Below the pieces are notes generated by a model that was given only the letters and a program-made list of their open reading frames with translations, was not told the origin of the DNA and did not search any database. From an uncultured Candidatus Melainabacteria bacterium (GTDB lineage Bacteria; Cyanobacteriota; Vampirovibrionia; Gastranaerophilales; Gastranaerophilaceae), in assembly GCA_934717745.1 (NCBI GenBank), contig CAKUZB010000007.1, forward strand, positions 3,299-67,298: a stretch of DNA of 64,000 bases, written 5' to 3'. Positions 1 through 64,000 of the stretch are shown in pieces. The position numbers and the translations under genes were made by a program. Positions within the stretch are counted from its first letter, which is position 1. The number at the start of each line of letters is the position of its first letter.

Positions 1-2459
<2,459 letters not shown>

Positions 2460-2493
2460 TACAATTTAAAATAATAAAGTAAAGGAAACTAAC

Positions 2494-3150
2494 ATGAAAA
2501 AAGAACTTATCTTCTTAGGACCACCGGCATGTGGAAAAGGTACTCAAACAAGTAAACTTGCAGAATACTTGAAATTTCCGCACGTTGACACAGGTTCATT
2601 ATTAAGAGCAGCAGTAAAAAATAAAACTCCGGAAGGTATTACAGCAGAAGGTTATATGTCAAAAGGACAATTAGTTCCTGTTGAAGTTGTAGCAGCAATC
2701 ATAAAAAGAAGATTGTCAGAACCTGATTGTGCTAATGGATACGTTTTAGACGGATTTCCAAGAAGTGTTGAACAAGCAGGCATGTTAGAAGAAATTAATA
2801 AAGAAGTTGATACAGGTGATGCTGAATTTAGAGCAGTATATTTTGATATTGACACAGAACTTTTAATTGAAAGAATTGTAAACAGAAAATCTTGTCCAAA
2901 ATGTGGAGAAATTTACAATATGAAATTCAAAGCACCAAAAGACGGTGTACATTGCGACAAATGTGATGAAGAATTAACACAAAGAAAAGACGACACAGAG
3001 GAAATCGCAAGAGCAAGATTTGAAACTTATTACAACGAAACAGCACCATTAACAAAATATTACGAAGAAAAAGGTGTTTTAAGAAAAATCGATGCAAACG
3101 GTTCAATTGAAGAAGTTTGGGAACGTCTTTTAAAGGCAGTAACTGAATAA
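2494..3150 (+). CDS. adk: adenylate kinase
   Basis: P-loop GPPACGKGTQ, Zn-lid CPKCG..CDKCD, 218 aa, SD AAGGAAA upstream. Confidence 0.95.
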   Translation: MKKELIFLGPPACGKGTQTSKLAEYLKFPHVDTGSLLRAAVKNKTPEGITAEGYMSKGQLVPVEVVAAIIKRRLSEPDCANGYVLDGFPRSVEQAGMLEEINKEVDTGDAEFRAVYFDIDTELLIERIVNRKSCPKCGEIYNMKFKAPKDGVHCDKCDEELTQRKDDTEEIARARFETYYNETAPLTKYYEEKGVLRKIDANGSIEEVWERLLKAVTE

Positions 3151-3157
3151 AAAATTA

Positions 3158-3190
3158 AAAAAGAGAGTCAAAACGGCTCTCTTTTAAAAA
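3158..3190 (+). terminator. intrinsic terminator after adk
   Basis: AAAAGAGAG-9nt loop-CTCTCTTTT followed by an A/T-rich tail. Confidence 0.5.
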
Positions 3191-3206
3191 TTAATAAGAA
3201 AGAAGG

Positions 3207-3974
3207 ATGCAAATGATTAAGAGAAAATCTAGAGATGAAATAAAAAAAATGAAACACGCAGGACATATCGTTGCACTTGTACATAAGGCAATGAAAGAAG
3301 CGGTTAGACCCGGAATTAGCACAAAAGAACTTGATGATATTGCAATGGATATTATTAAATCAAATAGAGCAGTTCCTACATTTTTGAATTATCAAGGTTT
3401 TCCGGCAAGCATTTGTACTTCAATTAACGAAAATGTTGTACATGGTATTCCGTCAGAAAAAACAATCTTAAAAGAGGGCGACATTATTAGTATTGATGTT
3501 GGTGCAACATACGGCGGACTTGTTGGTGATAGTGCTTGGACATATCCTGTTGGTGAAGTTTCTGACGAAGTAAAAAGATTATTAAAAGTTACAGAAGAAG
3601 CATTATATGCAGGTATTAAACAAATGCGTGCAGGAAATGTTCTTGATGATATTTCAAGTGCAATTGAAAAAGTTGCAATGGACAATAAATGCGGACTTGT
3701 AAGACAATATGGCGGACATGGTGTTGGACATGTAATGCACGAAGACCCATTTTTGTATAATTACAGTGTTGGGGATAAAACATTAATTAAATCAGGATAT
3801 GTCATTGCAATTGAACCGATGATAAATTTAGGTTGCGATGAAGTTGAAACATTGGCTGATGGTTGGACTGTTCAAACCTTGGATAGAAAGCCTTCTGCAC
3901 ACTTTGAACATACCGTTTTAGCAACTGATGATGAACCGGAATTAATGACAATTATTCGTGAAGAATTCCTATAA
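3207..3974 (+). CDS. map: type I methionine aminopeptidase
   Basis: MetAP-I signature segments VVHGIP, DIISIDVG, GHGVGH, IAIEPM; 255 aa. Confidence 0.93.
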   Translation: MQMIKRKSRDEIKKMKHAGHIVALVHKAMKEAVRPGISTKELDDIAMDIIKSNRAVPTFLNYQGFPASICTSINENVVHGIPSEKTILKEGDIISIDVGATYGGLVGDSAWTYPVGEVSDEVKRLLKVTEEALYAGIKQMRAGNVLDDISSAIEKVAMDNKCGLVRQYGGHGVGHVMHEDPFLYNYSVGDKTLIKSGYVIAIEPMINLGCDEVETLADGWTVQTLDRKPSAHFEHTVLATDDEPELMTIIREEFL

Positions 3975-4057
3975 TAACGAAAAATAAACTATATGCATGA
4001 TTTGAAACTCTTAAAAATATAGTTAAATAGAAGTGCAATAGAATATGGAGTGAAATC

Positions 4058-4828
4058 ATGGATATTTTTGCAGTAGTAGGCTTATTTTTCGGTATAACAT
4101 TCATTCTTGTTGGACAAGCAATGGAAGGTGGTAACATGGGGCAATTGCTTCAAGTTACAGCGGCATTCATTGTATTTGGCGGTACAGGTGGTGCGGTTAT
4201 ATTGAGTTTTCCTCCAGCAGTTCTAAAAAAAGCAATTGTTCTTATCAAAGACGTATTTGTTCCACCGGTTGTAGATATGGATAAAATAATTCAAGAATTA
4301 GTAAAATTTGCACAAAAGGCTCGTCGTGAAGGCTTAATTATCCTTGAAAGAGAAGCAAGAGGTGCATCTGACCCTGTATTAAAAATGGGCTTGGAAGCAG
4401 TAGCCGACGGTGCAGACCCAACTTTGGTACAAAGCATGATGGAAAATCAAATTAGCCAACAAGAACTTGAAGTTCACAATGCGGCAGGGGTTTTTTCATC
4501 AGCAGGTGGTTATTCGCCAACATTAGGTATCATCGGTGCGGTAATGGGGTTAATCCAAGTTATGCAGAATTTATCTGATCCATCAGCATTGGGGGCAGGT
4601 ATTGCAGTTGCATTCGTTGCAACAATTTATGGTTTATTTGCCGCAAACTTATTATTAATTCCTTTATCTACTCGTATTAAATTAAATTATGCGAAAGTCT
4701 TTTTAGCAAAAGAAGTAATGCTAGAAGGTGTTTTAGCAATTCAAGCGGGTGAATCTCCGGCATTAATTGAAAGAAAACTTCGTTCATTTATCATTGAACA
4801 AACAGGCGAAAAAGAAGAAGAAGTATAG
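4058..4828 (+). CDS. motA: flagellar motor stator protein MotA/PomA family
   Basis: Polytopic MotA/TolQ/ExbB-type protein, 256 aa, ending 10 nt upstream of a MotB-like gene. Confidence 0.85.
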   Translation: MDIFAVVGLFFGITFILVGQAMEGGNMGQLLQVTAAFIVFGGTGGAVILSFPPAVLKKAIVLIKDVFVPPVVDMDKIIQELVKFAQKARREGLIILEREARGASDPVLKMGLEAVADGADPTLVQSMMENQISQQELEVHNAAGVFSSAGGYSPTLGIIGAVMGLIQVMQNLSDPSALGAGIAVAFVATIYGLFAANLLLIPLSTRIKLNYAKVFLAKEVMLEGVLAIQAGESPALIERKLRSFIIEQTGEKEEEV

Positions 4829-4838
4829 AAGATAAATT

Positions 4839-5963
4839 ATGGCAAAAAAGAAACTTCCAGAAGAACATGAAAACTTAGAAAGATGGCTTGTTTCATACGG
4901 CGACTTTATTACGTTGCTTTTTGCCACATTTGTTGTGTTGTACGCATTATCTCAAATTGATATTACAGAATTTGGAAAACTGGAAGATAGTATTAAAAAG
5001 GCTTTTAATGCACCGAGTCTTTTAGAAGGTTCAGATTCTATGTTTGACGGTAAAGATAGTATTTTAGATGCAAGTGCTGCGGATTCAGTAATTGCACCAC
5101 TTATGCTTGAATATATAAGTCAAAAATATGAAGATCAATCATTTGAAGATATAAAAGACTCTATTGATGCAATGAAAAAAAATGGTGATTTAGACGGAGT
5201 TGATGCTCAAATTACAGACAAAGGTTTGTTAATTTCGTTTAAAGATGACTTTTTATTCTATTCTGCATCTGCACAATTGACAGATAAAGCAATGAAAACT
5301 TTGGATAACATTGGTGTTTTAATTGGTGAAAAGTTTGCATTGCACTATATTAGAGTTGAGGGACATACAGACAGTCAGCCTATTAATAGTTTTCTTTATC
5401 CGTCAAACTGGGAACTTTCAAGTGCCAGAGCAAGTTCAATTGTTCGTTACTTAATTCAAAGATTTAAGTTTATGCCAAATATCTTTACCGCAGTTGGTTA
5501 CAGTGATACAAGACCAATTGCCGACAATAAAACTCCTGAAAACAGAGCAAAAAACAGACGTGTAGAAATTTTGGTTCTTAAAAATAAATTCAAAGGCTTA
5601 GAACACCCATCTGCAAGTATTTTAACTCAATCAAAGAAAGTTCAAACAAGATTTCAAGATGAAAGAATTAGTACACTTCAAGATGTAACTGCAAATTCTG
5701 ATGCTTTACAACGACTTAAATCATCGCAAAAGAAAGCAGTTGAAATTTCTGGAACAACTTCAGCAACGGATTTCTATGCTGAGCCGGAAACAGATAAACC
5801 AAAAACATTGTCAATTAAGAATAAAACTCTTTACGAACAAACTCAAAAACCGGAATTGTCAGTTAAAAATCAAAACTTAGACGATACTTGGTTAAATCCG
5901 GTAAAAAATAATAAAATTTTACAAAAAGATATCAATAAACAATTTGATATGGTTGGACAATAA
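4839..5963 (+). CDS. motB: flagellar motor stator protein MotB with OmpA-like domain and long C-terminal extension
   Basis: N-terminal TM WLVSYGDFITLLFATFVVLYA. OmpA-like EGHTDSQPI..NWELSSARA..NRRVEI. About 120 extra C-terminal residues. Confidence 0.85.
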   Translation: MAKKKLPEEHENLERWLVSYGDFITLLFATFVVLYALSQIDITEFGKLEDSIKKAFNAPSLLEGSDSMFDGKDSILDASAADSVIAPLMLEYISQKYEDQSFEDIKDSIDAMKKNGDLDGVDAQITDKGLLISFKDDFLFYSASAQLTDKAMKTLDNIGVLIGEKFALHYIRVEGHTDSQPINSFLYPSNWELSSARASSIVRYLIQRFKFMPNIFTAVGYSDTRPIADNKTPENRAKNRRVEILVLKNKFKGLEHPSASILTQSKKVQTRFQDERISTLQDVTANSDALQRLKSSQKKAVEISGTTSATDFYAEPETDKPKTLSIKNKTLYEQTQKPELSVKNQNLDDTWLNPVKNNKILQKDINKQFDMVGQ

Positions 5964-5965
5964 TT

Positions 5966-6589
5966 ATGGAATATTACGTAGGAATATCAATGGCTATGGC
6001 ATCAACGACCGAAACCGGAGTTGCTGTGCTTGATAGTTTTGGTAAAATTATTCTTGTTGATAAATTATATACAATGAAAGATGTTCAATTCTTTTTAGAT
6101 AATTTTTCTTCACTAAAACAATCTCACATTGCCGTTTCTCTACCTTGGGATAACGCAATGCTAGAGGGCAAATGGAGAATTTTATCTAAACCATATCAAA
6201 TGGTAAGAACAAATGAAAATTTACTAAATAGAGATAACTGGACTCAAAGATATTCAACACGTGGTTGTGATTATTTCAGAACACTTTTCTCTCAAGGCAT
6301 TGATATTTGCAGGTTTGAGTTATATTTAACACGACAAAAACTAAGTTTAAGTTCATATTTTAAAGAACGTACACCGGCAGATTGTAAATTTTTACAAAAT
6401 GCTCTAAAAACTGAATATCAATTTGAAGATATTCCTCAAAATATGATGCCTATGGCTCAATTAGAAGCGATTGTTGGGGCATTAATTATGCGTGAAAGAG
6501 CAAATAATCCTGAAAATATTAAAAAGATTTTTGAATTTAACGGATTAGATGTAATTAATATTGAAAATAAAATTGTAACAACTTTGTAA
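5966..6589 (+). CDS. hypothetical protein (possible RNase H-like fold, unassigned)
   Basis: 207-aa ORF tightly packed after motB. The N-terminal pattern VGISMA..TGVAVLD weakly resembles RNase H-like/DUF429 starts. No firm motif. Confidence 0.5.
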   Translation: MEYYVGISMAMASTTETGVAVLDSFGKIILVDKLYTMKDVQFFLDNFSSLKQSHIAVSLPWDNAMLEGKWRILSKPYQMVRTNENLLNRDNWTQRYSTRGCDYFRTLFSQGIDICRFELYLTRQKLSLSSYFKERTPADCKFLQNALKTEYQFEDIPQNMMPMAQLEAIVGALIMRERANNPENIKKIFEFNGLDVINIENKIVTTL

Positions 6590-6667
6590 AGAGCATGCAA
6601 AATTCTAGCAATTTTTTATTATTAGGGGATTTTACATGATTGTAGTGTAAAAGTAGGAAAGGTAAAA

Positions 6668-7648
6668 ATGTCTCCTAATAACATGATTAATCCTATTGGG
6701 ATTGGTTATCCAAACATGCCAATGCCAATGATGATGCCGGTTCAACCTGTTACAATCAAGATTGAAATAAATCCTCAACCAACGGCAAATCAGGATACCC
6801 CTGCGAATAACTCAGTCATTTATGATGTTCCCAAAACATCTATTTTTGCTAATGCAAAAACTGACGAAAAAACAGAAACAAATAAATCAACAGAAAAACA
6901 AATCGAAAATAACAAAGCCGAAGCAAAAGCGGTAGAAGCAAAGAATGAAGATAAGAAGGTTGAAAATACCATGGCTCAAATTCTTGCTGCTCAAGCCGGA
7001 GTTCAAATGCCAAACACTACAACTCAAGCAAAAGTAGCAGAAGTTGCACCAAAAGAAGATAAAGCAGAGGCTAAAAAAGAAGTAAAACGTAATAGACCTG
7101 AAATTGTGCCACCTGAAAAAATGAAAGCGGGCATTGATTTGAACGGTTTAATTTCAATTTTAACAAGCCCTGATTATGAAGAACAAGCCGACGCAATGGA
7201 AGCGATTTCAGAAGTTACAATGTACGCACCTGAAAGAGCCGGCGAATTACTTGATACAAAAGTTGTTGATAATTTATTAGACATCATGTCAAAAGATACA
7301 TCTAAACTTCAAGGTAAAGATAAAGAATTAGCAGAACGAAACAAAGAATACGCTATGTTTACAACTGCAACTTTACAAAAATTACACGCAAATGAAGTTA
7401 AAAAAGTTGGTAATGTAACTGTTCCAACAGCAGATTTAATTGGTATGGCAGGTATTGTTAATAACTTAAAAACAAATCCAAATGCCAGTGTTAGAGAGGC
7501 TGCCGTTGCATCTTTAGGTTATGTAAATAATCAAAATTACAAAAAAGATATTGGTAAATTGATGCAAGAAGCCGCACATGACCAAAATGCAGGCGTTAGG
7601 GCTCAAGCAAATAAGCAATTAGGTAAGGTAATGAGTTTTAATGCTTAG
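6668..7648 (+). CDS. HEAT-repeat protein with Met/Pro-rich N-terminus and K/E/A-rich linker
   Basis: C-terminal HEAT-like repeats (VREAAVASLGYV, NAGVRAQANKQLGKV). Low-complexity N-terminus MPMPMMMP. SD GGAAAGG upstream. Confidence 0.6.
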   Translation: MSPNNMINPIGIGYPNMPMPMMMPVQPVTIKIEINPQPTANQDTPANNSVIYDVPKTSIFANAKTDEKTETNKSTEKQIENNKAEAKAVEAKNEDKKVENTMAQILAAQAGVQMPNTTTQAKVAEVAPKEDKAEAKKEVKRNRPEIVPPEKMKAGIDLNGLISILTSPDYEEQADAMEAISEVTMYAPERAGELLDTKVVDNLLDIMSKDTSKLQGKDKELAERNKEYAMFTTATLQKLHANEVKKVGNVTVPTADLIGMAGIVNNLKTNPNASVREAAVASLGYVNNQNYKKDIGKLMQEAAHDQNAGVRAQANKQLGKVMSFNA

Positions 7649-7665
7649 TCAAATTAAGATAGAGA

Positions 7666-7699
7666 AAAAGAGATAAGATTTACTTCTTATCTCTTTTTG
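7666..7699. terminator. bidirectional terminator between convergent genes
   Basis: AAAGAGATAAGA-tttact-TCTTATCTCTTT flanked by A- and T-runs. Confidence 0.6.
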
Positions 7700-7913
7700 T
7701 TTGGAAATTTTTACCGCCTTCTTGTTTTTGAGAGTCAGAATTTTGTTTAATTTTAGTTTTTTCAACTATTTTTTTGTTTAAATTCTTTTCTTTTTTAGGT
7801 GTTTCAATTAAATCTTCAATTTGACACGCACCACCGGTTAAAGAGCAAGTTGCAAACGCAATATTAAACGAAAAGCACCAAATAAAAATCAAAAATAAAG
7901 AAATCTTTTTCAT
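7680..7913 (-). CDS. small secreted or lipoprotein-like basic protein (hypothetical)
   Basis: 77 aa, signal-peptide-like N-terminus MKKISLFLIFIWCFSFNIAFATC, K-rich tail. The 3' end overlaps a bidirectional terminator. Confidence 0.4.
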   Translation of the reverse strand: MKKISLFLIFIWCFSFNIAFATCSLTGGACQIEDLIETPKKEKNLNKKIVEKTKIKQNSDSQKQEGGKNFQTKRDKK

Positions 7914-7988
7914 ACTACCTACTTAAATTAGACTATATAAGCAGTATAATTTATTTTTGAGAACAAAACATTAGAAAAAAGTAGTAAA

Positions 7989-9641
7989 TTACTTAGACAA
8001 AAGAAGTGATTTTGCAAACTCTATAGCAGACTCGGAAGTTTCACCAGAGGCAAGACTTGCAATGGCATAGATTTTTTCATCGTCATTTAAAGTTTTAATG
8101 TTTACAGAAGTAACATCGCCTTGTTCTTTTTCAACTAAGAAGTGTCTATCTGCTTTTGAAGCGATAATTGCTTGATGTGTGATAAGCAAAATTTGTCTAA
8201 ACTTTGCAAGTTCAAAAATCTCATCTGCAACACTTTGTGCGGCTTTTCCTGAAATTCCTGTATCTATTTCATCAAAAATTACAGTATCAATATCATCAGA
8301 TTTTGCAAAAATAGTTTTGATTGCAAGCATAACTCTTGAAATTTCACCGCCAGAGGCTGTTTTTGCTAATGGAGATAAATCTTGAGATACGTTTGTTGAA
8401 ATATAAAATTCAACTTCGTCGCAACCGTTTTGAGATAATTCACAAGGCAGAATTTTAATTTCAAAACGAGATTTGGCAAGTTCAAGTTTTTGCAATTCAT
8501 CTTCTATTAAACTTGAAAGAACTAACGCATAATTTTTTCTATTTTCAGAAATTTCATTTGCTAAAATTGTCAATTTTTCGTGAGATTTTTTAATTTTTTC
8601 TTCTAATTCTTCTACTGAAGATGTAGAAAGTTCGATATTTTTAAGTTCTTCAGATAATTTATCGTAAGTGTTCAAAACTTCTTCCAAACTTGAACCATAT
8701 TTGCGTTTTAATTTATCAAACAAATACAAACGTTCTTGAATAAAATTCAATCTTTCAGGGTCATCAGAAATTGATTGGGAATAATCTCTTAAACTTGACG
8801 ACAAATCTCTTGCAAGTTCAGTAAGTTCTATTGCAGAAGATTCAAAGTTTTCCAAAGTATTATCCATATTTACTGCCTTTGAAATTTCTGATTTTATTTG
8901 CAATAGTGCATCTAAAATAGAATTGTCATCGCCATTTAACGACCAATACGCACTTTGAGTTAATTCTTTTAAATTTTCTGCATTTTCAAGCACTTTTAAC
9001 TCGTTCTGCAAAGTTTCTTCTTCATTAACATCTTCAATTTGTGCTTCTTCTATTTCATTAATTTGAAATTTCAAAAAATCAATTTGAGATTCTGTTGCAT
9101 TGACAGAATTTTTTGCATTTTCCAATGCTTTTTGAAATGTCTGATATTCGGAAAATAATTTTCTATATTGTTCTAATTTATCACCGTAAACGTCTTTTGC
9201 ATAATTATCCAAAAGAAAAATATGAGATTTTGGTTGTAAAAAGGCGTAAGTTTGATGTTGAGAATGAATATCTAAAAATATTTCTTTTAAATCCTTAACA
9301 AAATTTTGGTTAACTAAAGTTCCGTTTACACGAGTTCTTGAAGAATTTGGAGTAATTTCCCGAACAAGAACAATTTCATCGTCATAATCAATTCCATTTT
9401 CTTCAAAAATATTTTTCAAATCAGGTTTTTTTGATGAAATAAACAACTCAATTATTGTCTTATCTGCACCATTTTTAATAACCTCACCGGAAGCCTTTGC
9501 CCCAAAAGCAATATCTATTGCGTTAATCAAAATACTTTTGCCGGCACCGGTTTCACCTGTAATAACATTTAATCCCTCGTCGAAATCAACAGTTAATTCG
9601 TCAATTAATATATAATTTTTTACGTGAATTGATTTAATCAT
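7989..9641 (-). CDS. recN: DNA repair protein RecN
   Basis: 550 aa SMC-like. Walker A GETGAGKS, long coiled coil, C-terminal SGGE signature and FDEIDTGISG. Confidence 0.95.
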   Translation of the reverse strand: MIKSIHVKNYILIDELTVDFDEGLNVITGETGAGKSILINAIDIAFGAKASGEVIKNGADKTIIELFISSKKPDLKNIFEENGIDYDDEIVLVREITPNSSRTRVNGTLVNQNFVKDLKEIFLDIHSQHQTYAFLQPKSHIFLLDNYAKDVYGDKLEQYRKLFSEYQTFQKALENAKNSVNATESQIDFLKFQINEIEEAQIEDVNEEETLQNELKVLENAENLKELTQSAYWSLNGDDNSILDALLQIKSEISKAVNMDNTLENFESSAIELTELARDLSSSLRDYSQSISDDPERLNFIQERLYLFDKLKRKYGSSLEEVLNTYDKLSEELKNIELSTSSVEELEEKIKKSHEKLTILANEISENRKNYALVLSSLIEDELQKLELAKSRFEIKILPCELSQNGCDEVEFYISTNVSQDLSPLAKTASGGEISRVMLAIKTIFAKSDDIDTVIFDEIDTGISGKAAQSVADEIFELAKFRQILLITHQAIIASKADRHFLVEKEQGDVTSVNIKTLNDDEKIYAIASLASGETSESAIEFAKSLLLSK

Positions 9642-10456
9642 AGGCTTTTTGGAGAAACCCCCCAGTTCAATTTATCACGCAAAACTGAATAAAACCCCTC
9701 ATCTTGTAATAATACTAAATGAGCAGTATCTTTAGATTTTTGAATAACAATATTTTTATCAATTTCAACTGACTCTGCCCCATCGATAACTAAATTAAAG
9801 CCTTTTACATCATCTTCTGCTGATGTAACCGTAATTTTTTCGCCAGACGGTACAACAATAGGTCTTGCTGTAAGGGTATGAGGACAAATAGGAACAATGA
9901 CAAAAGCCTCTAAGTTAGGATATAATACAGGCCCGCCGGCAGAAAGTCCGTAAGCAGTTGACCCTGTTGGAGTTGAAACAATCAAACCGTCTGCAATATA
10001 ATCACAAACAAACTTGTCATTAATTTTTAACATAAATTTTGCAGAGCGAGTATTTGAAAGTCCTTTTATGACAAAATCATTCAATGCAGTGTGTTCAGAA
10101 CATTCTAACATTATTCGTTTTTCAATAAAATAGTTTTTGTTATAAATTTTATCAATGGCAGGAATTACATTGTTTGAATTTACCTGAGATAAAAAGCCTA
10201 AACGACCTAAATTAATGCCAAAAACCGGTGTTTGCGACATTCCATAAAATTTTGCAACGTGAAGTATAGTCCCATCACCGCCAACTGCAAAAACAAAATC
10301 AAATCCATATCGCATTTCATTGATTTCCATAACTTCAGGATTTGCCCCCTTATCAATCAAGGCTTGTTCCAAGGTTTGCAAAACAGGATAAGGGTTTTTT
10401 ACTCCCTCATTAAAAACTACTGCTATTTTTTTTGTATTAAAATCAATACCCGCCAT
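9638..10456 (-). CDS. nadK: NAD kinase
   Basis: GGDGT motif. Conserved nadK-recN synteny with a 4-nt overlap. Start chosen at the ATG (MAGIDFNTKKIAV) just downstream of the tsaB stop rather than the track start 10525. Confidence 0.9.
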   Translation of the reverse strand: MAGIDFNTKKIAVVFNEGVKNPYPVLQTLEQALIDKGANPEVMEINEMRYGFDFVFAVGGDGTILHVAKFYGMSQTPVFGINLGRLGFLSQVNSNNVIPAIDKIYNKNYFIEKRIMLECSEHTALNDFVIKGLSNTRSAKFMLKINDKFVCDYIADGLIVSTPTGSTAYGLSAGGPVLYPNLEAFVIVPICPHTLTARPIVVPSGEKITVTSAEDDVKGFNLVIDGAESVEIDKNIVIQKSKDTAHLVLLQDEGFYSVLRDKLNWGVSPKSL

Positions 10457-10470
10457 AAAGAGAATCCTTA

Positions 10471-11103
10471 TTATTTGCCAAACACTGGTGGCGGTTGAAT
10501 ATACAATGGAGTTAATTTTCTCCAATCGCCGGCATCTTCTTCAAATTTTTCTGTCGCAATTTTTATCAAAATTTCTGCCAAATTATGTTCAATTTGTGTA
10601 TACGAGGTAATTTCGTCAGTTATTTCCGAGAAAATTTTATACATACTATCATCACAAATTACGTAATAATCATCATTTTTAACAATTTCTTTGACATCAT
10701 CTATCGCAATTGCACCTAAAATTTCTTCGTCCCAAACATAAGCCATATTTTTTCTGGCATCTAGTAAAACTAAAGTTTTTTTGCCGGTTTTTTTGACTTC
10801 GGAAAGTATTTCTAATGAAGAAACTCCTATTGTTTTTAGATTTAATTGCTGAGCCATAACCCTTGCGACAGTTGTACATGCTCTAATACCTGTAAAACTT
10901 CCAGGTCCTAAATCTGTTGCAATCGCTGTCAAATCTTGTGGTGTTAAATTGTTTTCTTTTAAAATTTTTGCAATTGTTGAAATTAAATATGCTGAATGAT
11001 AAGTTTTATCCTTATTTTCGATAATTCTAGTATCTATAACTCTTCCATTATCAGCCAAACCAACATAAGTCTTATCAAGACAAGTGTCAAAAGTTAGTAA
11101 CAT
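10471..11103 (-). CDS. tsaB: tRNA t6A37 threonylcarbamoyltransferase complex subunit TsaB
   Basis: GPGSFTGIR motif, 210 aa, overlaps the tsaE stop. Confidence 0.85.
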   Translation of the reverse strand: MLLTFDTCLDKTYVGLADNGRVIDTRIIENKDKTYHSAYLISTIAKILKENNLTPQDLTAIATDLGPGSFTGIRACTTVARVMAQQLNLKTIGVSSLEILSEVKKTGKKTLVLLDARKNMAYVWDEEILGAIAIDDVKEIVKNDDYYVICDDSMYKIFSEITDEITSYTQIEHNLAEILIKIATEKFEEDAGDWRKLTPLYIQPPPVFGK

Positions 11104-11567
11104 TTTTCCAACTCCTCAAGAATTTTATCCTCTTTTTCACCAAACGATTTAAACGAATATTTTCTAAAATCATCGTCCTCATAAGTTACATTAATCTCAA
11201 TACGATTAAAAGGAATTTCCTCTTGTGAAAATTCTGCCCACTCAACAAAAGTCAGAATTTTTCCCTCAGAATATTCTCTTAATTCGTCGCAAATGGTTTT
11301 GACACCAACGTTTTCAAGACGATATAAATCAAAGTGATAAACAGGAATTTTGCCTGTATGATATTCATTTAAAATAACAAAACTAGGACTTGTTACGTGT
11401 TCTTCAATTCCTAAATTTTCTGCCACAAGTTTTACAAAAGCAGTTTTTCCTGCACCAATCTCTCCAAAAAGACTAATAAAACAGCCGTTTTCTAGTAGTG
11501 GTGTGATTTTTTTCGCCAAAATTGAAGTATCTTCTAAAGATTTACATGTAACTTCAAATGAATACAT
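11094..11567 (-). CDS. tsaE: tRNA t6A37 ATPase TsaE
   Basis: Walker A GEIGAGKT, HFDLYRL motif. Start placed at ATG 11567 (MYSFEV), preceded by SD GAGGAT and the upstream stop codon. The track's N-terminal extension overlaps the upstream gene. Confidence 0.85.
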   Translation of the reverse strand: MYSFEVTCKSLEDTSILAKKITPLLENGCFISLFGEIGAGKTAFVKLVAENLGIEEHVTSPSFVILNEYHTGKIPVYHFDLYRLENVGVKTICDELREYSEGKILTFVEWAEFSQEEIPFNRIEINVTYEDDDFRKYSFKSFGEKEDKILEELEKCY

Positions 11568-11568
11568 T

Positions 11569-13035
11569 TTATCCTCTATTAATAATAACCTTATTTCTAC
11601 CATGTTCTTTTGCAAAGTACAAGGCTTTATCGGCTTTAGTGTACAATTGTTGAGGTTCATCACCATCTTGATATTGATATACACCTACACTGATTGTAAC
11701 TTGAATTTCGCTAATTTTAGCATCTTTAACTCCGGTCAAATCAACATGTCTTGCTTCAACAGCACTTCTTAAACGTTGTGCAACACTTCCTGCTTCTTCC
11801 AGTTTTGTGTAAGGTAATAATATCGCAAATTCTTCACCACCGTATCTTGATGGAATATCAGATTCTCTTAAACTTGATTTAATAATTTCTGCAACATTTT
11901 TCAAAACTTCATCACCAACTGCGTGTCCGTAGTTATCATTAACCTTTTTAAAGAAGTCAATGTCCAGCATTATTGCACATAACGGACGTTGTTGACGTTT
12001 TGCTGCCGCAACTTCTTGTTTCAAACGAACTTCAAATTGACGACGGTTATTTAAACCTGTCAATGCGTCTAAAGTTGCGTGTTGCAATACTTCTGCATAC
12101 ATATTTGCACGTTGAATTGTGATTGATGATTGTTTTGTAAGTTGGTCTATATAGTCAATTTCACGTTGTGAAAGTTTATCAACATGGCTATGTGCAACAA
12201 TACAACCCAAAATTGAAGAATCGGCAGCAACCAATGGGAATAAACCTATTTTATTGTCGTCAGCCAATACATATTGAGTATCTGCGTTTACATCTTTCAC
12301 CATATCTAAAATTTTTGTATCACGACAAGCCATTGGCCATACTAAATTAAATTCACCATTTTGTTTTAAGAAAATATAAATCAAGTGGTCTGAAATAAAC
12401 TTATCAATCATTTCACCAATCAATGGAATGATATAACTCAAGTCGTACTGAGTTTCAATAATTTTTGCAATATTCTTCATTGATTCGTGGAAATCTATGT
12501 TGGCTTGCATCTTATCTGCTAAAACTTTGTTTTGAATTTTTAACGAAATTTGATATGCTGCAATAATCAATGCTTTAAAGAAGTCGATTGTCAAAATATC
12601 TGACATTGTTAAGTTGATAATAAGTTCAATCAAACCATAAGGTGTATCACCACGCATCAATGGGAATAAAATTGTATTCTTACGAGTGCTAATGTATTTG
12701 TTTATATCCCAGAAATCCTTGATATTAATACTATTATTGTTAATCAAAAAGTCATCGTATTTTGAATTTTTAACAACTCTATAAAGTTTTTCTACGTAAT
12801 CTTTATCGTGAATTTCGTCAATTACAATCCAACTTTTTGTGTAATCTCTAAGGGTTTGAGTATTTTCGTCAAAAATATAAATGTTTAAATTTTCAAGTTT
12901 AATAATGCTTCTAAAAGATTCTGAAAGAGCCTCAATAATATCTGCCGGATCTGAATTTTGTGTTAAACTGATAGAAACTTGAGATAAAAAATTTAATTCT
13001 TTCGAGTTTACATTATCCTCAAATGCTTCACTCAT
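11569..13035 (-). CDS. GAF-like sensor diguanylate cyclase (GGDEF)
   Basis: C-terminal GGDEF domain with active site GGEEF and an RESD I-site 5 residues upstream. About 300-aa N-terminal sensor region. Confidence 0.85.
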   Translation of the reverse strand: MSEAFEDNVNSKELNFLSQVSISLTQNSDPADIIEALSESFRSIIKLENLNIYIFDENTQTLRDYTKSWIVIDEIHDKDYVEKLYRVVKNSKYDDFLINNNSINIKDFWDINKYISTRKNTILFPLMRGDTPYGLIELIINLTMSDILTIDFFKALIIAAYQISLKIQNKVLADKMQANIDFHESMKNIAKIIETQYDLSYIIPLIGEMIDKFISDHLIYIFLKQNGEFNLVWPMACRDTKILDMVKDVNADTQYVLADDNKIGLFPLVAADSSILGCIVAHSHVDKLSQREIDYIDQLTKQSSITIQRANMYAEVLQHATLDALTGLNNRRQFEVRLKQEVAAAKRQQRPLCAIMLDIDFFKKVNDNYGHAVGDEVLKNVAEIIKSSLRESDIPSRYGGEEFAILLPYTKLEEAGSVAQRLRSAVEARHVDLTGVKDAKISEIQVTISVGVYQYQDGDEPQQLYTKADKALYFAKEHGRNKVIINRG

Positions 13036-13050
13036 AACTGCCCTTTCCGT

Positions 13051-14295
13051 CTATTCAAAAAAACTGTCAATATCGTTTACGCTTAATGACAAATCTCTTA
13101 ATTCATCATGTACTTTATATATATTGTCTACCGAAACATGCAAATTTTCAAGTAAATCTAAAGGAATGTTATCATAATTTAAATTTTCGTTACTCATTAT
13201 CGAATCAACTATCAAATTTGCAAGGTAAACAATTGAGCATTCTTTTTTAAACTTGAAACTATCTAGCGGATTGTGATGATATGTGATTATGTCGCAAAAA
13301 ATTTCAGGCAAATTCCACGAATATGCAACAATATTCGCTATTTCGCAATGATTTAAACCGCAAAATTTTTCTTCTGCTTTCATTGTTTCAGCATCAGAAA
13401 TGTTTTCTTGTTTGCAAACCTGTGAATAATTTTGCCAATCATATTGAGCCAAAATAATTTTTCCAATATCGTGCAAAAATGCTGCGGCAAAAATATCTTC
13501 TTTAAAATTTGATTCTACAAATTTTGATAACATTCTAGTACCTGATGCTACTAACAAAGAATATTTCCAAAATTCTTTGTAGTTAAAAGTTTGGTTATTT
13601 TTAACCACAAACATTTTATAAATACTTGCAGATAAAATAACACCTTTTATTGTTGTAAAACCTAAAATAGCAATTGCTTGTTGAATTGTAGAAATTTGTT
13701 TTGGAAAACCGTAATATGCGGAATTTACAAGTTTTAAAACTCTTGCGGTTAAACCAATGTCATTTGATATAACCTTTGATAAATCATTAACAGAAGCATT
13801 TTCATCTTGCATAATTTCAATTGATTTTGTAATTATTTCCGGCAAAGATGGAATATTTTTTATTTTTTCTGTTATAGTTGTTATTTTTCTTTCAAATTGA
13901 AGTGATTTTTCTTCTGTATCTTGAGTTAGATAGATAATTTCAACATTCATACGATTAAATTCATCAATAATCCAATCTCTAAAATCCTTGTTTCTGCTGA
14001 TTATATTTGGATTTGCCACAATTAATTTATCAGATGCCGAAATTTGACTGCTCATCATATTTAACAAAACCGGTTTGAAATCATCTCTGGTACTAGTTTC
14101 TTCGCAGATTTCATTCAACTCAAGTCCATGAATTTTGCAGAAATTTTTAATATCAGCCGACTGTTTTGACAATTCCTCGGTTAATATATTTTCATTAATT
14201 TCATAACTGCAAATATATGCTATAGTTCTCAATCGTATATCCTTATTTGAATTCAAAAAGATGTTTTGAATTACATTTTCTAAAATTTTCAACAA
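13051..14295 (-). CDS. HDOD-domain signalling protein with degenerate resolvase-like N-terminal domain
   Basis: C-terminal HDOD pattern (LPSLPEII..NDLSKVISND..LTARVLKLVNSAYYG..FLHDIGK). The N-terminal ~110 aa aligns by eye to the serine-recombinase catalytic-domain layout. The track start is TTG and overlaps the upstream TPR gene. An alternative TTG at 14232 has SD AAGGA. Confidence 0.7.
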   Translation of the reverse strand: MLKILENVIQNIFLNSNKDIRLRTIAYICSYEINENILTEELSKQSADIKNFCKIHGLELNEICEETSTRDDFKPVLLNMMSSQISASDKLIVANPNIISRNKDFRDWIIDEFNRMNVEIIYLTQDTEEKSLQFERKITTITEKIKNIPSLPEIITKSIEIMQDENASVNDLSKVISNDIGLTARVLKLVNSAYYGFPKQISTIQQAIAILGFTTIKGVILSASIYKMFVVKNNQTFNYKEFWKYSLLVASGTRMLSKFVESNFKEDIFAAAFLHDIGKIILAQYDWQNYSQVCKQENISDAETMKAEEKFCGLNHCEIANIVAYSWNLPEIFCDIITYHHNPLDSFKFKKECSIVYLANLIVDSIMSNENLNYDNIPLDLLENLHVSVDNIYKVHDELRDLSLSVNDIDSFFE

Positions 14296-15370
14296 TCGCA
14301 GTATCGCTTTCGTCTGAGGTTGAAACTTTACCTTTAACCATTACAAGTTGTTCTTGTTCTTGCTCTTGTTGAATTTGCTTTTCTTTTTTATTTTTCTTTT
14401 TTGAATTTTTGTCGTTGTTTTTTTCAGAACCCATATTTTGCACTTGTTTATCAATTTCATCGGTAACTTTGCCTGTAAGTCCCTTTTGCAAGGCTTGCAT
14501 TGATACAGAACTCAAAACGTCAAAAATATATTTTGAATGTACATCAGATGTTGTTGTAGAAAGCACTGCTGCCTTCTCCAGTTCATCTATCGCATAATTT
14601 TCCTCATGCAAATGCTTCAACATTAATCCAAGATTGTAATGAGCCTCGTAATTCATTGGTTCAGAGTCGATAGCCTTACAATAATACTCTCCGGCCTTTC
14701 TGTAATCGCCTAACAAGTGATATGTTAGGGCTAAATTATAATTCATATCATAATTATTTTTGACTATTTGAACGGCATTCTCATAAGCAACTATGGCTTT
14801 TCCTAACAATTCTTTTTTCTCTTTTTTTCTGTCTTTTGACAAATAAAGTGCTTTTTGTGAATATGCTCTGCCCATATTGTAGTATGCAATTGCTTTGTTT
14901 GCCGTTTCACTTTTTTTATTATCAAAAATAAATGGTATTGCAATAAGTTTATGTTGAGAGCCTACAATCGATTGATATTGCATAATTGCACTATCAAAAT
15001 CCCCTAATTTTTCTGCGGTAATTATACCCAAATTCATTCTTGCAACTGTATAATTATCTTTTGCTAAAATTGCATTTTGATATGCTTGAGTTGCTGAAAA
15101 ATAATCTTCGTACGCAACAAAAATATTACCTAAATTTAGCCATGCCTCATAATGTTGAGGAAATATGTCTAAACCAGTTTGGTAAGCATCAATAGCATCT
15201 TGCATTCGATGTTCCTTAAAGGCTTTATCACCGACATGCACAAAATACATTCCCCGAATCTTGTTAATCTGTTGCATGCCAAAATCTCTGCCAATAGTGC
15301 AACAATACAATAAAAACAACACTATCAGTCCAAGAAATATTTTTATAATAATATCTAGTATTTTACCCAT
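14243..15370 (-). CDS. membrane-anchored TPR-repeat protein
   Basis: N-terminal TM segment, multiple TPR-like A..Y....G repeats, K/E/Q-rich tail. Confidence 0.7.
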   Translation of the reverse strand: MGKILDIIIKIFLGLIVLFLLYCCTIGRDFGMQQINKIRGMYFVHVGDKAFKEHRMQDAIDAYQTGLDIFPQHYEAWLNLGNIFVAYEDYFSATQAYQNAILAKDNYTVARMNLGIITAEKLGDFDSAIMQYQSIVGSQHKLIAIPFIFDNKKSETANKAIAYYNMGRAYSQKALYLSKDRKKEKKELLGKAIVAYENAVQIVKNNYDMNYNLALTYHLLGDYRKAGEYYCKAIDSEPMNYEAHYNLGLMLKHLHEENYAIDELEKAAVLSTTTSDVHSKYIFDVLSSVSMQALQKGLTGKVTDEIDKQVQNMGSEKNNDKNSKKKNKKEKQIQQEQEQEQLVMVKGKVSTSDESDTAIVENFRKCNSKHLFEFK

Positions 15371-15419
15371 ATATTCATATTAATATCTTAATAATATACA
15401 CGCAAGTATTTATGTAAAA

Positions 15420-15989
15420 TTAATAATTTTCCATTAACTTATCGTAAAATTCTAAATGTCTTGTTGCAAGTTTTAATTTATTCAACTTTTTATAGCAAAA
15501 CGCAAGGTTGTATTGAAAATCAGGCTCTGTATTTTTTAATTCCACAGCCTTTTCTAAATATTTTCTGGCTTTTTTATATTCTCCTAATCTCAAATACGCA
15601 CAACCTAAATTGTAATATCCATAAGCAAAATCAGGTTTTAATTTAACTACAACCTTATAATTATCAATTGCAAGTTGAGGTCGTTCCTCATCAAGATAAA
15701 TGTTTGCAAGGTTATAATAAGGTTTGTAATATGTTTTATCAACTAAAATAGCACGTTTGAACATAAACGCAGCCTCTGAAATTTGATTTTTATCTTGTAA
15801 CAAGTTTCCCATCAATAACCAATCCTCAGCCGTTTTATCTGCCTCTGGAATTGATTGTAAAATCTTTATAGCCTCAACGATATTATTGTCATTATAATAA
15901 GCAATTGCCTGTTGAGATTTTGTCATTTCCTCTGCAAAAACAAAACCTCCAAGTGCAAAAATTAACAATGTGATTAAAAACTTCTTCAT
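15420..15989 (-). CDS. secreted TPR-repeat protein
   Basis: Signal peptide MKKFLITLLIFALGGFVFA (start moved to this ATG), followed by TPR repeats. Confidence 0.7.
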   Translation of the reverse strand: MKKFLITLLIFALGGFVFAEEMTKSQQAIAYYNDNNIVEAIKILQSIPEADKTAEDWLLMGNLLQDKNQISEAAFMFKRAILVDKTYYKPYYNLANIYLDEERPQLAIDNYKVVVKLKPDFAYGYYNLGCAYLRLGEYKKARKYLEKAVELKNTEPDFQYNLAFCYKKLNKLKLATRHLEFYDKLMENY

Positions 15990-16084
15990 ACAAAAATTAT
16001 AGATTAAATAAATAAAACAGTCCATTATTGGAAATAAAAAATAACATGTGTAACCATATTATTGATGTCTCTTTTACTGATTAC

Positions 16085-16122
16085 ACCCTCGTTTGTTGCG
16101 ATTTGGACGGGGGTTCTTTTTT
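16085..16122 (+). terminator. orphan plus-strand hairpin with T-run upstream of paralog A
   Basis: ACCCTCG-16nt loop-CGGGGGT followed by TCTTTTTTATTT. No upstream plus-strand gene. Confidence 0.35.
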
Positions 16123-16266
16123 ATTTGCGTTACAAAACTTAATAAAAGTCTGAAATCATGTCAATTATTGCGTTTGGAAATACTTTATATGTTTGTAAGG
16201 CTAGAAATCTTACGAAATTGGTTTAAATTGGTTAAAAAGATAACGCAAGTTATTGGAGGTTTTAAA

Positions 16267-16974
16267 ATGTCAGTAAATTTTGGTATGGTAAATCCGAATG
16301 CAGGAATGAGCATAATGGATATGCCAATCCTTAACGCATACTCTGGTACAGGAATGATGAATCCTGCAATGAGTTATGGATACGGTGCAGGAATCGGCAC
16401 TTTTGGCAATGTATTGAACCCTCAATATCAAATGCAAACAATGCAACAATGGGATAATTTTGGAATAAGCCGTCAGGTTGCTCAATATCAAAACCAAAAC
16501 AATGCTCAATTCCAAATGGCATCTCAAACAGAAAATATTTCAAGACAAATTCAAATCTTGAGAACTGAAATTCAAAACAACAATCAAGATAACGTTAAAG
16601 CGGAATATAATAAACTTTTAGCAGCGGTTAAAGCCTCTTATGGTTCACAAATTGCATCAGGAGTAAGTCCAGAAGAAGCAGAAGCACAAGTTAAAGCATA
16701 TGCAGAAAGATTATATGCTCAACAAACAGGCTCATATATAACAGATGATATTAAAAATAATTCATCAAGTTCATTCTGGTCAGGCGTTAAACAAATCTTG
16801 ACATTCGGCTTTGGCAACAAAACAACTGCTGATGAAAATATCTCAATGATTAACGGCACAAAACAAACTACCGCTTCTAAAGCATCTAGAGTTGCAGGTA
16901 ATGTTGTTGGCGGTTTATTCGGCGGTTTACTTGCTGTTGGTTCGTTCTTATTACTAAAAGGTAAAAAAGCATAA
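16267..16974 (+). CDS. tail-anchored Q/N-rich protein, paralog A (hypothetical)
   Basis: Start at ATG 16267 behind SD GGAGG (the track's N-terminal extension was rejected). Met/Gly/Pro/Asn-rich N-terminus and a C-terminal TM VVGGLFGGLLAVGSFLLL-KGKKA. The 3' 580 bp are identical to the 17199 gene. Confidence 0.75.
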   Translation: MSVNFGMVNPNAGMSIMDMPILNAYSGTGMMNPAMSYGYGAGIGTFGNVLNPQYQMQTMQQWDNFGISRQVAQYQNQNNAQFQMASQTENISRQIQILRTEIQNNNQDNVKAEYNKLLAAVKASYGSQIASGVSPEEAEAQVKAYAERLYAQQTGSYITDDIKNNSSSSFWSGVKQILTFGFGNKTTADENISMINGTKQTTASKASRVAGNVVGGLFGGLLAVGSFLLLKGKKA

Positions 16975-16977
16975 GAC
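16394..16977 (+). repeat. 584-bp perfect direct repeat, copy 1 (3' part of paralog A)
   Basis: Line-by-line comparison with 17350-17933 shows no mismatch. The offset is 956 bp. Confidence 0.9.
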
Positions 16978-17013
16978 TCAATAAATAAGAAGTTTTATTA
17001 TAAAGATATTTTT

Positions 17014-17058
17014 AAGTAGTAAAAGTTAGTCTTTTAAAGTCTAATTTTTACTACTTTG
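17014..17058 (+). terminator. terminator after paralog A
   Basis: Imperfect ~18-bp hairpin AGTAGTAAAAGTTAGTCT / AGTCTAATTTTTACTACT followed by TTTGTTT. Confidence 0.5.
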
Positions 17059-17198
17059 TTTACAAAACTTCACAAAACCCTAAAAACATGGCAATTATTG
17101 CGTTTCAAAATACTTTACATGTATGTAAGGAAAAATAAACTTACAAAAAATGGTTTAAATGGTTTCATAATAACGCAAGTTATTGGAGGTTTTAAAAA

Positions 17199-17930
17199 AT
17201 GACAGTTAATTTTGGCATGGCAAATCCATACATGTATAACATGGATGCAGACACAATTATGAATGCCCCAATATTAAATGCCAATACCGCAATGGGTGGT
17301 ATGGGATACGGATATGGAATGGCAGGAATGACAACTCCATATACCGGTGTCGGCACTTTTGGCAATGTATTGAACCCTCAATATCAAATGCAAACAATGC
17401 AACAATGGGATAATTTTGGAATAAGCCGTCAGGTTGCTCAATATCAAAACCAAAACAATGCTCAATTCCAAATGGCATCTCAAACAGAAAATATTTCAAG
17501 ACAAATTCAAATCTTGAGAACTGAAATTCAAAACAACAATCAAGATAACGTTAAAGCGGAATATAATAAACTTTTAGCAGCGGTTAAAGCCTCTTATGGT
17601 TCACAAATTGCATCAGGAGTAAGTCCAGAAGAAGCAGAAGCACAAGTTAAAGCATATGCAGAAAGATTATATGCTCAACAAACAGGCTCATATATAACAG
17701 ATGATATTAAAAATAATTCATCAAGTTCATTCTGGTCAGGCGTTAAACAAATCTTGACATTCGGCTTTGGCAACAAAACAACTGCTGATGAAAATATCTC
17801 AATGATTAACGGCACAAAACAAACTACCGCTTCTAAAGCATCTAGAGTTGCAGGTAATGTTGTTGGCGGTTTATTCGGCGGTTTACTTGCTGTTGGTTCG
17901 TTCTTATTACTAAAAGGTAAAAAAGCATAA
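17199..17930 (+). CDS. tail-anchored Q/N-rich protein, paralog B (hypothetical)
   Basis: Same SD and leader as paralog A, divergent first ~50 aa, identical C-terminal ~193 aa. Confidence 0.75.
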   Translation: MTVNFGMANPYMYNMDADTIMNAPILNANTAMGGMGYGYGMAGMTTPYTGVGTFGNVLNPQYQMQTMQQWDNFGISRQVAQYQNQNNAQFQMASQTENISRQIQILRTEIQNNNQDNVKAEYNKLLAAVKASYGSQIASGVSPEEAEAQVKAYAERLYAQQTGSYITDDIKNNSSSSFWSGVKQILTFGFGNKTTADENISMINGTKQTTASKASRVAGNVVGGLFGGLLAVGSFLLLKGKKA

Positions 17931-17933
17931 GAC
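17350..17933 (+). repeat. 584-bp perfect direct repeat, copy 2 (3' part of paralog B)
   Basis: See copy 1. Confidence 0.9.
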
Positions 17934-17964
17934 AAATCTCAATCAAAAAATCATAAATCATAAC

Positions 17965-17994
17965 AAAAATCAGCCTATATAGGCTGATTTTTGT
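17965..17994. terminator. bidirectional terminator between paralog B and ferritin
   Basis: AAAAATCAGCCTATA/TATAGGCTGATTTTT palindrome. Confidence 0.7.
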
Positions 17995-18011
17995 TGAATA
18001 ATGATGTAATT

Positions 18012-18500
18012 TTATTGACGTTGGCTAAGTTCTTTGTCAATCAAGTAAATTACACTTTTACTTTCGCCATATAGTTTTAATTTTGTATAGATATTGTACG
18101 CAGATTCTTCTTCCTCAATTTGTTCTTTTAGCATTTGTTCTAAAAAGTTTTGTGTTACAAAAGCATTTTCTTCTTTAGCCATAATTGCGATATTTCTTAT
18201 AACCTCTGTGATATGTTTTTCGTGAGCAAGAATTTGTTTTGCTGTTTCAATTGGCGAATGAAAAATACTTTCGGGTGTTGCTATTTGAGTAAGTTCAATT
18301 TTTCCGTTCATTGAGGTCATAAAGTTGAAAACCATCATTCCATGGTTAACTTCTTCCTCTGCTTGTTTTTTGCACCAATGCCCAAAACCGGATAACCCGT
18401 TTTCGTTAAAATAATGAGCCATCGATAAATATAGATATGCAGAGTAAAACTCTTTATTTATCTGCATATTAAGTGCGTTATTAATTCTTTCACTAAACAT
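18012..18500 (-). CDS. ftn: ferritin
   Basis: Ferritin-like four-helix protein (INKEFYSAYLYLSMAHYF.., EEVNHGM). Start at ATG 18500 behind SD AAGGAG, overlapping the dfx stop by 8 nt. Confidence 0.85.
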   Translation of the reverse strand: MFSERINNALNMQINKEFYSAYLYLSMAHYFNENGLSGFGHWCKKQAEEEVNHGMMVFNFMTSMNGKIELTQIATPESIFHSPIETAKQILAHEKHITEVIRNIAIMAKEENAFVTQNFLEQMLKEQIEEEESAYNIYTKLKLYGESKSVIYLIDKELSQRQ

Positions 18501-18891
18501 TAAAATCTCCTTTGAATAAGCCATGAATATTACATAATGCTCTTGCCCATAAAGAAGGACAATCGCATTTTACTCTTAATTCAGGTTCTTCTTGTATGTC
18601 TAAAAATTTTGTTTTTATATATTTTTTATCGTTTGAAATTGCTTGAATAAAATTAATATGATGTTCTTCACTCATCGGGTGTTTTTCTGCACCAATTCTA
18701 ATTTTTACACCTTCAATTGTTTTTTCAATTACAGGAATATGTTTATCTTTTAAACTTTCTTCTTCCGAAACATTTGTTTTAACAAGTTCCATAGGTTGTT
18801 CACAACAAACCAATTCTCCCTCACCTGCTTGTAATACTTCTACAAGATTTTGACAGACATTACATCTGTATAACTCTAATTTTTCAGTCAT
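18493..18891 (-). CDS. dfx: desulfoferrodoxin (superoxide reductase, 2Fe-SOR)
   Basis: N-terminal desulforedoxin CxxC..CC (YRCNVCQNLV..LVCCEQPM). SOR domain ending CNIHGLF. Start at ATG 18891 after SD GGAGAAATT. Confidence 0.88.
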   Translation of the reverse strand: MTEKLELYRCNVCQNLVEVLQAGEGELVCCEQPMELVKTNVSEEESLKDKHIPVIEKTIEGVKIRIGAEKHPMSEEHHINFIQAISNDKKYIKTKFLDIQEEPELRVKCDCPSLWARALCNIHGLFKGDFNV

Positions 18892-18974
18892 AATTTCTCC
18901 TTTCACGTGTAGTATATGGAGAAATATTAAATTTAACATTGGTAAGTTAACCCATTTGTGGTAACATATCGACT

Positions 18975-19589
18975 ATGGATAAGATAAAAAAACATTATGA
19001 AGAATTAATTCAACAATACCGACAAATATTCGTATCTGTATTGAATGCAATGCAGGGTGAAATCAATTCTTTAAAACACGAAGATATAAAAAATTATCTT
19101 GAAGTTGAAGTAGAAAAACATATTCAGTTGCAGAGAAATCTTGTTATTGAACGCAGAAAAAACTTCAACTGTAAAATGTGTGGTGCGTGTTGCAGACTTG
19201 CTATTAGCGAATTTTCACCTGCAAATTTATTAGAAAAAGCCTCAAAAGGTGATAACTATGCAAAAGAATTTATCTCAACATTTTCACCATACGAAAAAGA
19301 AGAAGATGCAGAAAAACAATTTCCCTTGTACATAGAATTAATCAAAGAATCCGGCGAAAATGTTTATTATTACCATTGCAAAAAAATTACAGAGGATAAT
19401 AAATGTTCTGACTATGAAAACAGACCTTCAATTTGTAGAGATTATCCGGATAATCCTATCCAATTACTTCACCCGACTTGTGCATTTATAGGTTGGCACG
19501 AAAGCATTCAAAAAATTGTTCTTATGATAAAAGCAATGAACGAAATCAGAGAACATTTTAAAAAAGAATTAGAAAAAGGGAATATTTAA
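18975..19589 (+). CDS. YkgJ-family cysteine-cluster protein
   Basis: CKMCGACCR plus distal Cys motifs (HCKK..CSDY..RPSICRDYP), typical of the UPF0153/YkgJ family. Confidence 0.65.
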   Translation: MDKIKKHYEELIQQYRQIFVSVLNAMQGEINSLKHEDIKNYLEVEVEKHIQLQRNLVIERRKNFNCKMCGACCRLAISEFSPANLLEKASKGDNYAKEFISTFSPYEKEEDAEKQFPLYIELIKESGENVYYYHCKKITEDNKCSDYENRPSICRDYPDNPIQLLHPTCAFIGWHESIQKIVLMIKAMNEIREHFKKELEKGNI

Positions 19590-19607
19590 CCCTTTATTGA
19601 GGAGAAA

Positions 19608-20633
19608 ATGGAAAAAACTATTCTTTCAGGTTTAAATTTAAACGAAATTGAAACGTTATTAGAACCGCTAAAAGCAAGTAAATTCAGAGCAAAGCAAATT
19701 ATGAACTGGGTTTATCTAAAATCTGTTTCTAATATTGATGAAATGACGGATTTGTCATTAAAATTCAGAGAACAACTGAAAGAAATAGCAACAGTAACAA
19801 GTACTATAATAAAAAGAAAACAAGTCAGTAAAGACGGAACAATAAAATATTTAGTTGAATTTCCTGACGGACAATGTGTAGAAACAGTTCTTATGCGATT
19901 TGATAATCGTGCAAATCTTACCGCTTGCGTAAGTTCACAAGTTGGTTGTGCGGTAAATTGTTCGTTCTGTGCAACCGGCAAGGGTGGATTTATCAGAAAC
20001 CTAACTGCCTCTGAAATTGTAGAGCAAGTGTTAACAATTCAAAGGGATACAGGTTTAAAGGTTACAAACGTTGTATTTATGGGACAAGGTGAACCTATGC
20101 TTAATCTTGATAACGTATTGCAAGCAATAGAAATCTTTAACATAAATTGTCAAATCGGTGCAAGAAGAATTACTGTTTCGACAAGTGGAATTGCACCTAA
20201 AATTTCAGAATTTGCAAAGGCTAATAATCAATCTACGCTGGCATGGTCGTTACATGCACCAACCGATGAAATCAGAAATAAAATTATGCCAATAAACAAA
20301 AAATATCCTCTTGCAGAAATGAAAAAAGCACTTGATAAATATTTTGAAATTGCAGGCAGACGTGTAACTATTGAATATCTTTTAATTAAGGATTTGACTG
20401 ACACAATGGACTGTGCAAAAAAATTGGCAGAATTACTTCATTCAATGAAGTGCAATGTTAATTTAATCCCTTATAATCCTGTTATTGAAAACGATTATAA
20501 AAAACCTTCAAATAATTCTATCATGAAGTTTAAATACATTTTAGAACATTCCGGAAAAAAAGTTACTGTAAGATTAGAGCGTGGTGCGGATATTGATGCT
20601 GCTTGCGGTCAATTAAGGGGGAAAGTTGAATAA
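19608..20633 (+). CDS. rlmN: 23S rRNA/tRNA A2503/A37 C2-methyltransferase RlmN (radical SAM)
   Basis: FRAKQIMNWVY N-terminus, radical SAM CAVNCSFCATG, C-terminal DIDAACGQL. Confidence 0.93.
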   Translation: MEKTILSGLNLNEIETLLEPLKASKFRAKQIMNWVYLKSVSNIDEMTDLSLKFREQLKEIATVTSTIIKRKQVSKDGTIKYLVEFPDGQCVETVLMRFDNRANLTACVSSQVGCAVNCSFCATGKGGFIRNLTASEIVEQVLTIQRDTGLKVTNVVFMGQGEPMLNLDNVLQAIEIFNINCQIGARRITVSTSGIAPKISEFAKANNQSTLAWSLHAPTDEIRNKIMPINKKYPLAEMKKALDKYFEIAGRRVTIEYLLIKDLTDTMDCAKKLAELLHSMKCNVNLIPYNPVIENDYKKPSNNSIMKFKYILEHSGKKVTVRLERGADIDAACGQLRGKVE

Positions 20634-22569
20634 TAACCCGATTTTGGATAAAAATTTGTCTTTTATTTCAAAATATAATCCAAAATTATCAGAAAAAATT
20701 ATGAAAATTGAGTCGTTAACAAATGATATTTCGTTTGTTAATACAGTTTTAAATGAGCCAAATTTGCAATACAATGGTATATTTTTACATAGCAAATATG
20801 GTGCAGAATCTGAAGCGAAAGAAATTTTTGAAAAAGTTCAAAACACAGAGTTTTCAATGAATGTAATTTTTGGTTTTGGCTTAGGATATTTGTTTCAAGA
20901 ATTCGCAATAAACTCTAAAGGTTTAGTTTTTGTCTTTGAACCGGATATTGAAATTTTAGCAACAACTCTTGAAGTAGTTGATTTTTCAGAAGAATTATCT
21001 AGAAAAAACGTATTCATTTTCAATGATTTTGATGAATTACAAAAGCGATATTTAGAAAGTTATATTTATAATTCTGAAACAACAATAACATTTTTGCCTT
21101 CGTATAAACATCTTTTCAGTAATGAATTAAACATCTTTGCAAAAGAACTTAACCTTACAATGGGTTCTGCAATTATGGATAATAATTACATAAAATATAA
21201 ATTAGTTCCTGCGGTAAAAACAGTTTGTACTAACTTAGAATATTTGCTCAATGAACCGCCACTTGGAACTTTTGAGAATATTTATCAAGGCAAAACAGCA
21301 TTATTAATATCAGCAGGGCCAAGTTTAGATAAAAATATTGAAGTAATAAAAAAATATAGAGATAATGTAATTATTTTTTCTGTAGGACAAGCCTTAAGAA
21401 CGCTCATGACAAATGACATAACCCCTGATTTTGTCGGTTTGGTTGAAACAGGAAATCAAATGTCGCAATTGGACGGACTTGATACATCAAATATTAATTT
21501 AATTCTAGAGCCATTAACTTATACAGGATTACACAATTCTAAATTTAAAAATATTATTTCATATCCGTCAAAAACTTCTACTCCAAACCTTATTTGGACA
21601 TCAATTGCAGATATTGATGCATCAAAATATATTTCCAGTGGTACAGTGTCTTATATGATACTATACTCTGCTTTACTATTAGGTTTTAAAGATTTAATTC
21701 TTGTGGGGCAAGATTTAGCATTCTTAGACGGTAAATGTTATTCGAAAAATTCCCAACATAATGGTTTAATATATGAATATGATGAAAAAATAGGAAAAGC
21801 AACAGTAAAAGTTGAAGATATGAAAGTTTTTGCGGATTCACTTTTAAGTAAAAATCTGAATCTTGAAGAATCCCAAAAAATTTCGTTAGCAAATCAAAGA
21901 ATTGAAAATATAAATAAAAATCTTTGTAATGTTACAGGAATAAAAGGCTCTCAATTAGTAACAACACTTGATTACGCATCTTTTATAAGTCAGTTTGAAG
22001 CATTTGCACAAAAATTTAAAAATAAAGTAAATCTCTATAATACCTCTCTTGAAGGTGCAAAAATAGAGGGTTTTGAGGATATGCCATTAGAAGAACTTTT
22101 GCAAAATAAACCTAAAGTTGAAAGAATTGAAATAAAAAATAATTACAAATATGATTTGCAAAATATAGTGAAAAACATCAAAACAGAAATTAGCACACTT
22201 GAAAGAATTTTAAAAATGTTAGAATCCGCAAGTACATTAATGGCAAATTTTGACAAAGAGTACAACTGTAGACATATTGTAACTGACACTTGCATAAAAT
22301 ATTTTAAACAATTGATGATGTTATATATCGACCTTACAGAAACTTTTGGTATAAAAGATAAAATTTTTATAATGCTTCAAAAACCATACCAACAAGAGTT
22401 GAATTATGTTTTAAAAACCAGCAATAACCACGATTCTATATCAATAAATAAGGTTTATCAATGTCTAAAAGTTTATATGACATCAGTAAAGAAGAATATT
22501 ACAGACGTAAAAGAAATATTAGAAATAAAGGTGAAAAATATAAATGAAATGTCTAATTCAAAGAGTTAA
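20626..22569 (+). CDS. motility-accessory-factor-like protein (DUF115/MptE-like domain)
   Basis: 647 aa. Central segment LLISAGPSLDKNIEVIKKY..IIFSVGQAL resembles the Maf/DUF115 nucleotide-binding core. TTG start behind SD AAGGGGGAAAG. Confidence 0.55.
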   Translation: MNNNPILDKNLSFISKYNPKLSEKIMKIESLTNDISFVNTVLNEPNLQYNGIFLHSKYGAESEAKEIFEKVQNTEFSMNVIFGFGLGYLFQEFAINSKGLVFVFEPDIEILATTLEVVDFSEELSRKNVFIFNDFDELQKRYLESYIYNSETTITFLPSYKHLFSNELNIFAKELNLTMGSAIMDNNYIKYKLVPAVKTVCTNLEYLLNEPPLGTFENIYQGKTALLISAGPSLDKNIEVIKKYRDNVIIFSVGQALRTLMTNDITPDFVGLVETGNQMSQLDGLDTSNINLILEPLTYTGLHNSKFKNIISYPSKTSTPNLIWTSIADIDASKYISSGTVSYMILYSALLLGFKDLILVGQDLAFLDGKCYSKNSQHNGLIYEYDEKIGKATVKVEDMKVFADSLLSKNLNLEESQKISLANQRIENINKNLCNVTGIKGSQLVTTLDYASFISQFEAFAQKFKNKVNLYNTSLEGAKIEGFEDMPLEELLQNKPKVERIEIKNNYKYDLQNIVKNIKTEISTLERILKMLESASTLMANFDKEYNCRHIVTDTCIKYFKQLMMLYIDLTETFGIKDKIFIMLQKPYQQELNYVLKTSNNHDSISINKVYQCLKVYMTSVKKNITDVKEILEIKVKNINEMSNSKS

Positions 22570-22981
22570 AAAAGCCTCAGTAAGAATTGGCGGCGAACTT
22601 TATTCAAAAATAGATACCGGTATTTTAGCACTGCTTGGTGTAGAAAAAGGGGATTCTATTACAAATGCTGAAAAATTGGCTGATAAAGTTCTAAAATTAC
22701 GAATTTTTGAGGACGAAAACGGCAAAATGAATAAATCTTTGCTTGATATACAAGGCGAAATGCTTGTTGTATCACAATTTACGTTATGTGGAGATTGCAA
22801 AAAAGGTACTCGGCCAAGTTTTGACAAATCAGAAAAGCCAGAACTTGCCAATAAGTTATATGAAGATTTTGTAACTATTGTCAAAACCGCTGGAATTAAG
22901 ACTGGGACTGGAAAATTTGGGGCAATGATGGACGTGGAACTCATAAATGACGGTCCTGTAACATTTATGGTGGAAAAATAA
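22544..22981 (+). CDS. dtd: D-aminoacyl-tRNA deacylase
   Basis: MKCLIQRV.. N-terminus, SQFTLCGDCKKGTRPSF motif, 145 aa. Confidence 0.93.
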   Translation: MKCLIQRVKKASVRIGGELYSKIDTGILALLGVEKGDSITNAEKLADKVLKLRIFEDENGKMNKSLLDIQGEMLVVSQFTLCGDCKKGTRPSFDKSEKPELANKLYEDFVTIVKTAGIKTGTGKFGAMMDVELINDGPVTFMVEK

Positions 22982-22990
22982 TTTTTTTTT

Positions 22991-22999
22991 TGTTATAAT
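22991..22999 (+). promoter_or_regulatory. extended -10 promoter element TGTTATAAT
   Basis: Exact TGnTATAAT after a T-run. It implies a ~135-nt leader ahead of the 23141 gene. Confidence 0.45.
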
Positions 23000-23140
23000 G
23001 GGATATGTAAAACGCATATAAACACATATAGATAAACTAGATTTAGAAGGAAAAATTAGTCCGTTATTTGATTTGATGGGATTATTGGTTTAAAAATAAA
23101 AAGATATTAGAAAAGAAAATTATAACAAGAGGCATGCCGT

Positions 23141-24499
23141 ATGTACGTAAATAAATGTATTAAGTGTGGAACAGAATTTGAAACAAAAAACCCTAAAAGA
23201 GTTATTTGTCCTAATTGTTTATACCCTGACAAAAATATGATGCCATCAGGCGGTGGCAATTCTGATGAAAACGAACATCAACACCAACAACAAGAAGAAT
23301 TTAACAATAACGAAGAAAATCAAGATAAACAAGAAATTCAAAATAGTTACAATTCTGATGATTATTCTAATGGTGGTGGCTCTTATTCAGCAGGTGGATA
23401 CTCTGCTGGTGGCTATTCAGCCGGAGGATACTCTGCCGGCGGATATTCAGCAGGTGGGGGCTACGATAGACCAAAACGTAATTATAATCAAGGCGGTTAT
23501 CAGCAACGTGGCAGTTACGGACAAGATAGACAAGGTGGTTACCAATCACGAGGCGGCTACAGTCAAGACCGTCAAGGCGGATACCAACAACGTAGCAGTT
23601 ATGGACAAGATAGACAAGGTGGTTACCAATCACGAGGTGGCTATAGTCAAGACCGTCAAGGCGGATACCAACAACGTAGCAGTTATGGACAAGATAGACA
23701 AGGTGGTTATCAATCAAGAGGCGGTTATAGTCAAGACCGTCAAGGCGGATACCAACAACGTAGCAGTTACGGACAAGGTAACTATCAACAAAGACGTCCT
23801 CAAAGTGGCGGATTTAATCGTGGTAGCGGTAGACCTCAAAGCGGAGGTTTCAATCGTGGTGGCAGACCTCAACGTCCACAAAGACCTCAACAACAAAAAC
23901 AATTGCTTGTTAGCAAAGAGCAATTAGAACAAATTGAAATGTTATATAAATCGATGCTTCCTTTGCCAAATCCTGATGCACATGAAGTTATCGGTGAAAA
24001 AATCGGTTTAGAACCAAGAAAAGTATTCTTTGGTATTAACTTAATTCGCCAAAAAATGATGCTTCCGAAGTTACCATTTCCTAAACGTAAATTGGCAATT
24101 TCGCCGGATCAATTAATGGCAATCAGAAGTTTATATGAACCATTATTACCACTTCCTCCAATTGGTTGTCATAAAATCATCGCAGTACAATTAAAAATGG
24201 ATGAATGGCGTGTTCACGTAGGTATCGGCTTAATCAGAAGTCAAATGGGGCTTGAACGTTGGAATCAAGACAGAGAAGATGCTCCTGAAGAATTTAAGAA
24301 AAAAGCCGAAGAAGAATCTAAAGAAACAAAGGTTAAAAAAACAACAAAAGCAAAAAAATCTACTAAAGCAGAAGTAGAAGTAGAAGAAACTCCTGCAAAA
24401 ACCGAAGCAGAAGTGGAAGCAGAACCAGAAGCGGAAGCCGTTGAAGAAAAGCCTAAAAAAAGAGGTCGCAAACCTAAAAAGACTGATGAAGAAGAATAA
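23141..24499 (+). CDS. zinc-ribbon protein with GGYS and RGG-like repeats, duplicated HTH-like module and K/E-rich tail (hypothetical)
   Basis: CIKCG..CPNC ribbon. 5x GGYSA. 3x 28-aa unit [28 protein letters not shown]. Two related ~50-aa modules (LYKSMLPLP.., [10 protein letters not shown]..). SD AGAGG 8 nt upstream. Confidence 0.75.
23522..23773 (+). repeat. three tandem 84-bp coding repeats (28-aa RGG-like / Q,Y,G-rich unit)
   Basis: Units start at 23522, 23606 and 23690 with only a few synonymous or near-synonymous differences. Preceded by 15-bp GGYSA repeats at about 23384-23460. Confidence 0.9.
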
Positions 24500-25007
24500 A
24501 GACGAATATATTTCTATCGGTAAAATTTTAAACTTTCATGGAATTCAAGGTGAGGCTAAAGTTGGTTATTCAAAAAATCAAGCAGAGTTTTTGAAAACCT
24601 TAAAGTCTGCCTTTATTGAACATGAAAATGAATTTAAACCTTTCAATATAAAATACGTAAAGTTTAATAATAAATTTGCGATAATAAAATTTGAGGGAAT
24701 AAACTCGATTAACGATATTTTAGTTTACAAAAACTGTTTAATATACGTACCTCAAGACGAATTTGAAGAAGCCTTAGAAGAAGGTGAATATTTAGTTGAT
24801 GATTTAGTTGGTTTAGATGTTTACTCTAACGATAAAAAGGTCGGAGTTGTTGTCGGTGTATCTTCGAATGGTGCAAATAATTTGCTTTCTGTTAGAGGTT
24901 TATCAAAAAAAATCTCACTTGTTCCTTTTGTCGACGCAATTGTTCCTGAAGTCGATTTGGAAAACAAAAAAGTTTATATCAATGAAATTCAAGGATTAAT
25001 TGAATAA
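24486..25007 (+). CDS. rimM: 16S rRNA processing protein RimM
   Basis: [19 protein letters not shown]-barrel family start. Start placed at ATG 24486, which overlaps the upstream gene end. Followed by trmD. Confidence 0.88.
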
Positions 25008-25681
25008 TGAAATTTGATGTTTTAACATTATTTCCTGAAATGATAGAGTCTTATTGTAATTGTAGTATTTTGAAACGTGCAAAAGAATCTGAAATAATTT
25101 CAGTAAATACTGTAAATCCAAGAGATTTTACTTTGGATAAGCATAAAAAAGTTGACGATACCCCTTATGGTGGCGGTGCCGGAATGGTTTTGATGGCACA
25201 ACCTTATGTCGATGCGTACGAAAGTATTATGCAAACAGAGAATTGCTGTACTTTAATGATGACACCTCAAGGTGAACCTTTTAATAACAATGTAGCGAAG
25301 GAATTAGCGACTTTTAACCAAATAATTATTTTATGTGGACATTATGAGGGTTATGACGAAAGAATCAGAGAAATTATCAAGCCGAGAGAAATCTCACTGG
25401 GAGATTTTGTTTTGACAGGCGGAGAATTACCCGCTTTATGTTTAATTGACTGCATTAGTAGAAAAATTGAAGGGGTTTTGGGCAAAATAGAATCTGCCGA
25501 TGACGATAGTTTTGAAAACGGATTGTTGGAGTATCCTCAATATACAAAGCCTAGAGAATACAGGGGGTTATCCGTTCCTGAAGTATTATTAAACGGTAAT
25601 CATAAAGAAATAAACGAATTTCGACAAATACAAATGCTGGAACGAACAAAACAAAGGCGTCCTGACCTGTTAAAAGATTAA
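25007..25681 (+). CDS. trmD: tRNA (guanine37-N1)-methyltransferase
   Basis: [12 protein letters not shown] start, GHYEGYDERI, 224 aa, canonical rimM-trmD synteny. Confidence 0.95.
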   Translation: MKFDVLTLFPEMIESYCNCSILKRAKESEIISVNTVNPRDFTLDKHKKVDDTPYGGGAGMVLMAQPYVDAYESIMQTENCCTLMMTPQGEPFNNNVAKELATFNQIIILCGHYEGYDERIREIIKPREISLGDFVLTGGELPALCLIDCISRKIEGVLGKIESADDDSFENGLLEYPQYTKPREYRGLSVPEVLLNGNHKEINEFRQIQMLERTKQRRPDLLKD

Positions 25682-26802
25682 TTAAAATTATTATATTTTG
25701 GATTTACTGCAACCCATTCAAACGGTTGATTATCAGGTGATGTAGGCATTGATTTTACAAAAGTTCCGCCATAACGACCTCTTGTAAAATAAACCAATCC
25801 CTCTTTTTCAAGATTATTAAATGCCTTTCTTATTGTATTCGGACTAACGTCCATAAGAGTTGACATCTCCATTATTGACGGTAATTTAGAGTTTATTGAA
25901 TATTTTTCAATAATCAAATTTTTTATTGCATCTTGAATTCTGTTATAGCGATAACCCGCAGTAAATTGAGATTTTGCAAAAACAGAGGATTCAATATTAG
26001 GTTCAAAATCAGAGGAATTTGGAAGTTTAACAACACAAGTTCCATATCTGCCACGCTTTGGTAAAAGAATTCCTTCTTGAGTTAAAATATTCAACGCATC
26101 ATGAATTGTTTTTATGCTAACTTTCATCTTTTCCGCAAGTTTTTGGTGCGTTGGTAATTTTTCGCCAATCTTAAATTCGTTAGAGATATACGTTTTTAAA
26201 TCATTTGCGACTTTTGTAATTAACGTAACAGAATTATCCTGCTTAATCTTGAAATCATCAGTTTTTAAAACCCAACTTTGATCCTTATTTGAAGTTTTTT
26301 CAACTATTTCAAGTTCAACAAGGGCTTCCATTGCACTCCCTGTCGTGTTAATTGGAATATTAATATATTGCGAGATTGCTCGAACAGACGGTAACTGTTC
26401 ACCTTTTTTAAAATTATTTTTTAGGATAAATGTTTTTATCAACTCAATAGCAAAATCACGTTTTGAAGAAGATTTTCTTAATGTCGAATTTTTATTTTTA
26501 ATGTCCGCAATCATAGTACCAATGCACTGTTTAGAGTATACAAGACCTTTATTTTCTAACTGTCTGTAAATATTTTGAACAGTACCTGTACTAATATCCA
26601 ACAAGTCTGCCATTAAAGATTTTGGGGGCATTAAGTCATTTTGATGAATAGTTTTTTCGTAATTTTCTTCAATCCAGTTTTCAATACTTTTAACCAAATA
26701 TTCGGTTTTTGAGCCGGAAATATTGACGTTAATAAAGTCTGCAAACTCACTAATAGGAATTTGTCTTAATTTTGACTTGTCGGGTTGAACGAAATTCTTC
26801 AT
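25678..26802 (-). CDS. protein with four tandem GntR-type winged-HTH domains
   Basis: Four repeats of the GntR pattern (..LP(S/T)...(L/M)(A/S)....(V/I)S..T(V/I)......L...G(L/I)(V/L)......G..V) at about aa 40-100, 115-180, 195-260 and 285-350. No recognisable effector domain. Confidence 0.7.
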   Translation of the reverse strand: MKNFVQPDKSKLRQIPISEFADFINVNISGSKTEYLVKSIENWIEENYEKTIHQNDLMPPKSLMADLLDISTGTVQNIYRQLENKGLVYSKQCIGTMIADIKNKNSTLRKSSSKRDFAIELIKTFILKNNFKKGEQLPSVRAISQYINIPINTTGSAMEALVELEIVEKTSNKDQSWVLKTDDFKIKQDNSVTLITKVANDLKTYISNEFKIGEKLPTHQKLAEKMKVSIKTIHDALNILTQEGILLPKRGRYGTCVVKLPNSSDFEPNIESSVFAKSQFTAGYRYNRIQDAIKNLIIEKYSINSKLPSIMEMSTLMDVSPNTIRKAFNNLEKEGLVYFTRGRYGGTFVKSMPTSPDNQPFEWVAVNPKYNNFN

Positions 26803-26984
26803 TGCATTATTCTAACATATTTATAAAAAAACAATCAATATTTTAATTAAAACTTAATATTAAACGAAAAACTTAATAAAATTTGATTTTCATAAGTGTT
26901 TGTTTTACGATTTTAGTAACAAAGTGATGCCGGGTTGGAATTAAAAACCTTACCGGCGAGTACATATAAATTAAGGAGAATGCA

Positions 26985-28256
26985 ATGGCATCAAAAAATT
27001 TTTTATTCACTTCTGAATCAGTAACAGAAGGACACCCAGACAAGGTTTGCGACCAAATTTCAGACGCAATCTTAGATGAATTTTTAACGAAAGACAGTAA
27101 ATCTCGTGTAGCCGCAGAAACTACCGTAACAACAGGTATGGCTCTTGTTTGCGGTGAAATTACTTCTGATTGCTACGTAGATATTCCTCAAGTAGTTAGA
27201 AACACAATTAAAAATATCGGTTATGAAGGTGAAAACGGTGGCGGATTTGATTACAAAACTTGTGCCGTACTTACAAGTATTGACGAACAGTCAACTGATA
27301 TCGCAGGCGGTGTAAACAAAGCCTTAGAATCAAGAGATGATAATGCTGATGTTTCATCACAAGAAACTGAAGAAATTGGTGCAGGCGACCAAGGTATTAT
27401 GTTTGGATATGCTTGCAACGAAACACCTGAATTAATGCCTTTACCAATTAGTTTGGCTCACAGACTATCATACAGATTATCAAGAGTTAGAAAAAAAGGT
27501 TTAGTTGATTATTTAAGACCTGACGGAAAATCTCAAGTAACAGTTGAATATGTTGATGGAAAACCATCAAGAATTCACACAATCTTAATATCAACTCAAC
27601 ATGACCCTGTAATTGGTACAGAAAGTGATAATCAAAAAGTTCAAGCAATTATTCAAAAAGATATTAGAGAACTTGTAATTGATTATGTGTTTAAAAATGA
27701 AAAAATTAAACCTGATGAAAACACAATTATCCTTGTAAATCCATCAGGACGTTTCGTAATTGGTGGCCCTCAAGGTGATGCAGGTTTAACAGGCAGAAAA
27801 ATCATCGTTGATACATACGGCGGATACTCAAGACATGGTGGCGGTGCATTCTCAGGAAAAGACCCAACAAAGGTAGACCGTTCTGCTGCTTATGCTGCAA
27901 GATACGTTGCTAAAAATATCGTAAAAGCAGGTCTTGCAGAAAAATGTGAAATTGAATTAGCATACGCAATTGGTGTTGCTGAACCAATTTCTGTTTTAGT
28001 TGATACATTCGGAACCGGCAAACTTTCTGATGAAGATTTGTCAGAAATTGTTAACAAATCATTTGATTTAAGACCGGTTGGTATTATCAACAAATTTGAT
28101 TTAAGAAATTTACCGGCAAAAAATGGTGGTAAATTCTATCAAAAACTTGCTGCTTACGGACACATGGGCAGAACTGATTTAGAAGTTCCATGGGAAGAAA
28201 CAGACAAAGTTGAAGAATTACAAACTATGGCTCAATCATATTCTGCTTTAGTTTAA
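26985..28256 (+). CDS. metK: S-adenosylmethionine synthetase
   Basis: [41 protein letters not shown]. About 20-aa acidic insertion after residue ~105. Confidence 0.96.
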
Positions 28257-28266
28257 TTGAATAAAT

Positions 28267-29238
28267 TTGAGGGGTATTTTTATGCCCCTCATTTATTTTA
28301 TGGGGGATATTTTGAATTTTACAAAAAGAGTTTTATTTATAGGAATACCTGATATGGCTTACGTTTGCCTTGATGGTTTACTTCAAGCAGGTGTAAATAT
28401 TGTTGGTGTTTTAGGTCCTAAAAAATCTCATAGCACATATGCTAATTTCAGGCAGTTTGCTTTATCAAGAAAAATGAATTTTATCGAGTGGGATAGCCTT
28501 AGAGATGAGAAATTTCTTGAAACTATAAGGGCGTTGAACTTAGATGTTGCTGTTGTTGCGTCATTTAATTACAAAATTCCAAAAGAGGTTATAGATATTC
28601 CAAAATACGGAATTATCAATATTCACCCGTCATTATTACCAAAATACAGAGGTGGAAACCCTTATTCTACCGTAATTATTAACGGAGAAAAGGAAACAGG
28701 TGTAACACTTCATTTTATGGACGAGGGATTTGACACCGGTGATATAATTACTCAAAGAAAAGTTGAAATCTCGCCAATCGAAACAATGGGAACTCTTTTC
28801 AACAGATTGAATTTGTTAGGAATGCAAATGTTAGTTGGAGTTTTGAACGATTTGGAAAAAGGTGATTTACCAAGATATACTCAACCAAAAGGAGATTTTA
28901 TTACAGGTCAAAGTCTTAAAGACGAAGATTTATTTATCGATTATACTAAATCAGCCGTTGAGGTTGATAGATTTATCAGGGGATTGAATCCATTTTTAAT
29001 CGCATCGACAACATTCAGAGGCAATATGATTAAAATATTTATGTCGAATGTTTTTGAAGGAGATTCTTCGAAGTTTTCGCCTGGTTCAATAGCAAAAGTT
29101 GAAAACGACAAATTTTATATTGCAACAGGTGATGGTTTTATATGTCCTACAGCGATACAATTCGGAAGTTTCTTTGTTGGAAATACTCAAGATTTTATCA
29201 AAATTTTAGCCCCAAAAACAGGTGAGGTTTTTAAATAA
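28267..29238 (+). CDS. formyltransferase family protein (Fmt-like N- and C-terminal domains)
   Basis: HPSLLPKYRGGNP and GVTLHFMDEGFDTGDII motifs plus an Fmt-type C-terminal domain. The Fmt TQPD..GRG segment is not recognisable, so the substrate is uncertain. Exact start is uncertain. Confidence 0.6.
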   Translation: MRGIFMPLIYFMGDILNFTKRVLFIGIPDMAYVCLDGLLQAGVNIVGVLGPKKSHSTYANFRQFALSRKMNFIEWDSLRDEKFLETIRALNLDVAVVASFNYKIPKEVIDIPKYGIINIHPSLLPKYRGGNPYSTVIINGEKETGVTLHFMDEGFDTGDIITQRKVEISPIETMGTLFNRLNLLGMQMLVGVLNDLEKGDLPRYTQPKGDFITGQSLKDEDLFIDYTKSAVEVDRFIRGLNPFLIASTTFRGNMIKIFMSNVFEGDSSKFSPGSIAKVENDKFYIATGDGFICPTAIQFGSFFVGNTQDFIKILAPKTGEVFK

Positions 29239-30065
29239 TGGAAGAATTAAAATTTTTAACAGCAGGAATGCCAATTAGAACAGATAAGAAAAAAGGGTAC
29301 GAAGATGCCTTTAGGATTCTGGATGAAATGAATTTGGACGGAATTGAAGTTGAATTTGTTCAAGGTGTTCGAATGAGCGAAAAATCAAAAGAACTTGTAA
29401 AAAATGCCTCAAAAGAAAGATTGTTTACGGCTCATGGCCCATTTTTTATTAACTTGAACGCAAGAGAGCCTGAAAAAATTGAAGCAAGCATTCAAAGAAT
29501 TATTGACACCGCAACTGTTGCAAATGAATTTGGTGGCTATAGTATCACTTATCACGCAGCATTTTATTTAAATAATGATAAAGAAATCGTCTACAAGCGT
29601 GTTGTTGAACAAACTTCAAAAATTATTGAAATTTTAGAAAAAAATAATAACAAAATCTGGGTTAGACCTGAAACAACCGGAAAAGGAACTCAATGGGGTG
29701 ATGTAGATGAAATTGTAAGACTATCAAAAGAATTTGAGCAGGTTTTACCTTGCATTGATTTTTCTCATATACATGCAAGAAGTGGCGGAGGCTTTAATAC
29801 ATACGAAGATTTTTGTAACATATTAGAAAAAATTGGAACAGAATTGGGCGATATTGCACTAAACAATTTTCACGCACATTTGGCAGGAATCGCTTATACG
29901 GCAAAAGGGGAGCGAAATCACTTGCCACTAGAGGACTCTGATATGAATTACAAAGATTTACTAAAAGCATTGAAAAAATTTAACGTAAAAGGGGCTTTAG
30001 TATGTGAAAGTCCAAACATTGAAGATGATTGCAAATTAATAAAGGAGTACTATACAACATTATGA
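29238..30065 (+). CDS. endonuclease IV-like TIM-barrel protein (AP endonuclease family 2 / xylose isomerase-like)
   Basis: HGPFFINL, RPETTGKGTQWG, IDFSHIHA and FHAHL segments match the Nfo-like metal-ligand layout. Confidence 0.6.
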   Translation: MEELKFLTAGMPIRTDKKKGYEDAFRILDEMNLDGIEVEFVQGVRMSEKSKELVKNASKERLFTAHGPFFINLNAREPEKIEASIQRIIDTATVANEFGGYSITYHAAFYLNNDKEIVYKRVVEQTSKIIEILEKNNNKIWVRPETTGKGTQWGDVDEIVRLSKEFEQVLPCIDFSHIHARSGGGFNTYEDFCNILEKIGTELGDIALNNFHAHLAGIAYTAKGERNHLPLEDSDMNYKDLLKALKKFNVKGALVCESPNIEDDCKLIKEYYTTL

Positions 30066-30814
30066 TAAACGAAAAATCACCTCTATTCTATGAACAAGAA
30101 TATTTTGTAAGATACAGCGAAATGGATTACAAAAAACAATTAAAACCATCGGCATTTTTAAACTTTTTGCAAGACGTTGCAACAAATGCCGCAGATAAAG
30201 TTGGTTTTGGATATTACGATATTGTAGACAAAAATTTAGGGTGGTTTTTATTAAAATACCACATGGAATTTAACGATTATCCGAAAAATGTAGAAGATTT
30301 AATTTTTAAAACCGAAGCACGTGGTTGCAATAAATTATTTGCACAACGTGATTTTGAAGTTTATACTAAATCCGGTGAATTGGTTGGCAGAATTCTAAGT
30401 TACTGGACACTTGTTAACCTTGCAGATAAATCAATTGTACCTCCGTCAGAGGTTTTTCCGGACAAAATGAAAAAAGTTGAAAAAAGAGAAGACGACATGT
30501 CTTTTGCAAAAATTCATCCACTTGAAAGAATTGATTTTACAGAAGAATTCAAAGTAAGATTTGACGATATTGACGTAAATCAACACGTAAACAATATGAA
30601 TTACATAATTTGGGCTTTCGAAGCATTACCAAAGGATTTTAGAAGTAATTATAAATTAAAAACTTTAGAAATGGTTTACAAAAAAGAAATTCAATACGGA
30701 AATATTGTTTTATCAGAGGTTCAATTAGACGAAAATATTGCAAAAATTTCTGTAAAAAATAAAACAACAGACGAAGATTTATGCTTAATTGAAGCAGAAT
30801 TTGTAAAATTTTAA
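30062..30814 (+). CDS. acyl-ACP thioesterase
   Basis: Double hotdog pattern (YFVRYSEMDY.., DIDVNQHVNNMNYIIWAFEALP). ATGA overlap with the upstream stop. Confidence 0.8.
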   Translation: MINEKSPLFYEQEYFVRYSEMDYKKQLKPSAFLNFLQDVATNAADKVGFGYYDIVDKNLGWFLLKYHMEFNDYPKNVEDLIFKTEARGCNKLFAQRDFEVYTKSGELVGRILSYWTLVNLADKSIVPPSEVFPDKMKKVEKREDDMSFAKIHPLERIDFTEEFKVRFDDIDVNQHVNNMNYIIWAFEALPKDFRSNYKLKTLEMVYKKEIQYGNIVLSEVQLDENIAKISVKNKTTDEDLCLIEAEFVKF

Positions 30815-30975
30815 AAAATTCTAAAAGCATGATGAGGAGTGATTTTCAACGAGTTTTAGCAATATTAACTTATGTAACAAAAATAACAATGTTTCGTCTA
30901 AAACTAGCAAAAATCATGAGTTTTCGGACTTTATATAAATGTAGGTAAGTTTATATATTATATTGTGTGGAAACA

Positions 30976-31617
30976 ATGACAGTTAATTCAATTAGTTTGG
31001 CTCAAAATTTATTGACAACAAATAACAATACACAGTCTAAGACGTCGAATGTTTCATTTAGAGGTGGCGAAGCACCTGATTTGGAAGCATTAAAGGCAAA
31101 GCAAGACGAATTTAGGCGAATGTCAGAGCAAGTTGGCGGTCAAAATAGTACGCTTGGAAAACTTGGAAAACTTGCAACAAAGGTAATCGGTGTTGTTATT
31201 GCATTTACTGCGGCAAAAATTTGTTTGGACAAAGCGGCAAACATGATTGGTGGTGCTGTGGGTAAATATGCGGATAAAGCCGTAGAAAAAGCAACTGAAA
31301 AAGCGGCAGAAAAGGCTGTTGGTAAAACTGCGGAAGAAGCGGCAAAAATTGCAGAATCTGCAACAAAATTAGCAGGCAAAGTTGCAAAAGCAAAAAGTAT
31401 AGGTAATACAGTTCAAAAATATGCAGTTAATATTATTGCTGGTGGTGCAGCAGTGGGTACTGCAATGCAAGATTTCGGTCTTGTAAAAAAACAAGTAGCA
31501 ACAACTTCAGATAATTTAGTTGATAATGCTATTGACAATAGTAGTAGTTACGGTTATAATTCAGGTGAAGGTTCAACTTCTAATGGTGAATATAACGTTA
31601 GTGATGATGAATTTTAG
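30976..31617 (+). CDS. hypothetical membrane-associated protein with A/E/K-rich repeats and N-terminal MTVN..VSFRGG motif
   Basis: ATG 30976 preferred over GTG 30967. Hydrophobic segment VIGVVIAFTAAKI, repeats KAVEKATEKAAEKAVGKTAEEAAK, acidic tail. Confidence 0.6.
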   Translation: MTVNSISLAQNLLTTNNNTQSKTSNVSFRGGEAPDLEALKAKQDEFRRMSEQVGGQNSTLGKLGKLATKVIGVVIAFTAAKICLDKAANMIGGAVGKYADKAVEKATEKAAEKAVGKTAEEAAKIAESATKLAGKVAKAKSIGNTVQKYAVNIIAGGAAVGTAMQDFGLVKKQVATTSDNLVDNAIDNSSSYGYNSGEGSTSNGEYNVSDDEF

Positions 31618-31642
31618 GTAAAACTTAAGGAGGTTTACTGTT

Positions 31643-31981
31643 ATGATGATAAGTCCTGTTTCAGCAGCAAGAGTATCTTTCAGAGGTGTAGATGCAATGG
31701 ACGCAATTGAAAAAACTCAAAAAGCAATGCAAACTTTTAACAACCTTAAAGAAGGTAGCGATGAGTTTACAAAGAACATGAAAACAGATACTGAAGCATA
31801 TTCAGATGCAGTAACTTCAAACATAACAAAAGCAGCAGAAGAAAATGAAGCGTTGAAACCTTTAGCAGATGCGGCAAATTCAAAAGTTGGTAAAAAAATT
31901 GCTGACATCTTTGGTAGTTTCACAGCATTCTGTACAAACATTGCAGGCACAGCATCTACTGTTTCTACAATTTCTAAATAA
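31643..31981 (+). CDS. hypothetical small protein with N-terminal VSFRG motif
   Basis: 112 aa, SD AAGGAGG upstream, a terminator follows. Shares ARVSFRGVD with the upstream gene's NVSFRGGE. Confidence 0.6.
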   Translation: MMISPVSAARVSFRGVDAMDAIEKTQKAMQTFNNLKEGSDEFTKNMKTDTEAYSDAVTSNITKAAEENEALKPLADAANSKVGKKIADIFGSFTAFCTNIAGTASTVSTISK

Positions 31982-32005
31982 GAATTTTATTATAATTAAT
32001 AACAA

Positions 32006-32039
32006 AAATAGCGGACTTGAAAAAGTTCGCTATTTTTTT
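32006..32039 (+). terminator. intrinsic terminator after the 31643 gene
   Basis: ATAGCGGACTT-gaaa-AAGTTCGCTAT followed by a T-run of about seven. Confidence 0.7.
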
Positions 32040-32055
32040 ATGCTAAGATAAAAAT

Positions 32056-33210
32056 ATGAACAACATCACATTTAACATAAAAAAAGTAAATGAAAACGAT
32101 ATAATTTCAGAATTAAACAATATTGGTTTTGACAATTCATACGTGAAACAAGGTCAAAACAAATATAAATATATCAATATAAAAATTTTTGCATTAACTT
32201 TACCTCAGGCAAACATTTTAAAACAAACAGCATTGACTGTCGGTGCTGATTGTGCGGTTCACAGAGATGTTTTAACAGCAAAAATAAACTCTACTGACTG
32301 TATTTTAGGTGGAAGTTATTCGCAAATAAAGAAAATTATTCAAAAAATTCTTATGCAACCGTTTTCAATGGAAAAACTTGCACTTGAATTAGAAAATTTT
32401 TTAGCACAAGAAAACGAGAAAAAAAATCCACAAATCGTTGGCATTCTTAACTTAACAAAAAATTCTTTTTCTGATGGCGGAATGTATTACGATTTTGACA
32501 AGGCTGTCAAGCATTTGAACGAAATGATTGAAGATGGTGCAGACATTATTGATATTGGTGCAGAAAGTACGAAACCTTACTCTACTCCGGTAAGTGCTGA
32601 TGAGCAACTTGCGGTGATAGAACCAATTATGAAGTACATCAGTAATCGCAATATTGTTGTACCAATTAGTATCGATACTCGCTCTGCTGAGGTTGCGAAA
32701 CGCACAATAGATTTGGGTGCGTCTATAATTAATGATGTTTCCGGATTTGATTATGATGAAAATATGGCAAATGTAGTTGCTGAGGCTGGAGTTAAGGTTA
32801 TTTTACAACATTCTCAAGGTACTCCGGAGAATATGCAAAATAACCCTCAGTATGAAAATTTAATTGACGACATTTTTTTAAATTTAAAAAATATAAAATT
32901 AAAGAAAGCATTAGAGTCAGGAATTAAAAAAGAAAATGTAATTCTTGATGTTGGTATTGGTTTTGGAAAAACAAGGGGACAAAATTTTGAACTTTTGAGA
33001 AGAATTGATGAATTTAAATCAATTGGTTGCGAAATTATGCTTGGTTTATCAAGAAAAAGTTTGCTTGACATGAAAGATGCAACAAACGAAGAAAAAGATA
33101 TTTTCACAACAGCCCTAAATGTGATAGCAATTGAAAAAAATGTGGAATATCTTCGAGTACACAATGTAAAAATGCACAAAAAACTCGTAGAATTAATGAA
33201 TAATTTTTAG
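32056..33210 (+). CDS. folP: dihydropteroate synthase with ~115-aa N-terminal extension
   Basis: Pterin-binding core GILNLTKNSFSDGG, DIIDIGAESTKP, DVGIGFGK, RVHNV. Confidence 0.9.
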   Translation: MNNITFNIKKVNENDIISELNNIGFDNSYVKQGQNKYKYINIKIFALTLPQANILKQTALTVGADCAVHRDVLTAKINSTDCILGGSYSQIKKIIQKILMQPFSMEKLALELENFLAQENEKKNPQIVGILNLTKNSFSDGGMYYDFDKAVKHLNEMIEDGADIIDIGAESTKPYSTPVSADEQLAVIEPIMKYISNRNIVVPISIDTRSAEVAKRTIDLGASIINDVSGFDYDENMANVVAEAGVKVILQHSQGTPENMQNNPQYENLIDDIFLNLKNIKLKKALESGIKKENVILDVGIGFGKTRGQNFELLRRIDEFKSIGCEIMLGLSRKSLLDMKDATNEEKDIFTTALNVIAIEKNVEYLRVHNVKMHKKLVELMNNF

Positions 33211-33218
33211 GAGAAACG

Positions 33219-33905
33219 ATGGAAGTACTAGCAATAATTCCAGCCAGAGGCGGTTCAAAAGGGATACCAATGAAAAACATAAAAGAACTTGCAGGATACC
33301 CTTTAATTTATTACTCAATTAAAGCGGGGCAAGATTCTAAATATGTAACAAGAACTGTGCTTTCAACAGAAAATGAACAAATAAAAAAAGTTGCAGAAAA
33401 TTTCAATTGCGAAGTTATTGACCGCCCAAAGGAACTTGCTCAAGACGAAACAAAAACAATTCCTGTTCTAATTCAAGTTTGTGATGAATTAAAAAAAAGA
33501 GAAAATTATGTTCCTGACGTTGTTGTTTTACTTCAGCCAACAACTCCAACAAGAGATGCAAAACAACTAGACGAAGCATTTGATATATTTTTGAACAAAG
33601 ATTGCGATTCGGTTTTTGCCGTTCAAAGTCTTGGAACAACTCATTCAAAATGGCGTCAAAATCCTAAAACTAAGGAGTTTGAATGTCTTTTTGATTACAG
33701 AAATCGTCCTCGTAGACAAGATGAAGATTTGCATTATCCGATGTTTACAGAAACAGGTTCTATATATATAATTAAAAGAGATGTGATGTATGAAGTTAAT
33801 GATTTTATTGGCAAAAAACCACAGATTTACTTGTCAAAATACAATGACATCGACACTTTAGAAGATTTTGAAACCGTTTCAAAAATATTAGAGGAAAACA
33901 AATAA
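33219..33905 (+). CDS. acylneuraminate/nonulosonate cytidylyltransferase family protein (CMP-sugar synthetase)
   Basis: AIIPARGGSKGIPMKNI N-terminus and LQPTTPTR motif, typical of NeuA/PseF/LegF-type enzymes. Confidence 0.8.
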   Translation: MEVLAIIPARGGSKGIPMKNIKELAGYPLIYYSIKAGQDSKYVTRTVLSTENEQIKKVAENFNCEVIDRPKELAQDETKTIPVLIQVCDELKKRENYVPDVVVLLQPTTPTRDAKQLDEAFDIFLNKDCDSVFAVQSLGTTHSKWRQNPKTKEFECLFDYRNRPRRQDEDLHYPMFTETGSIYIIKRDVMYEVNDFIGKKPQIYLSKYNDIDTLEDFETVSKILEENK

Positions 33906-34582
33906 TGAATGAAATATTATTTTTAGTATCATTAATTATAAATTTTAGTTGTGTACTTTTTGCATATAAATTTTTCGGCAAAATCGGTATTTTTTGTTGG
34001 ATTGCAATGGCAACTGTAATAGCAAATATCGAAGTTTTAAAGTGTGTGGACATTTTTAACATGGCACTTACACTTGGAAACGTAACTTACGGTTCAATTT
34101 TTTTGGCTACAGATATTTTAAACGAAAAATATGGTATTGAAGATGCTCAAAAAAGTGTCTACATTGGATTTTTTGCACTTTTATCCTTCACTGTTTTAAC
34201 ACAGGTTGATCTACACTACATTTCAAATTCCTCAGATTTCGCAGGCGAAGCGATGAAAACTCTGTTTAGCATAACTCCTAGAATCTGTTTTGGTAGTATG
34301 TTTGCATATTTTATTTCAAATATGCTGGATGTATATTTATATATGTTGATAAAAAAAGTGCTTCCGTCTGATAAATTTTTATGGGTCAGAAACAATGCCG
34401 CAACAATGGTTAGTCAATTTATCGACACAATAATTTTTACTTTAATTGCGTTTGCAGGCGTATTTTCACCTAACATTTTATTCCAATTGATAATAACTAC
34501 ATATGCAATAAAACTACTTATTGCATTACTCGACACTCCATTTTTATACGTTGCAAAACGAATAAAAATTGAGAACAAATAA
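33905..34582 (+). CDS. yhhQ: queuosine precursor transporter (YhhQ/VUT, DUF165)
   Basis: Polytopic 225-aa protein with the YhhQ-like pattern (GNVTYGSIFLATDILNEKYG, SQFIDTIIF). Confidence 0.75.
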   Translation: MNEILFLVSLIINFSCVLFAYKFFGKIGIFCWIAMATVIANIEVLKCVDIFNMALTLGNVTYGSIFLATDILNEKYGIEDAQKSVYIGFFALLSFTVLTQVDLHYISNSSDFAGEAMKTLFSITPRICFGSMFAYFISNMLDVYLYMLIKKVLPSDKFLWVRNNAATMVSQFIDTIIFTLIAFAGVFSPNILFQLIITTYAIKLLIALLDTPFLYVAKRIKIENK

Positions 34583-34588
34583 GGAAAG

Positions 34589-34618
34589 TTTTCACGATTA
34601 AATTTTTAATCGTGAAAA
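34589..34618. promoter_or_regulatory. perfect inverted repeat TTTTCACGATTAAA-tt-TTTAATCGTGAAAA
   Basis: 14-bp arms located between the yhhQ stop and the adhE promoter. There is no downstream T-run, so it is not a canonical terminator. It may be an operator. Confidence 0.4.
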
Positions 34619-34664
34619 AAATAACAGTGTAAAGAGTTGTAAATAAAGAAAAAAATAATAAGGG

Positions 34665-34693
34665 TTGACAAAACACTTATTATTTTTTATACT
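34665..34693 (+). promoter_or_regulatory. sigma70-type promoter of adhE
   Basis: TTGACA-17nt-TATACT, about 45 nt upstream of the adhE ATG. Confidence 0.65.
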
Positions 34694-34738
34694 GTTAATA
34701 AGGAAATAAATCACAATTAAAAAAGGAGATACAAACAA

Positions 34739-37438
34739 ATGCCAAAAACAACAACAAAGAAGGCTTCAACAAAAAAGACTTCTAACAAACAAACAGATGT
34801 TGAAAAATTAGAAAAAGCATACAATTCTTCTAATTTAGTAGACAGCGTAGAATCATTCGAATTATTAATCGACAGAGTACACAAAGCACAAGAAGAATAT
34901 TCTCATTTTTCACAAGAACAAGTAGATAAAATCTTCAAAGCAGCAGCAACTGCGGCAGACAAAGCACGTATTCCTCTTGCTCGTATGGCTGTTGAAGAAA
35001 CTGGAATGGGTGTTTTAGAAGATAAAATCATCAAAAATCACTTCGCTTCAGAATACATTTACAACAAACATAAAAACGTAAAAACTTGCGGTGTTATAAA
35101 AGAAGATAAAGCAAACGGTATCAAAATCGTTGCAGAACCTTTAGGTGTGTTAGCAGGTATTATCCCAACAACAAACCCAACTTCAACAGCAATCTTTAAA
35201 TCATTGATTGCATTGAAAACTAGAAATGCAATTATCTTTTCACCTCACCCAAGAGCAACAAAATCAACAATTGCAGCAGCAAAATTAGTTTTAGAAGCAG
35301 CAGTTGAAGCCGGTGCACCAAGAGATATTATTGGTTGGATTGATGTTCCGTCAATTGAATTATCAAGTGCTTTGATGAAACACCCAAAAATTGATTGCAT
35401 CTTAGCAACAGGTGGTCCTGGCATGGTAAAAGCAGCATATTCATCAGGTAATCCTGCATTAGGTGTAGGTCCGGGTAATACTTCTGCGGTAATTGATGAA
35501 ACAGCAGATATTAAAATGGCAGTTTCTTCAATTCTTATGTCAAAAACATTTGATAACGGTATGATTTGTGCATCAGAACAATCAGTAGTTGTTGTAGAAG
35601 ATGTTTATGAAGAAGTTAAAAAAGAATTTGTATATCGTGGTGCATATCTTGTAAATAAAGCAGAACAAAAGAAAATGGTAGATTTACCATTCATCGACCC
35701 TGCAAGAGGAACTGCTCACCCTGCAATCGTTGGTCAATCAGCACATAAAATCGCTGAATTATCAGGATTTAAAACTCCGGAAAATGCAAAAGTTCTTTTA
35801 GTTGAAAGACCTGAAGTAGATTGGAATGACCCATTCTCAAGAGAAAAATTATCTCCAATCCTTTCATTATACAAAGCAAAAGATTATGAACAAGCAGCAG
35901 AAATGGCTTATGAATTAGTAAGCAAAGGTGGTGCAGGTCATACATCAGTATTGTACACAGATGAAAGAAAGAGCGAAAGAATCAACAAATACGCTGAAAA
36001 AATGCCTACTTGCCGTGTATTAATTAACTCTCCATCATCTCAAGGTGGTATCGGTGATTTATACAACTTCAAATTAGAACCATCATTAACACTTGGTTGC
36101 GGCTCTTGGGGTGGCAATGCAGTTTCAGGTAACGTTGGTGTTGAACACTTATTAAACTACAAAACTGTAGCGGAAAGGAGAGAAAATATGTTATGGTTTA
36201 AAGCCCCTTCTAAAATCTACTTCAAGAGAGGTGCTACTGACTTAGCATTAAGAGAATTACAAGGTAAAAAACGTGCATTTATCGTAACAGATAGTTTCTT
36301 ATACAATTCAGGTGCAGTTAATAAAATCACTAACGTATTAGACGAAATCGGTATTGAACACCAAGTATTCTTCGATGTTAAACCGGACCCAACATTATCA
36401 ACAATTAATCAAGCAATGTCTATTTTAAAACCATTTGAACCTGATGTAATCATTTCATTAGGTGGTGGTTCTCCAATGGACGCTGCAAAAATTATGTGGT
36501 TAATGTATGAACAACCTGATACAGTATTTGAAGATATTTCAATGAGATTTATGGATATTAGAAAGAGAATCTGTCAATTACCGGAATTAGGTAAAAAAGC
36601 AACAATGGTTGCAATTCCTACAACTTCAGGTACAGGTTCAGAAGTAACTCCATTTGCTATCATTACAGATGATGAAACTCACGTTAAATATGCAATTGCA
36701 GATTACGCATTAACTCCAAATATGGCAATCATCGACCCTAACTTTGTTGATGGTATGCCAAAAGGCTTAACTTCTGCATCAGGTATTGACGCATTAGTTC
36801 ACGCAATTGAAGCATACGTATCTTGTATGGCAACTAACTTCACTAATTCAAATGCTTTAGAAGCAACAAAATTAGTATTTAAATATTTGGAAAGAAGTTA
36901 CAATGAGGGTGCTAATGACCCTATCGCAAGAGAAAAAATGCACTATGCAGCAACAATCGCTGGTATGGCATTTGCAAACTCTTTCTTAGGTCTATGCCAC
37001 TCAATGGCTCACAAACTAGGCGCTATGTATCACGTTCCACATGGTGTTGCAAACGCATTGTTAATCAGACAAATTATTAAATATAACTCATCTGATGCAC
37101 CTAGAAAACAAGCAACATTCCCTCAATATAAATATCCATGTGCTAAAATGAAATACGGTCAAATTGCTGATGAATTACAATTAGGCGGTAAAAATGATGA
37201 TGAAAAAGTTAAATTATTGATTAAATCAATCGATAAATTAATGAAAGCAATCAACTTACCAAATTCTATTGAAGAATTCATCACTAAAAATGGCTACACT
37301 AAACAATATTGGGAAGAACATCTTGATGAATTAGTTGAATTAGCATTCGACGATCAATGTACTGGTGCAAACCCTGTATATCCGTTGATGAGCGAAATTA
37401 AACAAATTTACACAGATGCATTTAACGGTGTAGTTTAA
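34739..37438 (+). CDS. adhE: bifunctional acetaldehyde-CoA/alcohol dehydrogenase
   Basis: 899 aa. N-terminal ALDH domain (catalytic Cys context FDNGMICASEQS) and C-terminal iron-ADH domain (GGGSPMDAAK, HSMAHKLG). Confidence 0.97.
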   Translation: MPKTTTKKASTKKTSNKQTDVEKLEKAYNSSNLVDSVESFELLIDRVHKAQEEYSHFSQEQVDKIFKAAATAADKARIPLARMAVEETGMGVLEDKIIKNHFASEYIYNKHKNVKTCGVIKEDKANGIKIVAEPLGVLAGIIPTTNPTSTAIFKSLIALKTRNAIIFSPHPRATKSTIAAAKLVLEAAVEAGAPRDIIGWIDVPSIELSSALMKHPKIDCILATGGPGMVKAAYSSGNPALGVGPGNTSAVIDETADIKMAVSSILMSKTFDNGMICASEQSVVVVEDVYEEVKKEFVYRGAYLVNKAEQKKMVDLPFIDPARGTAHPAIVGQSAHKIAELSGFKTPENAKVLLVERPEVDWNDPFSREKLSPILSLYKAKDYEQAAEMAYELVSKGGAGHTSVLYTDERKSERINKYAEKMPTCRVLINSPSSQGGIGDLYNFKLEPSLTLGCGSWGGNAVSGNVGVEHLLNYKTVAERRENMLWFKAPSKIYFKRGATDLALRELQGKKRAFIVTDSFLYNSGAVNKITNVLDEIGIEHQVFFDVKPDPTLSTINQAMSILKPFEPDVIISLGGGSPMDAAKIMWLMYEQPDTVFEDISMRFMDIRKRICQLPELGKKATMVAIPTTSGTGSEVTPFAIITDDETHVKYAIADYALTPNMAIIDPNFVDGMPKGLTSASGIDALVHAIEAYVSCMATNFTNSNALEATKLVFKYLERSYNEGANDPIAREKMHYAATIAGMAFANSFLGLCHSMAHKLGAMYHVPHGVANALLIRQIIKYNSSDAPRKQATFPQYKYPCAKMKYGQIADELQLGGKNDDEKVKLLIKSIDKLMKAINLPNSIEEFITKNGYTKQYWEEHLDELVELAFDDQCTGANPVYPLMSEIKQIYTDAFNGVV

Positions 37439-37451
37439 TAAATTAATTTAA

Positions 37452-37483
37452 ATAGGGCATTCTATAAGAGTGCCCTATTTTTT
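37452..37483 (+). terminator. intrinsic terminator after adhE
   Basis: ATAGGGCA-11nt loop-TGCCCTAT followed by TTTTT. Confidence 0.7.
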
Positions 37484-37501
37484 AACTAAATGAGGTAAGG
37501 T

Positions 37502-38131
37502 ATGAATATTCCTGACAAAGTAATTGATAGATTAACTTTGTATCATTACATTTTAGATGATTTTGACAAAGAAGATAGAGAGGCTTATATTTCAAGCACT
37601 CAAATTGCGGACTTGTTAAATATTGATGATTCACAAGTTAGAAAAGATATTAAATACTTAAATAATACAGGAAAATGTAGAGTTGGCTATAACGTTTTTG
37701 AATTAAAAAACGCAATAGAAAAAACTTTAGGTTTTGAACAAACAAAAAGTGCATTCATTATTGGTGCAGGAAATTTAGGTTCTGCACTTGCAAAATACGA
37801 TGGCTTTGCAAATTATGGCTTGAATGTACTTGCAATGTTCGATAATAATCCAATAAAAGTGGGTACAACAATTAATAATAAAGAAGTTTTTCACACAAGT
37901 AAATTAGCCGACTTAGTAAAAAGATTAAATGTCGAAATTGCAATATTGACAGTTCCTGGGGAATTTGCTCAAGATAGTGCAACTTTTTTGGCAAGTTCCG
38001 GAATAAAATATATTTGGAATTTTACTCCAAGAATTTTACACGTAGGCAAAGATATTAAGGTTTGGAACGAAAACTTAATTGGAAGTTTTCTACAATTCAC
38101 AAGAAATAGTAAAGATACCGTTTTATTATGA
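37502..38131 (+). CDS. rex: redox-sensing transcriptional repressor Rex
   Basis: N-terminal wHTH (RLTLYHYIL..ISSTQIADLL) and Rossmann GAGNLGSAL. The stop overlaps the next start (ATGA). Confidence 0.9.
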   Translation: MNIPDKVIDRLTLYHYILDDFDKEDREAYISSTQIADLLNIDDSQVRKDIKYLNNTGKCRVGYNVFELKNAIEKTLGFEQTKSAFIIGAGNLGSALAKYDGFANYGLNVLAMFDNNPIKVGTTINNKEVFHTSKLADLVKRLNVEIAILTVPGEFAQDSATFLASSGIKYIWNFTPRILHVGKDIKVWNENLIGSFLQFTRNSKDTVLL

Positions 38132-38364
38132 CAAAAGAAATAAAAGTTTGTATGGGCAGTGCTTGCTTTGCAAGAGGAAATGCAGACAATTTAGTAGTAA
38201 TAGAAAAATATATTAAAGATAATAATTTGAACACAAAAGTAGAACTTATGGGTTCTCGTTGCGAAAATGATTGTGCAAATGGACCACACATTTTTGTAAA
38301 CGGCAAAAAATACTCAGGGGTTACAACACAACAAATTGAAGAAATAATGAAAGAACTTTTATAG
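38128..38364 (+). CDS. thioredoxin-like [2Fe-2S] ferredoxin (NuoE/HydC-like, small)
   Basis: 78 aa with Cys pattern CMGSAC..GSRCENDC. Confidence 0.7.
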   Translation: MTKEIKVCMGSACFARGNADNLVVIEKYIKDNNLNTKVELMGSRCENDCANGPHIFVNGKKYSGVTTQQIEEIMKELL

Positions 38365-40086
38365 ATGACCGATTGTTATTCTGTTTATACACTAAAAAAT
38401 GAATGTTTAGACTGTTACAAATGCGTAAGAGAGTGCCATATAAAAGCCATTAAAATTCAAGATGGCAGTGCATCTGTAATAAAAGAAAAATGTATTGCTT
38501 GTGGACACTGTGTTATGGTGTGTCCTTCGGGTGCTAAAAAAGTCAGAAATGATATTGATAAAGTTAAGACTTTAATAAAAGCACAGAAAAAAGTCTATGT
38601 ATCTTTAGCACCAAGTTGGGCAGGAATTTATGATTTAACCCCCGACAAAATGATTGCTACTCTTAAAAGATTGGGTTTTTATGCTGTAAGTGAAACAGCC
38701 TTAGGTGCTCAAGATGTTTCAATCAAATGTGCTGAAATTTTGAATAATGCAGAAAACGGCTTATATATTTCAAGTGCCTGTCCGGTAATTGTGGATTACA
38801 TTAAGTTGTACAAGCCGGAATTAGCAAAAAATATTGTAAATGTAGCATCTCCGGCATTAACGCATGCAAAAATGTTAAAAGAAAAATATGGCAATGATAT
38901 TAGTGTCGTATTCATCGGACCTTGTATAGGAAAGAAAAATGAAGCAGATAACAATCCTGAATACATAGATGTTTCATTAACATTTGAAGAATTAAACTTT
39001 TGGATTAATGATGAATTTGTAAATATTAATGAATTAGAAGTTAAAGAGTCTGATAAATTCATACCGGAAGATGCGTACGAGGGTGCGTTGTATCCAATTG
39101 AGGGCGGAATGAATGAAACTATTAAACAAGTTGGAGTTGATGAAAATGTAACTTTAATAAGTTTGAGCGGACTTCAAGCCTTTGATAGAGCAGTTGATGG
39201 CTTAGATTTATCAACTATAAATAAAAAAATCTTTATTGAAGCACTTTCGTGTGAATCAGGTTGTGTAAACGGACCTTGTAGTTCAAGCAAAAAAGCGGGT
39301 TTAACAATATCTTCTGACATAATGTCAAAAGTTAAATACAGAGATAATATTCCGCAAAAAGCACAAACTGTTTTCGAAAAAAATTACAAAGGAACACCTT
39401 TAATTGAAGATGATGTAACTTTTGCACAAATCCAAAAAGCATTGCAAAAAATTGGAAAACATACCCCTGAAAACGAATTAAATTGTGGCGGTTGTGGATA
39501 TTCAACTTGTCGTGATATGGCAAAAGCCTTGGTAAAAGGTGATGCTGAACCGTCAATGTGTGTTTCTTATATGCGAAAAATTGCAATGAGAAAAGCCGCA
39601 GCAATGTTAAGAAGTATGCCGTCAGCAATTGTTATGGTGGACAAAGATTTGAACATTATAGAAGCCAATGACGCATTTATGCGAATGTTCTGTGGTGATA
39701 TGTATGAAGTATTTGCGAACAGAAAAGAAGGACTTTCAGGTGCGGCAATTGATAGAATTATCACATTTGGCGACTTGTTTGCTGAAATTTTGAATTCAGG
39801 TTGCGACATGCACAAATCTCATTATCACGTTGGAAATAAATTGTATGATATTAACGCATTTACTATTGAAAAAGGCGAAATTGTCGGTGCTGTAATTACT
39901 GACGTTACAAAAGCAGAAATTGACAGAGAAAAAATTGCATCAAAAGCAAGAGAAGTTATAACAAAAAATATTGCAAAAGTTCAAGAAATTGCTTGTTTAT
40001 TAGGTGAGCATATGGTTGAAACAGAAGTTCTTTTAAGTTCAATCGCAGAGGATTACGCAAGCGACGACGAGTCAGAGGATTCTTAA
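38365..40086 (+). CDS. hydS: sensory-type [FeFe]-hydrogenase homolog with C-terminal 4-Cys motif and PAS domain (HydS/HfsB-like)
   Basis: 2x 4Fe-4S ferredoxin motifs. H-domain with variant motifs SSACP, GPCIGKKNE, ALSCESGCVNGP. CGGCGYSTC..C motif followed by a PAS-like region. Confidence 0.8.
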   Translation: MTDCYSVYTLKNECLDCYKCVRECHIKAIKIQDGSASVIKEKCIACGHCVMVCPSGAKKVRNDIDKVKTLIKAQKKVYVSLAPSWAGIYDLTPDKMIATLKRLGFYAVSETALGAQDVSIKCAEILNNAENGLYISSACPVIVDYIKLYKPELAKNIVNVASPALTHAKMLKEKYGNDISVVFIGPCIGKKNEADNNPEYIDVSLTFEELNFWINDEFVNINELEVKESDKFIPEDAYEGALYPIEGGMNETIKQVGVDENVTLISLSGLQAFDRAVDGLDLSTINKKIFIEALSCESGCVNGPCSSSKKAGLTISSDIMSKVKYRDNIPQKAQTVFEKNYKGTPLIEDDVTFAQIQKALQKIGKHTPENELNCGGCGYSTCRDMAKALVKGDAEPSMCVSYMRKIAMRKAAAMLRSMPSAIVMVDKDLNIIEANDAFMRMFCGDMYEVFANRKEGLSGAAIDRIITFGDLFAEILNSGCDMHKSHYHVGNKLYDINAFTIEKGEIVGAVITDVTKAEIDREKIASKAREVITKNIAKVQEIACLLGEHMVETEVLLSSIAEDYASDDESEDS

Positions 40087-40087
40087 A

Positions 40088-41245
40088 ATGTTTATTGATA
40101 TCGACGTAGCACAACAAAAAAAATATAATCAAAACGCATACGGCGATTATTTTGCATTCAAACGTTTTCCTGACACAGGAAAACTCATTGCAGTTCTATC
40201 TGACGGACTTGGAAGCGGTATAAAAGCAAACATTCTTGCTTGTATGACTGCAACAATGTTATTAAAATTTATTGAGGCAGGAACAGAAATTAAAAAAGCC
40301 TGTGAAACAATTATGAATTCGTTACCGGTCTGCCAAGTTAGAAAAATAAGTTATTCAACTTTTTCTGCTCTAGATTGCGACGAAGAAGGTAATGCTAAAA
40401 TAGTAGAAGAAGGAAATCCTCAGTTTTTATGGATAAGAAATGGTGAAATTCTTGAACCGGAGTTTAAAGTTTTAACCTCAAAAGAATTTCCAAGTCGCCA
40501 CATGCATATTTACAACATAAAGTTACAAGCAAATGACAGATTATTATTTTGTTCTGATGGTTTAACTCAGACTGCATTAGGAACAAAAAAATATCCATTA
40601 GGACTTCGTAGAGAAGGTTTAATTGAAATTGTAAAAAAAGAATTAGCAAGCAATTCGGAAATTTCAAGTCATAACTTAGCAACAAGAGTTGTGAAACAAG
40701 CAATTTTAACAGAACCTGACAAACAACCAAAAGATGATATTTCTGCTGTATGCGTATATTATAGAGAGCCGAGAAATGCTGTTGTCTTTACAGGTCCACC
40801 ATACAACCAAGACCAAGACAAATTTTATGCCAAAGCCTTAATGGAATTTGATGGCAAAAAGGCAATAGCCGGCGGTACTACAGCAAACTTAGTTTCAAGA
40901 GAATTAAATATTCCGATTACAACAAAACTTGATACAAATGTCGGTAAATTACCGTCTATTTCATATATGAACGGTATAGATTTGGTTACAGAAGGAATTT
41001 TAACACTTACTAAGACCTATGAATATCTTGAAAGTGGAGAAATTGAACACGATGCAGGAGGCGAACTTGTAAAATTCATGCTTGATACGGATTGCATTAC
41101 GTTTATGGTTGGTGCAAAATTAAATCAGGCACATTATGATCCTAGTTTGCCAATTGAAATAGAAATTCGCAAAAATATAATAAAAAAAATGGCGGATATT
41201 CTACAAACAAAATATTTTAAAAAAGTTACAATACAATACATGTGA
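40088..41245 (+). CDS. PP2C/SpoIIE-family serine phosphatase with extra C-terminal domain
   Basis: AVLSDGLGSG and LLFCSDGL metal-binding Asp motifs. About 150-aa C-terminal domain of unknown function. Confidence 0.75.
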   Translation: MFIDIDVAQQKKYNQNAYGDYFAFKRFPDTGKLIAVLSDGLGSGIKANILACMTATMLLKFIEAGTEIKKACETIMNSLPVCQVRKISYSTFSALDCDEEGNAKIVEEGNPQFLWIRNGEILEPEFKVLTSKEFPSRHMHIYNIKLQANDRLLFCSDGLTQTALGTKKYPLGLRREGLIEIVKKELASNSEISSHNLATRVVKQAILTEPDKQPKDDISAVCVYYREPRNAVVFTGPPYNQDQDKFYAKALMEFDGKKAIAGGTTANLVSRELNIPITTKLDTNVGKLPSISYMNGIDLVTEGILTLTKTYEYLESGEIEHDAGGELVKFMLDTDCITFMVGAKLNQAHYDPSLPIEIEIRKNIIKKMADILQTKYFKKVTIQYM

Positions 41246-41252
41246 GGTCAAA

Positions 41253-41543
41253 ATGGAAAAAATTACCGTAAATTTATGTTTGGGAACAACTTGCTTTGTA
41301 ATGGGTGGTGCAAAATTACAAGAATTAGCAGAAACCTTACCGGCAAAATATGGCGATAAAATTGAAGTCGTTGGCAAAACGTGTTTAGACTTGTGTTCTA
41401 GCGGTTTTTCAAAAGCACCTTATGCAAAAGTTAATGATGAAATTATTGGTGAAGCAACTCCTGAAAAAATTATTTCAGCAATTGAAAACATTTTAAACCC
41501 TAAAGTAGAAGAAAAAGTTGAAAACGAAGATGAAGAAGAATAG
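41253..41543 (+). CDS. thioredoxin-like [2Fe-2S] ferredoxin with acidic tail
   Basis: 96 aa, Cys pattern CLGTTC..GKTCLDLC, paralogous to the 38128 gene. Confidence 0.7.
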   Translation: MEKITVNLCLGTTCFVMGGAKLQELAETLPAKYGDKIEVVGKTCLDLCSSGFSKAPYAKVNDEIIGEATPEKIISAIENILNPKVEEKVENEDEEE

Positions 41544-41563
41544 TATATATAGTAGAGGTAGAG

Positions 41564-43024
41564 ATGAATAATAACAGTCAAGAAATTAAAATTAAAAAAG
41601 AAATCTTGGTCAGAATTATTGAAGCATTTTATTCTGACGATTTTGAAGAAAACACAAGATTAATCCCTTATGACATGCGTCCAAAAGGTGCTGACGTACC
41701 TTACAGATGCTGTATTCATAAAGAAAGAGCAATTATCAAAGATAGAGCAATTGCCGGATTAGGTTTTTCTATTGAAGATGATGATGAAAGAACAACGCTT
41801 TCAACTTACGCAAAAAAATCATTAGAAAGAACAGAATTAGATGGTAAAAACTTAACAGTACTGCAAGATGCTTGTAAAGGTTGTGTTCCTAGCCAAATCT
41901 ATGTTACTGACCTATGCCAAGGTTGTGTTGCAAGACCTTGTCAAAGTACATGTAAATTCGGTGCAATCACTGTTTCTGACGGTCGTTCAAAAATTGACCC
42001 AACAAAATGTAAAAAATGCGGAATGTGTATGAATGCTTGCCCATACCATGCAATCGTAAAAATTACAGTTCCTTGTGAAAACGCTTGTCCAGTTGGTGCA
42101 ATTGCAAAAGACGAACAAGGTTTAGCAAGAATTGATTTTGAAAAATGTATTAGTTGCGGACGTTGTATTGCTGCTTGCCCATTTGGTGCAGTTCACGAAA
42201 AGAGCCAATTAATTGACATATTAAAAGCAATTAAATCCGGTAAAAATGTTGTTGCAATGTTTGCACCGTCAATTGCCGGTCAATTCCCTGGAAATATTTA
42301 CCAACTTAAAAATGCAATAAAACAATTAGGATTTAAAGAAGTCTTTGAGGTTGCTCAAGGTGCAGATATTACAACTAAAAATGAAGGTAAAGAGTTTGTT
42401 GAACGCATGGAAAGTGGTCAAAAATTCATGACAACTTCTTGCTGTGCAGGTTACAATCAACTTATCAAAAAACACTTGCCGGAAATTAAACCTTTCGTTT
42501 CAGATACAAAAACTCCGTTATACTACACCGCAGAAATTGTAAAACAAGAACAACCGGATGCTGTTACAGTATTCATAAGTCCTTGCGTTGCAAAAAGAGC
42601 AGAAGGTTTTGATGATAAAAATGTTGATTATATAATGAGTTGTGAAGAATTAGGTGCTTTTTTCATTGCTAAAAAAGTAGAAATTCTTAATTGCGAAGAA
42701 GAAAAATATGACTACGAAAGTTCAAAACAAGCAAGAAACTTCGGTGTTTCAGGCGGTGTTGCAGAGGCAGTTAAAAAAGTTCTAAAAGATGAAGATGCAG
42801 TAAAACCTTTTGTTATAAATGGTTTGAATAAAGATTCTATTAAACAACTTAAAAAATTTGCAACATGTGGCGAATGCGAAAGCGGATGCAATTTGGTAGA
42901 AGTTATGTGTTGCGAAGGCGGTTGTATCGCAGGTAATGCAACTTTAAACAATCAAAGAGTTGCTAAAAAATTAATTAATGAATTGGTTACAACTAGCGAA
43001 GACATTACCAAAAACGAAGAATAA
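41564..43024 (+). CDS. hydA: [FeFe]-hydrogenase catalytic subunit
   Basis: Several 4Fe-4S motifs (CKKCGMCMNACP, CISCGRCIAACP). H-cluster motifs TTSCCAGY, SPCVAKRAE, MCCEGGCIAG. Strong terminator downstream. Confidence 0.85.
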   Translation: MNNNSQEIKIKKEILVRIIEAFYSDDFEENTRLIPYDMRPKGADVPYRCCIHKERAIIKDRAIAGLGFSIEDDDERTTLSTYAKKSLERTELDGKNLTVLQDACKGCVPSQIYVTDLCQGCVARPCQSTCKFGAITVSDGRSKIDPTKCKKCGMCMNACPYHAIVKITVPCENACPVGAIAKDEQGLARIDFEKCISCGRCIAACPFGAVHEKSQLIDILKAIKSGKNVVAMFAPSIAGQFPGNIYQLKNAIKQLGFKEVFEVAQGADITTKNEGKEFVERMESGQKFMTTSCCAGYNQLIKKHLPEIKPFVSDTKTPLYYTAEIVKQEQPDAVTVFISPCVAKRAEGFDDKNVDYIMSCEELGAFFIAKKVEILNCEEEKYDYESSKQARNFGVSGGVAEAVKKVLKDEDAVKPFVINGLNKDSIKQLKKFATCGECESGCNLVEVMCCEGGCIAGNATLNNQRVAKKLINELVTTSEDITKNEE

Positions 43025-43043
43025 TAATTAAAAGATAAGGTAC

Positions 43044-43080
43044 GGCGGGCTGAAATTTTATTTCAGCCCGCCATTTTTTA
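43044..43080 (+). terminator. intrinsic terminator after the hydrogenase cluster
   Basis: GGCGGGCTGAAAT-ttta-TTTCAGCCCGCC followed by ATTTTTTATT. Confidence 0.85.
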
Positions 43081-43154
43081 TTATCCTTGTAACATTATGT
43101 TAATTTTTAAGTGTAAATTTGACAATAAATGTATTTTAGAGTTATTATATTACT

Positions 43155-44738
43155 ATGAACATAACAGTTAATAAAAACTTTTTACCCCAAAAGTTTTTTA
43201 CCCCGATGAAAAAAACAAATAACCCACAAGAAAGCATAGTTCAAGAACCTAGACCAAACTATGCAACTGTTCCTGTATCTTTTCGCTCTTATGTGAATTT
43301 TACAGGAAATGCTCCTCAAATTACGAAAGCGACAATTGTTACTTCTACTGCTGAAGATATTCCGTTAGAAAAAACAGAAAATGGCGGTTATATTGTCGAA
43401 CCTGAAACTCATACAGAATTGATATATGGTAAAGATGCAACAAATTACTTAAGCAAAATTTCAAAATTTGAAAACGACACTCAAATTACTTTTCCCAAAA
43501 AAGCAAAAGGAAAATTGACCATTGATGGAAAGGTTATAAAAATAAAAGAAAATTCTACAGTAATTTTAAATAAAGGCACAGAGGCAAATGTTACTGTTGA
43601 TAAAGGTTATCCGCAAATAATAATGTCAAGAGATAATTATCCTTGGTACAATAAATATTCAAATAAACAAGAACAGACTCCTGCATTAAGAGATAAATTT
43701 AAAGAACTTATTTATAGAAATTCTCACACTTATAATGGAGAATTTAAGCCTTGTTTATTCACAAAAGACGATAATAAAAACAATGAATTAGCGACAAAAT
43801 TAAAAGATGCAGGCGAAATTTCTGAACAAAGAAGCGGTTATGTTAAATTTGAGCATTACCCTACTTGGGATTACAAAAAAGAAACTTTAACTAAAAAAGG
43901 TTTTTCAGACGAAGAATTAAACATTATCGAACCTGTATATAAACAAGTTCGTCAAACCAAATTAGATACAAAACTTGCGTTGAGAAGTCATAAAAATGGT
44001 TTGAGCGATGAAACAATTGCGAAATTGAAAGAAAATGGAGTTTTATTTGATACAAAAAAACATACAGAAAGAATTTACTGGAAAAAATGTTTTGAAAGCG
44101 AAGACCATTTAAGAGATACTTTAAATAAGAAAGAAATTACAGGTAAGGAACAAGATTCTGTAGTTAGAGCGTGGAACACCGATAACAGAATAGGTTTTGA
44201 TATTACCGGATTGAAATTCATAAACGATAATGCGGCAGTTTATTGCTTAGACGATAAGGTTAATAACTGGTCAATGGAAAAAAGTTGTTGGTTAACAAAC
44301 TCAACAGCATTGGCTTCAAAAAGAGAAGCACCGACTGTTGGGACTTCAATTGTGCAAGCAGATAGAAAAGACCCGACTCCGATGTGGAAATTACGTAGCG
44401 GAGAACATCTTCATATTCACCCAAAAAGTGAAGACCGCTCACAAACAGAATTATATATGATTACAAGTGGAACAGCAGCCTTGACAGTTGTACGTGATGG
44501 AGTTCCAAAAATAAAAATTTTAAAAGAGGGTGAATTAGCAGTAATTCCCCCCAATACTCCTCATTGCGTAAACTCAGTTATGGGTGAATATGAACAAGTT
44601 GTATCGCAAATTCCATCTGCGTTCCAATATGGATTGTCATTCAAACAAAACTTGGATATGCCATACGGATATACAGAAGATCAAATGGAAGAAGAAGCAA
44701 AAGAAGAACTTTTGCAAGCAAAAAGTGATAAAAACTAA
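43155..44738 (+). CDS. hypothetical protein with C-terminal cupin domain
   Basis: 527 aa. C-terminal cupin_2-like GEHLHIHP..ELYMITSG..LAVIPPNTPHCV. The ~400-aa N-terminal region is unassigned and starts MNITVN.. with VPVSFRS at ~aa 40. Confidence 0.65.
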   Translation: MNITVNKNFLPQKFFTPMKKTNNPQESIVQEPRPNYATVPVSFRSYVNFTGNAPQITKATIVTSTAEDIPLEKTENGGYIVEPETHTELIYGKDATNYLSKISKFENDTQITFPKKAKGKLTIDGKVIKIKENSTVILNKGTEANVTVDKGYPQIIMSRDNYPWYNKYSNKQEQTPALRDKFKELIYRNSHTYNGEFKPCLFTKDDNKNNELATKLKDAGEISEQRSGYVKFEHYPTWDYKKETLTKKGFSDEELNIIEPVYKQVRQTKLDTKLALRSHKNGLSDETIAKLKENGVLFDTKKHTERIYWKKCFESEDHLRDTLNKKEITGKEQDSVVRAWNTDNRIGFDITGLKFINDNAAVYCLDDKVNNWSMEKSCWLTNSTALASKREAPTVGTSIVQADRKDPTPMWKLRSGEHLHIHPKSEDRSQTELYMITSGTAALTVVRDGVPKIKILKEGELAVIPPNTPHCVNSVMGEYEQVVSQIPSAFQYGLSFKQNLDMPYGYTEDQMEEEAKEELLQAKSDKN

Positions 44739-44947
44739 TTTTTTGTTTTATATAATTAGGTTTTAAAAATTTTATAACATTTAATTAACATGCTTGTTTA
44801 GATATTTTTTTAATTGCCAGAGCAACTGTATTTTGATTTTTGTGATTGTTCTTTAAGTTTTGTGTAAAATCCTTGCCCCTGTTATGTTTATTAAAATAAA
44901 TCTCGCAATGGGGAATTTTTTCTGCTAATGATCTTCACCTTAATTAT

Positions 44948-45165
44948 AATTTCGAGTTTTGACTATGTGATTACATCACTTCATCAAAATCTCTCCAGCC
45001 TCTGCTCGCTCACGCTCGAACCTAAAACAAGGCTTTGCCTTGTGGTTCTCACCCCTTTTATGAAATCTCGTCATACCGCATTTGTTGCGGTATCTTTTGA
45101 TTTATTTCACATAAAAAAGACCTCTAGAGAGGTCTTATTATTTTATATTTGGGCCCGGAGGGGTT
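44948..45165. repeat. tandem repeat copy A (includes a duplicate of the last 16 nt of the tRNA at 45150-45165)
   Basis: Hand alignment to 45191-45407 gives roughly a dozen mismatches and one 1-nt indel. A 66-nt GC-rich core is identical in both copies. Confidence 0.9.
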
Positions 45166-45190
45166 ATCTTGTTCGCTCGCTTTAAACGGC

Positions 45191-45463
<273 letters not shown>

Positions 45464-45513
45464 TTGCTCTTCGCATGGTTGTATATCTAATTTAACATTA
45501 ATATCTTCTAAAA

Positions 45514-46452
45514 TCAAGTACCCTCATAATTACTTAATGCTTTATCTAGCAGATTAATCATAAATCTTCTATCCATTTTTGAGGTCATAACTTCACATTT
45601 GTCGGCATATCTCATTAGTCGCAAAAATAATTTGTTTTTTGGTTCTTTTTTATTTGAAATCATCAAACTTCCATCAGAATCTGTTCCGATAATTTGCTCA
45701 TCGTATCTTAATGTATAATTTATTGCCAATCTGTCTTTTACTTTGAATACTGTTGTTCCTGAGAAAAATCTTCCTGAACATTTTAAAGGAGTTTGTTTTA
45801 TTTCTACAATTTGTTTTGAATTTAACTCAAAAAACGTATTTGTTTTTGTACAATATAAGCATAACAAAACTTGTTTATCTTCAAATTTAGTTTCTAATGG
45901 CTCAAATATAGAATTTTCAATCTCGCCATCAATATTGTAATAATAAATTTGTAATCTGATTTTATTCTTACAATATTCCTCAAACTCTTGTAACGTTTTT
46001 GCTTGTTCTTCTGTAGGCAAAGTTATTTTTAAGGTTTGTTTTACAATTTTTTTCTTCTCCTCAAATTTTTCAAAATCCAAAGAGTAACGCATTTTTAATT
46101 GATAGAAAAATTCTGTAATTTTTTCTGATAAATCTTTTTCCGGAATAGTATCCAATACGTTGTTTAAAATCGCTAACGCTTCAATATTATCCTCTGAAAA
46201 ATTTATCTTAAACGGCAAATTCTTAACTTCGTATTTACACTTTTTTCTTACTAAATTAATCCCAGCAAATTTTAATGTCGACAAATATTTATAAACCACC
46301 GCTTTTGAATAACCTTTTGGGTCATCAGGGTCCAAGGATTCAAGATGTTTTACAATATCAGGCACTGTTGCAGGGTGTTTAACCAAAAATTTTAAAGTTT
46401 CAAAAACTCTGTATGCAGCAACAGTAGTATTTTCTAACGTAAATTTATTCAT
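45514..46452 (-). CDS. HTH-WYL-WCX-type transcriptional regulator (PafBC/BrxR/CapW-like architecture), subunit 2
   Basis: N-terminal wHTH (YRVFETLKFLVKHPATVPDIVKHL). Central beta-rich WYL-like segment (RLQIYYYNIDGE..VLLCLYCTKTNTFFELNSKQIVEI). C-terminal extension. Assigned by pattern only. Confidence 0.55.
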   Translation of the reverse strand: MNKFTLENTTVAAYRVFETLKFLVKHPATVPDIVKHLESLDPDDPKGYSKAVVYKYLSTLKFAGINLVRKKCKYEVKNLPFKINFSEDNIEALAILNNVLDTIPEKDLSEKITEFFYQLKMRYSLDFEKFEEKKKIVKQTLKITLPTEEQAKTLQEFEEYCKNKIRLQIYYYNIDGEIENSIFEPLETKFEDKQVLLCLYCTKTNTFFELNSKQIVEIKQTPLKCSGRFFSGTTVFKVKDRLAINYTLRYDEQIIGTDSDGSLMISNKKEPKNKLFLRLMRYADKCEVMTSKMDRRFMINLLDKALSNYEGT

Positions 46453-47389
46453 TTATATACACCTCACGCATATCTTTGAGTTTTTTGATAATTTCTTCTC
46501 TGATTTCTGTTGGCGAAATAACTACGCAATTCGGACCATAAGATAATATTTTTTGAATTAATTTAAACTTGTTATCAGTCGAAAATTCTACAGTCAAAAC
46601 ATCTTTTGTTGATTTAATAATCTTTTCGTCTTCTTTTTCTTCAAAATTAATTCTAGCATTATTTCTTAATTCATAAGTAACCTTGAAGGTTGCATTTTCA
46701 ATTTCTTCTTTTCTCAAGAAAAACGTAATTGGCGACGCAATTTTAGACACCAATAAAAATGAATTATTTTGATGAGTAATGCTATATCCGTCAATATATA
46801 ACTTTTTATTTCTAAATTCAAAATCTTCAACAATGAATTCAATATTAGATTTTCCTTTCGGAGATTTGTATTCAAACTGAATTTTTCCTTGAGTTTTTTG
46901 AGCATTTAATAAATTTCTTAAAGTATCTTTTTTAATATTTTTAATCAAAGAAATACCTTTTAAAAATTCCGAAGTTTCTTCATTATCTGTATACTTCGCC
47001 AATTCATTAAATAAGTTTTCAATTAAAACTAAATCTCTAAGTTTTAAATCCTTATAGGTTCTGTTATAAATTTTTGCAAGATTTTTTGCAAAATCCATAT
47101 CAATGTTCAATTCAAACGGATGAGAAATAAGATTATATTTGTAATCATTATGTTTGTCGGCTCTTGAAATCATGCAACCGGCAAGTCTTAAAGCATTCAT
47201 ATCATTTCTCAATGTGTCAGATGAAAACAAGTCTTTTGGATAATTATTTTTTACAAAATAATCGTTAATTTCCTCTGCTGTTTTTGGAGATTCTACAAGT
47301 AAAGAAAAAATAACCAATAATCTAACACCTGTTAAGTTAATTAATAAAGGTTTTATATCTTCTAATTTAAATGAATTTAACACTGCCAT
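46445..47389 (-). CDS. HTH-WYL-WCX-type transcriptional regulator, subunit 1
   Basis: wHTH (RLLVIFSLLVESPKTAEEINDY). WYL-like segment (IQFEYKSPKGKS..KKLYIDGYSITHQNNSFLLVSKI). C-terminal ILSYGPNCVVISPTEIREEI. 8-nt overlap with the downstream paralog. ATG 47389 preferred over TTG 47395. Confidence 0.55.
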   Translation of the reverse strand: MAVLNSFKLEDIKPLLINLTGVRLLVIFSLLVESPKTAEEINDYFVKNNYPKDLFSSDTLRNDMNALRLAGCMISRADKHNDYKYNLISHPFELNIDMDFAKNLAKIYNRTYKDLKLRDLVLIENLFNELAKYTDNEETSEFLKGISLIKNIKKDTLRNLLNAQKTQGKIQFEYKSPKGKSNIEFIVEDFEFRNKKLYIDGYSITHQNNSFLLVSKIASPITFFLRKEEIENATFKVTYELRNNARINFEEKEDEKIIKSTKDVLTVEFSTDNKFKLIQKILSYGPNCVVISPTEIREEIIKKLKDMREVYINE

Positions 47390-47468
47390 AATCAATTATA
47401 GTATAACAATTTTTTGTATTTATTCAATAAATTTACATTTCATTAAATTTTTCATATTTTTAATTTGA

Positions 47469-48068
47469 ATGATTTATAATAGACTTATGAATTATATATT
47501 TTACTTTTTAATAGTATTATCCATAATATTTGGGACAATAAACGGCAAACTTCAGGACGTAGTTAATGCAATTCTTACAGGTGCTGATTTGTCAGTCAAA
47601 GTCGCTTTTTCTTTAATAGGAATTATGGCTTTTTGGCTTGGAATTATGAGAATTGCTGAAAAATCCGGAATTGTTGATTTTATAACAAAATTGATTAAAC
47701 CTATTGCAAAGTGGCTATTCAATGATGTTCCAGCCGATAACAAAGCCATTGGCGATATTGCAATGAGTTTTTCTGCAAACGCACTTGGACTTACTAACGC
47801 AGCAACTCCAATAGGTTTAAAAGCAATGCAAGAATTACAAGATATTAATAAAGATAAGGATTCTGCATCTAATGCAATGTGCATGTTTTTGGCAATGAAT
47901 ACCGCAGGATTTCAAATTATTCCAACAACAGTAATTGCAATTTTGGTTAGCATTGGTTACAAAAATCCAACTGAAATTATTGCACCTACGTTAATTGTTA
48001 CCGGAACTGCTTTTATTTCCGCAATTTTTGTTGCAAAAATATTCCAAAGATTTTGGAGGGCTCAATAA
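47469..48068 (+). CDS. spmA: nucleoside-recognition-domain membrane protein (spore maturation protein A-like)
   Basis: Polytopic protein with an SpmA-like pattern. TAATG overlap with the spmB-like gene. Confidence 0.7.
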   Translation: MIYNRLMNYIFYFLIVLSIIFGTINGKLQDVVNAILTGADLSVKVAFSLIGIMAFWLGIMRIAEKSGIVDFITKLIKPIAKWLFNDVPADNKAIGDIAMSFSANALGLTNAATPIGLKAMQELQDINKDKDSASNAMCMFLAMNTAGFQIIPTTVIAILVSIGYKNPTEIIAPTLIVTGTAFISAIFVAKIFQRFWRAQ

Positions 48069-48607
48069 TGACTTTCCAAACAGTTATGAATACGATTTCG
48101 TTATGGATTTTGCCGGTAATTTTAATAACTATATTAACAGTTGCAATGTTTAAAAAAGTCCCTGTTTATGAAGCCTTCACTGATGGGGCAAAGGACGGAT
48201 TTAAAGTTGCAGTTGGTATAATTCCATACCTTGTTGCAATTATGGTTGCCATATCAATGCTAAGAGCATCAGGATTTATTGATTCGTGTGCAACGTTGCT
48301 AAACGGAATACTTGCAAAAATTTCCGTACCTGTAGATGTTTTACCGATTATGATTGTACGTTCACTTTCAGGTTCTGCTGCGTTGGGAATTTTCTCTGAT
48401 ATTGCAAATCATTTTCCGGCAGATAGTTATGTCGTAAAACTTTCAGCCATTATTGTTGGAAGTTCAGAAACTACTTTTTATGTCTTAGCCGTATATTTTG
48501 GTTCTGTCGGTATTTCAAAAGTAAGATATGCCTTAGCAACCGGAATTATCGCAGATATTATTGGTATACTGGTAGCAATCTTGGTTGCTCATCAATTTTT
48601 CTTGTAG
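48068..48607 (+). CDS. spmB: nucleoside-recognition-domain membrane protein (spore maturation protein B-like)
   Basis: Polytopic protein. Start moved to ATG 48068 (MTFQTVMNT). Confidence 0.7.
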   Translation: MTFQTVMNTISLWILPVILITILTVAMFKKVPVYEAFTDGAKDGFKVAVGIIPYLVAIMVAISMLRASGFIDSCATLLNGILAKISVPVDVLPIMIVRSLSGSAALGIFSDIANHFPADSYVVKLSAIIVGSSETTFYVLAVYFGSVGISKVRYALATGIIADIIGILVAILVAHQFFL

Positions 48608-48956
48608 CATCAACCCAACATTGAGTTATACGACGTTTTGTTTCATCGGCAGGCTTTGTTTCTTTTCTAACTAATACTGCGTAATTAATATTGATAAAAT
48701 CAATTGTATCTAATTTTTCTAAAACATATTCTTCGCTTCCGCAATTATGACAAAAGTTACCAACAGGAACTACTTTTCCGTTTTTTATAACTGCTTTGTG
48801 CTTAATTCCGCAACAGGCACATTTTACAATGTACCATTGGTTTTCAATTAAAGCACCACAATCCGGACAATAAGCAAAATTTTTATTTAAACTTACGTGT
48901 TTGTGAGTACATTTTTGGTTTGAAGAAAATAATTCGCTAAGTAGTTCTAAAATCAT
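48558..48956 (-). CDS. hypothetical multi-CxxC zinc-ribbon protein
   Basis: 132 aa with CPDCG, CACCG and CHNCG pairs. The 3' end overlaps spmB convergently by 50 nt. Confidence 0.5.
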   Translation of the reverse strand: MILELLSELFSSNQKCTHKHVSLNKNFAYCPDCGALIENQWYIVKCACCGIKHKAVIKNGKVVPVGNFCHNCGSEEYVLEKLDTIDFININYAVLVRKETKPADETKRRITQCWVDATRKIDEQPRLLPVYQ

Positions 48957-49209
48957 AATTACCTCGATTGCATTTTGTAGAAATTAAATAAATAGATGTA
49001 GATGTTATTTATTTAAGAATGCTTTTTGAAAAATCAAATTTTATGTTTAAAAAGTTTACAAACTTAACAATATAAAAACTTACCAATTTTCTCTTTGTTA
49101 ACAAATGTAACGATTTGTACAAACCCTGCAATTGTCATGTTTTTCATGTTTTTATATAGATGTAAGTGAAAAATAAATCAAACACACGAGTTTAGTTTGG
49201 AGTGATATT

Positions 49210-49599
49210 ATGGCATTAGGTTTTAATTCAAATTTATTTAATACAAATACTCAGTCAGCAAGAAGTAATGAAACTGCTGGTGTTATCGCAACATCAACTG
49301 AAACAGCAGGCGTAGTTGCTTCAGCAAACGCAGAAACTGCGGGCTTGATTGCTTCAGCAGGTCAAATTGATTCTTTTGAATCTAACAATCCGTTTGCTCC
49401 ACAAATTGATTATAGTCAATTTGCATCAGTTCCTGAAACTGCTGGTTCTATCGCATCGGCAGAAACTGCTGGAGTTGTAGCATTCGGTGGAGTTGAAACA
49501 GCAGGTTCTTTGGCATCAGCAGGTGCTGAAACAGCAGGTTCTGTTGCTTTCTCTGACGGTGGTTCATTTGGTTCTTTCGATAGCGGTTTTGTTTGTTAA
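49210..49599 (+). CDS. small repeat protein with seven ETAG(x)(x)A units (hypothetical)
   Basis: 129 aa, SD GGAG upstream, clean intrinsic terminator downstream. Seven copies of ETAG[VLS][IVL]A, C-terminus ..GSFDSGFVC. Confidence 0.65.
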   Translation: MALGFNSNLFNTNTQSARSNETAGVIATSTETAGVVASANAETAGLIASAGQIDSFESNNPFAPQIDYSQFASVPETAGSIASAETAGVVAFGGVETAGSLASAGAETAGSVAFSDGGSFGSFDSGFVC

Positions 49600-49633
49600 G
49601 AACCAATGAAACAACTTTTATTTTAAAATTTTA

Positions 49634-49658
49634 GCGAGTCTAACGACTCGCTTTTTTT
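49634..49658 (+). terminator. intrinsic terminator after the ETAG-repeat gene
   Basis: GCGAGTC-taac-GACTCGC followed by seven T. It overlaps the last codons of the convergent protease gene. Confidence 0.75.
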
Positions 49659-50287
49659 AGCATTTCTTTTACGGTATTGATTGGTATTGCAAAACCTATC
49701 CCGATATTTGAAATATTATTATCGGGATTATAAATTGATTGGTTTATGCCAACAACCTCGCCATTTGTTGTAATTAAAGGCCCGCCGGAGTTTCCCGGGT
49801 TTATCGCGGCATCTGTTTGAATTTTATCTTTTGCATAGTCAATTCTTGAAATTATTCCTTGAGTCAAAGTTCCGTTAAACCCAAAAGGATTACCGATTGC
49901 AAGAACTTTTTGACCAACTTTGATATTTTCAGAATTTCCAAGCATGATAATGTTCAAACTCTCTTTACAATTAATTGTAATCAATGCTAAGTCGCTTTTA
50001 TCCTGTTTTAAAATTTTAGCGGGGTAAACATGTCCGTTATGTAGTGTAACTTCAATTTTTTTACTACCGCCAACAACGTGTGAACTTGTTAAAATAATTC
50101 CTGATTTGTCTATAATACAGCCTGTTCCACTGGATACACCTATTGGTAATTCAGCATCAATCGCCACGATAGCAGGGTTTAACCGTTCATAAACTGTCAT
50201 GTTTATTAATTCTTCTTCGTCATATCCTAAAACTGCGACGTTGGTAATAAAAATGCAACAAATCGTAATAAAAATTTTTTTAGTCAT
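49640..50287 (-). CDS. secreted trypsin-like serine protease (S1C/HtrA-like, no PDZ domain)
   Basis: Signal peptide, catalytic contexts TSSHVV, DLALI, GNSGGPL; 215 aa. Confidence 0.8.
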   Translation of the reverse strand: MTKKIFITICCIFITNVAVLGYDEEELINMTVYERLNPAIVAIDAELPIGVSSGTGCIIDKSGIILTSSHVVGGSKKIEVTLHNGHVYPAKILKQDKSDLALITINCKESLNIIMLGNSENIKVGQKVLAIGNPFGFNGTLTQGIISRIDYAKDKIQTDAAINPGNSGGPLITTNGEVVGINQSIYNPDNNISNIGIGFAIPINTVKEMLKKASR

Positions 50288-50463
50288 ATACTCTAAAAAC
50301 CTCTCTCTGTAACGTTATTATGCCGTATGTTTGAAATTTTTACTACTACCTTGATAATAAATTTACTTGATAGTTATTGCCAGTATTAAACCTTTATTTT
50401 ATAATATGTTTGAAACCTAATATAAGGTTTTAAATGAGATATGAGTAAGGAAAGGAAATTAAA

Positions 50464-51294
50464 ATGAGACGTATTGATTTGTTCAAACAAGCATTAAACG
50501 AAAAAAGAGCATTAAAAGTTATTTCTGGTATCAACAACTTCGATTTAGAAAGAGTTGAAATGATTGTTTCTTCTGCTATTGAGGCAAACGCAACTGCAAT
50601 TGATGTTGCTGCAACTCAAGAAGTTTTAGAATTATCTAACAGATTAATCTCTGAATCAAATTCAAACATTACTTTAATCGCTTCTTCTATCAATCCTATT
50701 GAATTAGCAAATGCTGTAAATATTTACAATGTTGATGCTATTGAATTAGGTAACTTTGATGCTTTATATAAAGAAGGTTTATCAATGAACTCTACTAAAA
50801 TTTTAGACTTAGTAAGAGAAACATTGTCATTAATCGAAAACAGAAGATCTGAAATCATGTTCTCAGTTACAATCCCTGGTTCATTAGAAATTTCTGAACA
50901 AATTTCATTGGCTAGAGAATTAGAATCTATGAACATTGATTTAATTCAAACAGAAGGCTTTGTTTCTGAAATCAATAATTTTGAAGGTGCTAGAGCATGG
51001 TTAAACAGAGCAGAATTAACAATTTCTAATACTTTAGAATTGTCAAAAAACATTGAATTACCTATCATGACATCTTCTAACATTAACACTATCACTGCTC
51101 AATTTGCTTTTGCAGCAGGTGCTAGTGCAATTGGTTGCGGATCTTGTGTTAACAGATTAGAATCAAAAATTTCTATGTTAGCAGTAATCAGCAACTTAGT
51201 AGAAATTGCTAACAGAAACGGTATCATGATGTCTTCAATTATGAATTCAAACATGACTGAATCAAGCATGATTTCTTCTACATCTTTAATGTAG
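50464..51294 (+). CDS. DUF561/Ycf23-like TIM-barrel protein
   Basis: N-terminal KRALKVISGINNFDLERV..ANATAIDVAA matches my recollection of the Ycf23/DUF561 signature. S/M-rich C-terminal tail. Confidence 0.5.
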   Translation: MRRIDLFKQALNEKRALKVISGINNFDLERVEMIVSSAIEANATAIDVAATQEVLELSNRLISESNSNITLIASSINPIELANAVNIYNVDAIELGNFDALYKEGLSMNSTKILDLVRETLSLIENRRSEIMFSVTIPGSLEISEQISLARELESMNIDLIQTEGFVSEINNFEGARAWLNRAELTISNTLELSKNIELPIMTSSNINTITAQFAFAAGASAIGCGSCVNRLESKISMLAVISNLVEIANRNGIMMSSIMNSNMTESSMISSTSLM

Positions 51295-51318
51295 TTAATC
51301 ATTCAAAATGATATAAAC

Positions 51319-51352
51319 AAAAGCCCTGATGCTTTAGCATCAGGGCTTTTGT
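51319..51352. terminator. bidirectional terminator between the ycf23-like gene and dnaA
   Basis: AGCCCTGATGC-ttta-GCATCAGGGCT flanked by A- and T-runs. Confidence 0.8.
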
Positions 51353-51364
51353 TATTAAATATTT

Positions 51365-52762
51365 TTATATAAATAATTTTTTTGTAATTTTATTTATATC
51401 ATTTTTTAGTTTTGTATCTGTTTTTACAGCCTTTTTAATTTTGTCAGAGGCATACATAACTGTTTGGTGTCTTTTTCCGAGTTCTTTTGCTATACTTTCG
51501 TAACTGTTTTGAAGTTTTTCTCTTGTGATATAGCAAACAACTGAGCGAGCATTTGAGATATTTTGCACTTTTGAGGTACTTTTTATATCTGAAATTGAAA
51601 CTTCAAAGTAGTCTGCAACTGTTTCTATAACTTTTTCAATATTAGGTTTTTCTGACATTTCTTCGCATTTTAAAACTTTTTTTGCATATTCAAGAGTTAT
51701 TGGAGTTTCTTCAATATCTGAGAACGCATTTACTTTTGTGAATGCCCCCTCAAGTTCTCTAACGTTGTCATTAAAATATTTTGCAATGTATTCAAAAACT
51801 TCTTGTGGAATATTTTCAATTCCTTTTTCCTTTGCAAGATTTTCCAAAATTTTTACTCTTGTTTCAAATTCAGGCGGTTTAATTTCAACAACCAAGCCTT
51901 GTTCAAAACGAGTTCTTAATCGTTTTGGTATTTCTGGCAAATCTTTTGGTAATTTGTCTGAAGTCAATACTATTTGTTTGTTTGCGTTGTAAAGAGTATC
52001 AAATGTGTTGAACAATTCATCAATACATTTCTTTTTATTTTCAATAAATTGAATATCATCAATTAATAAAATATCTACATCTCTGTATTTGCTTCTGAAC
52101 TTATTCATTGCAGAAGTTGTATTTTTATTTGGCACAAAGGCTGTTGAATTAACGTAATCGTTGATAAAGTCCTCAGTTTTTATACATTGAACTTTTAATT
52201 TGCCTTTCATTGTTACATAATGTCCAATGGCTTGCATTAAGTGAGTTTTGCCAAGCCCTGAACCTCCTTGAATATACAATGGATTGTATAGGGCGGTTGG
52301 GTTTTCTGCAACTTTTTCTGCTGCTGCCTTTGCTAATTTATTATTAGAATCAACGACAAAATTATCAAATCTGTATCTTAAGTTGATGTTCATAGATTTT
52401 ACATAAGATAAGTTTTCGATAGATTTTTTATGTTCTTCTAATTTTTGTTGCTCTTTTTCTAATTTTTTTTCTTGTTTTTGACGTTCTTTTTTGATTTTAT
52501 CTGCAAATTCTTGATTAAATTCAATATTAACGATTATATCTCTGCCAAAATGTTGCTTAAAAGTGTCTAAAATTGTTTTGTATTGAGTTCTTTTGATGTA
52601 ATCAATACCAAAAGATTCACCTGAAATCAAAGTAAAAGTGTCATCTTCAAACGAGATTGCCTCTAAAGGTGCAATCCATGGTTCAAACGTAGATGCAGGA
52701 ATTACATTTTGCAATTCGTCTTTTATGTCATTCCAAATCTTTTTTACTTCGCTAGTGTTCAT
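51365..52762 (-). CDS. dnaA: chromosomal replication initiator protein DnaA
   Basis: AAA+ GGSGLGKTHL, box VII region, C-terminal DNA-binding domain (..IAKELGKRHQTVMYASDKI); 465 aa. Confidence 0.95.
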   Translation of the reverse strand: MNTSEVKKIWNDIKDELQNVIPASTFEPWIAPLEAISFEDDTFTLISGESFGIDYIKRTQYKTILDTFKQHFGRDIIVNIEFNQEFADKIKKERQKQEKKLEKEQQKLEEHKKSIENLSYVKSMNINLRYRFDNFVVDSNNKLAKAAAEKVAENPTALYNPLYIQGGSGLGKTHLMQAIGHYVTMKGKLKVQCIKTEDFINDYVNSTAFVPNKNTTSAMNKFRSKYRDVDILLIDDIQFIENKKKCIDELFNTFDTLYNANKQIVLTSDKLPKDLPEIPKRLRTRFEQGLVVEIKPPEFETRVKILENLAKEKGIENIPQEVFEYIAKYFNDNVRELEGAFTKVNAFSDIEETPITLEYAKKVLKCEEMSEKPNIEKVIETVADYFEVSISDIKSTSKVQNISNARSVVCYITREKLQNSYESIAKELGKRHQTVMYASDKIKKAVKTDTKLKNDINKITKKLFI

Positions 52763-52771
52763 ATAATAATT

Positions 52772-53527
52772 TTATAACAAAAATAATTTATAAAAAATAA
52801 TACCTGCGGACATACTCAAATTTAAGGATTCGACTTTATTATCCATTTCAATTGTAACCTTATCTGTTGAATAATTTATTAATTCTTGACTTAAACCGTC
52901 TGCTTCTGCACCAAACATTACAAGCGTTTTTTCTTGTGGTCGAAAATCTTTCAAGAAAACACTATCATTTGATTTTGGCAAGGTTGCAATTCTTGTAAAG
53001 TCGTTAAAGTATGTTTTTAAAAAGTCAAAATCTTTTGTTTGAAAAACCGGAGTTTTCCATAGGTTGCCAACAGATGCTCTGACACATTTTGGATTGTATA
53101 AATCAACAGTGTTTCCGTATAATATTATTGCATCTAGTGAAAATGCGGTTGCGGTACGTAAAATTGTACCAAGATTTCCTAAATCTTTGATATTTTCAAA
53201 CAATGCAACTCTATTTGCTGTTTTTAGAATTTCTTCATTATATTTTTTTTGAATACCAACCGCTACTGCATCTGGTGCAGAATCGGTTGTTGCAAGTTTT
53301 TTCAATACAGGTTGAGTTACGTAAACAATTTTGTCCTCAAGAAAATCATAATGGAACGCTTTTTCTTTTTGTACAAAAACCTGTTCAATTTCAATATCCG
53401 CATCAAATGCTTCTTCTATTGCTTTCAAGCCTTCAAGTAAAAATTTGTTAGATTCATCACGATTTTTTTTCAATTGAAGTTTTGCAACTTCTTTGATTGT
53501 ATCATTGTTTATGCTTGTAATTTCCAT
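52772..53527 (-). CDS. TrmH/SpoU-family RNA 2'-O-methyltransferase
   Basis: N-terminal substrate-binding domain plus SPOUT motifs (FENIKDLGNLGTILRTA, VMFGAEADGLS, LNLSMSAGI). Confidence 0.8.
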   Translation of the reverse strand: MEITSINNDTIKEVAKLQLKKNRDESNKFLLEGLKAIEEAFDADIEIEQVFVQKEKAFHYDFLEDKIVYVTQPVLKKLATTDSAPDAVAVGIQKKYNEEILKTANRVALFENIKDLGNLGTILRTATAFSLDAIILYGNTVDLYNPKCVRASVGNLWKTPVFQTKDFDFLKTYFNDFTRIATLPKSNDSVFLKDFRPQEKTLVMFGAEADGLSQELINYSTDKVTIEMDNKVESLNLSMSAGIIFYKLFLL

Positions 53528-55110
53528 TATTTTACCTCAAACTTGCTTAGCCATTGTTTTTCTTGTTCGTTTAATAAAGAATAATCTATAAGTTTCTTTT
53601 CATAACACATATTTGAAAAAGATTCAATTTTATCATTTTTTAAGTAACAAGAGTTTTCTAATCTTACACCAAAAAAGTCTTGTTTGTAAAGCCCAGGTTC
53701 AATTGTGAAACACATATTGTCTTCCAGTGTAACTTCAGCATCTTCGCCTACGGTTGTCAATCTTGGTGGACCTTCGTGTACGCTTACACCAATTCCATGT
53801 CCCAAGCCATGGTTAAATACAAATCCGTCGGGTGCATTTTCTTCGAGAAAATCTCTTGCAACTTTATCAATTACATATCCGCTGTTTGTATTTGTCGAGT
53901 TAAATGCTCTTAAGAATGCTTTTAAAACTGTTGTGTATATTTGTTTTTGAAGTTCTGACGGTTCTCCCTTGACAAAAACTCTTGTAATATCAGTTGCAAG
54001 TCCACCTTCAAAATATCCACCGCAATCAATCAACACCAGTGAACCATTTTTTAATATTTCTTCTTTTGATGATTTAGAATAGTGAGCAAGTGCAGAGTTT
54101 TCGTCTTTTGCGATGATTGATGTAAATGATTGTCCGACTGCACCAAATTTTCTAAAATTATTTTCTAATTCGTTTTTAATATCAAGTTCTGAAATATTAT
54201 CGTTTTCTTCAATAAACTTTCTTGTTTCAAGCAATGCTTTGTCTGTACGTTTGAATGCGTCTTTGTAATGTTCTAATTCTGCATCTGTTTTTACACATTT
54301 TGTAAACCTTAATGGACTTAATTTTAATTCTTTTGCTTTATTTCCAAGAATTGAAAAATCGTGTGCTGTTACGGAGTTTTTATCAACAAAAAATGTCTTT
54401 ATTTTAGTATTATCTTTAATATATTTTTCAAAATCTTTTAATGTTTTATCTTTGAATAAAACAGTTTCGCTTTTTGATACAACGGCTTTACCCTCAATTG
54501 AGCAAGAGTTTTCCTTGTTGAAATTTCTCATATTGTATAAATACGACAATTCTTCAATGTTTGTAACTAAAATCGCCTCATCGTTTTCCAAATTCTTTGT
54601 CAAGTCGTTGATTTTATCATCAGTTGATTTGCCTGTTAAAGTTAGTGGAATTTTCGTTAAAATTTGAGTTTTTTGTTCTTTTTCATTTTCTATAACGTCA
54701 ACATCAAAAAGTTTTACTGTAATATTTTTTTTGCCGAATATTTTTGTAAATTTTTCGTACTGATTTTGCGAATTTTTCTTTGAACAAATACCAATTACAG
54801 AATTTGTGTTCATTACTTTTGACATTTCATTAAGCAGTTTGTCGCCTATTTGAAGTTTTACGACTGTTATGTCATCGTGATTAACCTCTAAATCTGCTTG
54901 AACATGGTATCTTCCGTCTACAAAAAGAAAAACGTTGTCTTTTGATACAATCGCATCACCAGTTGAGCCGGAAAAGTTTGTCAAGAAGTATCTTGAATTT
55001 TTCTCTAAAGCATTGTATTCAACTAAAAATTCATTAGTCGAGTTTACAAGCAAGTAATCAAGAAAGTTTTCTTCAATAAATTTTCTGGCTTTTTTAATGT
55101 ATTCGTTCAT
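53527..55110 (-). CDS. pepP: Xaa-Pro aminopeptidase (M24B family)
   Basis: HGLGHGIGVSVHEGP, EPGLY and other M24 motifs. Start placed at ATG 55110, just after the ppiC stop. Confidence 0.85.
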   Translation of the reverse strand: MNEYIKKARKFIEENFLDYLLVNSTNEFLVEYNALEKNSRYFLTNFSGSTGDAIVSKDNVFLFVDGRYHVQADLEVNHDDITVVKLQIGDKLLNEMSKVMNTNSVIGICSKKNSQNQYEKFTKIFGKKNITVKLFDVDVIENEKEQKTQILTKIPLTLTGKSTDDKINDLTKNLENDEAILVTNIEELSYLYNMRNFNKENSCSIEGKAVVSKSETVLFKDKTLKDFEKYIKDNTKIKTFFVDKNSVTAHDFSILGNKAKELKLSPLRFTKCVKTDAELEHYKDAFKRTDKALLETRKFIEENDNISELDIKNELENNFRKFGAVGQSFTSIIAKDENSALAHYSKSSKEEILKNGSLVLIDCGGYFEGGLATDITRVFVKGEPSELQKQIYTTVLKAFLRAFNSTNTNSGYVIDKVARDFLEENAPDGFVFNHGLGHGIGVSVHEGPPRLTTVGEDAEVTLEDNMCFTIEPGLYKQDFFGVRLENSCYLKNDKIESFSNMCYEKKLIDYSLLNEQEKQWLSKFEVK

Positions 55111-55111
55111 A

Positions 55112-55678
55112 TTATTCGTCAATGTCTGTAACTAAAATCAAGTGCCAACCGAATTGTGTTTGAACAGGTTCTGATAATTCACCTTTTTTAAGTGAAAATG
55201 CTGCGTCTTCAAAAGGTTTTACCATTCTACCTCTGCCAAAGAAGCCTAAATCACCGCCACGACTTTTTGACGGGCAACTTGAGTGTTCCATTGCGGCTTG
55301 AGCAAATTCTTCTTTTCCTGATTTGATGCTTTCGTAAAGTTCTTTTGCTTGTTCTTCAGTTTTTACAAGAATGTGGCTTGCTCTAACTTCAGGAACTTTT
55401 TTAATATCTTCTACTAAAATTAAATGCCAACCAAATTGTGTTTCGACAGGTTGAGAAACTGTTCCGATTTCTAAAGAAAATGCTACATCTTCAAATGGCT
55501 TTACCATCATTCCTTTACCGAAGAAACCTAAATCTCCGCCATTAATTCCTGATGGACAATTAGAATATTCCATTGCTGCTTGAGCAAATTCTTTGCCGTT
55601 TGAAATTTCATCATATATTTTTTTTGCCTCATCTTCTGTTTCAACTAGAATATGACTTGCTTTTACCTGTGTTGACAT
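55112..55678 (-). CDS. tandem parvulin-type peptidyl-prolyl isomerase (two PpiC domains, no signal peptide)
   Basis: Two copies of ASHILV..CPS..GGDLGFFG.G.MVKPFE..PV.TQFGWHLILV. Start at ATG 55678 behind SD AAGGAGAAAAAT. Confidence 0.85.
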   Translation of the reverse strand: MSTQVKASHILVETEDEAKKIYDEISNGKEFAQAAMEYSNCPSGINGGDLGFFGKGMMVKPFEDVAFSLEIGTVSQPVETQFGWHLILVEDIKKVPEVRASHILVKTEEQAKELYESIKSGKEEFAQAAMEHSSCPSKSRGGDLGFFGRGRMVKPFEDAAFSLKKGELSEPVQTQFGWHLILVTDIDE

Positions 55679-55752
55679 ATTTTTCTCCTTAATCTGTATA
55701 CTATAAAAATTATACCTTAAAAATGAAAAGTTTTTTGTATAACTTTGAAATC

Positions 55753-55780
55753 TTGACAAAGGCTAAAATTCAAGTATAAG
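55753..55780 (+). promoter_or_regulatory. sigma70-type promoter, plus strand, divergent from ppiC
   Basis: TTGACA-16nt-TATAAG. Confidence 0.45.
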
Positions 55781-55786
55781 TCAATT

Positions 55787-55946
55787 TTTTAAATAGGGTC
55801 TATGGTATTTGTAAATATTTGTTACGGTTTTTGGCATGGGACTAACAAAAAAAAAAATGTTGGGCTATCATGCATGTACAACTATCCCCAAATCTCCTCC
55901 CAAGATTATGAAGTATATAAGTAGCAAAATTGCTACTTTTTTTTTA
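55787..55946 (+). ncRNA. candidate small RNA bounded by a sigma70-like promoter and an intrinsic terminator
   Basis: TTGACA-16nt-TATAAG at 55753-55780. Hairpin AGTAGCA/TGCTACT plus a T-run of about nine at 55919-55946. Internal C/U-rich stretch CCCCAAATCTCCTCCC. No credible ORF. The transcript ends are inferred. Confidence 0.35.
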
Positions 55947-55972
55947 CTTAAATTTAACCGGAAGTTTTTGAG

Positions 55973-56443
55973 TTATCGTTTTAAAATTTTGTCTAGTTTT
56001 AAATATTCCCTAAAAGACGTACCCTTTGATGGAATTATTGAAATTAATATTGGTAAGATAAATCTATTTGTTATAAATAATGCCGGATGAAAATAGATGA
56101 ATGCGATTATAAAATCAAGTACAAAACCGAAAATGAGTGCTAAAATTATTGATATGGCTAAGTTTTTGGTAATATTTAAAAATCTTCTCTTATAATTGAA
56201 AATAAGTATTACCATTAAAAACATTGATAATATAAAAAATAATGCTGTTAAAATTTTAAAAATTAAAATTTGACTGTATTCACCAACTTTGTAAGTTAGT
56301 GCGTAGCCTAGGTAATTTAAAATTACGCATAATAAAAAAATAATGATATAGTTAACAATAAATGAAATGCCTGCTTGATCACCCTTTGGTGTAAATATAT
56401 TTTTTATTGCATTAAAAAACATTAAAAACTCCTTTTTGTTCAT
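55973..56443 (-). CDS. hypothetical polytopic membrane protein
   Basis: 156 aa with about 4 hydrophobic helices. No family recognised. Confidence 0.5.
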   Translation of the reverse strand: MNKKEFLMFFNAIKNIFTPKGDQAGISFIVNYIIIFLLCVILNYLGYALTYKVGEYSQILIFKILTALFFILSMFLMVILIFNYKRRFLNITKNLAISIILALIFGFVLDFIIAFIYFHPALFITNRFILPILISIIPSKGTSFREYLKLDKILKR

Positions 56444-56582
56444 TTTAGCATAATTTATTTTTTTGAAAACAAAATATTCACGTATGTAAATATTTTTTGC
56501 AGAGATTTATTGTTAAATATTGTAATTTTTTTGTTTATGCTAATATTAGGATATAATTATATTTATATAGTAAGGAGAAAAA

Positions 56583-56882
56583 ATGAAAAACTACGAATTA
56601 TTGACAATTTTAAAACCAAATTTAGACTCAGATGAAATTGATAAAGCAATTGAAAAAATCGATGCAGACTTAACTGAGTTAGGTGGTAAAGTTGTATCAA
56701 GAGATAAAATGGGCAGAAAGAAATTGGCTTACGATATTCAAAAATCAAGAGATGGTTTCTTCGTAAACTCAATGATTTCAATGCCTGCTGAAAAAGTTGC
56801 AGATTTCAAACGTGCATTAAAATTGAATGACAACGTTTTAAGAATTATGTTCTTAGACGCTTCTGAAAAGGCTTCTGTATAA
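56583..56882 (+). CDS. rpsF: 30S ribosomal protein S6
   Basis: MKNYELLTILKPNL.. start, SD AAGGAGAAAAA, rpsF-ssb-rpsR synteny. Confidence 0.95.
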   Translation: MKNYELLTILKPNLDSDEIDKAIEKIDADLTELGGKVVSRDKMGRKKLAYDIQKSRDGFFVNSMISMPAEKVADFKRALKLNDNVLRIMFLDASEKASV

Positions 56883-56893
56883 GGTAGAGAATC

Positions 56894-57286
56894 ATGACAG
56901 TAGCAAAAGCCGTTGTAACCGGTACAGTTTTTAGAAATCCTGAAAAACGTTTTACATCTAACAATGTTCCTGTTTCTGCGTTTGTTTTAAACATTGGCGA
57001 CAGAGAAGAACTTTTGATTAGAGTTCTTGCAAAACGTAATAACTTAGATGAAGTTGTTTCAAGTTTATCTAAAGGTTCTAGAGTGTTGGTTGAGGGTAGA
57101 CTTCAAACAGCAAATGTTAAAAATGAAAACGGCACTGAAAGAAAAATATTTGAAATCGATGCAAACGGAATTGAAGTAATGGGTGTAAGTTCACCTTCAG
57201 CGTCAGAATTCTCCGGTGATATTGTTAAATTCTCTGAAAGTGAATTGGGCGATGAACTTATCGGTGAAGAAGAAATTCCGTTCTAA
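56894..57286 (+). CDS. ssb: single-stranded DNA-binding protein (short form)
   Basis: OB-fold-like 130 aa with acidic tail ending EEEIPF, located between rpsF and rpsR. Confidence 0.85.
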   Translation: MTVAKAVVTGTVFRNPEKRFTSNNVPVSAFVLNIGDREELLIRVLAKRNNLDEVVSSLSKGSRVLVEGRLQTANVKNENGTERKIFEIDANGIEVMGVSSPSASEFSGDIVKFSESELGDELIGEEEIPF

Positions 57287-57331
57287 TTTAAAGAAATCAA
57301 TAGTTATATTTGCATAAGAAAGGAAAATTAA

Positions 57332-57562
57332 ATGGCAAAACAAGACTTAGATAAGAAAAAAGCAAAAACTTGCAGTTTTTGTGCTGATCATGTTGAATCA
57401 ATCGACTACAAAGATGCTGCAAAATTGAAAAGATATTTAACTGAAGCAGGAAAAATTATTCCAAGACGTGTTACAGGCAACTGTGCAGAACACCAAAGAA
57501 TGGTTGCTAAAGCAGTTAAAAGAGCAAGAGAAGCAGCAATCATTAACTACGTATTCGACTAA
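57332..57562 (+). CDS. rpsR: 30S ribosomal protein S18
   Basis: CSFCADHVESIDYKD..LKRYL..GKIIPRRVTG.CA.HQR, 76 aa. Confidence 0.95.
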   Translation: MAKQDLDKKKAKTCSFCADHVESIDYKDAAKLKRYLTEAGKIIPRRVTGNCAEHQRMVAKAVKRAREAAIINYVFD

Positions 57563-57582
57563 TTTTATAGAAGATTGATATT

Positions 57583-57768
57583 ATGGAAAAAATAACTATA
57601 AGATCAGACAGAAATTCAGATTACACTTTTACGTATAAAGGTGAAGAAGTAGTTTTAGGTGCTGGAAAGATTATCAGTATTGCTGATGGCTTAAACGAGG
57701 TGGTTTTACCAACTTGTGCCATGAAAATAAGTAATAATTTAATTATCATAAAAGAGGATGTCAAATAA
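57583..57768 (+). CDS. hypothetical small protein
   Basis: 61-aa ORF following rpsR, with a hairpin terminator after it. No recognisable motif. Confidence 0.35.
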   Translation: MEKITIRSDRNSDYTFTYKGEEVVLGAGKIISIADGLNEVVLPTCAMKISNNLIIIKEDVK

Positions 57769-57804
57769 TCCTCTTTTATGGCAAATTTGTAGGATATTTT
57801 ATAA

Positions 57805-58806
57805 ATGAATAAACAAAAAGTAGCAGTAATCGGCTGCGGATTATGGGGAAGAAATATTGTACGTAACTTCTATAACTTAGAAGCATTACATACAGTTTGT
57901 GATTTAGATAAAGAAAATCTTAAAAAAATTGAAGAACAATATAAAGGTGTTCATACAACTTCTGATTTTAATGAAGTTTTGAATAATCCTGAAATTACTT
58001 CAGTTTGTGTTGTAACTCCAAGTCATACTCACTTCAATTTAGTTAAAAAGGTGCTTGAATCAGGTCGCCACGTTTATGTTGAAAAACCTATTTCAACATC
58101 TGCTCAAGAAGCAGAAGATTTGAAAAAAAATGCTCAAGAAAAAGGTTTAGTTTTGATGGTAGGTCATTTGTTGTTGTACCACCCAGCGGTAAACCGTTTG
58201 AAAATGCTAGTTGACGAAGGTGTTTTAGGCGATATTGTTTACGCACAAAGTGATAGATTAAATGTTAACTATTTCAAAAATGACAGAAGTGTTATGTGGG
58301 ATTTAGCACCTCATGATGTTTCTATGATGGCTTATGTTTTAGGTAAAGAACCTAAACAAGTTATTTCTGCGGTTGGTTGTTCTACTGATAGAAATGAAAT
58401 TATGGACATTACTCACTTGTCAATTGAGTTTGAGGGTGGTGTAATTGGTCAAATCACAGATAGTTGGATTACTCCAATGAAACACGTTAGATTGTTAGTT
58501 CGTGGTACAAAAGCAACTGCAATTTTAGACGATACTTTACAAGAAAACAAATTACAAGTCTTTGATAATAAAAAAGACGGTCCAATCACTGATATTCATA
58601 TTGATTATCTGGAAATTGAACCATTAAAACTTGAATGTCAACATTTCTTGACTTGTTGTGAAAAAGGTCTTGAGGCACGTTCAGACGGTGAAAATGGTTT
58701 CAGCGTCGTAAGAATTCTTGAAGAGGCCGAAAAGATTATGTTAGGTGAAAATAAGTTGAAATCTTTAGACCAACGTAATTTCGCACTATCAAGATTAAAA
58801 CAATAA
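57805..58806 (+). CDS. Gfo/Idh/MocA-family oxidoreductase
   Basis: N-terminal Rossmann KVAVIGCGLWGRN and EKP motif (YVEKPIS); 333 aa. Confidence 0.85.
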   Translation: MNKQKVAVIGCGLWGRNIVRNFYNLEALHTVCDLDKENLKKIEEQYKGVHTTSDFNEVLNNPEITSVCVVTPSHTHFNLVKKVLESGRHVYVEKPISTSAQEAEDLKKNAQEKGLVLMVGHLLLYHPAVNRLKMLVDEGVLGDIVYAQSDRLNVNYFKNDRSVMWDLAPHDVSMMAYVLGKEPKQVISAVGCSTDRNEIMDITHLSIEFEGGVIGQITDSWITPMKHVRLLVRGTKATAILDDTLQENKLQVFDNKKDGPITDIHIDYLEIEPLKLECQHFLTCCEKGLEARSDGENGFSVVRILEEAEKIMLGENKLKSLDQRNFALSRLKQ

Positions 58807-58810
58807 TTTT

Positions 58811-58838
58811 GGGTGCTTATATGCACCCTTTTTTAATA
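58811..58838 (+). terminator. intrinsic terminator after the Gfo/Idh/MocA gene
   Basis: GGGTGC-ttatat-GCACCC followed by TTTTTT. Confidence 0.65.
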
Positions 58839-58859
58839 TTAGGGTTAAAGGAGTATATT

Positions 58860-59465
58860 ATGGCTAATATTATTAGTATTTCAAGAATATTTTTAATTTT
58901 TATGGCAGCAGGTTTAATGTTTTTTGATAAATCTACTGTTGCTTACGTTTCAGCATTAATTTTGACAATTCTTGCATTTTGTTTTGACGGTTTAGACGGC
59001 TATGTTGCAAGAAAATTTAATGAAACAAGTAAATTGGGTGCCGTTCTCGACATTATGGGTGATAGAATTACAGAATATGTATTTTGGATTATGCTTGCTC
59101 ACATGGGTTGGATTCCTGTAGTATTCCCAATCATAGCAGTAACCAGAGGTGTTATTACTGATAGTTTAAGAAGTGTGGCTTTAGAACAGGGGTTAATTCC
59201 TTTTGGCGAAGGTAGTATGTTAAATGATCCGGTTTGCCAATGGATTTGTGGTTCAAAATTTATGAAAATTGGATATGCTGTTGCAAAAGCCATTGCTTTC
59301 ACTTTTTATTTAATTGCATATACTCCGGGAATGCCAAAATGTCCGGCATTTGTTTTTGTTGTTTTAGGTGCTTTGGCTGCGGAATTTGCGATTATACTTT
59401 GCGTTTTAAGAGGTATTCCGGTAATTTTTGAAAGTAAGAAATTTTTTGTAAAAGAAGCAAAATAA
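58860..59465 (+). CDS. CDP-alcohol phosphatidyltransferase family protein
   Basis: DGLDGYVARK..G..LD..GDR signature. Start moved to ATG 58860 behind SD AAAGGAG. The track's extension covers the upstream terminator. Confidence 0.85.
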   Translation: MANIISISRIFLIFMAAGLMFFDKSTVAYVSALILTILAFCFDGLDGYVARKFNETSKLGAVLDIMGDRITEYVFWIMLAHMGWIPVVFPIIAVTRGVITDSLRSVALEQGLIPFGEGSMLNDPVCQWICGSKFMKIGYAVAKAIAFTFYLIAYTPGMPKCPAFVFVVLGALAAEFAIILCVLRGIPVIFESKKFFVKEAK

Positions 59466-59932
59466 TGGAAATTATGGATATTAAAAAGTTTAACGTAGTT
59501 TTATATGAACCTGAAATTCCACAAAATACAGGTAATATAGCACGTCTTTGTGCTTGTACGGGGGCAAATCTTTATTTGGTTGGCAAATTAGGTTTTTCTT
59601 TGTCTGATAAATATACAAAGCGTGCGGGGTTAGATTATTGGGATAGTGTAAATATCAATAGAATTGATACTTTAGACGAATTAATTGAGCAAAATCCTAA
59701 TTCTAAGTTTTATTATTTAACTACAAAATCTAAAGTTTCTTATTTTGATACGAAATTTCAAGAAGGAGATTTTTTAGTTTTTGGTCCGGAATCAAGAGGT
59801 ATTCCTGAAGATATTTTGTTTGCTGATGGTGCAAATTCTATCACAATACCAATGAAAGCGGGGCAAAGAAGTTTGAATTTATCTAATTCTGTTGCAATAG
59901 TTTTATATGAAGCAATAAGACAGGTTGGTTAA
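59465..59932 (+). CDS. trmL: tRNA (cytidine/uridine34-2'-O)-methyltransferase TrmL
   Basis: LYEPEIPQNTGNIARLCA, FGPESRGIP, LNLSNSVAIVLYEA; 155 aa. Confidence 0.9.
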   Translation: MEIMDIKKFNVVLYEPEIPQNTGNIARLCACTGANLYLVGKLGFSLSDKYTKRAGLDYWDSVNINRIDTLDELIEQNPNSKFYYLTTKSKVSYFDTKFQEGDFLVFGPESRGIPEDILFADGANSITIPMKAGQRSLNLSNSVAIVLYEAIRQVG

Positions 59933-59933
59933 A

Positions 59934-60752
59934 ATGCTTGAAATTAATTTGCCAAAACGAAAACAAAATTCAAATAAAGGCTCTTTTGGTAAAGTTTTGA
60001 ATATAGCAGGTTCTCCAAATTATTCAGGTGCTGCGTATTTGTCAAGTATTTCTGCATTAAAAGTTGGTTGTGGATATGTTGCTCTTGCAAGTTGTCCAAG
60101 TGTTTTGCAAAATGTAGCATCAAAAACGCCAGATGTTGTTTTAGTTCCTATAAAGCAAGTTAAAAGTGTCATGAAAAATTATGATGTTGTGTCATTTGGC
60201 TGTGGTTTTTCAACAGAAGCACCTGCGGTTTTGATGTTTAAGTCAATAATGACAGAACTTGCAATTCTTGATTTGCCTGTTGTTTTAGATGCTGACGGGA
60301 TTAATTTACTTGCAAAATTTAAAAAAATAATTTTGCCTGACAGATTGATTTTAACTCCTCACCCAAAAGAGGCTTCAAGGTTATTAGGTAAAGATGTTTC
60401 GGAAATTTTAGAAAATCCTGAAGATGCAGCGACAGAAATTTCTTTAAATTTTAAATGTACGACAGTTTTAAAAATGCATAATACAATAATTTGTTCAAAA
60501 AGTTTGAATTGTTATGTAAATCAAACCGGAAATTCTGCTCTGGCAAAGGCAGGAACAGGTGATGTTTTGTGTGGTATGATTGCAGGTTTTATGGCTCAAG
60601 GCTTAAAACCTTTTGATGCTTGTAAAACAGCAGTATATTTACATGGTAGAGCCGGTGAACTTGCAAGTAAGGATTTGACTGAATATTCAGTTTTGGCTTC
60701 CGATGTTTTAAATTATATTCCTCGTGCGATAATGCAGGTTAGCAATAACTAA
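59934..60752 (+). CDS. nnrD: ADP-dependent NAD(P)H-hydrate dehydratase (YjeF C-terminal type)
   Basis: KGSFGKVLNIAGS..YSGAAYLS, GTGDVLCGMIAG. ATG 59934 preferred over TTG 59925. Confidence 0.88.
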   Translation: MLEINLPKRKQNSNKGSFGKVLNIAGSPNYSGAAYLSSISALKVGCGYVALASCPSVLQNVASKTPDVVLVPIKQVKSVMKNYDVVSFGCGFSTEAPAVLMFKSIMTELAILDLPVVLDADGINLLAKFKKIILPDRLILTPHPKEASRLLGKDVSEILENPEDAATEISLNFKCTTVLKMHNTIICSKSLNCYVNQTGNSALAKAGTGDVLCGMIAGFMAQGLKPFDACKTAVYLHGRAGELASKDLTEYSVLASDVLNYIPRAIMQVSNN

Positions 60753-61872
60753 TTTGTCCTAAAACGACTTTCTTTTCAGCACCGGTGCAACTCGGAACAT
60801 TATTTGGAATTTTATAATATGTGCAATATCCCAAAAGTGCAAAAGCCATAACTTCTTTGTAATTATTTGAAATTCCATAATCTTCATGGGTTTTTAATTC
60901 AATTTCTTTTGGCAAATATTGTCTTAAATATTTTTTTAGAATAGGGTTATAAGCACCGCCACCGCCTAGTATAACCTCATTAATTGATGTATTCGGATAT
61001 ACAAATCGTTCATAATTTTGTGCAATTGTTTTGGCTGTTAGAGCGGTCGCTGTAGCAATAATGTCATATTTGTTTTCCGGTGCTAATTTTAAAGTATTTT
61101 CAATGTATTTGCCAGAAAAATATTCTCTACCGGTAGTTTTTGGTGGCTCTGCAAAGTAATATTCATCTTCAAGTAAGCAATTAAGCCAACTTTCAGAGAT
61201 TTTACCTTGTGATGCAATTTCTCCGTTTTTGTCATAAGGTTTTCCAAAGAATTTTTGGGTGCAATAATCAATCATTATGTTGCCTAAACCTGTATCAAAC
61301 CCGAAAGTCGCACAATCTTTTGATACGACGGTTACATTTGAAATTCCACCGATATTTTGGACTGCTATGTTTTTGTTTAGCGGTTTAAACCAAGTTTCAT
61401 CAGCAAAACAAACGAGTGGTGCACCATTTCCACCTTGTGCCATATCTGCGGTTCTGAAGTTTGCAATCGTTTGGCAACCTGTTTTTTGTGCAATTACCGA
61501 AGGTTCACCTATTTGCAATGTACTTCGCTCTGATATTCCTGCAATCTTTGTATCTTTTGGGTAATGATATACTGTTTGTCCATGAGAAACAATAAAATTA
61601 GGCTTTCCATGTCTTTTTATCATTTTATTTGACGCATTTGCAAAGCATTGACCGATTATAAAATTCATTTTACATAAATCGCTAAGACTTGCCCCCTCGT
61701 GAAAAATTTTAAATATATGTTCTCTTATTTCTGAAGGATATTCATAGTTTAAACCATCAATTAATGAACAACTCAAATCAGGTTTTACAAGGCATAATCC
61801 GACGTCTATTGAGTCGCAAGATGTACCTGACATTAATGATATAATTGTTTTTGAACTTCTATTGTTGTCCAT
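60739..61872 (-). CDS. anmK: anhydro-N-acetylmuramic acid kinase
   Basis: LMSGTSCDSIDV N-terminal motif, 377 aa, ASKHA-fold pattern. Confidence 0.9.
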   Translation of the reverse strand: MDNNRSSKTIISLMSGTSCDSIDVGLCLVKPDLSCSLIDGLNYEYPSEIREHIFKIFHEGASLSDLCKMNFIIGQCFANASNKMIKRHGKPNFIVSHGQTVYHYPKDTKIAGISERSTLQIGEPSVIAQKTGCQTIANFRTADMAQGGNGAPLVCFADETWFKPLNKNIAVQNIGGISNVTVVSKDCATFGFDTGLGNIMIDYCTQKFFGKPYDKNGEIASQGKISESWLNCLLEDEYYFAEPPKTTGREYFSGKYIENTLKLAPENKYDIIATATALTAKTIAQNYERFVYPNTSINEVILGGGGAYNPILKKYLRQYLPKEIELKTHEDYGISNNYKEVMAFALLGYCTYYKIPNNVPSCTGAEKKVVLGQISYC

Positions 61873-61889
61873 AATGACTTTATTATAAG

Positions 61890-61917
61890 AAAAAACTTGC
61901 CAAACGGCAAGTTTTTA
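61890..61917. terminator. hairpin with flanking A/T runs immediately upstream of the anmK start
   Basis: ACTTGCC-aaac-GGCAAGT, A5 on one side and T5-6 on the other. On the minus strand it is followed by TATAAT and then the anmK ATG. Confidence 0.5.
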
Positions 61918-62170
61918 ACTATCCAATATCTCCCAAGATTGTATAGTTTCGATTGTTTTTAAGTATATATTTAAAATTCTTTTTTGATTTGTGATTTTCT
62001 AATTTAAAATTAATGTTTAATTTCTCGAATTCTTCTAAAATTTTTGTTTAATTAACTATCTTTATTTGCTATTCTAATACGTGTGTTTTGCCACCACCCC
62101 TTTATATTTCGTCGCCTAAAATCTTTTTCTAAGTTTCCCTAACAATGTCATGATAGTTTAGTGATACATG

Positions 62171-62206
62171 TTTTACAAGTAAATATTCTTGTAAAAAATT
62201 TTACAA
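62171..62206. promoter_or_regulatory. three TTTTACAA/TTGTAAAA half-sites (hairpin plus 18-bp palindrome TTGTAAAAAATTTTACAA)
   Basis: TTTTACAAG at 62171-62179 pairs with CTTGTAAAA at 62188-62196. The latter also forms a palindrome with TTTTACAA at 62199-62206. Confidence 0.45.
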
Positions 62207-62295
62207 TTGACCATGCCCCCCTTTATACTTGCATATCAAGTATATTAACAATCTTAATGAAGAAAACTTAATGAATTTAAGTAAATGAATATAAA

Positions 62296-62345
62296 AATCA
62301 CGTTGACAAAATTCCTTTACAGTAAATTCATCAACGTGATAATCT
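62296..62345 (-). terminator. terminator after the ArnT-like gene
   Basis: The minus strand reads ATCACGTTGA-loop-TCAACGTGAT followed by TTTTTAT. The loop is large (~25 nt). Confidence 0.5.
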
Positions 62346-62360
62346 TTTAGTATTTTTTTG

Positions 62361-64000
62361 TTATTTTAGCCACAAAATTGCTTTACTTTTTTCAGGTAAT
62401 TCTTTATTTATATATAAAGAATATCTTTTACCTGTTTGAACTACGTGCAAAGTTTCATTCAATTTGTCTTGGTAGTTTCCGTTTTTAACTTCTTTATTTT
62501 TTACGATAACGTAAGTTGGAATAGATTTGTTTAATGTCAAAGAATTTAATCTTTCGAAATCTCTGTCTGTAATGAAGTAAACGAAATCGCCGTAATTGAT
62601 TTTTGTACTTGGTTTCACTGCAAAGTCAAAAGTTACCAAACGAGTGTTTGTTGTACTTGCGTAGTTTGAATATAAAACTAATTCGTTTTCTCCGCCTGCA
62701 TAAATCAAGCCAAACAAGTTTGTAACTGCGAATGTGATTACAAAAAACATTGTTACAACGTAACCGGAGAATACTGAAATTGCTTCATGTGATTTTAGTT
62801 TAAGCATCATGTAAATACCAACAAAAGCACAACCGATAAGTACTGAATATTTGAATGGACTTACAAGTTCGAGAATGCTTTGTGGTAGGAATACGTAAGC
62901 CACTGATGCAATTAATGAAGCGACAATAAATATCATCGCAACGATATATGTTGAAATTTTAATTGCATTTTTATAATCTTCTTGTTTTTCTGAAACACTC
63001 CAAAAATAACCTGTTAACAATGCTGCCGCAGGTAATGCCGGTAAAATGTATGTTGGTAATTTTGTACTTGATATGCTCATTACTCCAAATACAACGATAA
63101 AGAATAATGATGCAAATAAGATTAATTTTTGTTCAATATTTTCTGCTTGTAATGTTCCATATAGTTTGTTTAAAACAGTTCCTTCTAATTCTTTGTATTT
63201 TTTTACAAGTTTTTTGCAACCTTCAACAATAGATGCGAAGAAAATGAATGTCCAAGGCATAAATGCAACAATAAAGATTGGAATAAAATAGAAAAATCCA
63301 TGTTTTCTGCCTAATTCTGCTGATGTAAGTAATCTCGCAAAGTGGTGTTTGATAAAGTATTCGTGAATGAATGACCAACCATAATCTCTAAACATTATTA
63401 AGTGCCATGGCATTGAAATTAATAAGAAAATTACTAAACCTACAAGGAAGTTTACAGGTTTTATCATTTCTTTTAAAGTTTTTGTGATTAAGCCGTAAAG
63501 GAATAATACAACGACAGGGATTGCAATTGCTAAAATCCCTTTTGCTAAAAAGCCTAAGCCAGCAAAAGTCCAAAATCCCCACCAACAATATTTTTTATAT
63601 TTTTCTTCAACAGAAAAACTTAAAAATGCACTGTATAAAGCACTTGCAAGCCATACTGTCAAAACCATATCTAAAATTGCAACATGTGATAAAATTAAGA
63701 AAAATACACTGGTTAAAAGTACGATAGCACTGTATAAACCGAATTTTCTTGATAAAACTTTTTTACCAAAGAAATAAGTGAAAAATACCAAGAACGATGC
63801 CATCAATGCAATCGGAAATCTTACAGCAAATTCGCTAAAAGAACCGAAAAGTTTTATTGATGCTCCAACTAACCAAAAATAAAATGGTGGTTTTTCCAAA
63901 AATGGAATAGAATTCAATAAAAGAACATTCCAGTCGTTTGAATTAGCCAAATCTCTTGACATAATTGCATATCTGGTTTCATCAACGTCTAAAAGCGGGT
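62361..64000 (-). CDS. ArnT/PMT-like glycosyltransferase family 39 membrane protein (5' end beyond window)
   Basis: The frame stays open upstream of the track's Met (..PLLDVDETRYAIMSRDL..), matching the conserved DE.RYA..AR.M loop. There are 12 or more hydrophobic helices. Confidence 0.85.
   Translation of the reverse strand, partial: PLLDVDETRYAIMSRDLANSNDWNVLLLNSIPFLEKPPFYFWLVGASIKLFGSFSEFAVRFPIALMASFLVFFTYFFGKKVLSRKFGLYSAIVLLTSVFFLILSHVAILDMVLTVWLASALYSAFLSFSVEEKYKKYCWWGFWTFAGLGFLAKGILAIAIPVVVLFLYGLITKTLKEMIKPVNFLVGLVIFLLISMPWHLIMFRDYGWSFIHEYFIKHHFARLLTSAELGRKHGFFYFIPIFIVAFMPWTFIFFASIVEGCKKLVKKYKELEGTVLNKLYGTLQAENIEQKLILFASLFFIVVFGVMSISSTKLPTYILPALPAAALLTGYFWSVSEKQEDYKNAIKISTYIVAMIFIVASLIASVAYVFLPQSILELVSPFKYSVLIGCAFVGIYMMLKLKSHEAISVFSGYVVTMFFVITFAVTNLFGLIYAGGENELVLYSNYASTTNTRLVTFDFAVKPSTKINYGDFVYFITDRDFERLNSLTLNKSIPTYVIVKNKEVKNGNYQDKLNETLHVVQTGKRYSLYINKELPEKSKAILWLK

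Follow-up and report, generated by a model that had tools for sequence, protein, structure and literature searches.

Bacterial paralogs can be kept alike by interlocus gene conversion, and tufA/tufB and the rRNA operons are the standard cases of such concerted evolution. Homogenization may also stop within a gene: the Helicobacter pylori pairs babA/babB, sabA/sabB and homA/homB and the Brucella omp2a/omp2b pair are paralogs with partial gene conversion. In cyanobacteria, the copies of psbA, which encodes D1, are held nearly identical by conversion while differing near the N-terminus and in their promoters and leaders, giving rise to differently regulated isoforms. Recombination between repeats longer than 200 nt generally depends on RecA and related functions. 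Interlocus conversion of bacterial paralogs has been surveyed (Wang and Chen, 2018; PMC6053082).

The locus described here lies in a window (the whole stretch of DNA analyzed) of 64,000 nucleotides and consists of two adjacent genes in the same orientation, each with its own leader. Their 3' parts are identical, and recurrent intrachromosomal gene conversion between tandem, separately transcribed paralogs of a membrane-anchored, family-specific protein very probably explains this. The features of the locus are as follows.

16085 to 16114, + strand: G+C-clamped hairpin followed by a T-run, found by terminator scan; conserved ahead of copy 1 in relatives.
16129 to 16146, + strand: upstream box of copy 1, GTTACAAAACTTAATAAA, with two TTAACA-like half-sites ~10 nt apart; present in all leaders of the genus.
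16160 to 16170, + strand: GGCAAT box of copy 1, here GTCAATTATTG, at a fixed start-to-start distance of 22 nt to the ACTTTAY box.
16180 to 16191, + strand: -10-like box of copy 1, ATACTTTATATG.
16194 to 16214, + strand: hairpin TGTAAGG...TCTTACG at the putative mRNA 5' end, seen in MFE folds; transcription is predicted to start at TGTAAGG or immediately ahead of it, 7-9 nt downstream of ACTTTAYA.
16240 to 16253, + strand: hairpin ATAAC-GCAA-GTTAT with a GNRA tetraloop, abutting the Shine-Dalgarno GGAGG (16255-16259).
16267 to 16974, + strand: copy 1 gene, 235 aa, head type 1 (MSVNFGMVNPNAGMSIMDMPILNAYSG...); open reading frame, with orthologs in 12 species.
16394 to 16977, + strand: identical, very probably converted, block of copy 1 (193 codons, stop codon and 3 nt); repeat search and cross-species comparison.
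17014 to 17056, + strand: AT-rich 21-bp hairpin after copy 1, an inverted repeat, likely a terminator or 3'-end stabilizer of copy 1; relatives have a hairpin of different sequence at the same place.
17059 to 17121, + strand: copy 2 promoter, with TTTACAAAACTTCACAAA (17059-17076), GGCAATTATTG (17090-17100) and ATACTTTACATG (17110-17121).
17124 to 17189, + strand: copy 2 5' UTR, with hairpin TGTAAGG...ACTTACA (17124-17145), a TGGTTTAAATGGTTT tract, the GNRA hairpin (17170-17183) and the Shine-Dalgarno sequence (17185-17189).
17199 to 17930, + strand: copy 2 gene, 243 aa, head type 2 (MTVNFGMANPYMYNMDADTIMNAPILNANTAMGG...); open reading frame, orthologs and AlphaFold model.
17350 to 17933, + strand: identical, very probably converted, block of copy 2; repeat search and direct match extension.
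17962 to 17995, no strand assigned: hairpin formed by a perfect 17-bp palindrome, lying between copy 2 and the ferritin gene that converges on it, from inverted-repeat search and terminator scan; likely a bidirectional terminator.

Match extension in the window assembly returns the two blocks as exact copies over 584 nt at an offset of 956, with 0 differences, the 3 nt past the stop codon included, and with divergence starting at once on both flanks. An ORF check finds both genes open. Ahead of the block, the coding sequences (127 nt in copy 1, 151 nt in copy 2) align at ~67% identity with indels, so that the first 42 and 50 codons differ. The sequence-only reading had described an identical 3' block with a sharp boundary, diverged 5' coding ends and leaders sharing three blocks, and each of these descriptions holds, the exact block coordinates included: the shared leader blocks, recovered in both copies by repeat search and alignment, prove to be promoter elements of a genome-wide class and two small 5'-UTR hairpins. 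Among relatives, an upstream TPR gene is the sole conserved neighbor; the ferritin gene lies on the downstream side, convergent with copy 2. The G+C-clamped hairpin is placed relative to copy 1 as copy 1's likely terminator is relative to copy 2.

The encoded proteins are predicted to combine a disordered Met/Gly/Asn-rich head, a long Q/N-rich helix (~35-43% Q+N over residues 51-110), an all-helical core and a C-terminal Gly-zipper transmembrane helix. The only hydrophobic segment, NVVGGLFGGLLAVGSFLLL (Kyte-Doolittle 1.92), followed by KGKKA, is at the extreme C-terminus; the hydropathy peak covers residues 220-238 of 243 and the N-terminus is not hydrophobic. In the AlphaFold model of the copy 2 protein (mean pLDDT 77.5, above 90 in the core) a helix spans residues 210-238, and Gly-zipper Pfam matches occur in 14 relatives. 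Hydropathy and model thus agree with the earlier description as tail-anchored and Q/N-rich: one transmembrane helix is predicted within ~30 residues of the C-terminus, with no N-terminal signal peptide. In longer relatives the flank C-terminal to the transmembrane helix is strongly basic, so that either orientation may apply.

What might such a protein do? Searches of Pfam, NCBIfam, PDB sequences and two Foldseek searches gave nothing significant from which to assign a function. The nearest resemblance, a faint one, is to annexins, whose repeat comprises five helices in ~70 aa and carries a GxGT...D/E calcium loop. When 125 family members are combined in a profile, its best PDB matches are annexins (E 1.6e-4), with kayAeklYaqatGksLtdDIrenGdssF lying on helices C-D-E in three annexin repeats, and 5 of the 125 touch the annexin repeat PF00191 (best E 1.3e-4). 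However, the match is 23-30 residues long and limited to helices C-E, the window proteins themselves have no PF00191 match, and a Foldseek search with the confident model brings up no annexin at a significant level. Inspection by eye showed no GxGT loop motif in the window proteins, and hhalign found no kinship to a genuine annexin-repeat family of the same genome. A tentative suggestion, possible at best, is that the protein serves as a scaffold tethered to the membrane, with a disordered, uncharged head that presents a short conserved motif (..MD/N-A/M-P-I/L-L-N..) to a partner.

The case for conversion comes from the comparison across the genus. A tandem pair with the same architecture and junctions is fully assembled in 12 other species (13 with the window), and in 8 of the 12 the 3' part is identical between paralogs over 329-727 nt; the longest identical runs in the 12 measure 582, 506, 545, 505, 727, 329, 122, 473, 55, 55, 129 and 48 nt, and the 5' ends of the long runs fall at nt 119-208 of the gene, varying between species. 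In the C part, paralogs are 97.6-100% identical in eight species, orthologs 66-88%. Between the window and its nearest species (G018), 67 sites out of 552 nt of the C part differ (dS 0.75, dN/dS 0.036); at all 67 the two paralogs agree within each genome, and every one of the 55.5 synonymous differences is common to both copies. In a tree of the C part, the two copies of a genome fall together in 11 of the 13 species. The exception is a sister pair, G014 and G009, in which copies group by position (paralog dS 0.62, ortholog dS 0.15-0.19): the duplication is therefore older than those species, and conversion can lapse. In G012 the tract took in the entire 5' part and 133 nt of the leader, so tracts vary between lineages; in G012 and G020 the 3' ends of the tract have decayed. 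Since synonymous and non-coding sites are homogenized, selection at the protein level is no explanation. GC-biased conversion was considered and rejected (block GC3 0.17-0.25, without a trend related to conversion activity).

The paralogs thus evolve in concert, recurrently and with variable tract ends: they resemble each other more than their orthologs, the duplication predates species, and silent and non-coding positions are homogenized. The sequence-only reading had proposed either ongoing gene conversion of the C-terminal module or cassette-like diversification of the N-terminus; the comparison over 13 species strongly supports the former, while the latter fails, there being two head types only, conserved between closer species and with no further copy in the genome. 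Outside the genus, the gene is single copy in almost all other genera of the family (15/16 and 32/32 sampled genomes), and none of the other families sampled in the class has the protein; names of database hits give the host family as Gastranaerophilaceae.

How would this state have arisen? A unit of ~0.93 kb (promoter, leader and gene) was very probably duplicated when the genus arose or close to that point, and homologous recombination between the direct repeats would then, time and again, have replaced the 3' 0.5-0.6 kb of one copy by that of its neighbor, as a non-reciprocal gene conversion that is presumably RecA-dependent. Through such repeated overwriting the Q/N-rich helix, helical core and transmembrane anchor would evolve in concert, and they are now identical. 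On its 3' side the tract would simply end where the duplicated unit does, 3 nt past the stop codon. The 5' limit would lie where the low-complexity heads differ by indels; here the heteroduplex would be expected to extend no further, and/or selection may keep the heads distinct. The outcome would be two stable N-terminal variants of ~45 aa on one identical anchor. The heads fall into two orthologous types in the closer species; in the deeper-branching G007, G014, G009, G016 and G013 their orthology to the window's heads is not clear, which confines “two stable types” to the closer half of the genus.

Does selection hold the 5' boundary in place? That indel-rich divergence simply stops conversion there, with no selection for two functionally different heads, is a serious contender, if somewhat short of probable. 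It accords with the species-to-species variation in the 5' ends of the identical runs, which border the indel-rich low-complexity region, and with gene content: G012 bears two type-2 heads, having lost head type 1 without obvious harm, and G006, G008 and G019 have one copy each. Yet the motif MD/N-x-P-I/L-L-N is kept in both heads and across the family, and in the nearest two species heads and leaders are 92-98% identical, compared with 82-90% for the block or flanking genes, which suggests constraint on each head.

The other explanations fare much worse. Young duplicates would show identical 3' parts, and low-complexity heads can change quickly, so that a very recent duplication followed by fast 5' divergence under positive selection might look much like this locus; it is nevertheless very improbable. 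The N parts of the paralogs are saturated at synonymous sites (dS 2.35), whereas those of same-type orthologs have a dS of 0.12-0.31, and nucleotide identity of the head types to their counterparts in the nearest species, which has the same tandem layout, is 93 and 97%, above that of the converted block and flanking genes. That species' own block differs from the window's yet is internally identical, and independent duplications at the same junctions in ~10 species are implausible.

An equally slim chance is that the assembler duplicated one real gene or made two diverged genes identical. The source genome is a metagenome-type assembly of 23 contigs, and when a repeat collapses, a de Bruijn assembler uses its unitig more than once, so that the copies come out identical by construction. 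The block interrupts many public contigs, some of which end 55, 77 or 101 nt inside it, as is typical of k-mers at an exact repeat, and a low-coverage contig (L024) joins head 1 and the block straight to the sequence downstream of copy 2. Against this, a 6-kb contig from an independent assembly of a Hadza gut metagenome (L029) spans the whole pair with the same two identical 584-nt blocks; another contig, of 986 nt, equals the 956-nt period plus 30; the junctions of head 1 with block, of block, spacer and head 2, and of block with the ferritin side all recur in independent assemblies made with different assemblers from different samples; and the tandem layout is the same in 12 other species genomes. 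The worry about assembly collapse or duplication is thereby answered by independent assemblies from several samples. Several species retain block differences of 2-18%, so assemblers do keep divergence where it is present; since the path of a de Bruijn assembler runs through a collapsed repeat twice, differences of ~1% or less may be lost. Near-identity of the two blocks in the window genome is safe, and perfect identity may be slightly overstated by short-read assembly.

Programmed diversification of the N-terminal module by a cassette, shufflon or DGR-like system, with the 3' block as constant region, is scarcely credible: the sharp constant/variable boundary and a gene 2 kb upstream (13051-14295) with a weak serine-recombinase-like Pfam match would fit it, but blastn-short and tblastn against the whole genome return just the two genes and no silent cassette or template copy of either head, the repeat search of the window found no inverted repeats flanking the heads, the heads have changed less from species to species than the flanks have, and they are the same in all public contigs carrying the gene (12 and 8, from several samples), an identity that is by construction, these contigs having been retrieved by exact protein.

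Each copy has its own leader, and the leaders belong to a genome-wide promoter class that is neither sigma-70 nor sigma-28. The strict two-box pattern, outside which copy 1's own T variant lies, matches 23 sites in the genome versus 0-5 in simulated genomes. The upstream box also precedes other promoters of the class and the single-copy ortholog in another genus. An ordinary housekeeping promoter was rejected, as tRNA genes have the canonical TTGACA-17-TATAAT instead, and so was membership in the flagellar sigma-28 regulon: the GGCAAT/ACTTTA motif is in none of the flagellin promoters, and a TAAA...GCGATAA-type site is in one (C1) alone. A sigma-54 reading of TGGCAATTATTGC failed because GG and GC stand 2 nt too close together and the other promoters of the class do not keep TTGC. 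Near-identical leader copies at the ends of contigs C4 and C15 are not rRNA promoters; in G001 and G010 the leader leads into a protein gene (MSFLVLFARK...).

In the transcribed leader, the 5'-end hairpin pairs in all cells of 19 leaders, with a loop of 7 to 27 nt and compensatory changes, one of them double and four single; the second hairpin has a GCAA, GAAA or GUAA loop in 18 of 28 leaders and 87% of its cells pair. Neither leader matches a cis-regulatory RNA in Rfam, even at E up to 10. A sub-threshold match of the plastid psbA 3'UTR model to the AT-rich hairpin was treated as chance, and long-range pairing of CAATTATTGCGTT with AACGCAAGTTATTG was discarded for lack of covariation (GAG, GGG, GAC and GAA upstream against an unchanged partner).

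The ~23 sites of the class precede orphan genes, and the products include CHAP and SLT cell-wall hydrolases without signal peptides, an annexin-repeat protein and several C-terminally anchored proteins. A speculative and rather improbable extension is that the pair belongs to a family-wide regulon of ~23 genes under an undescribed promoter class (TTAACA-N4-TTAACA ... AAAAAGGCAATTTTT-N11-AAATACTTTATATA), its products mostly orphans with uncharged N/F/G/M-rich heads, often starting M-T/S-x-N-F, which may be targeting signals. If the heads did address proteins to a route of export or envelope assembly not yet described, the pair would provide one anchor in two versions with different destinations. 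The promoter class marks a set of co-regulated orphan genes and could guide functional work on these organisms; candidates for its driver are five alternative sigma-70-family genes and the response regulators.

How does the pair compare with the systems described at the outset? As in other cases of bacterial concerted evolution, within-genome paralogs are closer than orthologs, the pattern recurs in many species and synonymous sites are homogenized; like other concertedly evolving genes, those of the pair are probably highly expressed, and the family is probably driven by a strong dedicated promoter. Unlike tufA/tufB and the rRNA operons, homogenization here is partial, acts on adjacent direct repeats and affects an orphan restricted to one bacterial family, and its time depth is that of a genus, not hundreds of millions of years. 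With the babA/babB-type pairs and omp2a/omp2b it shares a mosaic of identical segments beside a diverged, function-defining one; those genes, however, encode surface adhesins or porins under host-immune selection that switch frequently from strain to strain, whereas the heads here are stable between strains and species and give no pointer to antigenic variation. The psbA genes, from the same phylum in the broad sense, are likewise conversion-homogenized copies with N-terminal and leader differences, but they are dispersed and their function and regulation are known; as the leaders of the present pair are ~80% identical, its differential regulation is a possibility only. The phenomenon is clean yet ordinary, not new in kind: a textbook-clean instance of partial concerted evolution with a natural control, the sister species in which conversion lapsed. 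It can help to estimate how often conversion occurs in an uncultured gut lineage and how long its tracts are. The gene family, by contrast, is undescribed, and is of note as an unannotated gene that is single copy in almost every sampled genome of these human-gut, non-photosynthetic relatives of cyanobacteria.

Two tandem genes in the window share an identical 3′ block (C part) behind diverged 5′ coding ends (heads) and leaders, and the ORFs, base-by-base extension of the repeat and alignment bear out every detail of this arrangement as described in the sequence-only reading. The genes and the hairpins that follow them are:

16267-16974, + strand, copy 1 ORF, 235 aa
17014-17056, hairpin downstream of copy 1
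17199-17930, + strand, copy 2 ORF, 243 aa, in tandem with copy 1
17962-17995, hairpin downstream of copy 2, a perfect palindrome

Positions 16394-16977 and 17350-17933 are exactly identical over 584 nt (offset 956), comprising 193 codons with their stop codon and the 3 nt beyond it. Mismatches start directly beyond either end, confirming the proposed sharp identity boundary inside the ORF. The coding parts 5′ of the block (127 nt in copy 1 vs 151 nt in copy 2) align at ~67% identity with several indels, and the leaders, ~80% identical, contain three shared blocks. The AT-rich inter-copy hairpin (17011-17063) gives a sub-threshold Rfam match to the plastid psbA-2 3′UTR model (33 bits vs a gathering score of 55.8, E 7e-4), most likely a chance likeness between AT-rich hairpins. 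Ahead of copy 1, at 16085-16114, lies a terminator-like hairpin with a T-run but no gene upstream on the same strand; its sequence, loop included, is kept at this place in at least 12 relatives, and it may serve as an insulator, form the 3′ end of a small RNA or be only a relic.

Is the repeat real? The genome (1.85 Mb, 32% G+C) is assembled in 23 contigs, and exact repeats make k-mer assemblers stop. Exact-match lookup of both proteins led to contigs of several independent human-gut metagenome assemblies: a 6-kb contig (L029) covers both copies and holds the same two 584-nt blocks; L022, L028, L030 and L031 end 101, 55, 77 and 55 nt into the block, respectively; L033, at 986 nt, exceeds the 956-nt period by 30; and L032 holds one repeat unit in circularly permuted form. 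Because these independent contigs reproduce the structure, the repeat is a property of DNA in many samples, not of one assembly, with the proviso that an assembler passing twice through a collapsed repeat could lose block differences of ~1% or less. One further contig (L024, from ERZ4561379; 1419 nt, 2x coverage) runs from head 1 and the block straight into what otherwise follows copy 2; it reflects either a wrong assembly path or a true single-copy recombinant, the deletion expected from unequal exchange.

Twelve further species-level genomes of the genus have the tandem pair in fully assembled form, and within-genome alignments of the units show a recurring pattern: ~40-90% identity in the leader, ~40-70% over the opening 120-200 nt of the gene, and 100% in the remainder. 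In seven species the longest identical runs reach 582, 506, 545, 505, 727, 329 and 473 nt; five others have shorter ones (122, 129, 55, 55 and 48 nt). Between the window and the nearest species (G018), the C part differs at 67 of 552 nt (dS 0.75, dN/dS 0.036), and at all 67 sites both paralogues are alike within each genome. In a C-part tree, copies pair by genome in 11 of 13 species. In two sister species, G014 and G009, they pair by position (paralogue dS 0.62, orthologue dS 0.15-0.19), which shows that the duplication predates these two and that conversion has lapsed in both. Synonymous sites are saturated between the N parts of the window's two copies (dS 2.35), yet these parts match their positional counterparts in G018 at 93% and 97% identity. 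In another genome (G012), the identical run already begins 133 nt before the start codon, and the head of each gene is of type 2, that of copy 2; tracts can therefore occasionally extend across the head. Taken together, the run lengths, the agreement at 67 sites, the tree, the saturated N parts and G012 identify the pair, as judged from sequence comparison, as a case of concerted evolution through gene conversion that has recurred since a single old duplication. The ongoing conversion of the C-terminal module proposed earlier thus holds up: in most of the species the C parts are more alike within a genome than between species, and the pattern recurs in the genus. A recent duplication is excluded by N parts at dS 2.35 that yet keep 93% and 97% head identity to G018, and by the diverged orthologous block. 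Independent duplications and protein-level selection are likewise excluded.

What sets the limits of the converted block? At the 3′ limit, 3 nt past the stop, homology itself ends: the spacer that follows copy 1 is unrelated to the sequence that follows copy 2. The 5′ limit, which varies among species (nt 119-208), falls between the indel-rich, low-complexity head and a conserved ...GTFG..NPQYQMQ... segment. A passive limit, at which heteroduplex extension and mismatch-repair editing halt at diverged, gapped sequence, is sufficient to account for it. Selection for two heads is also suggested, as heads and leaders are 92-98% identical between the two nearest species vs 82-90% for the block and flanking genes. 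Synonymous divergence of the heads (16267-16393 and 17199-17349 vs locus L003 of the nearest species) is 0.31 and 0.12, below the 0.75 of the converted block, and leader identity is 95-98% where the background is 82-90%; low head dS and high leader identity suggest that the promoter, UTR and first codons may be under nucleotide-level constraint. The idea of cassette-like N-terminal diversification fails: the whole genome holds no other copies of either head, and no inverted repeats flank the heads at the locus.

The three leader blocks are present, as the sequence-only reading had it, and are accounted for by a genome-wide promoter class. The promoter-like motif, a TTAACA-N4-TTAACA-like box ... 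AAAAAGGCAATTTTT - N11 - AAATACTTTAYATA, occurs throughout the genome; its sites in the window are:

16129-16191, promoter-class site
17059-17121, promoter-class site
30906-30945, promoter-class site

The GGCAAT-to-ACTTTA distance is invariant, strict matches number 23 (vs 0-5 in simulated genomes), and nearly all are followed by an ATG at a distance of 30-90 nt; a single-copy orthologue in another genus has the same architecture ahead of the gene. The motif is not of the housekeeping type, because tRNA genes carry TTGACA-17-TATAAT (canonical sigma-70), nor of the flagellar (sigma-28-like) type, because it is found in none of the flagellin genes, one of which has a TAAA..GCGATAA-type site. The genome encodes eight sigma-70-family genes. 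Specific to the pair are two leader hairpins: TGTAAG...CTTACA, at the inferred 5′ end, pairs in every cell across 19 leaders with a variable loop size, and ATAAC-GNRA-GTTAT adjoins the Shine-Dalgarno sequence. Covariation lends them little support, with double changes at 2 pairs. Both hairpins may stabilise the mRNA or tune translation of a presumably strongly expressed gene.

Genes downstream of this promoter class are mostly orphans, and their products often have an M-T/S-x-N-F start and N/F/G-rich heads. They include CHAP (E 1.5e-16) and SLT (E 1.5e-7) cell-wall hydrolases (contigs C1, forward 339870, and C4, forward 12134), each with an F/N/G/S-rich N-terminal region of ~100 aa and lacking a recognisable signal peptide. 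A 358-aa product (C1, reverse-strand scan position 60957) carries a true repeat of annexin type, ..YVAMKGAGTDNSKL.. (phmmer E 1.7e-5); its family profile matches PDB annexins (E 6e-12) and one relative has a precomputed PF00191 match. Annexins are uncommon in bacteria. Two more leader copies nearly identical to the pair's lie at contig ends (C4:152226-152297, 3′ end; C15:1-72, 5′ end, reverse strand), with 77 nt common to both, and G005 has the same copies at ends of its contigs C14 and C21. In G001 and G010, a leader of this type leads into a gene starting MSFLVLFARK...; this, with the contig-end positions, points to another gene of the class, dispersed in multiple copies, that is probably kept identical and breaks assemblies.

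The pair's protein has no significant match in Pfam, NCBIfam, a PDB sequence search or Foldseek. Residues 1-56, rich in Met/Gly/Asn/Tyr/Pro with only 1-2 charged residues, are predicted to be disordered; both heads share a motif, MD/N-x-P-I/L-L-N, that is conserved in the family. The AlphaFold model (125-sequence alignment; mean pLDDT 77.5, >90 for residues 70-170) shows a Q/N-rich helix of 52 residues along with four or five shorter ones, and its C-terminal helix (210-238) corresponds to the hydrophobic Gly-zipper segment. Longer relatives have a very basic stretch C-terminal to the TM, and by the positive-inside rule the large N-terminal part would lie outside. Annexins are the best PDB match of the 125-member family profile (E 1.6e-4, over 23-30 residues that fall on helices C-E of an annexin repeat), and PF00191 is touched by 5 of the 125 members. 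This is a faint lead, and the family is not filed as annexin: no defining loop motif was seen by eye in the window's proteins, Foldseek gives no significant structural match, and the family threshold is not reached. Clustering of public sequences at 50% identity gives ~346 groups. In the remaining genera of the same GTDB family the gene is single-copy (15/16 and 32/32 sampled genomes), two copies occur only in the window's genus among sampled genomes, and ~118 genomes from other families of the class contain no members.

In its partial, mosaic form, the pair resembles the bab/sab/hom pairs of H. pylori, the Brucella omp2 pair and, within the phylum, psbA families. The gene family and promoter class are undescribed, and are more interesting leads than the conversion itself. 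The window case is real, unusually clean and genus-wide, and is of a kind already known: its mechanism agrees with the concerted evolution of bacterial paralogues (survey PMC6053082).
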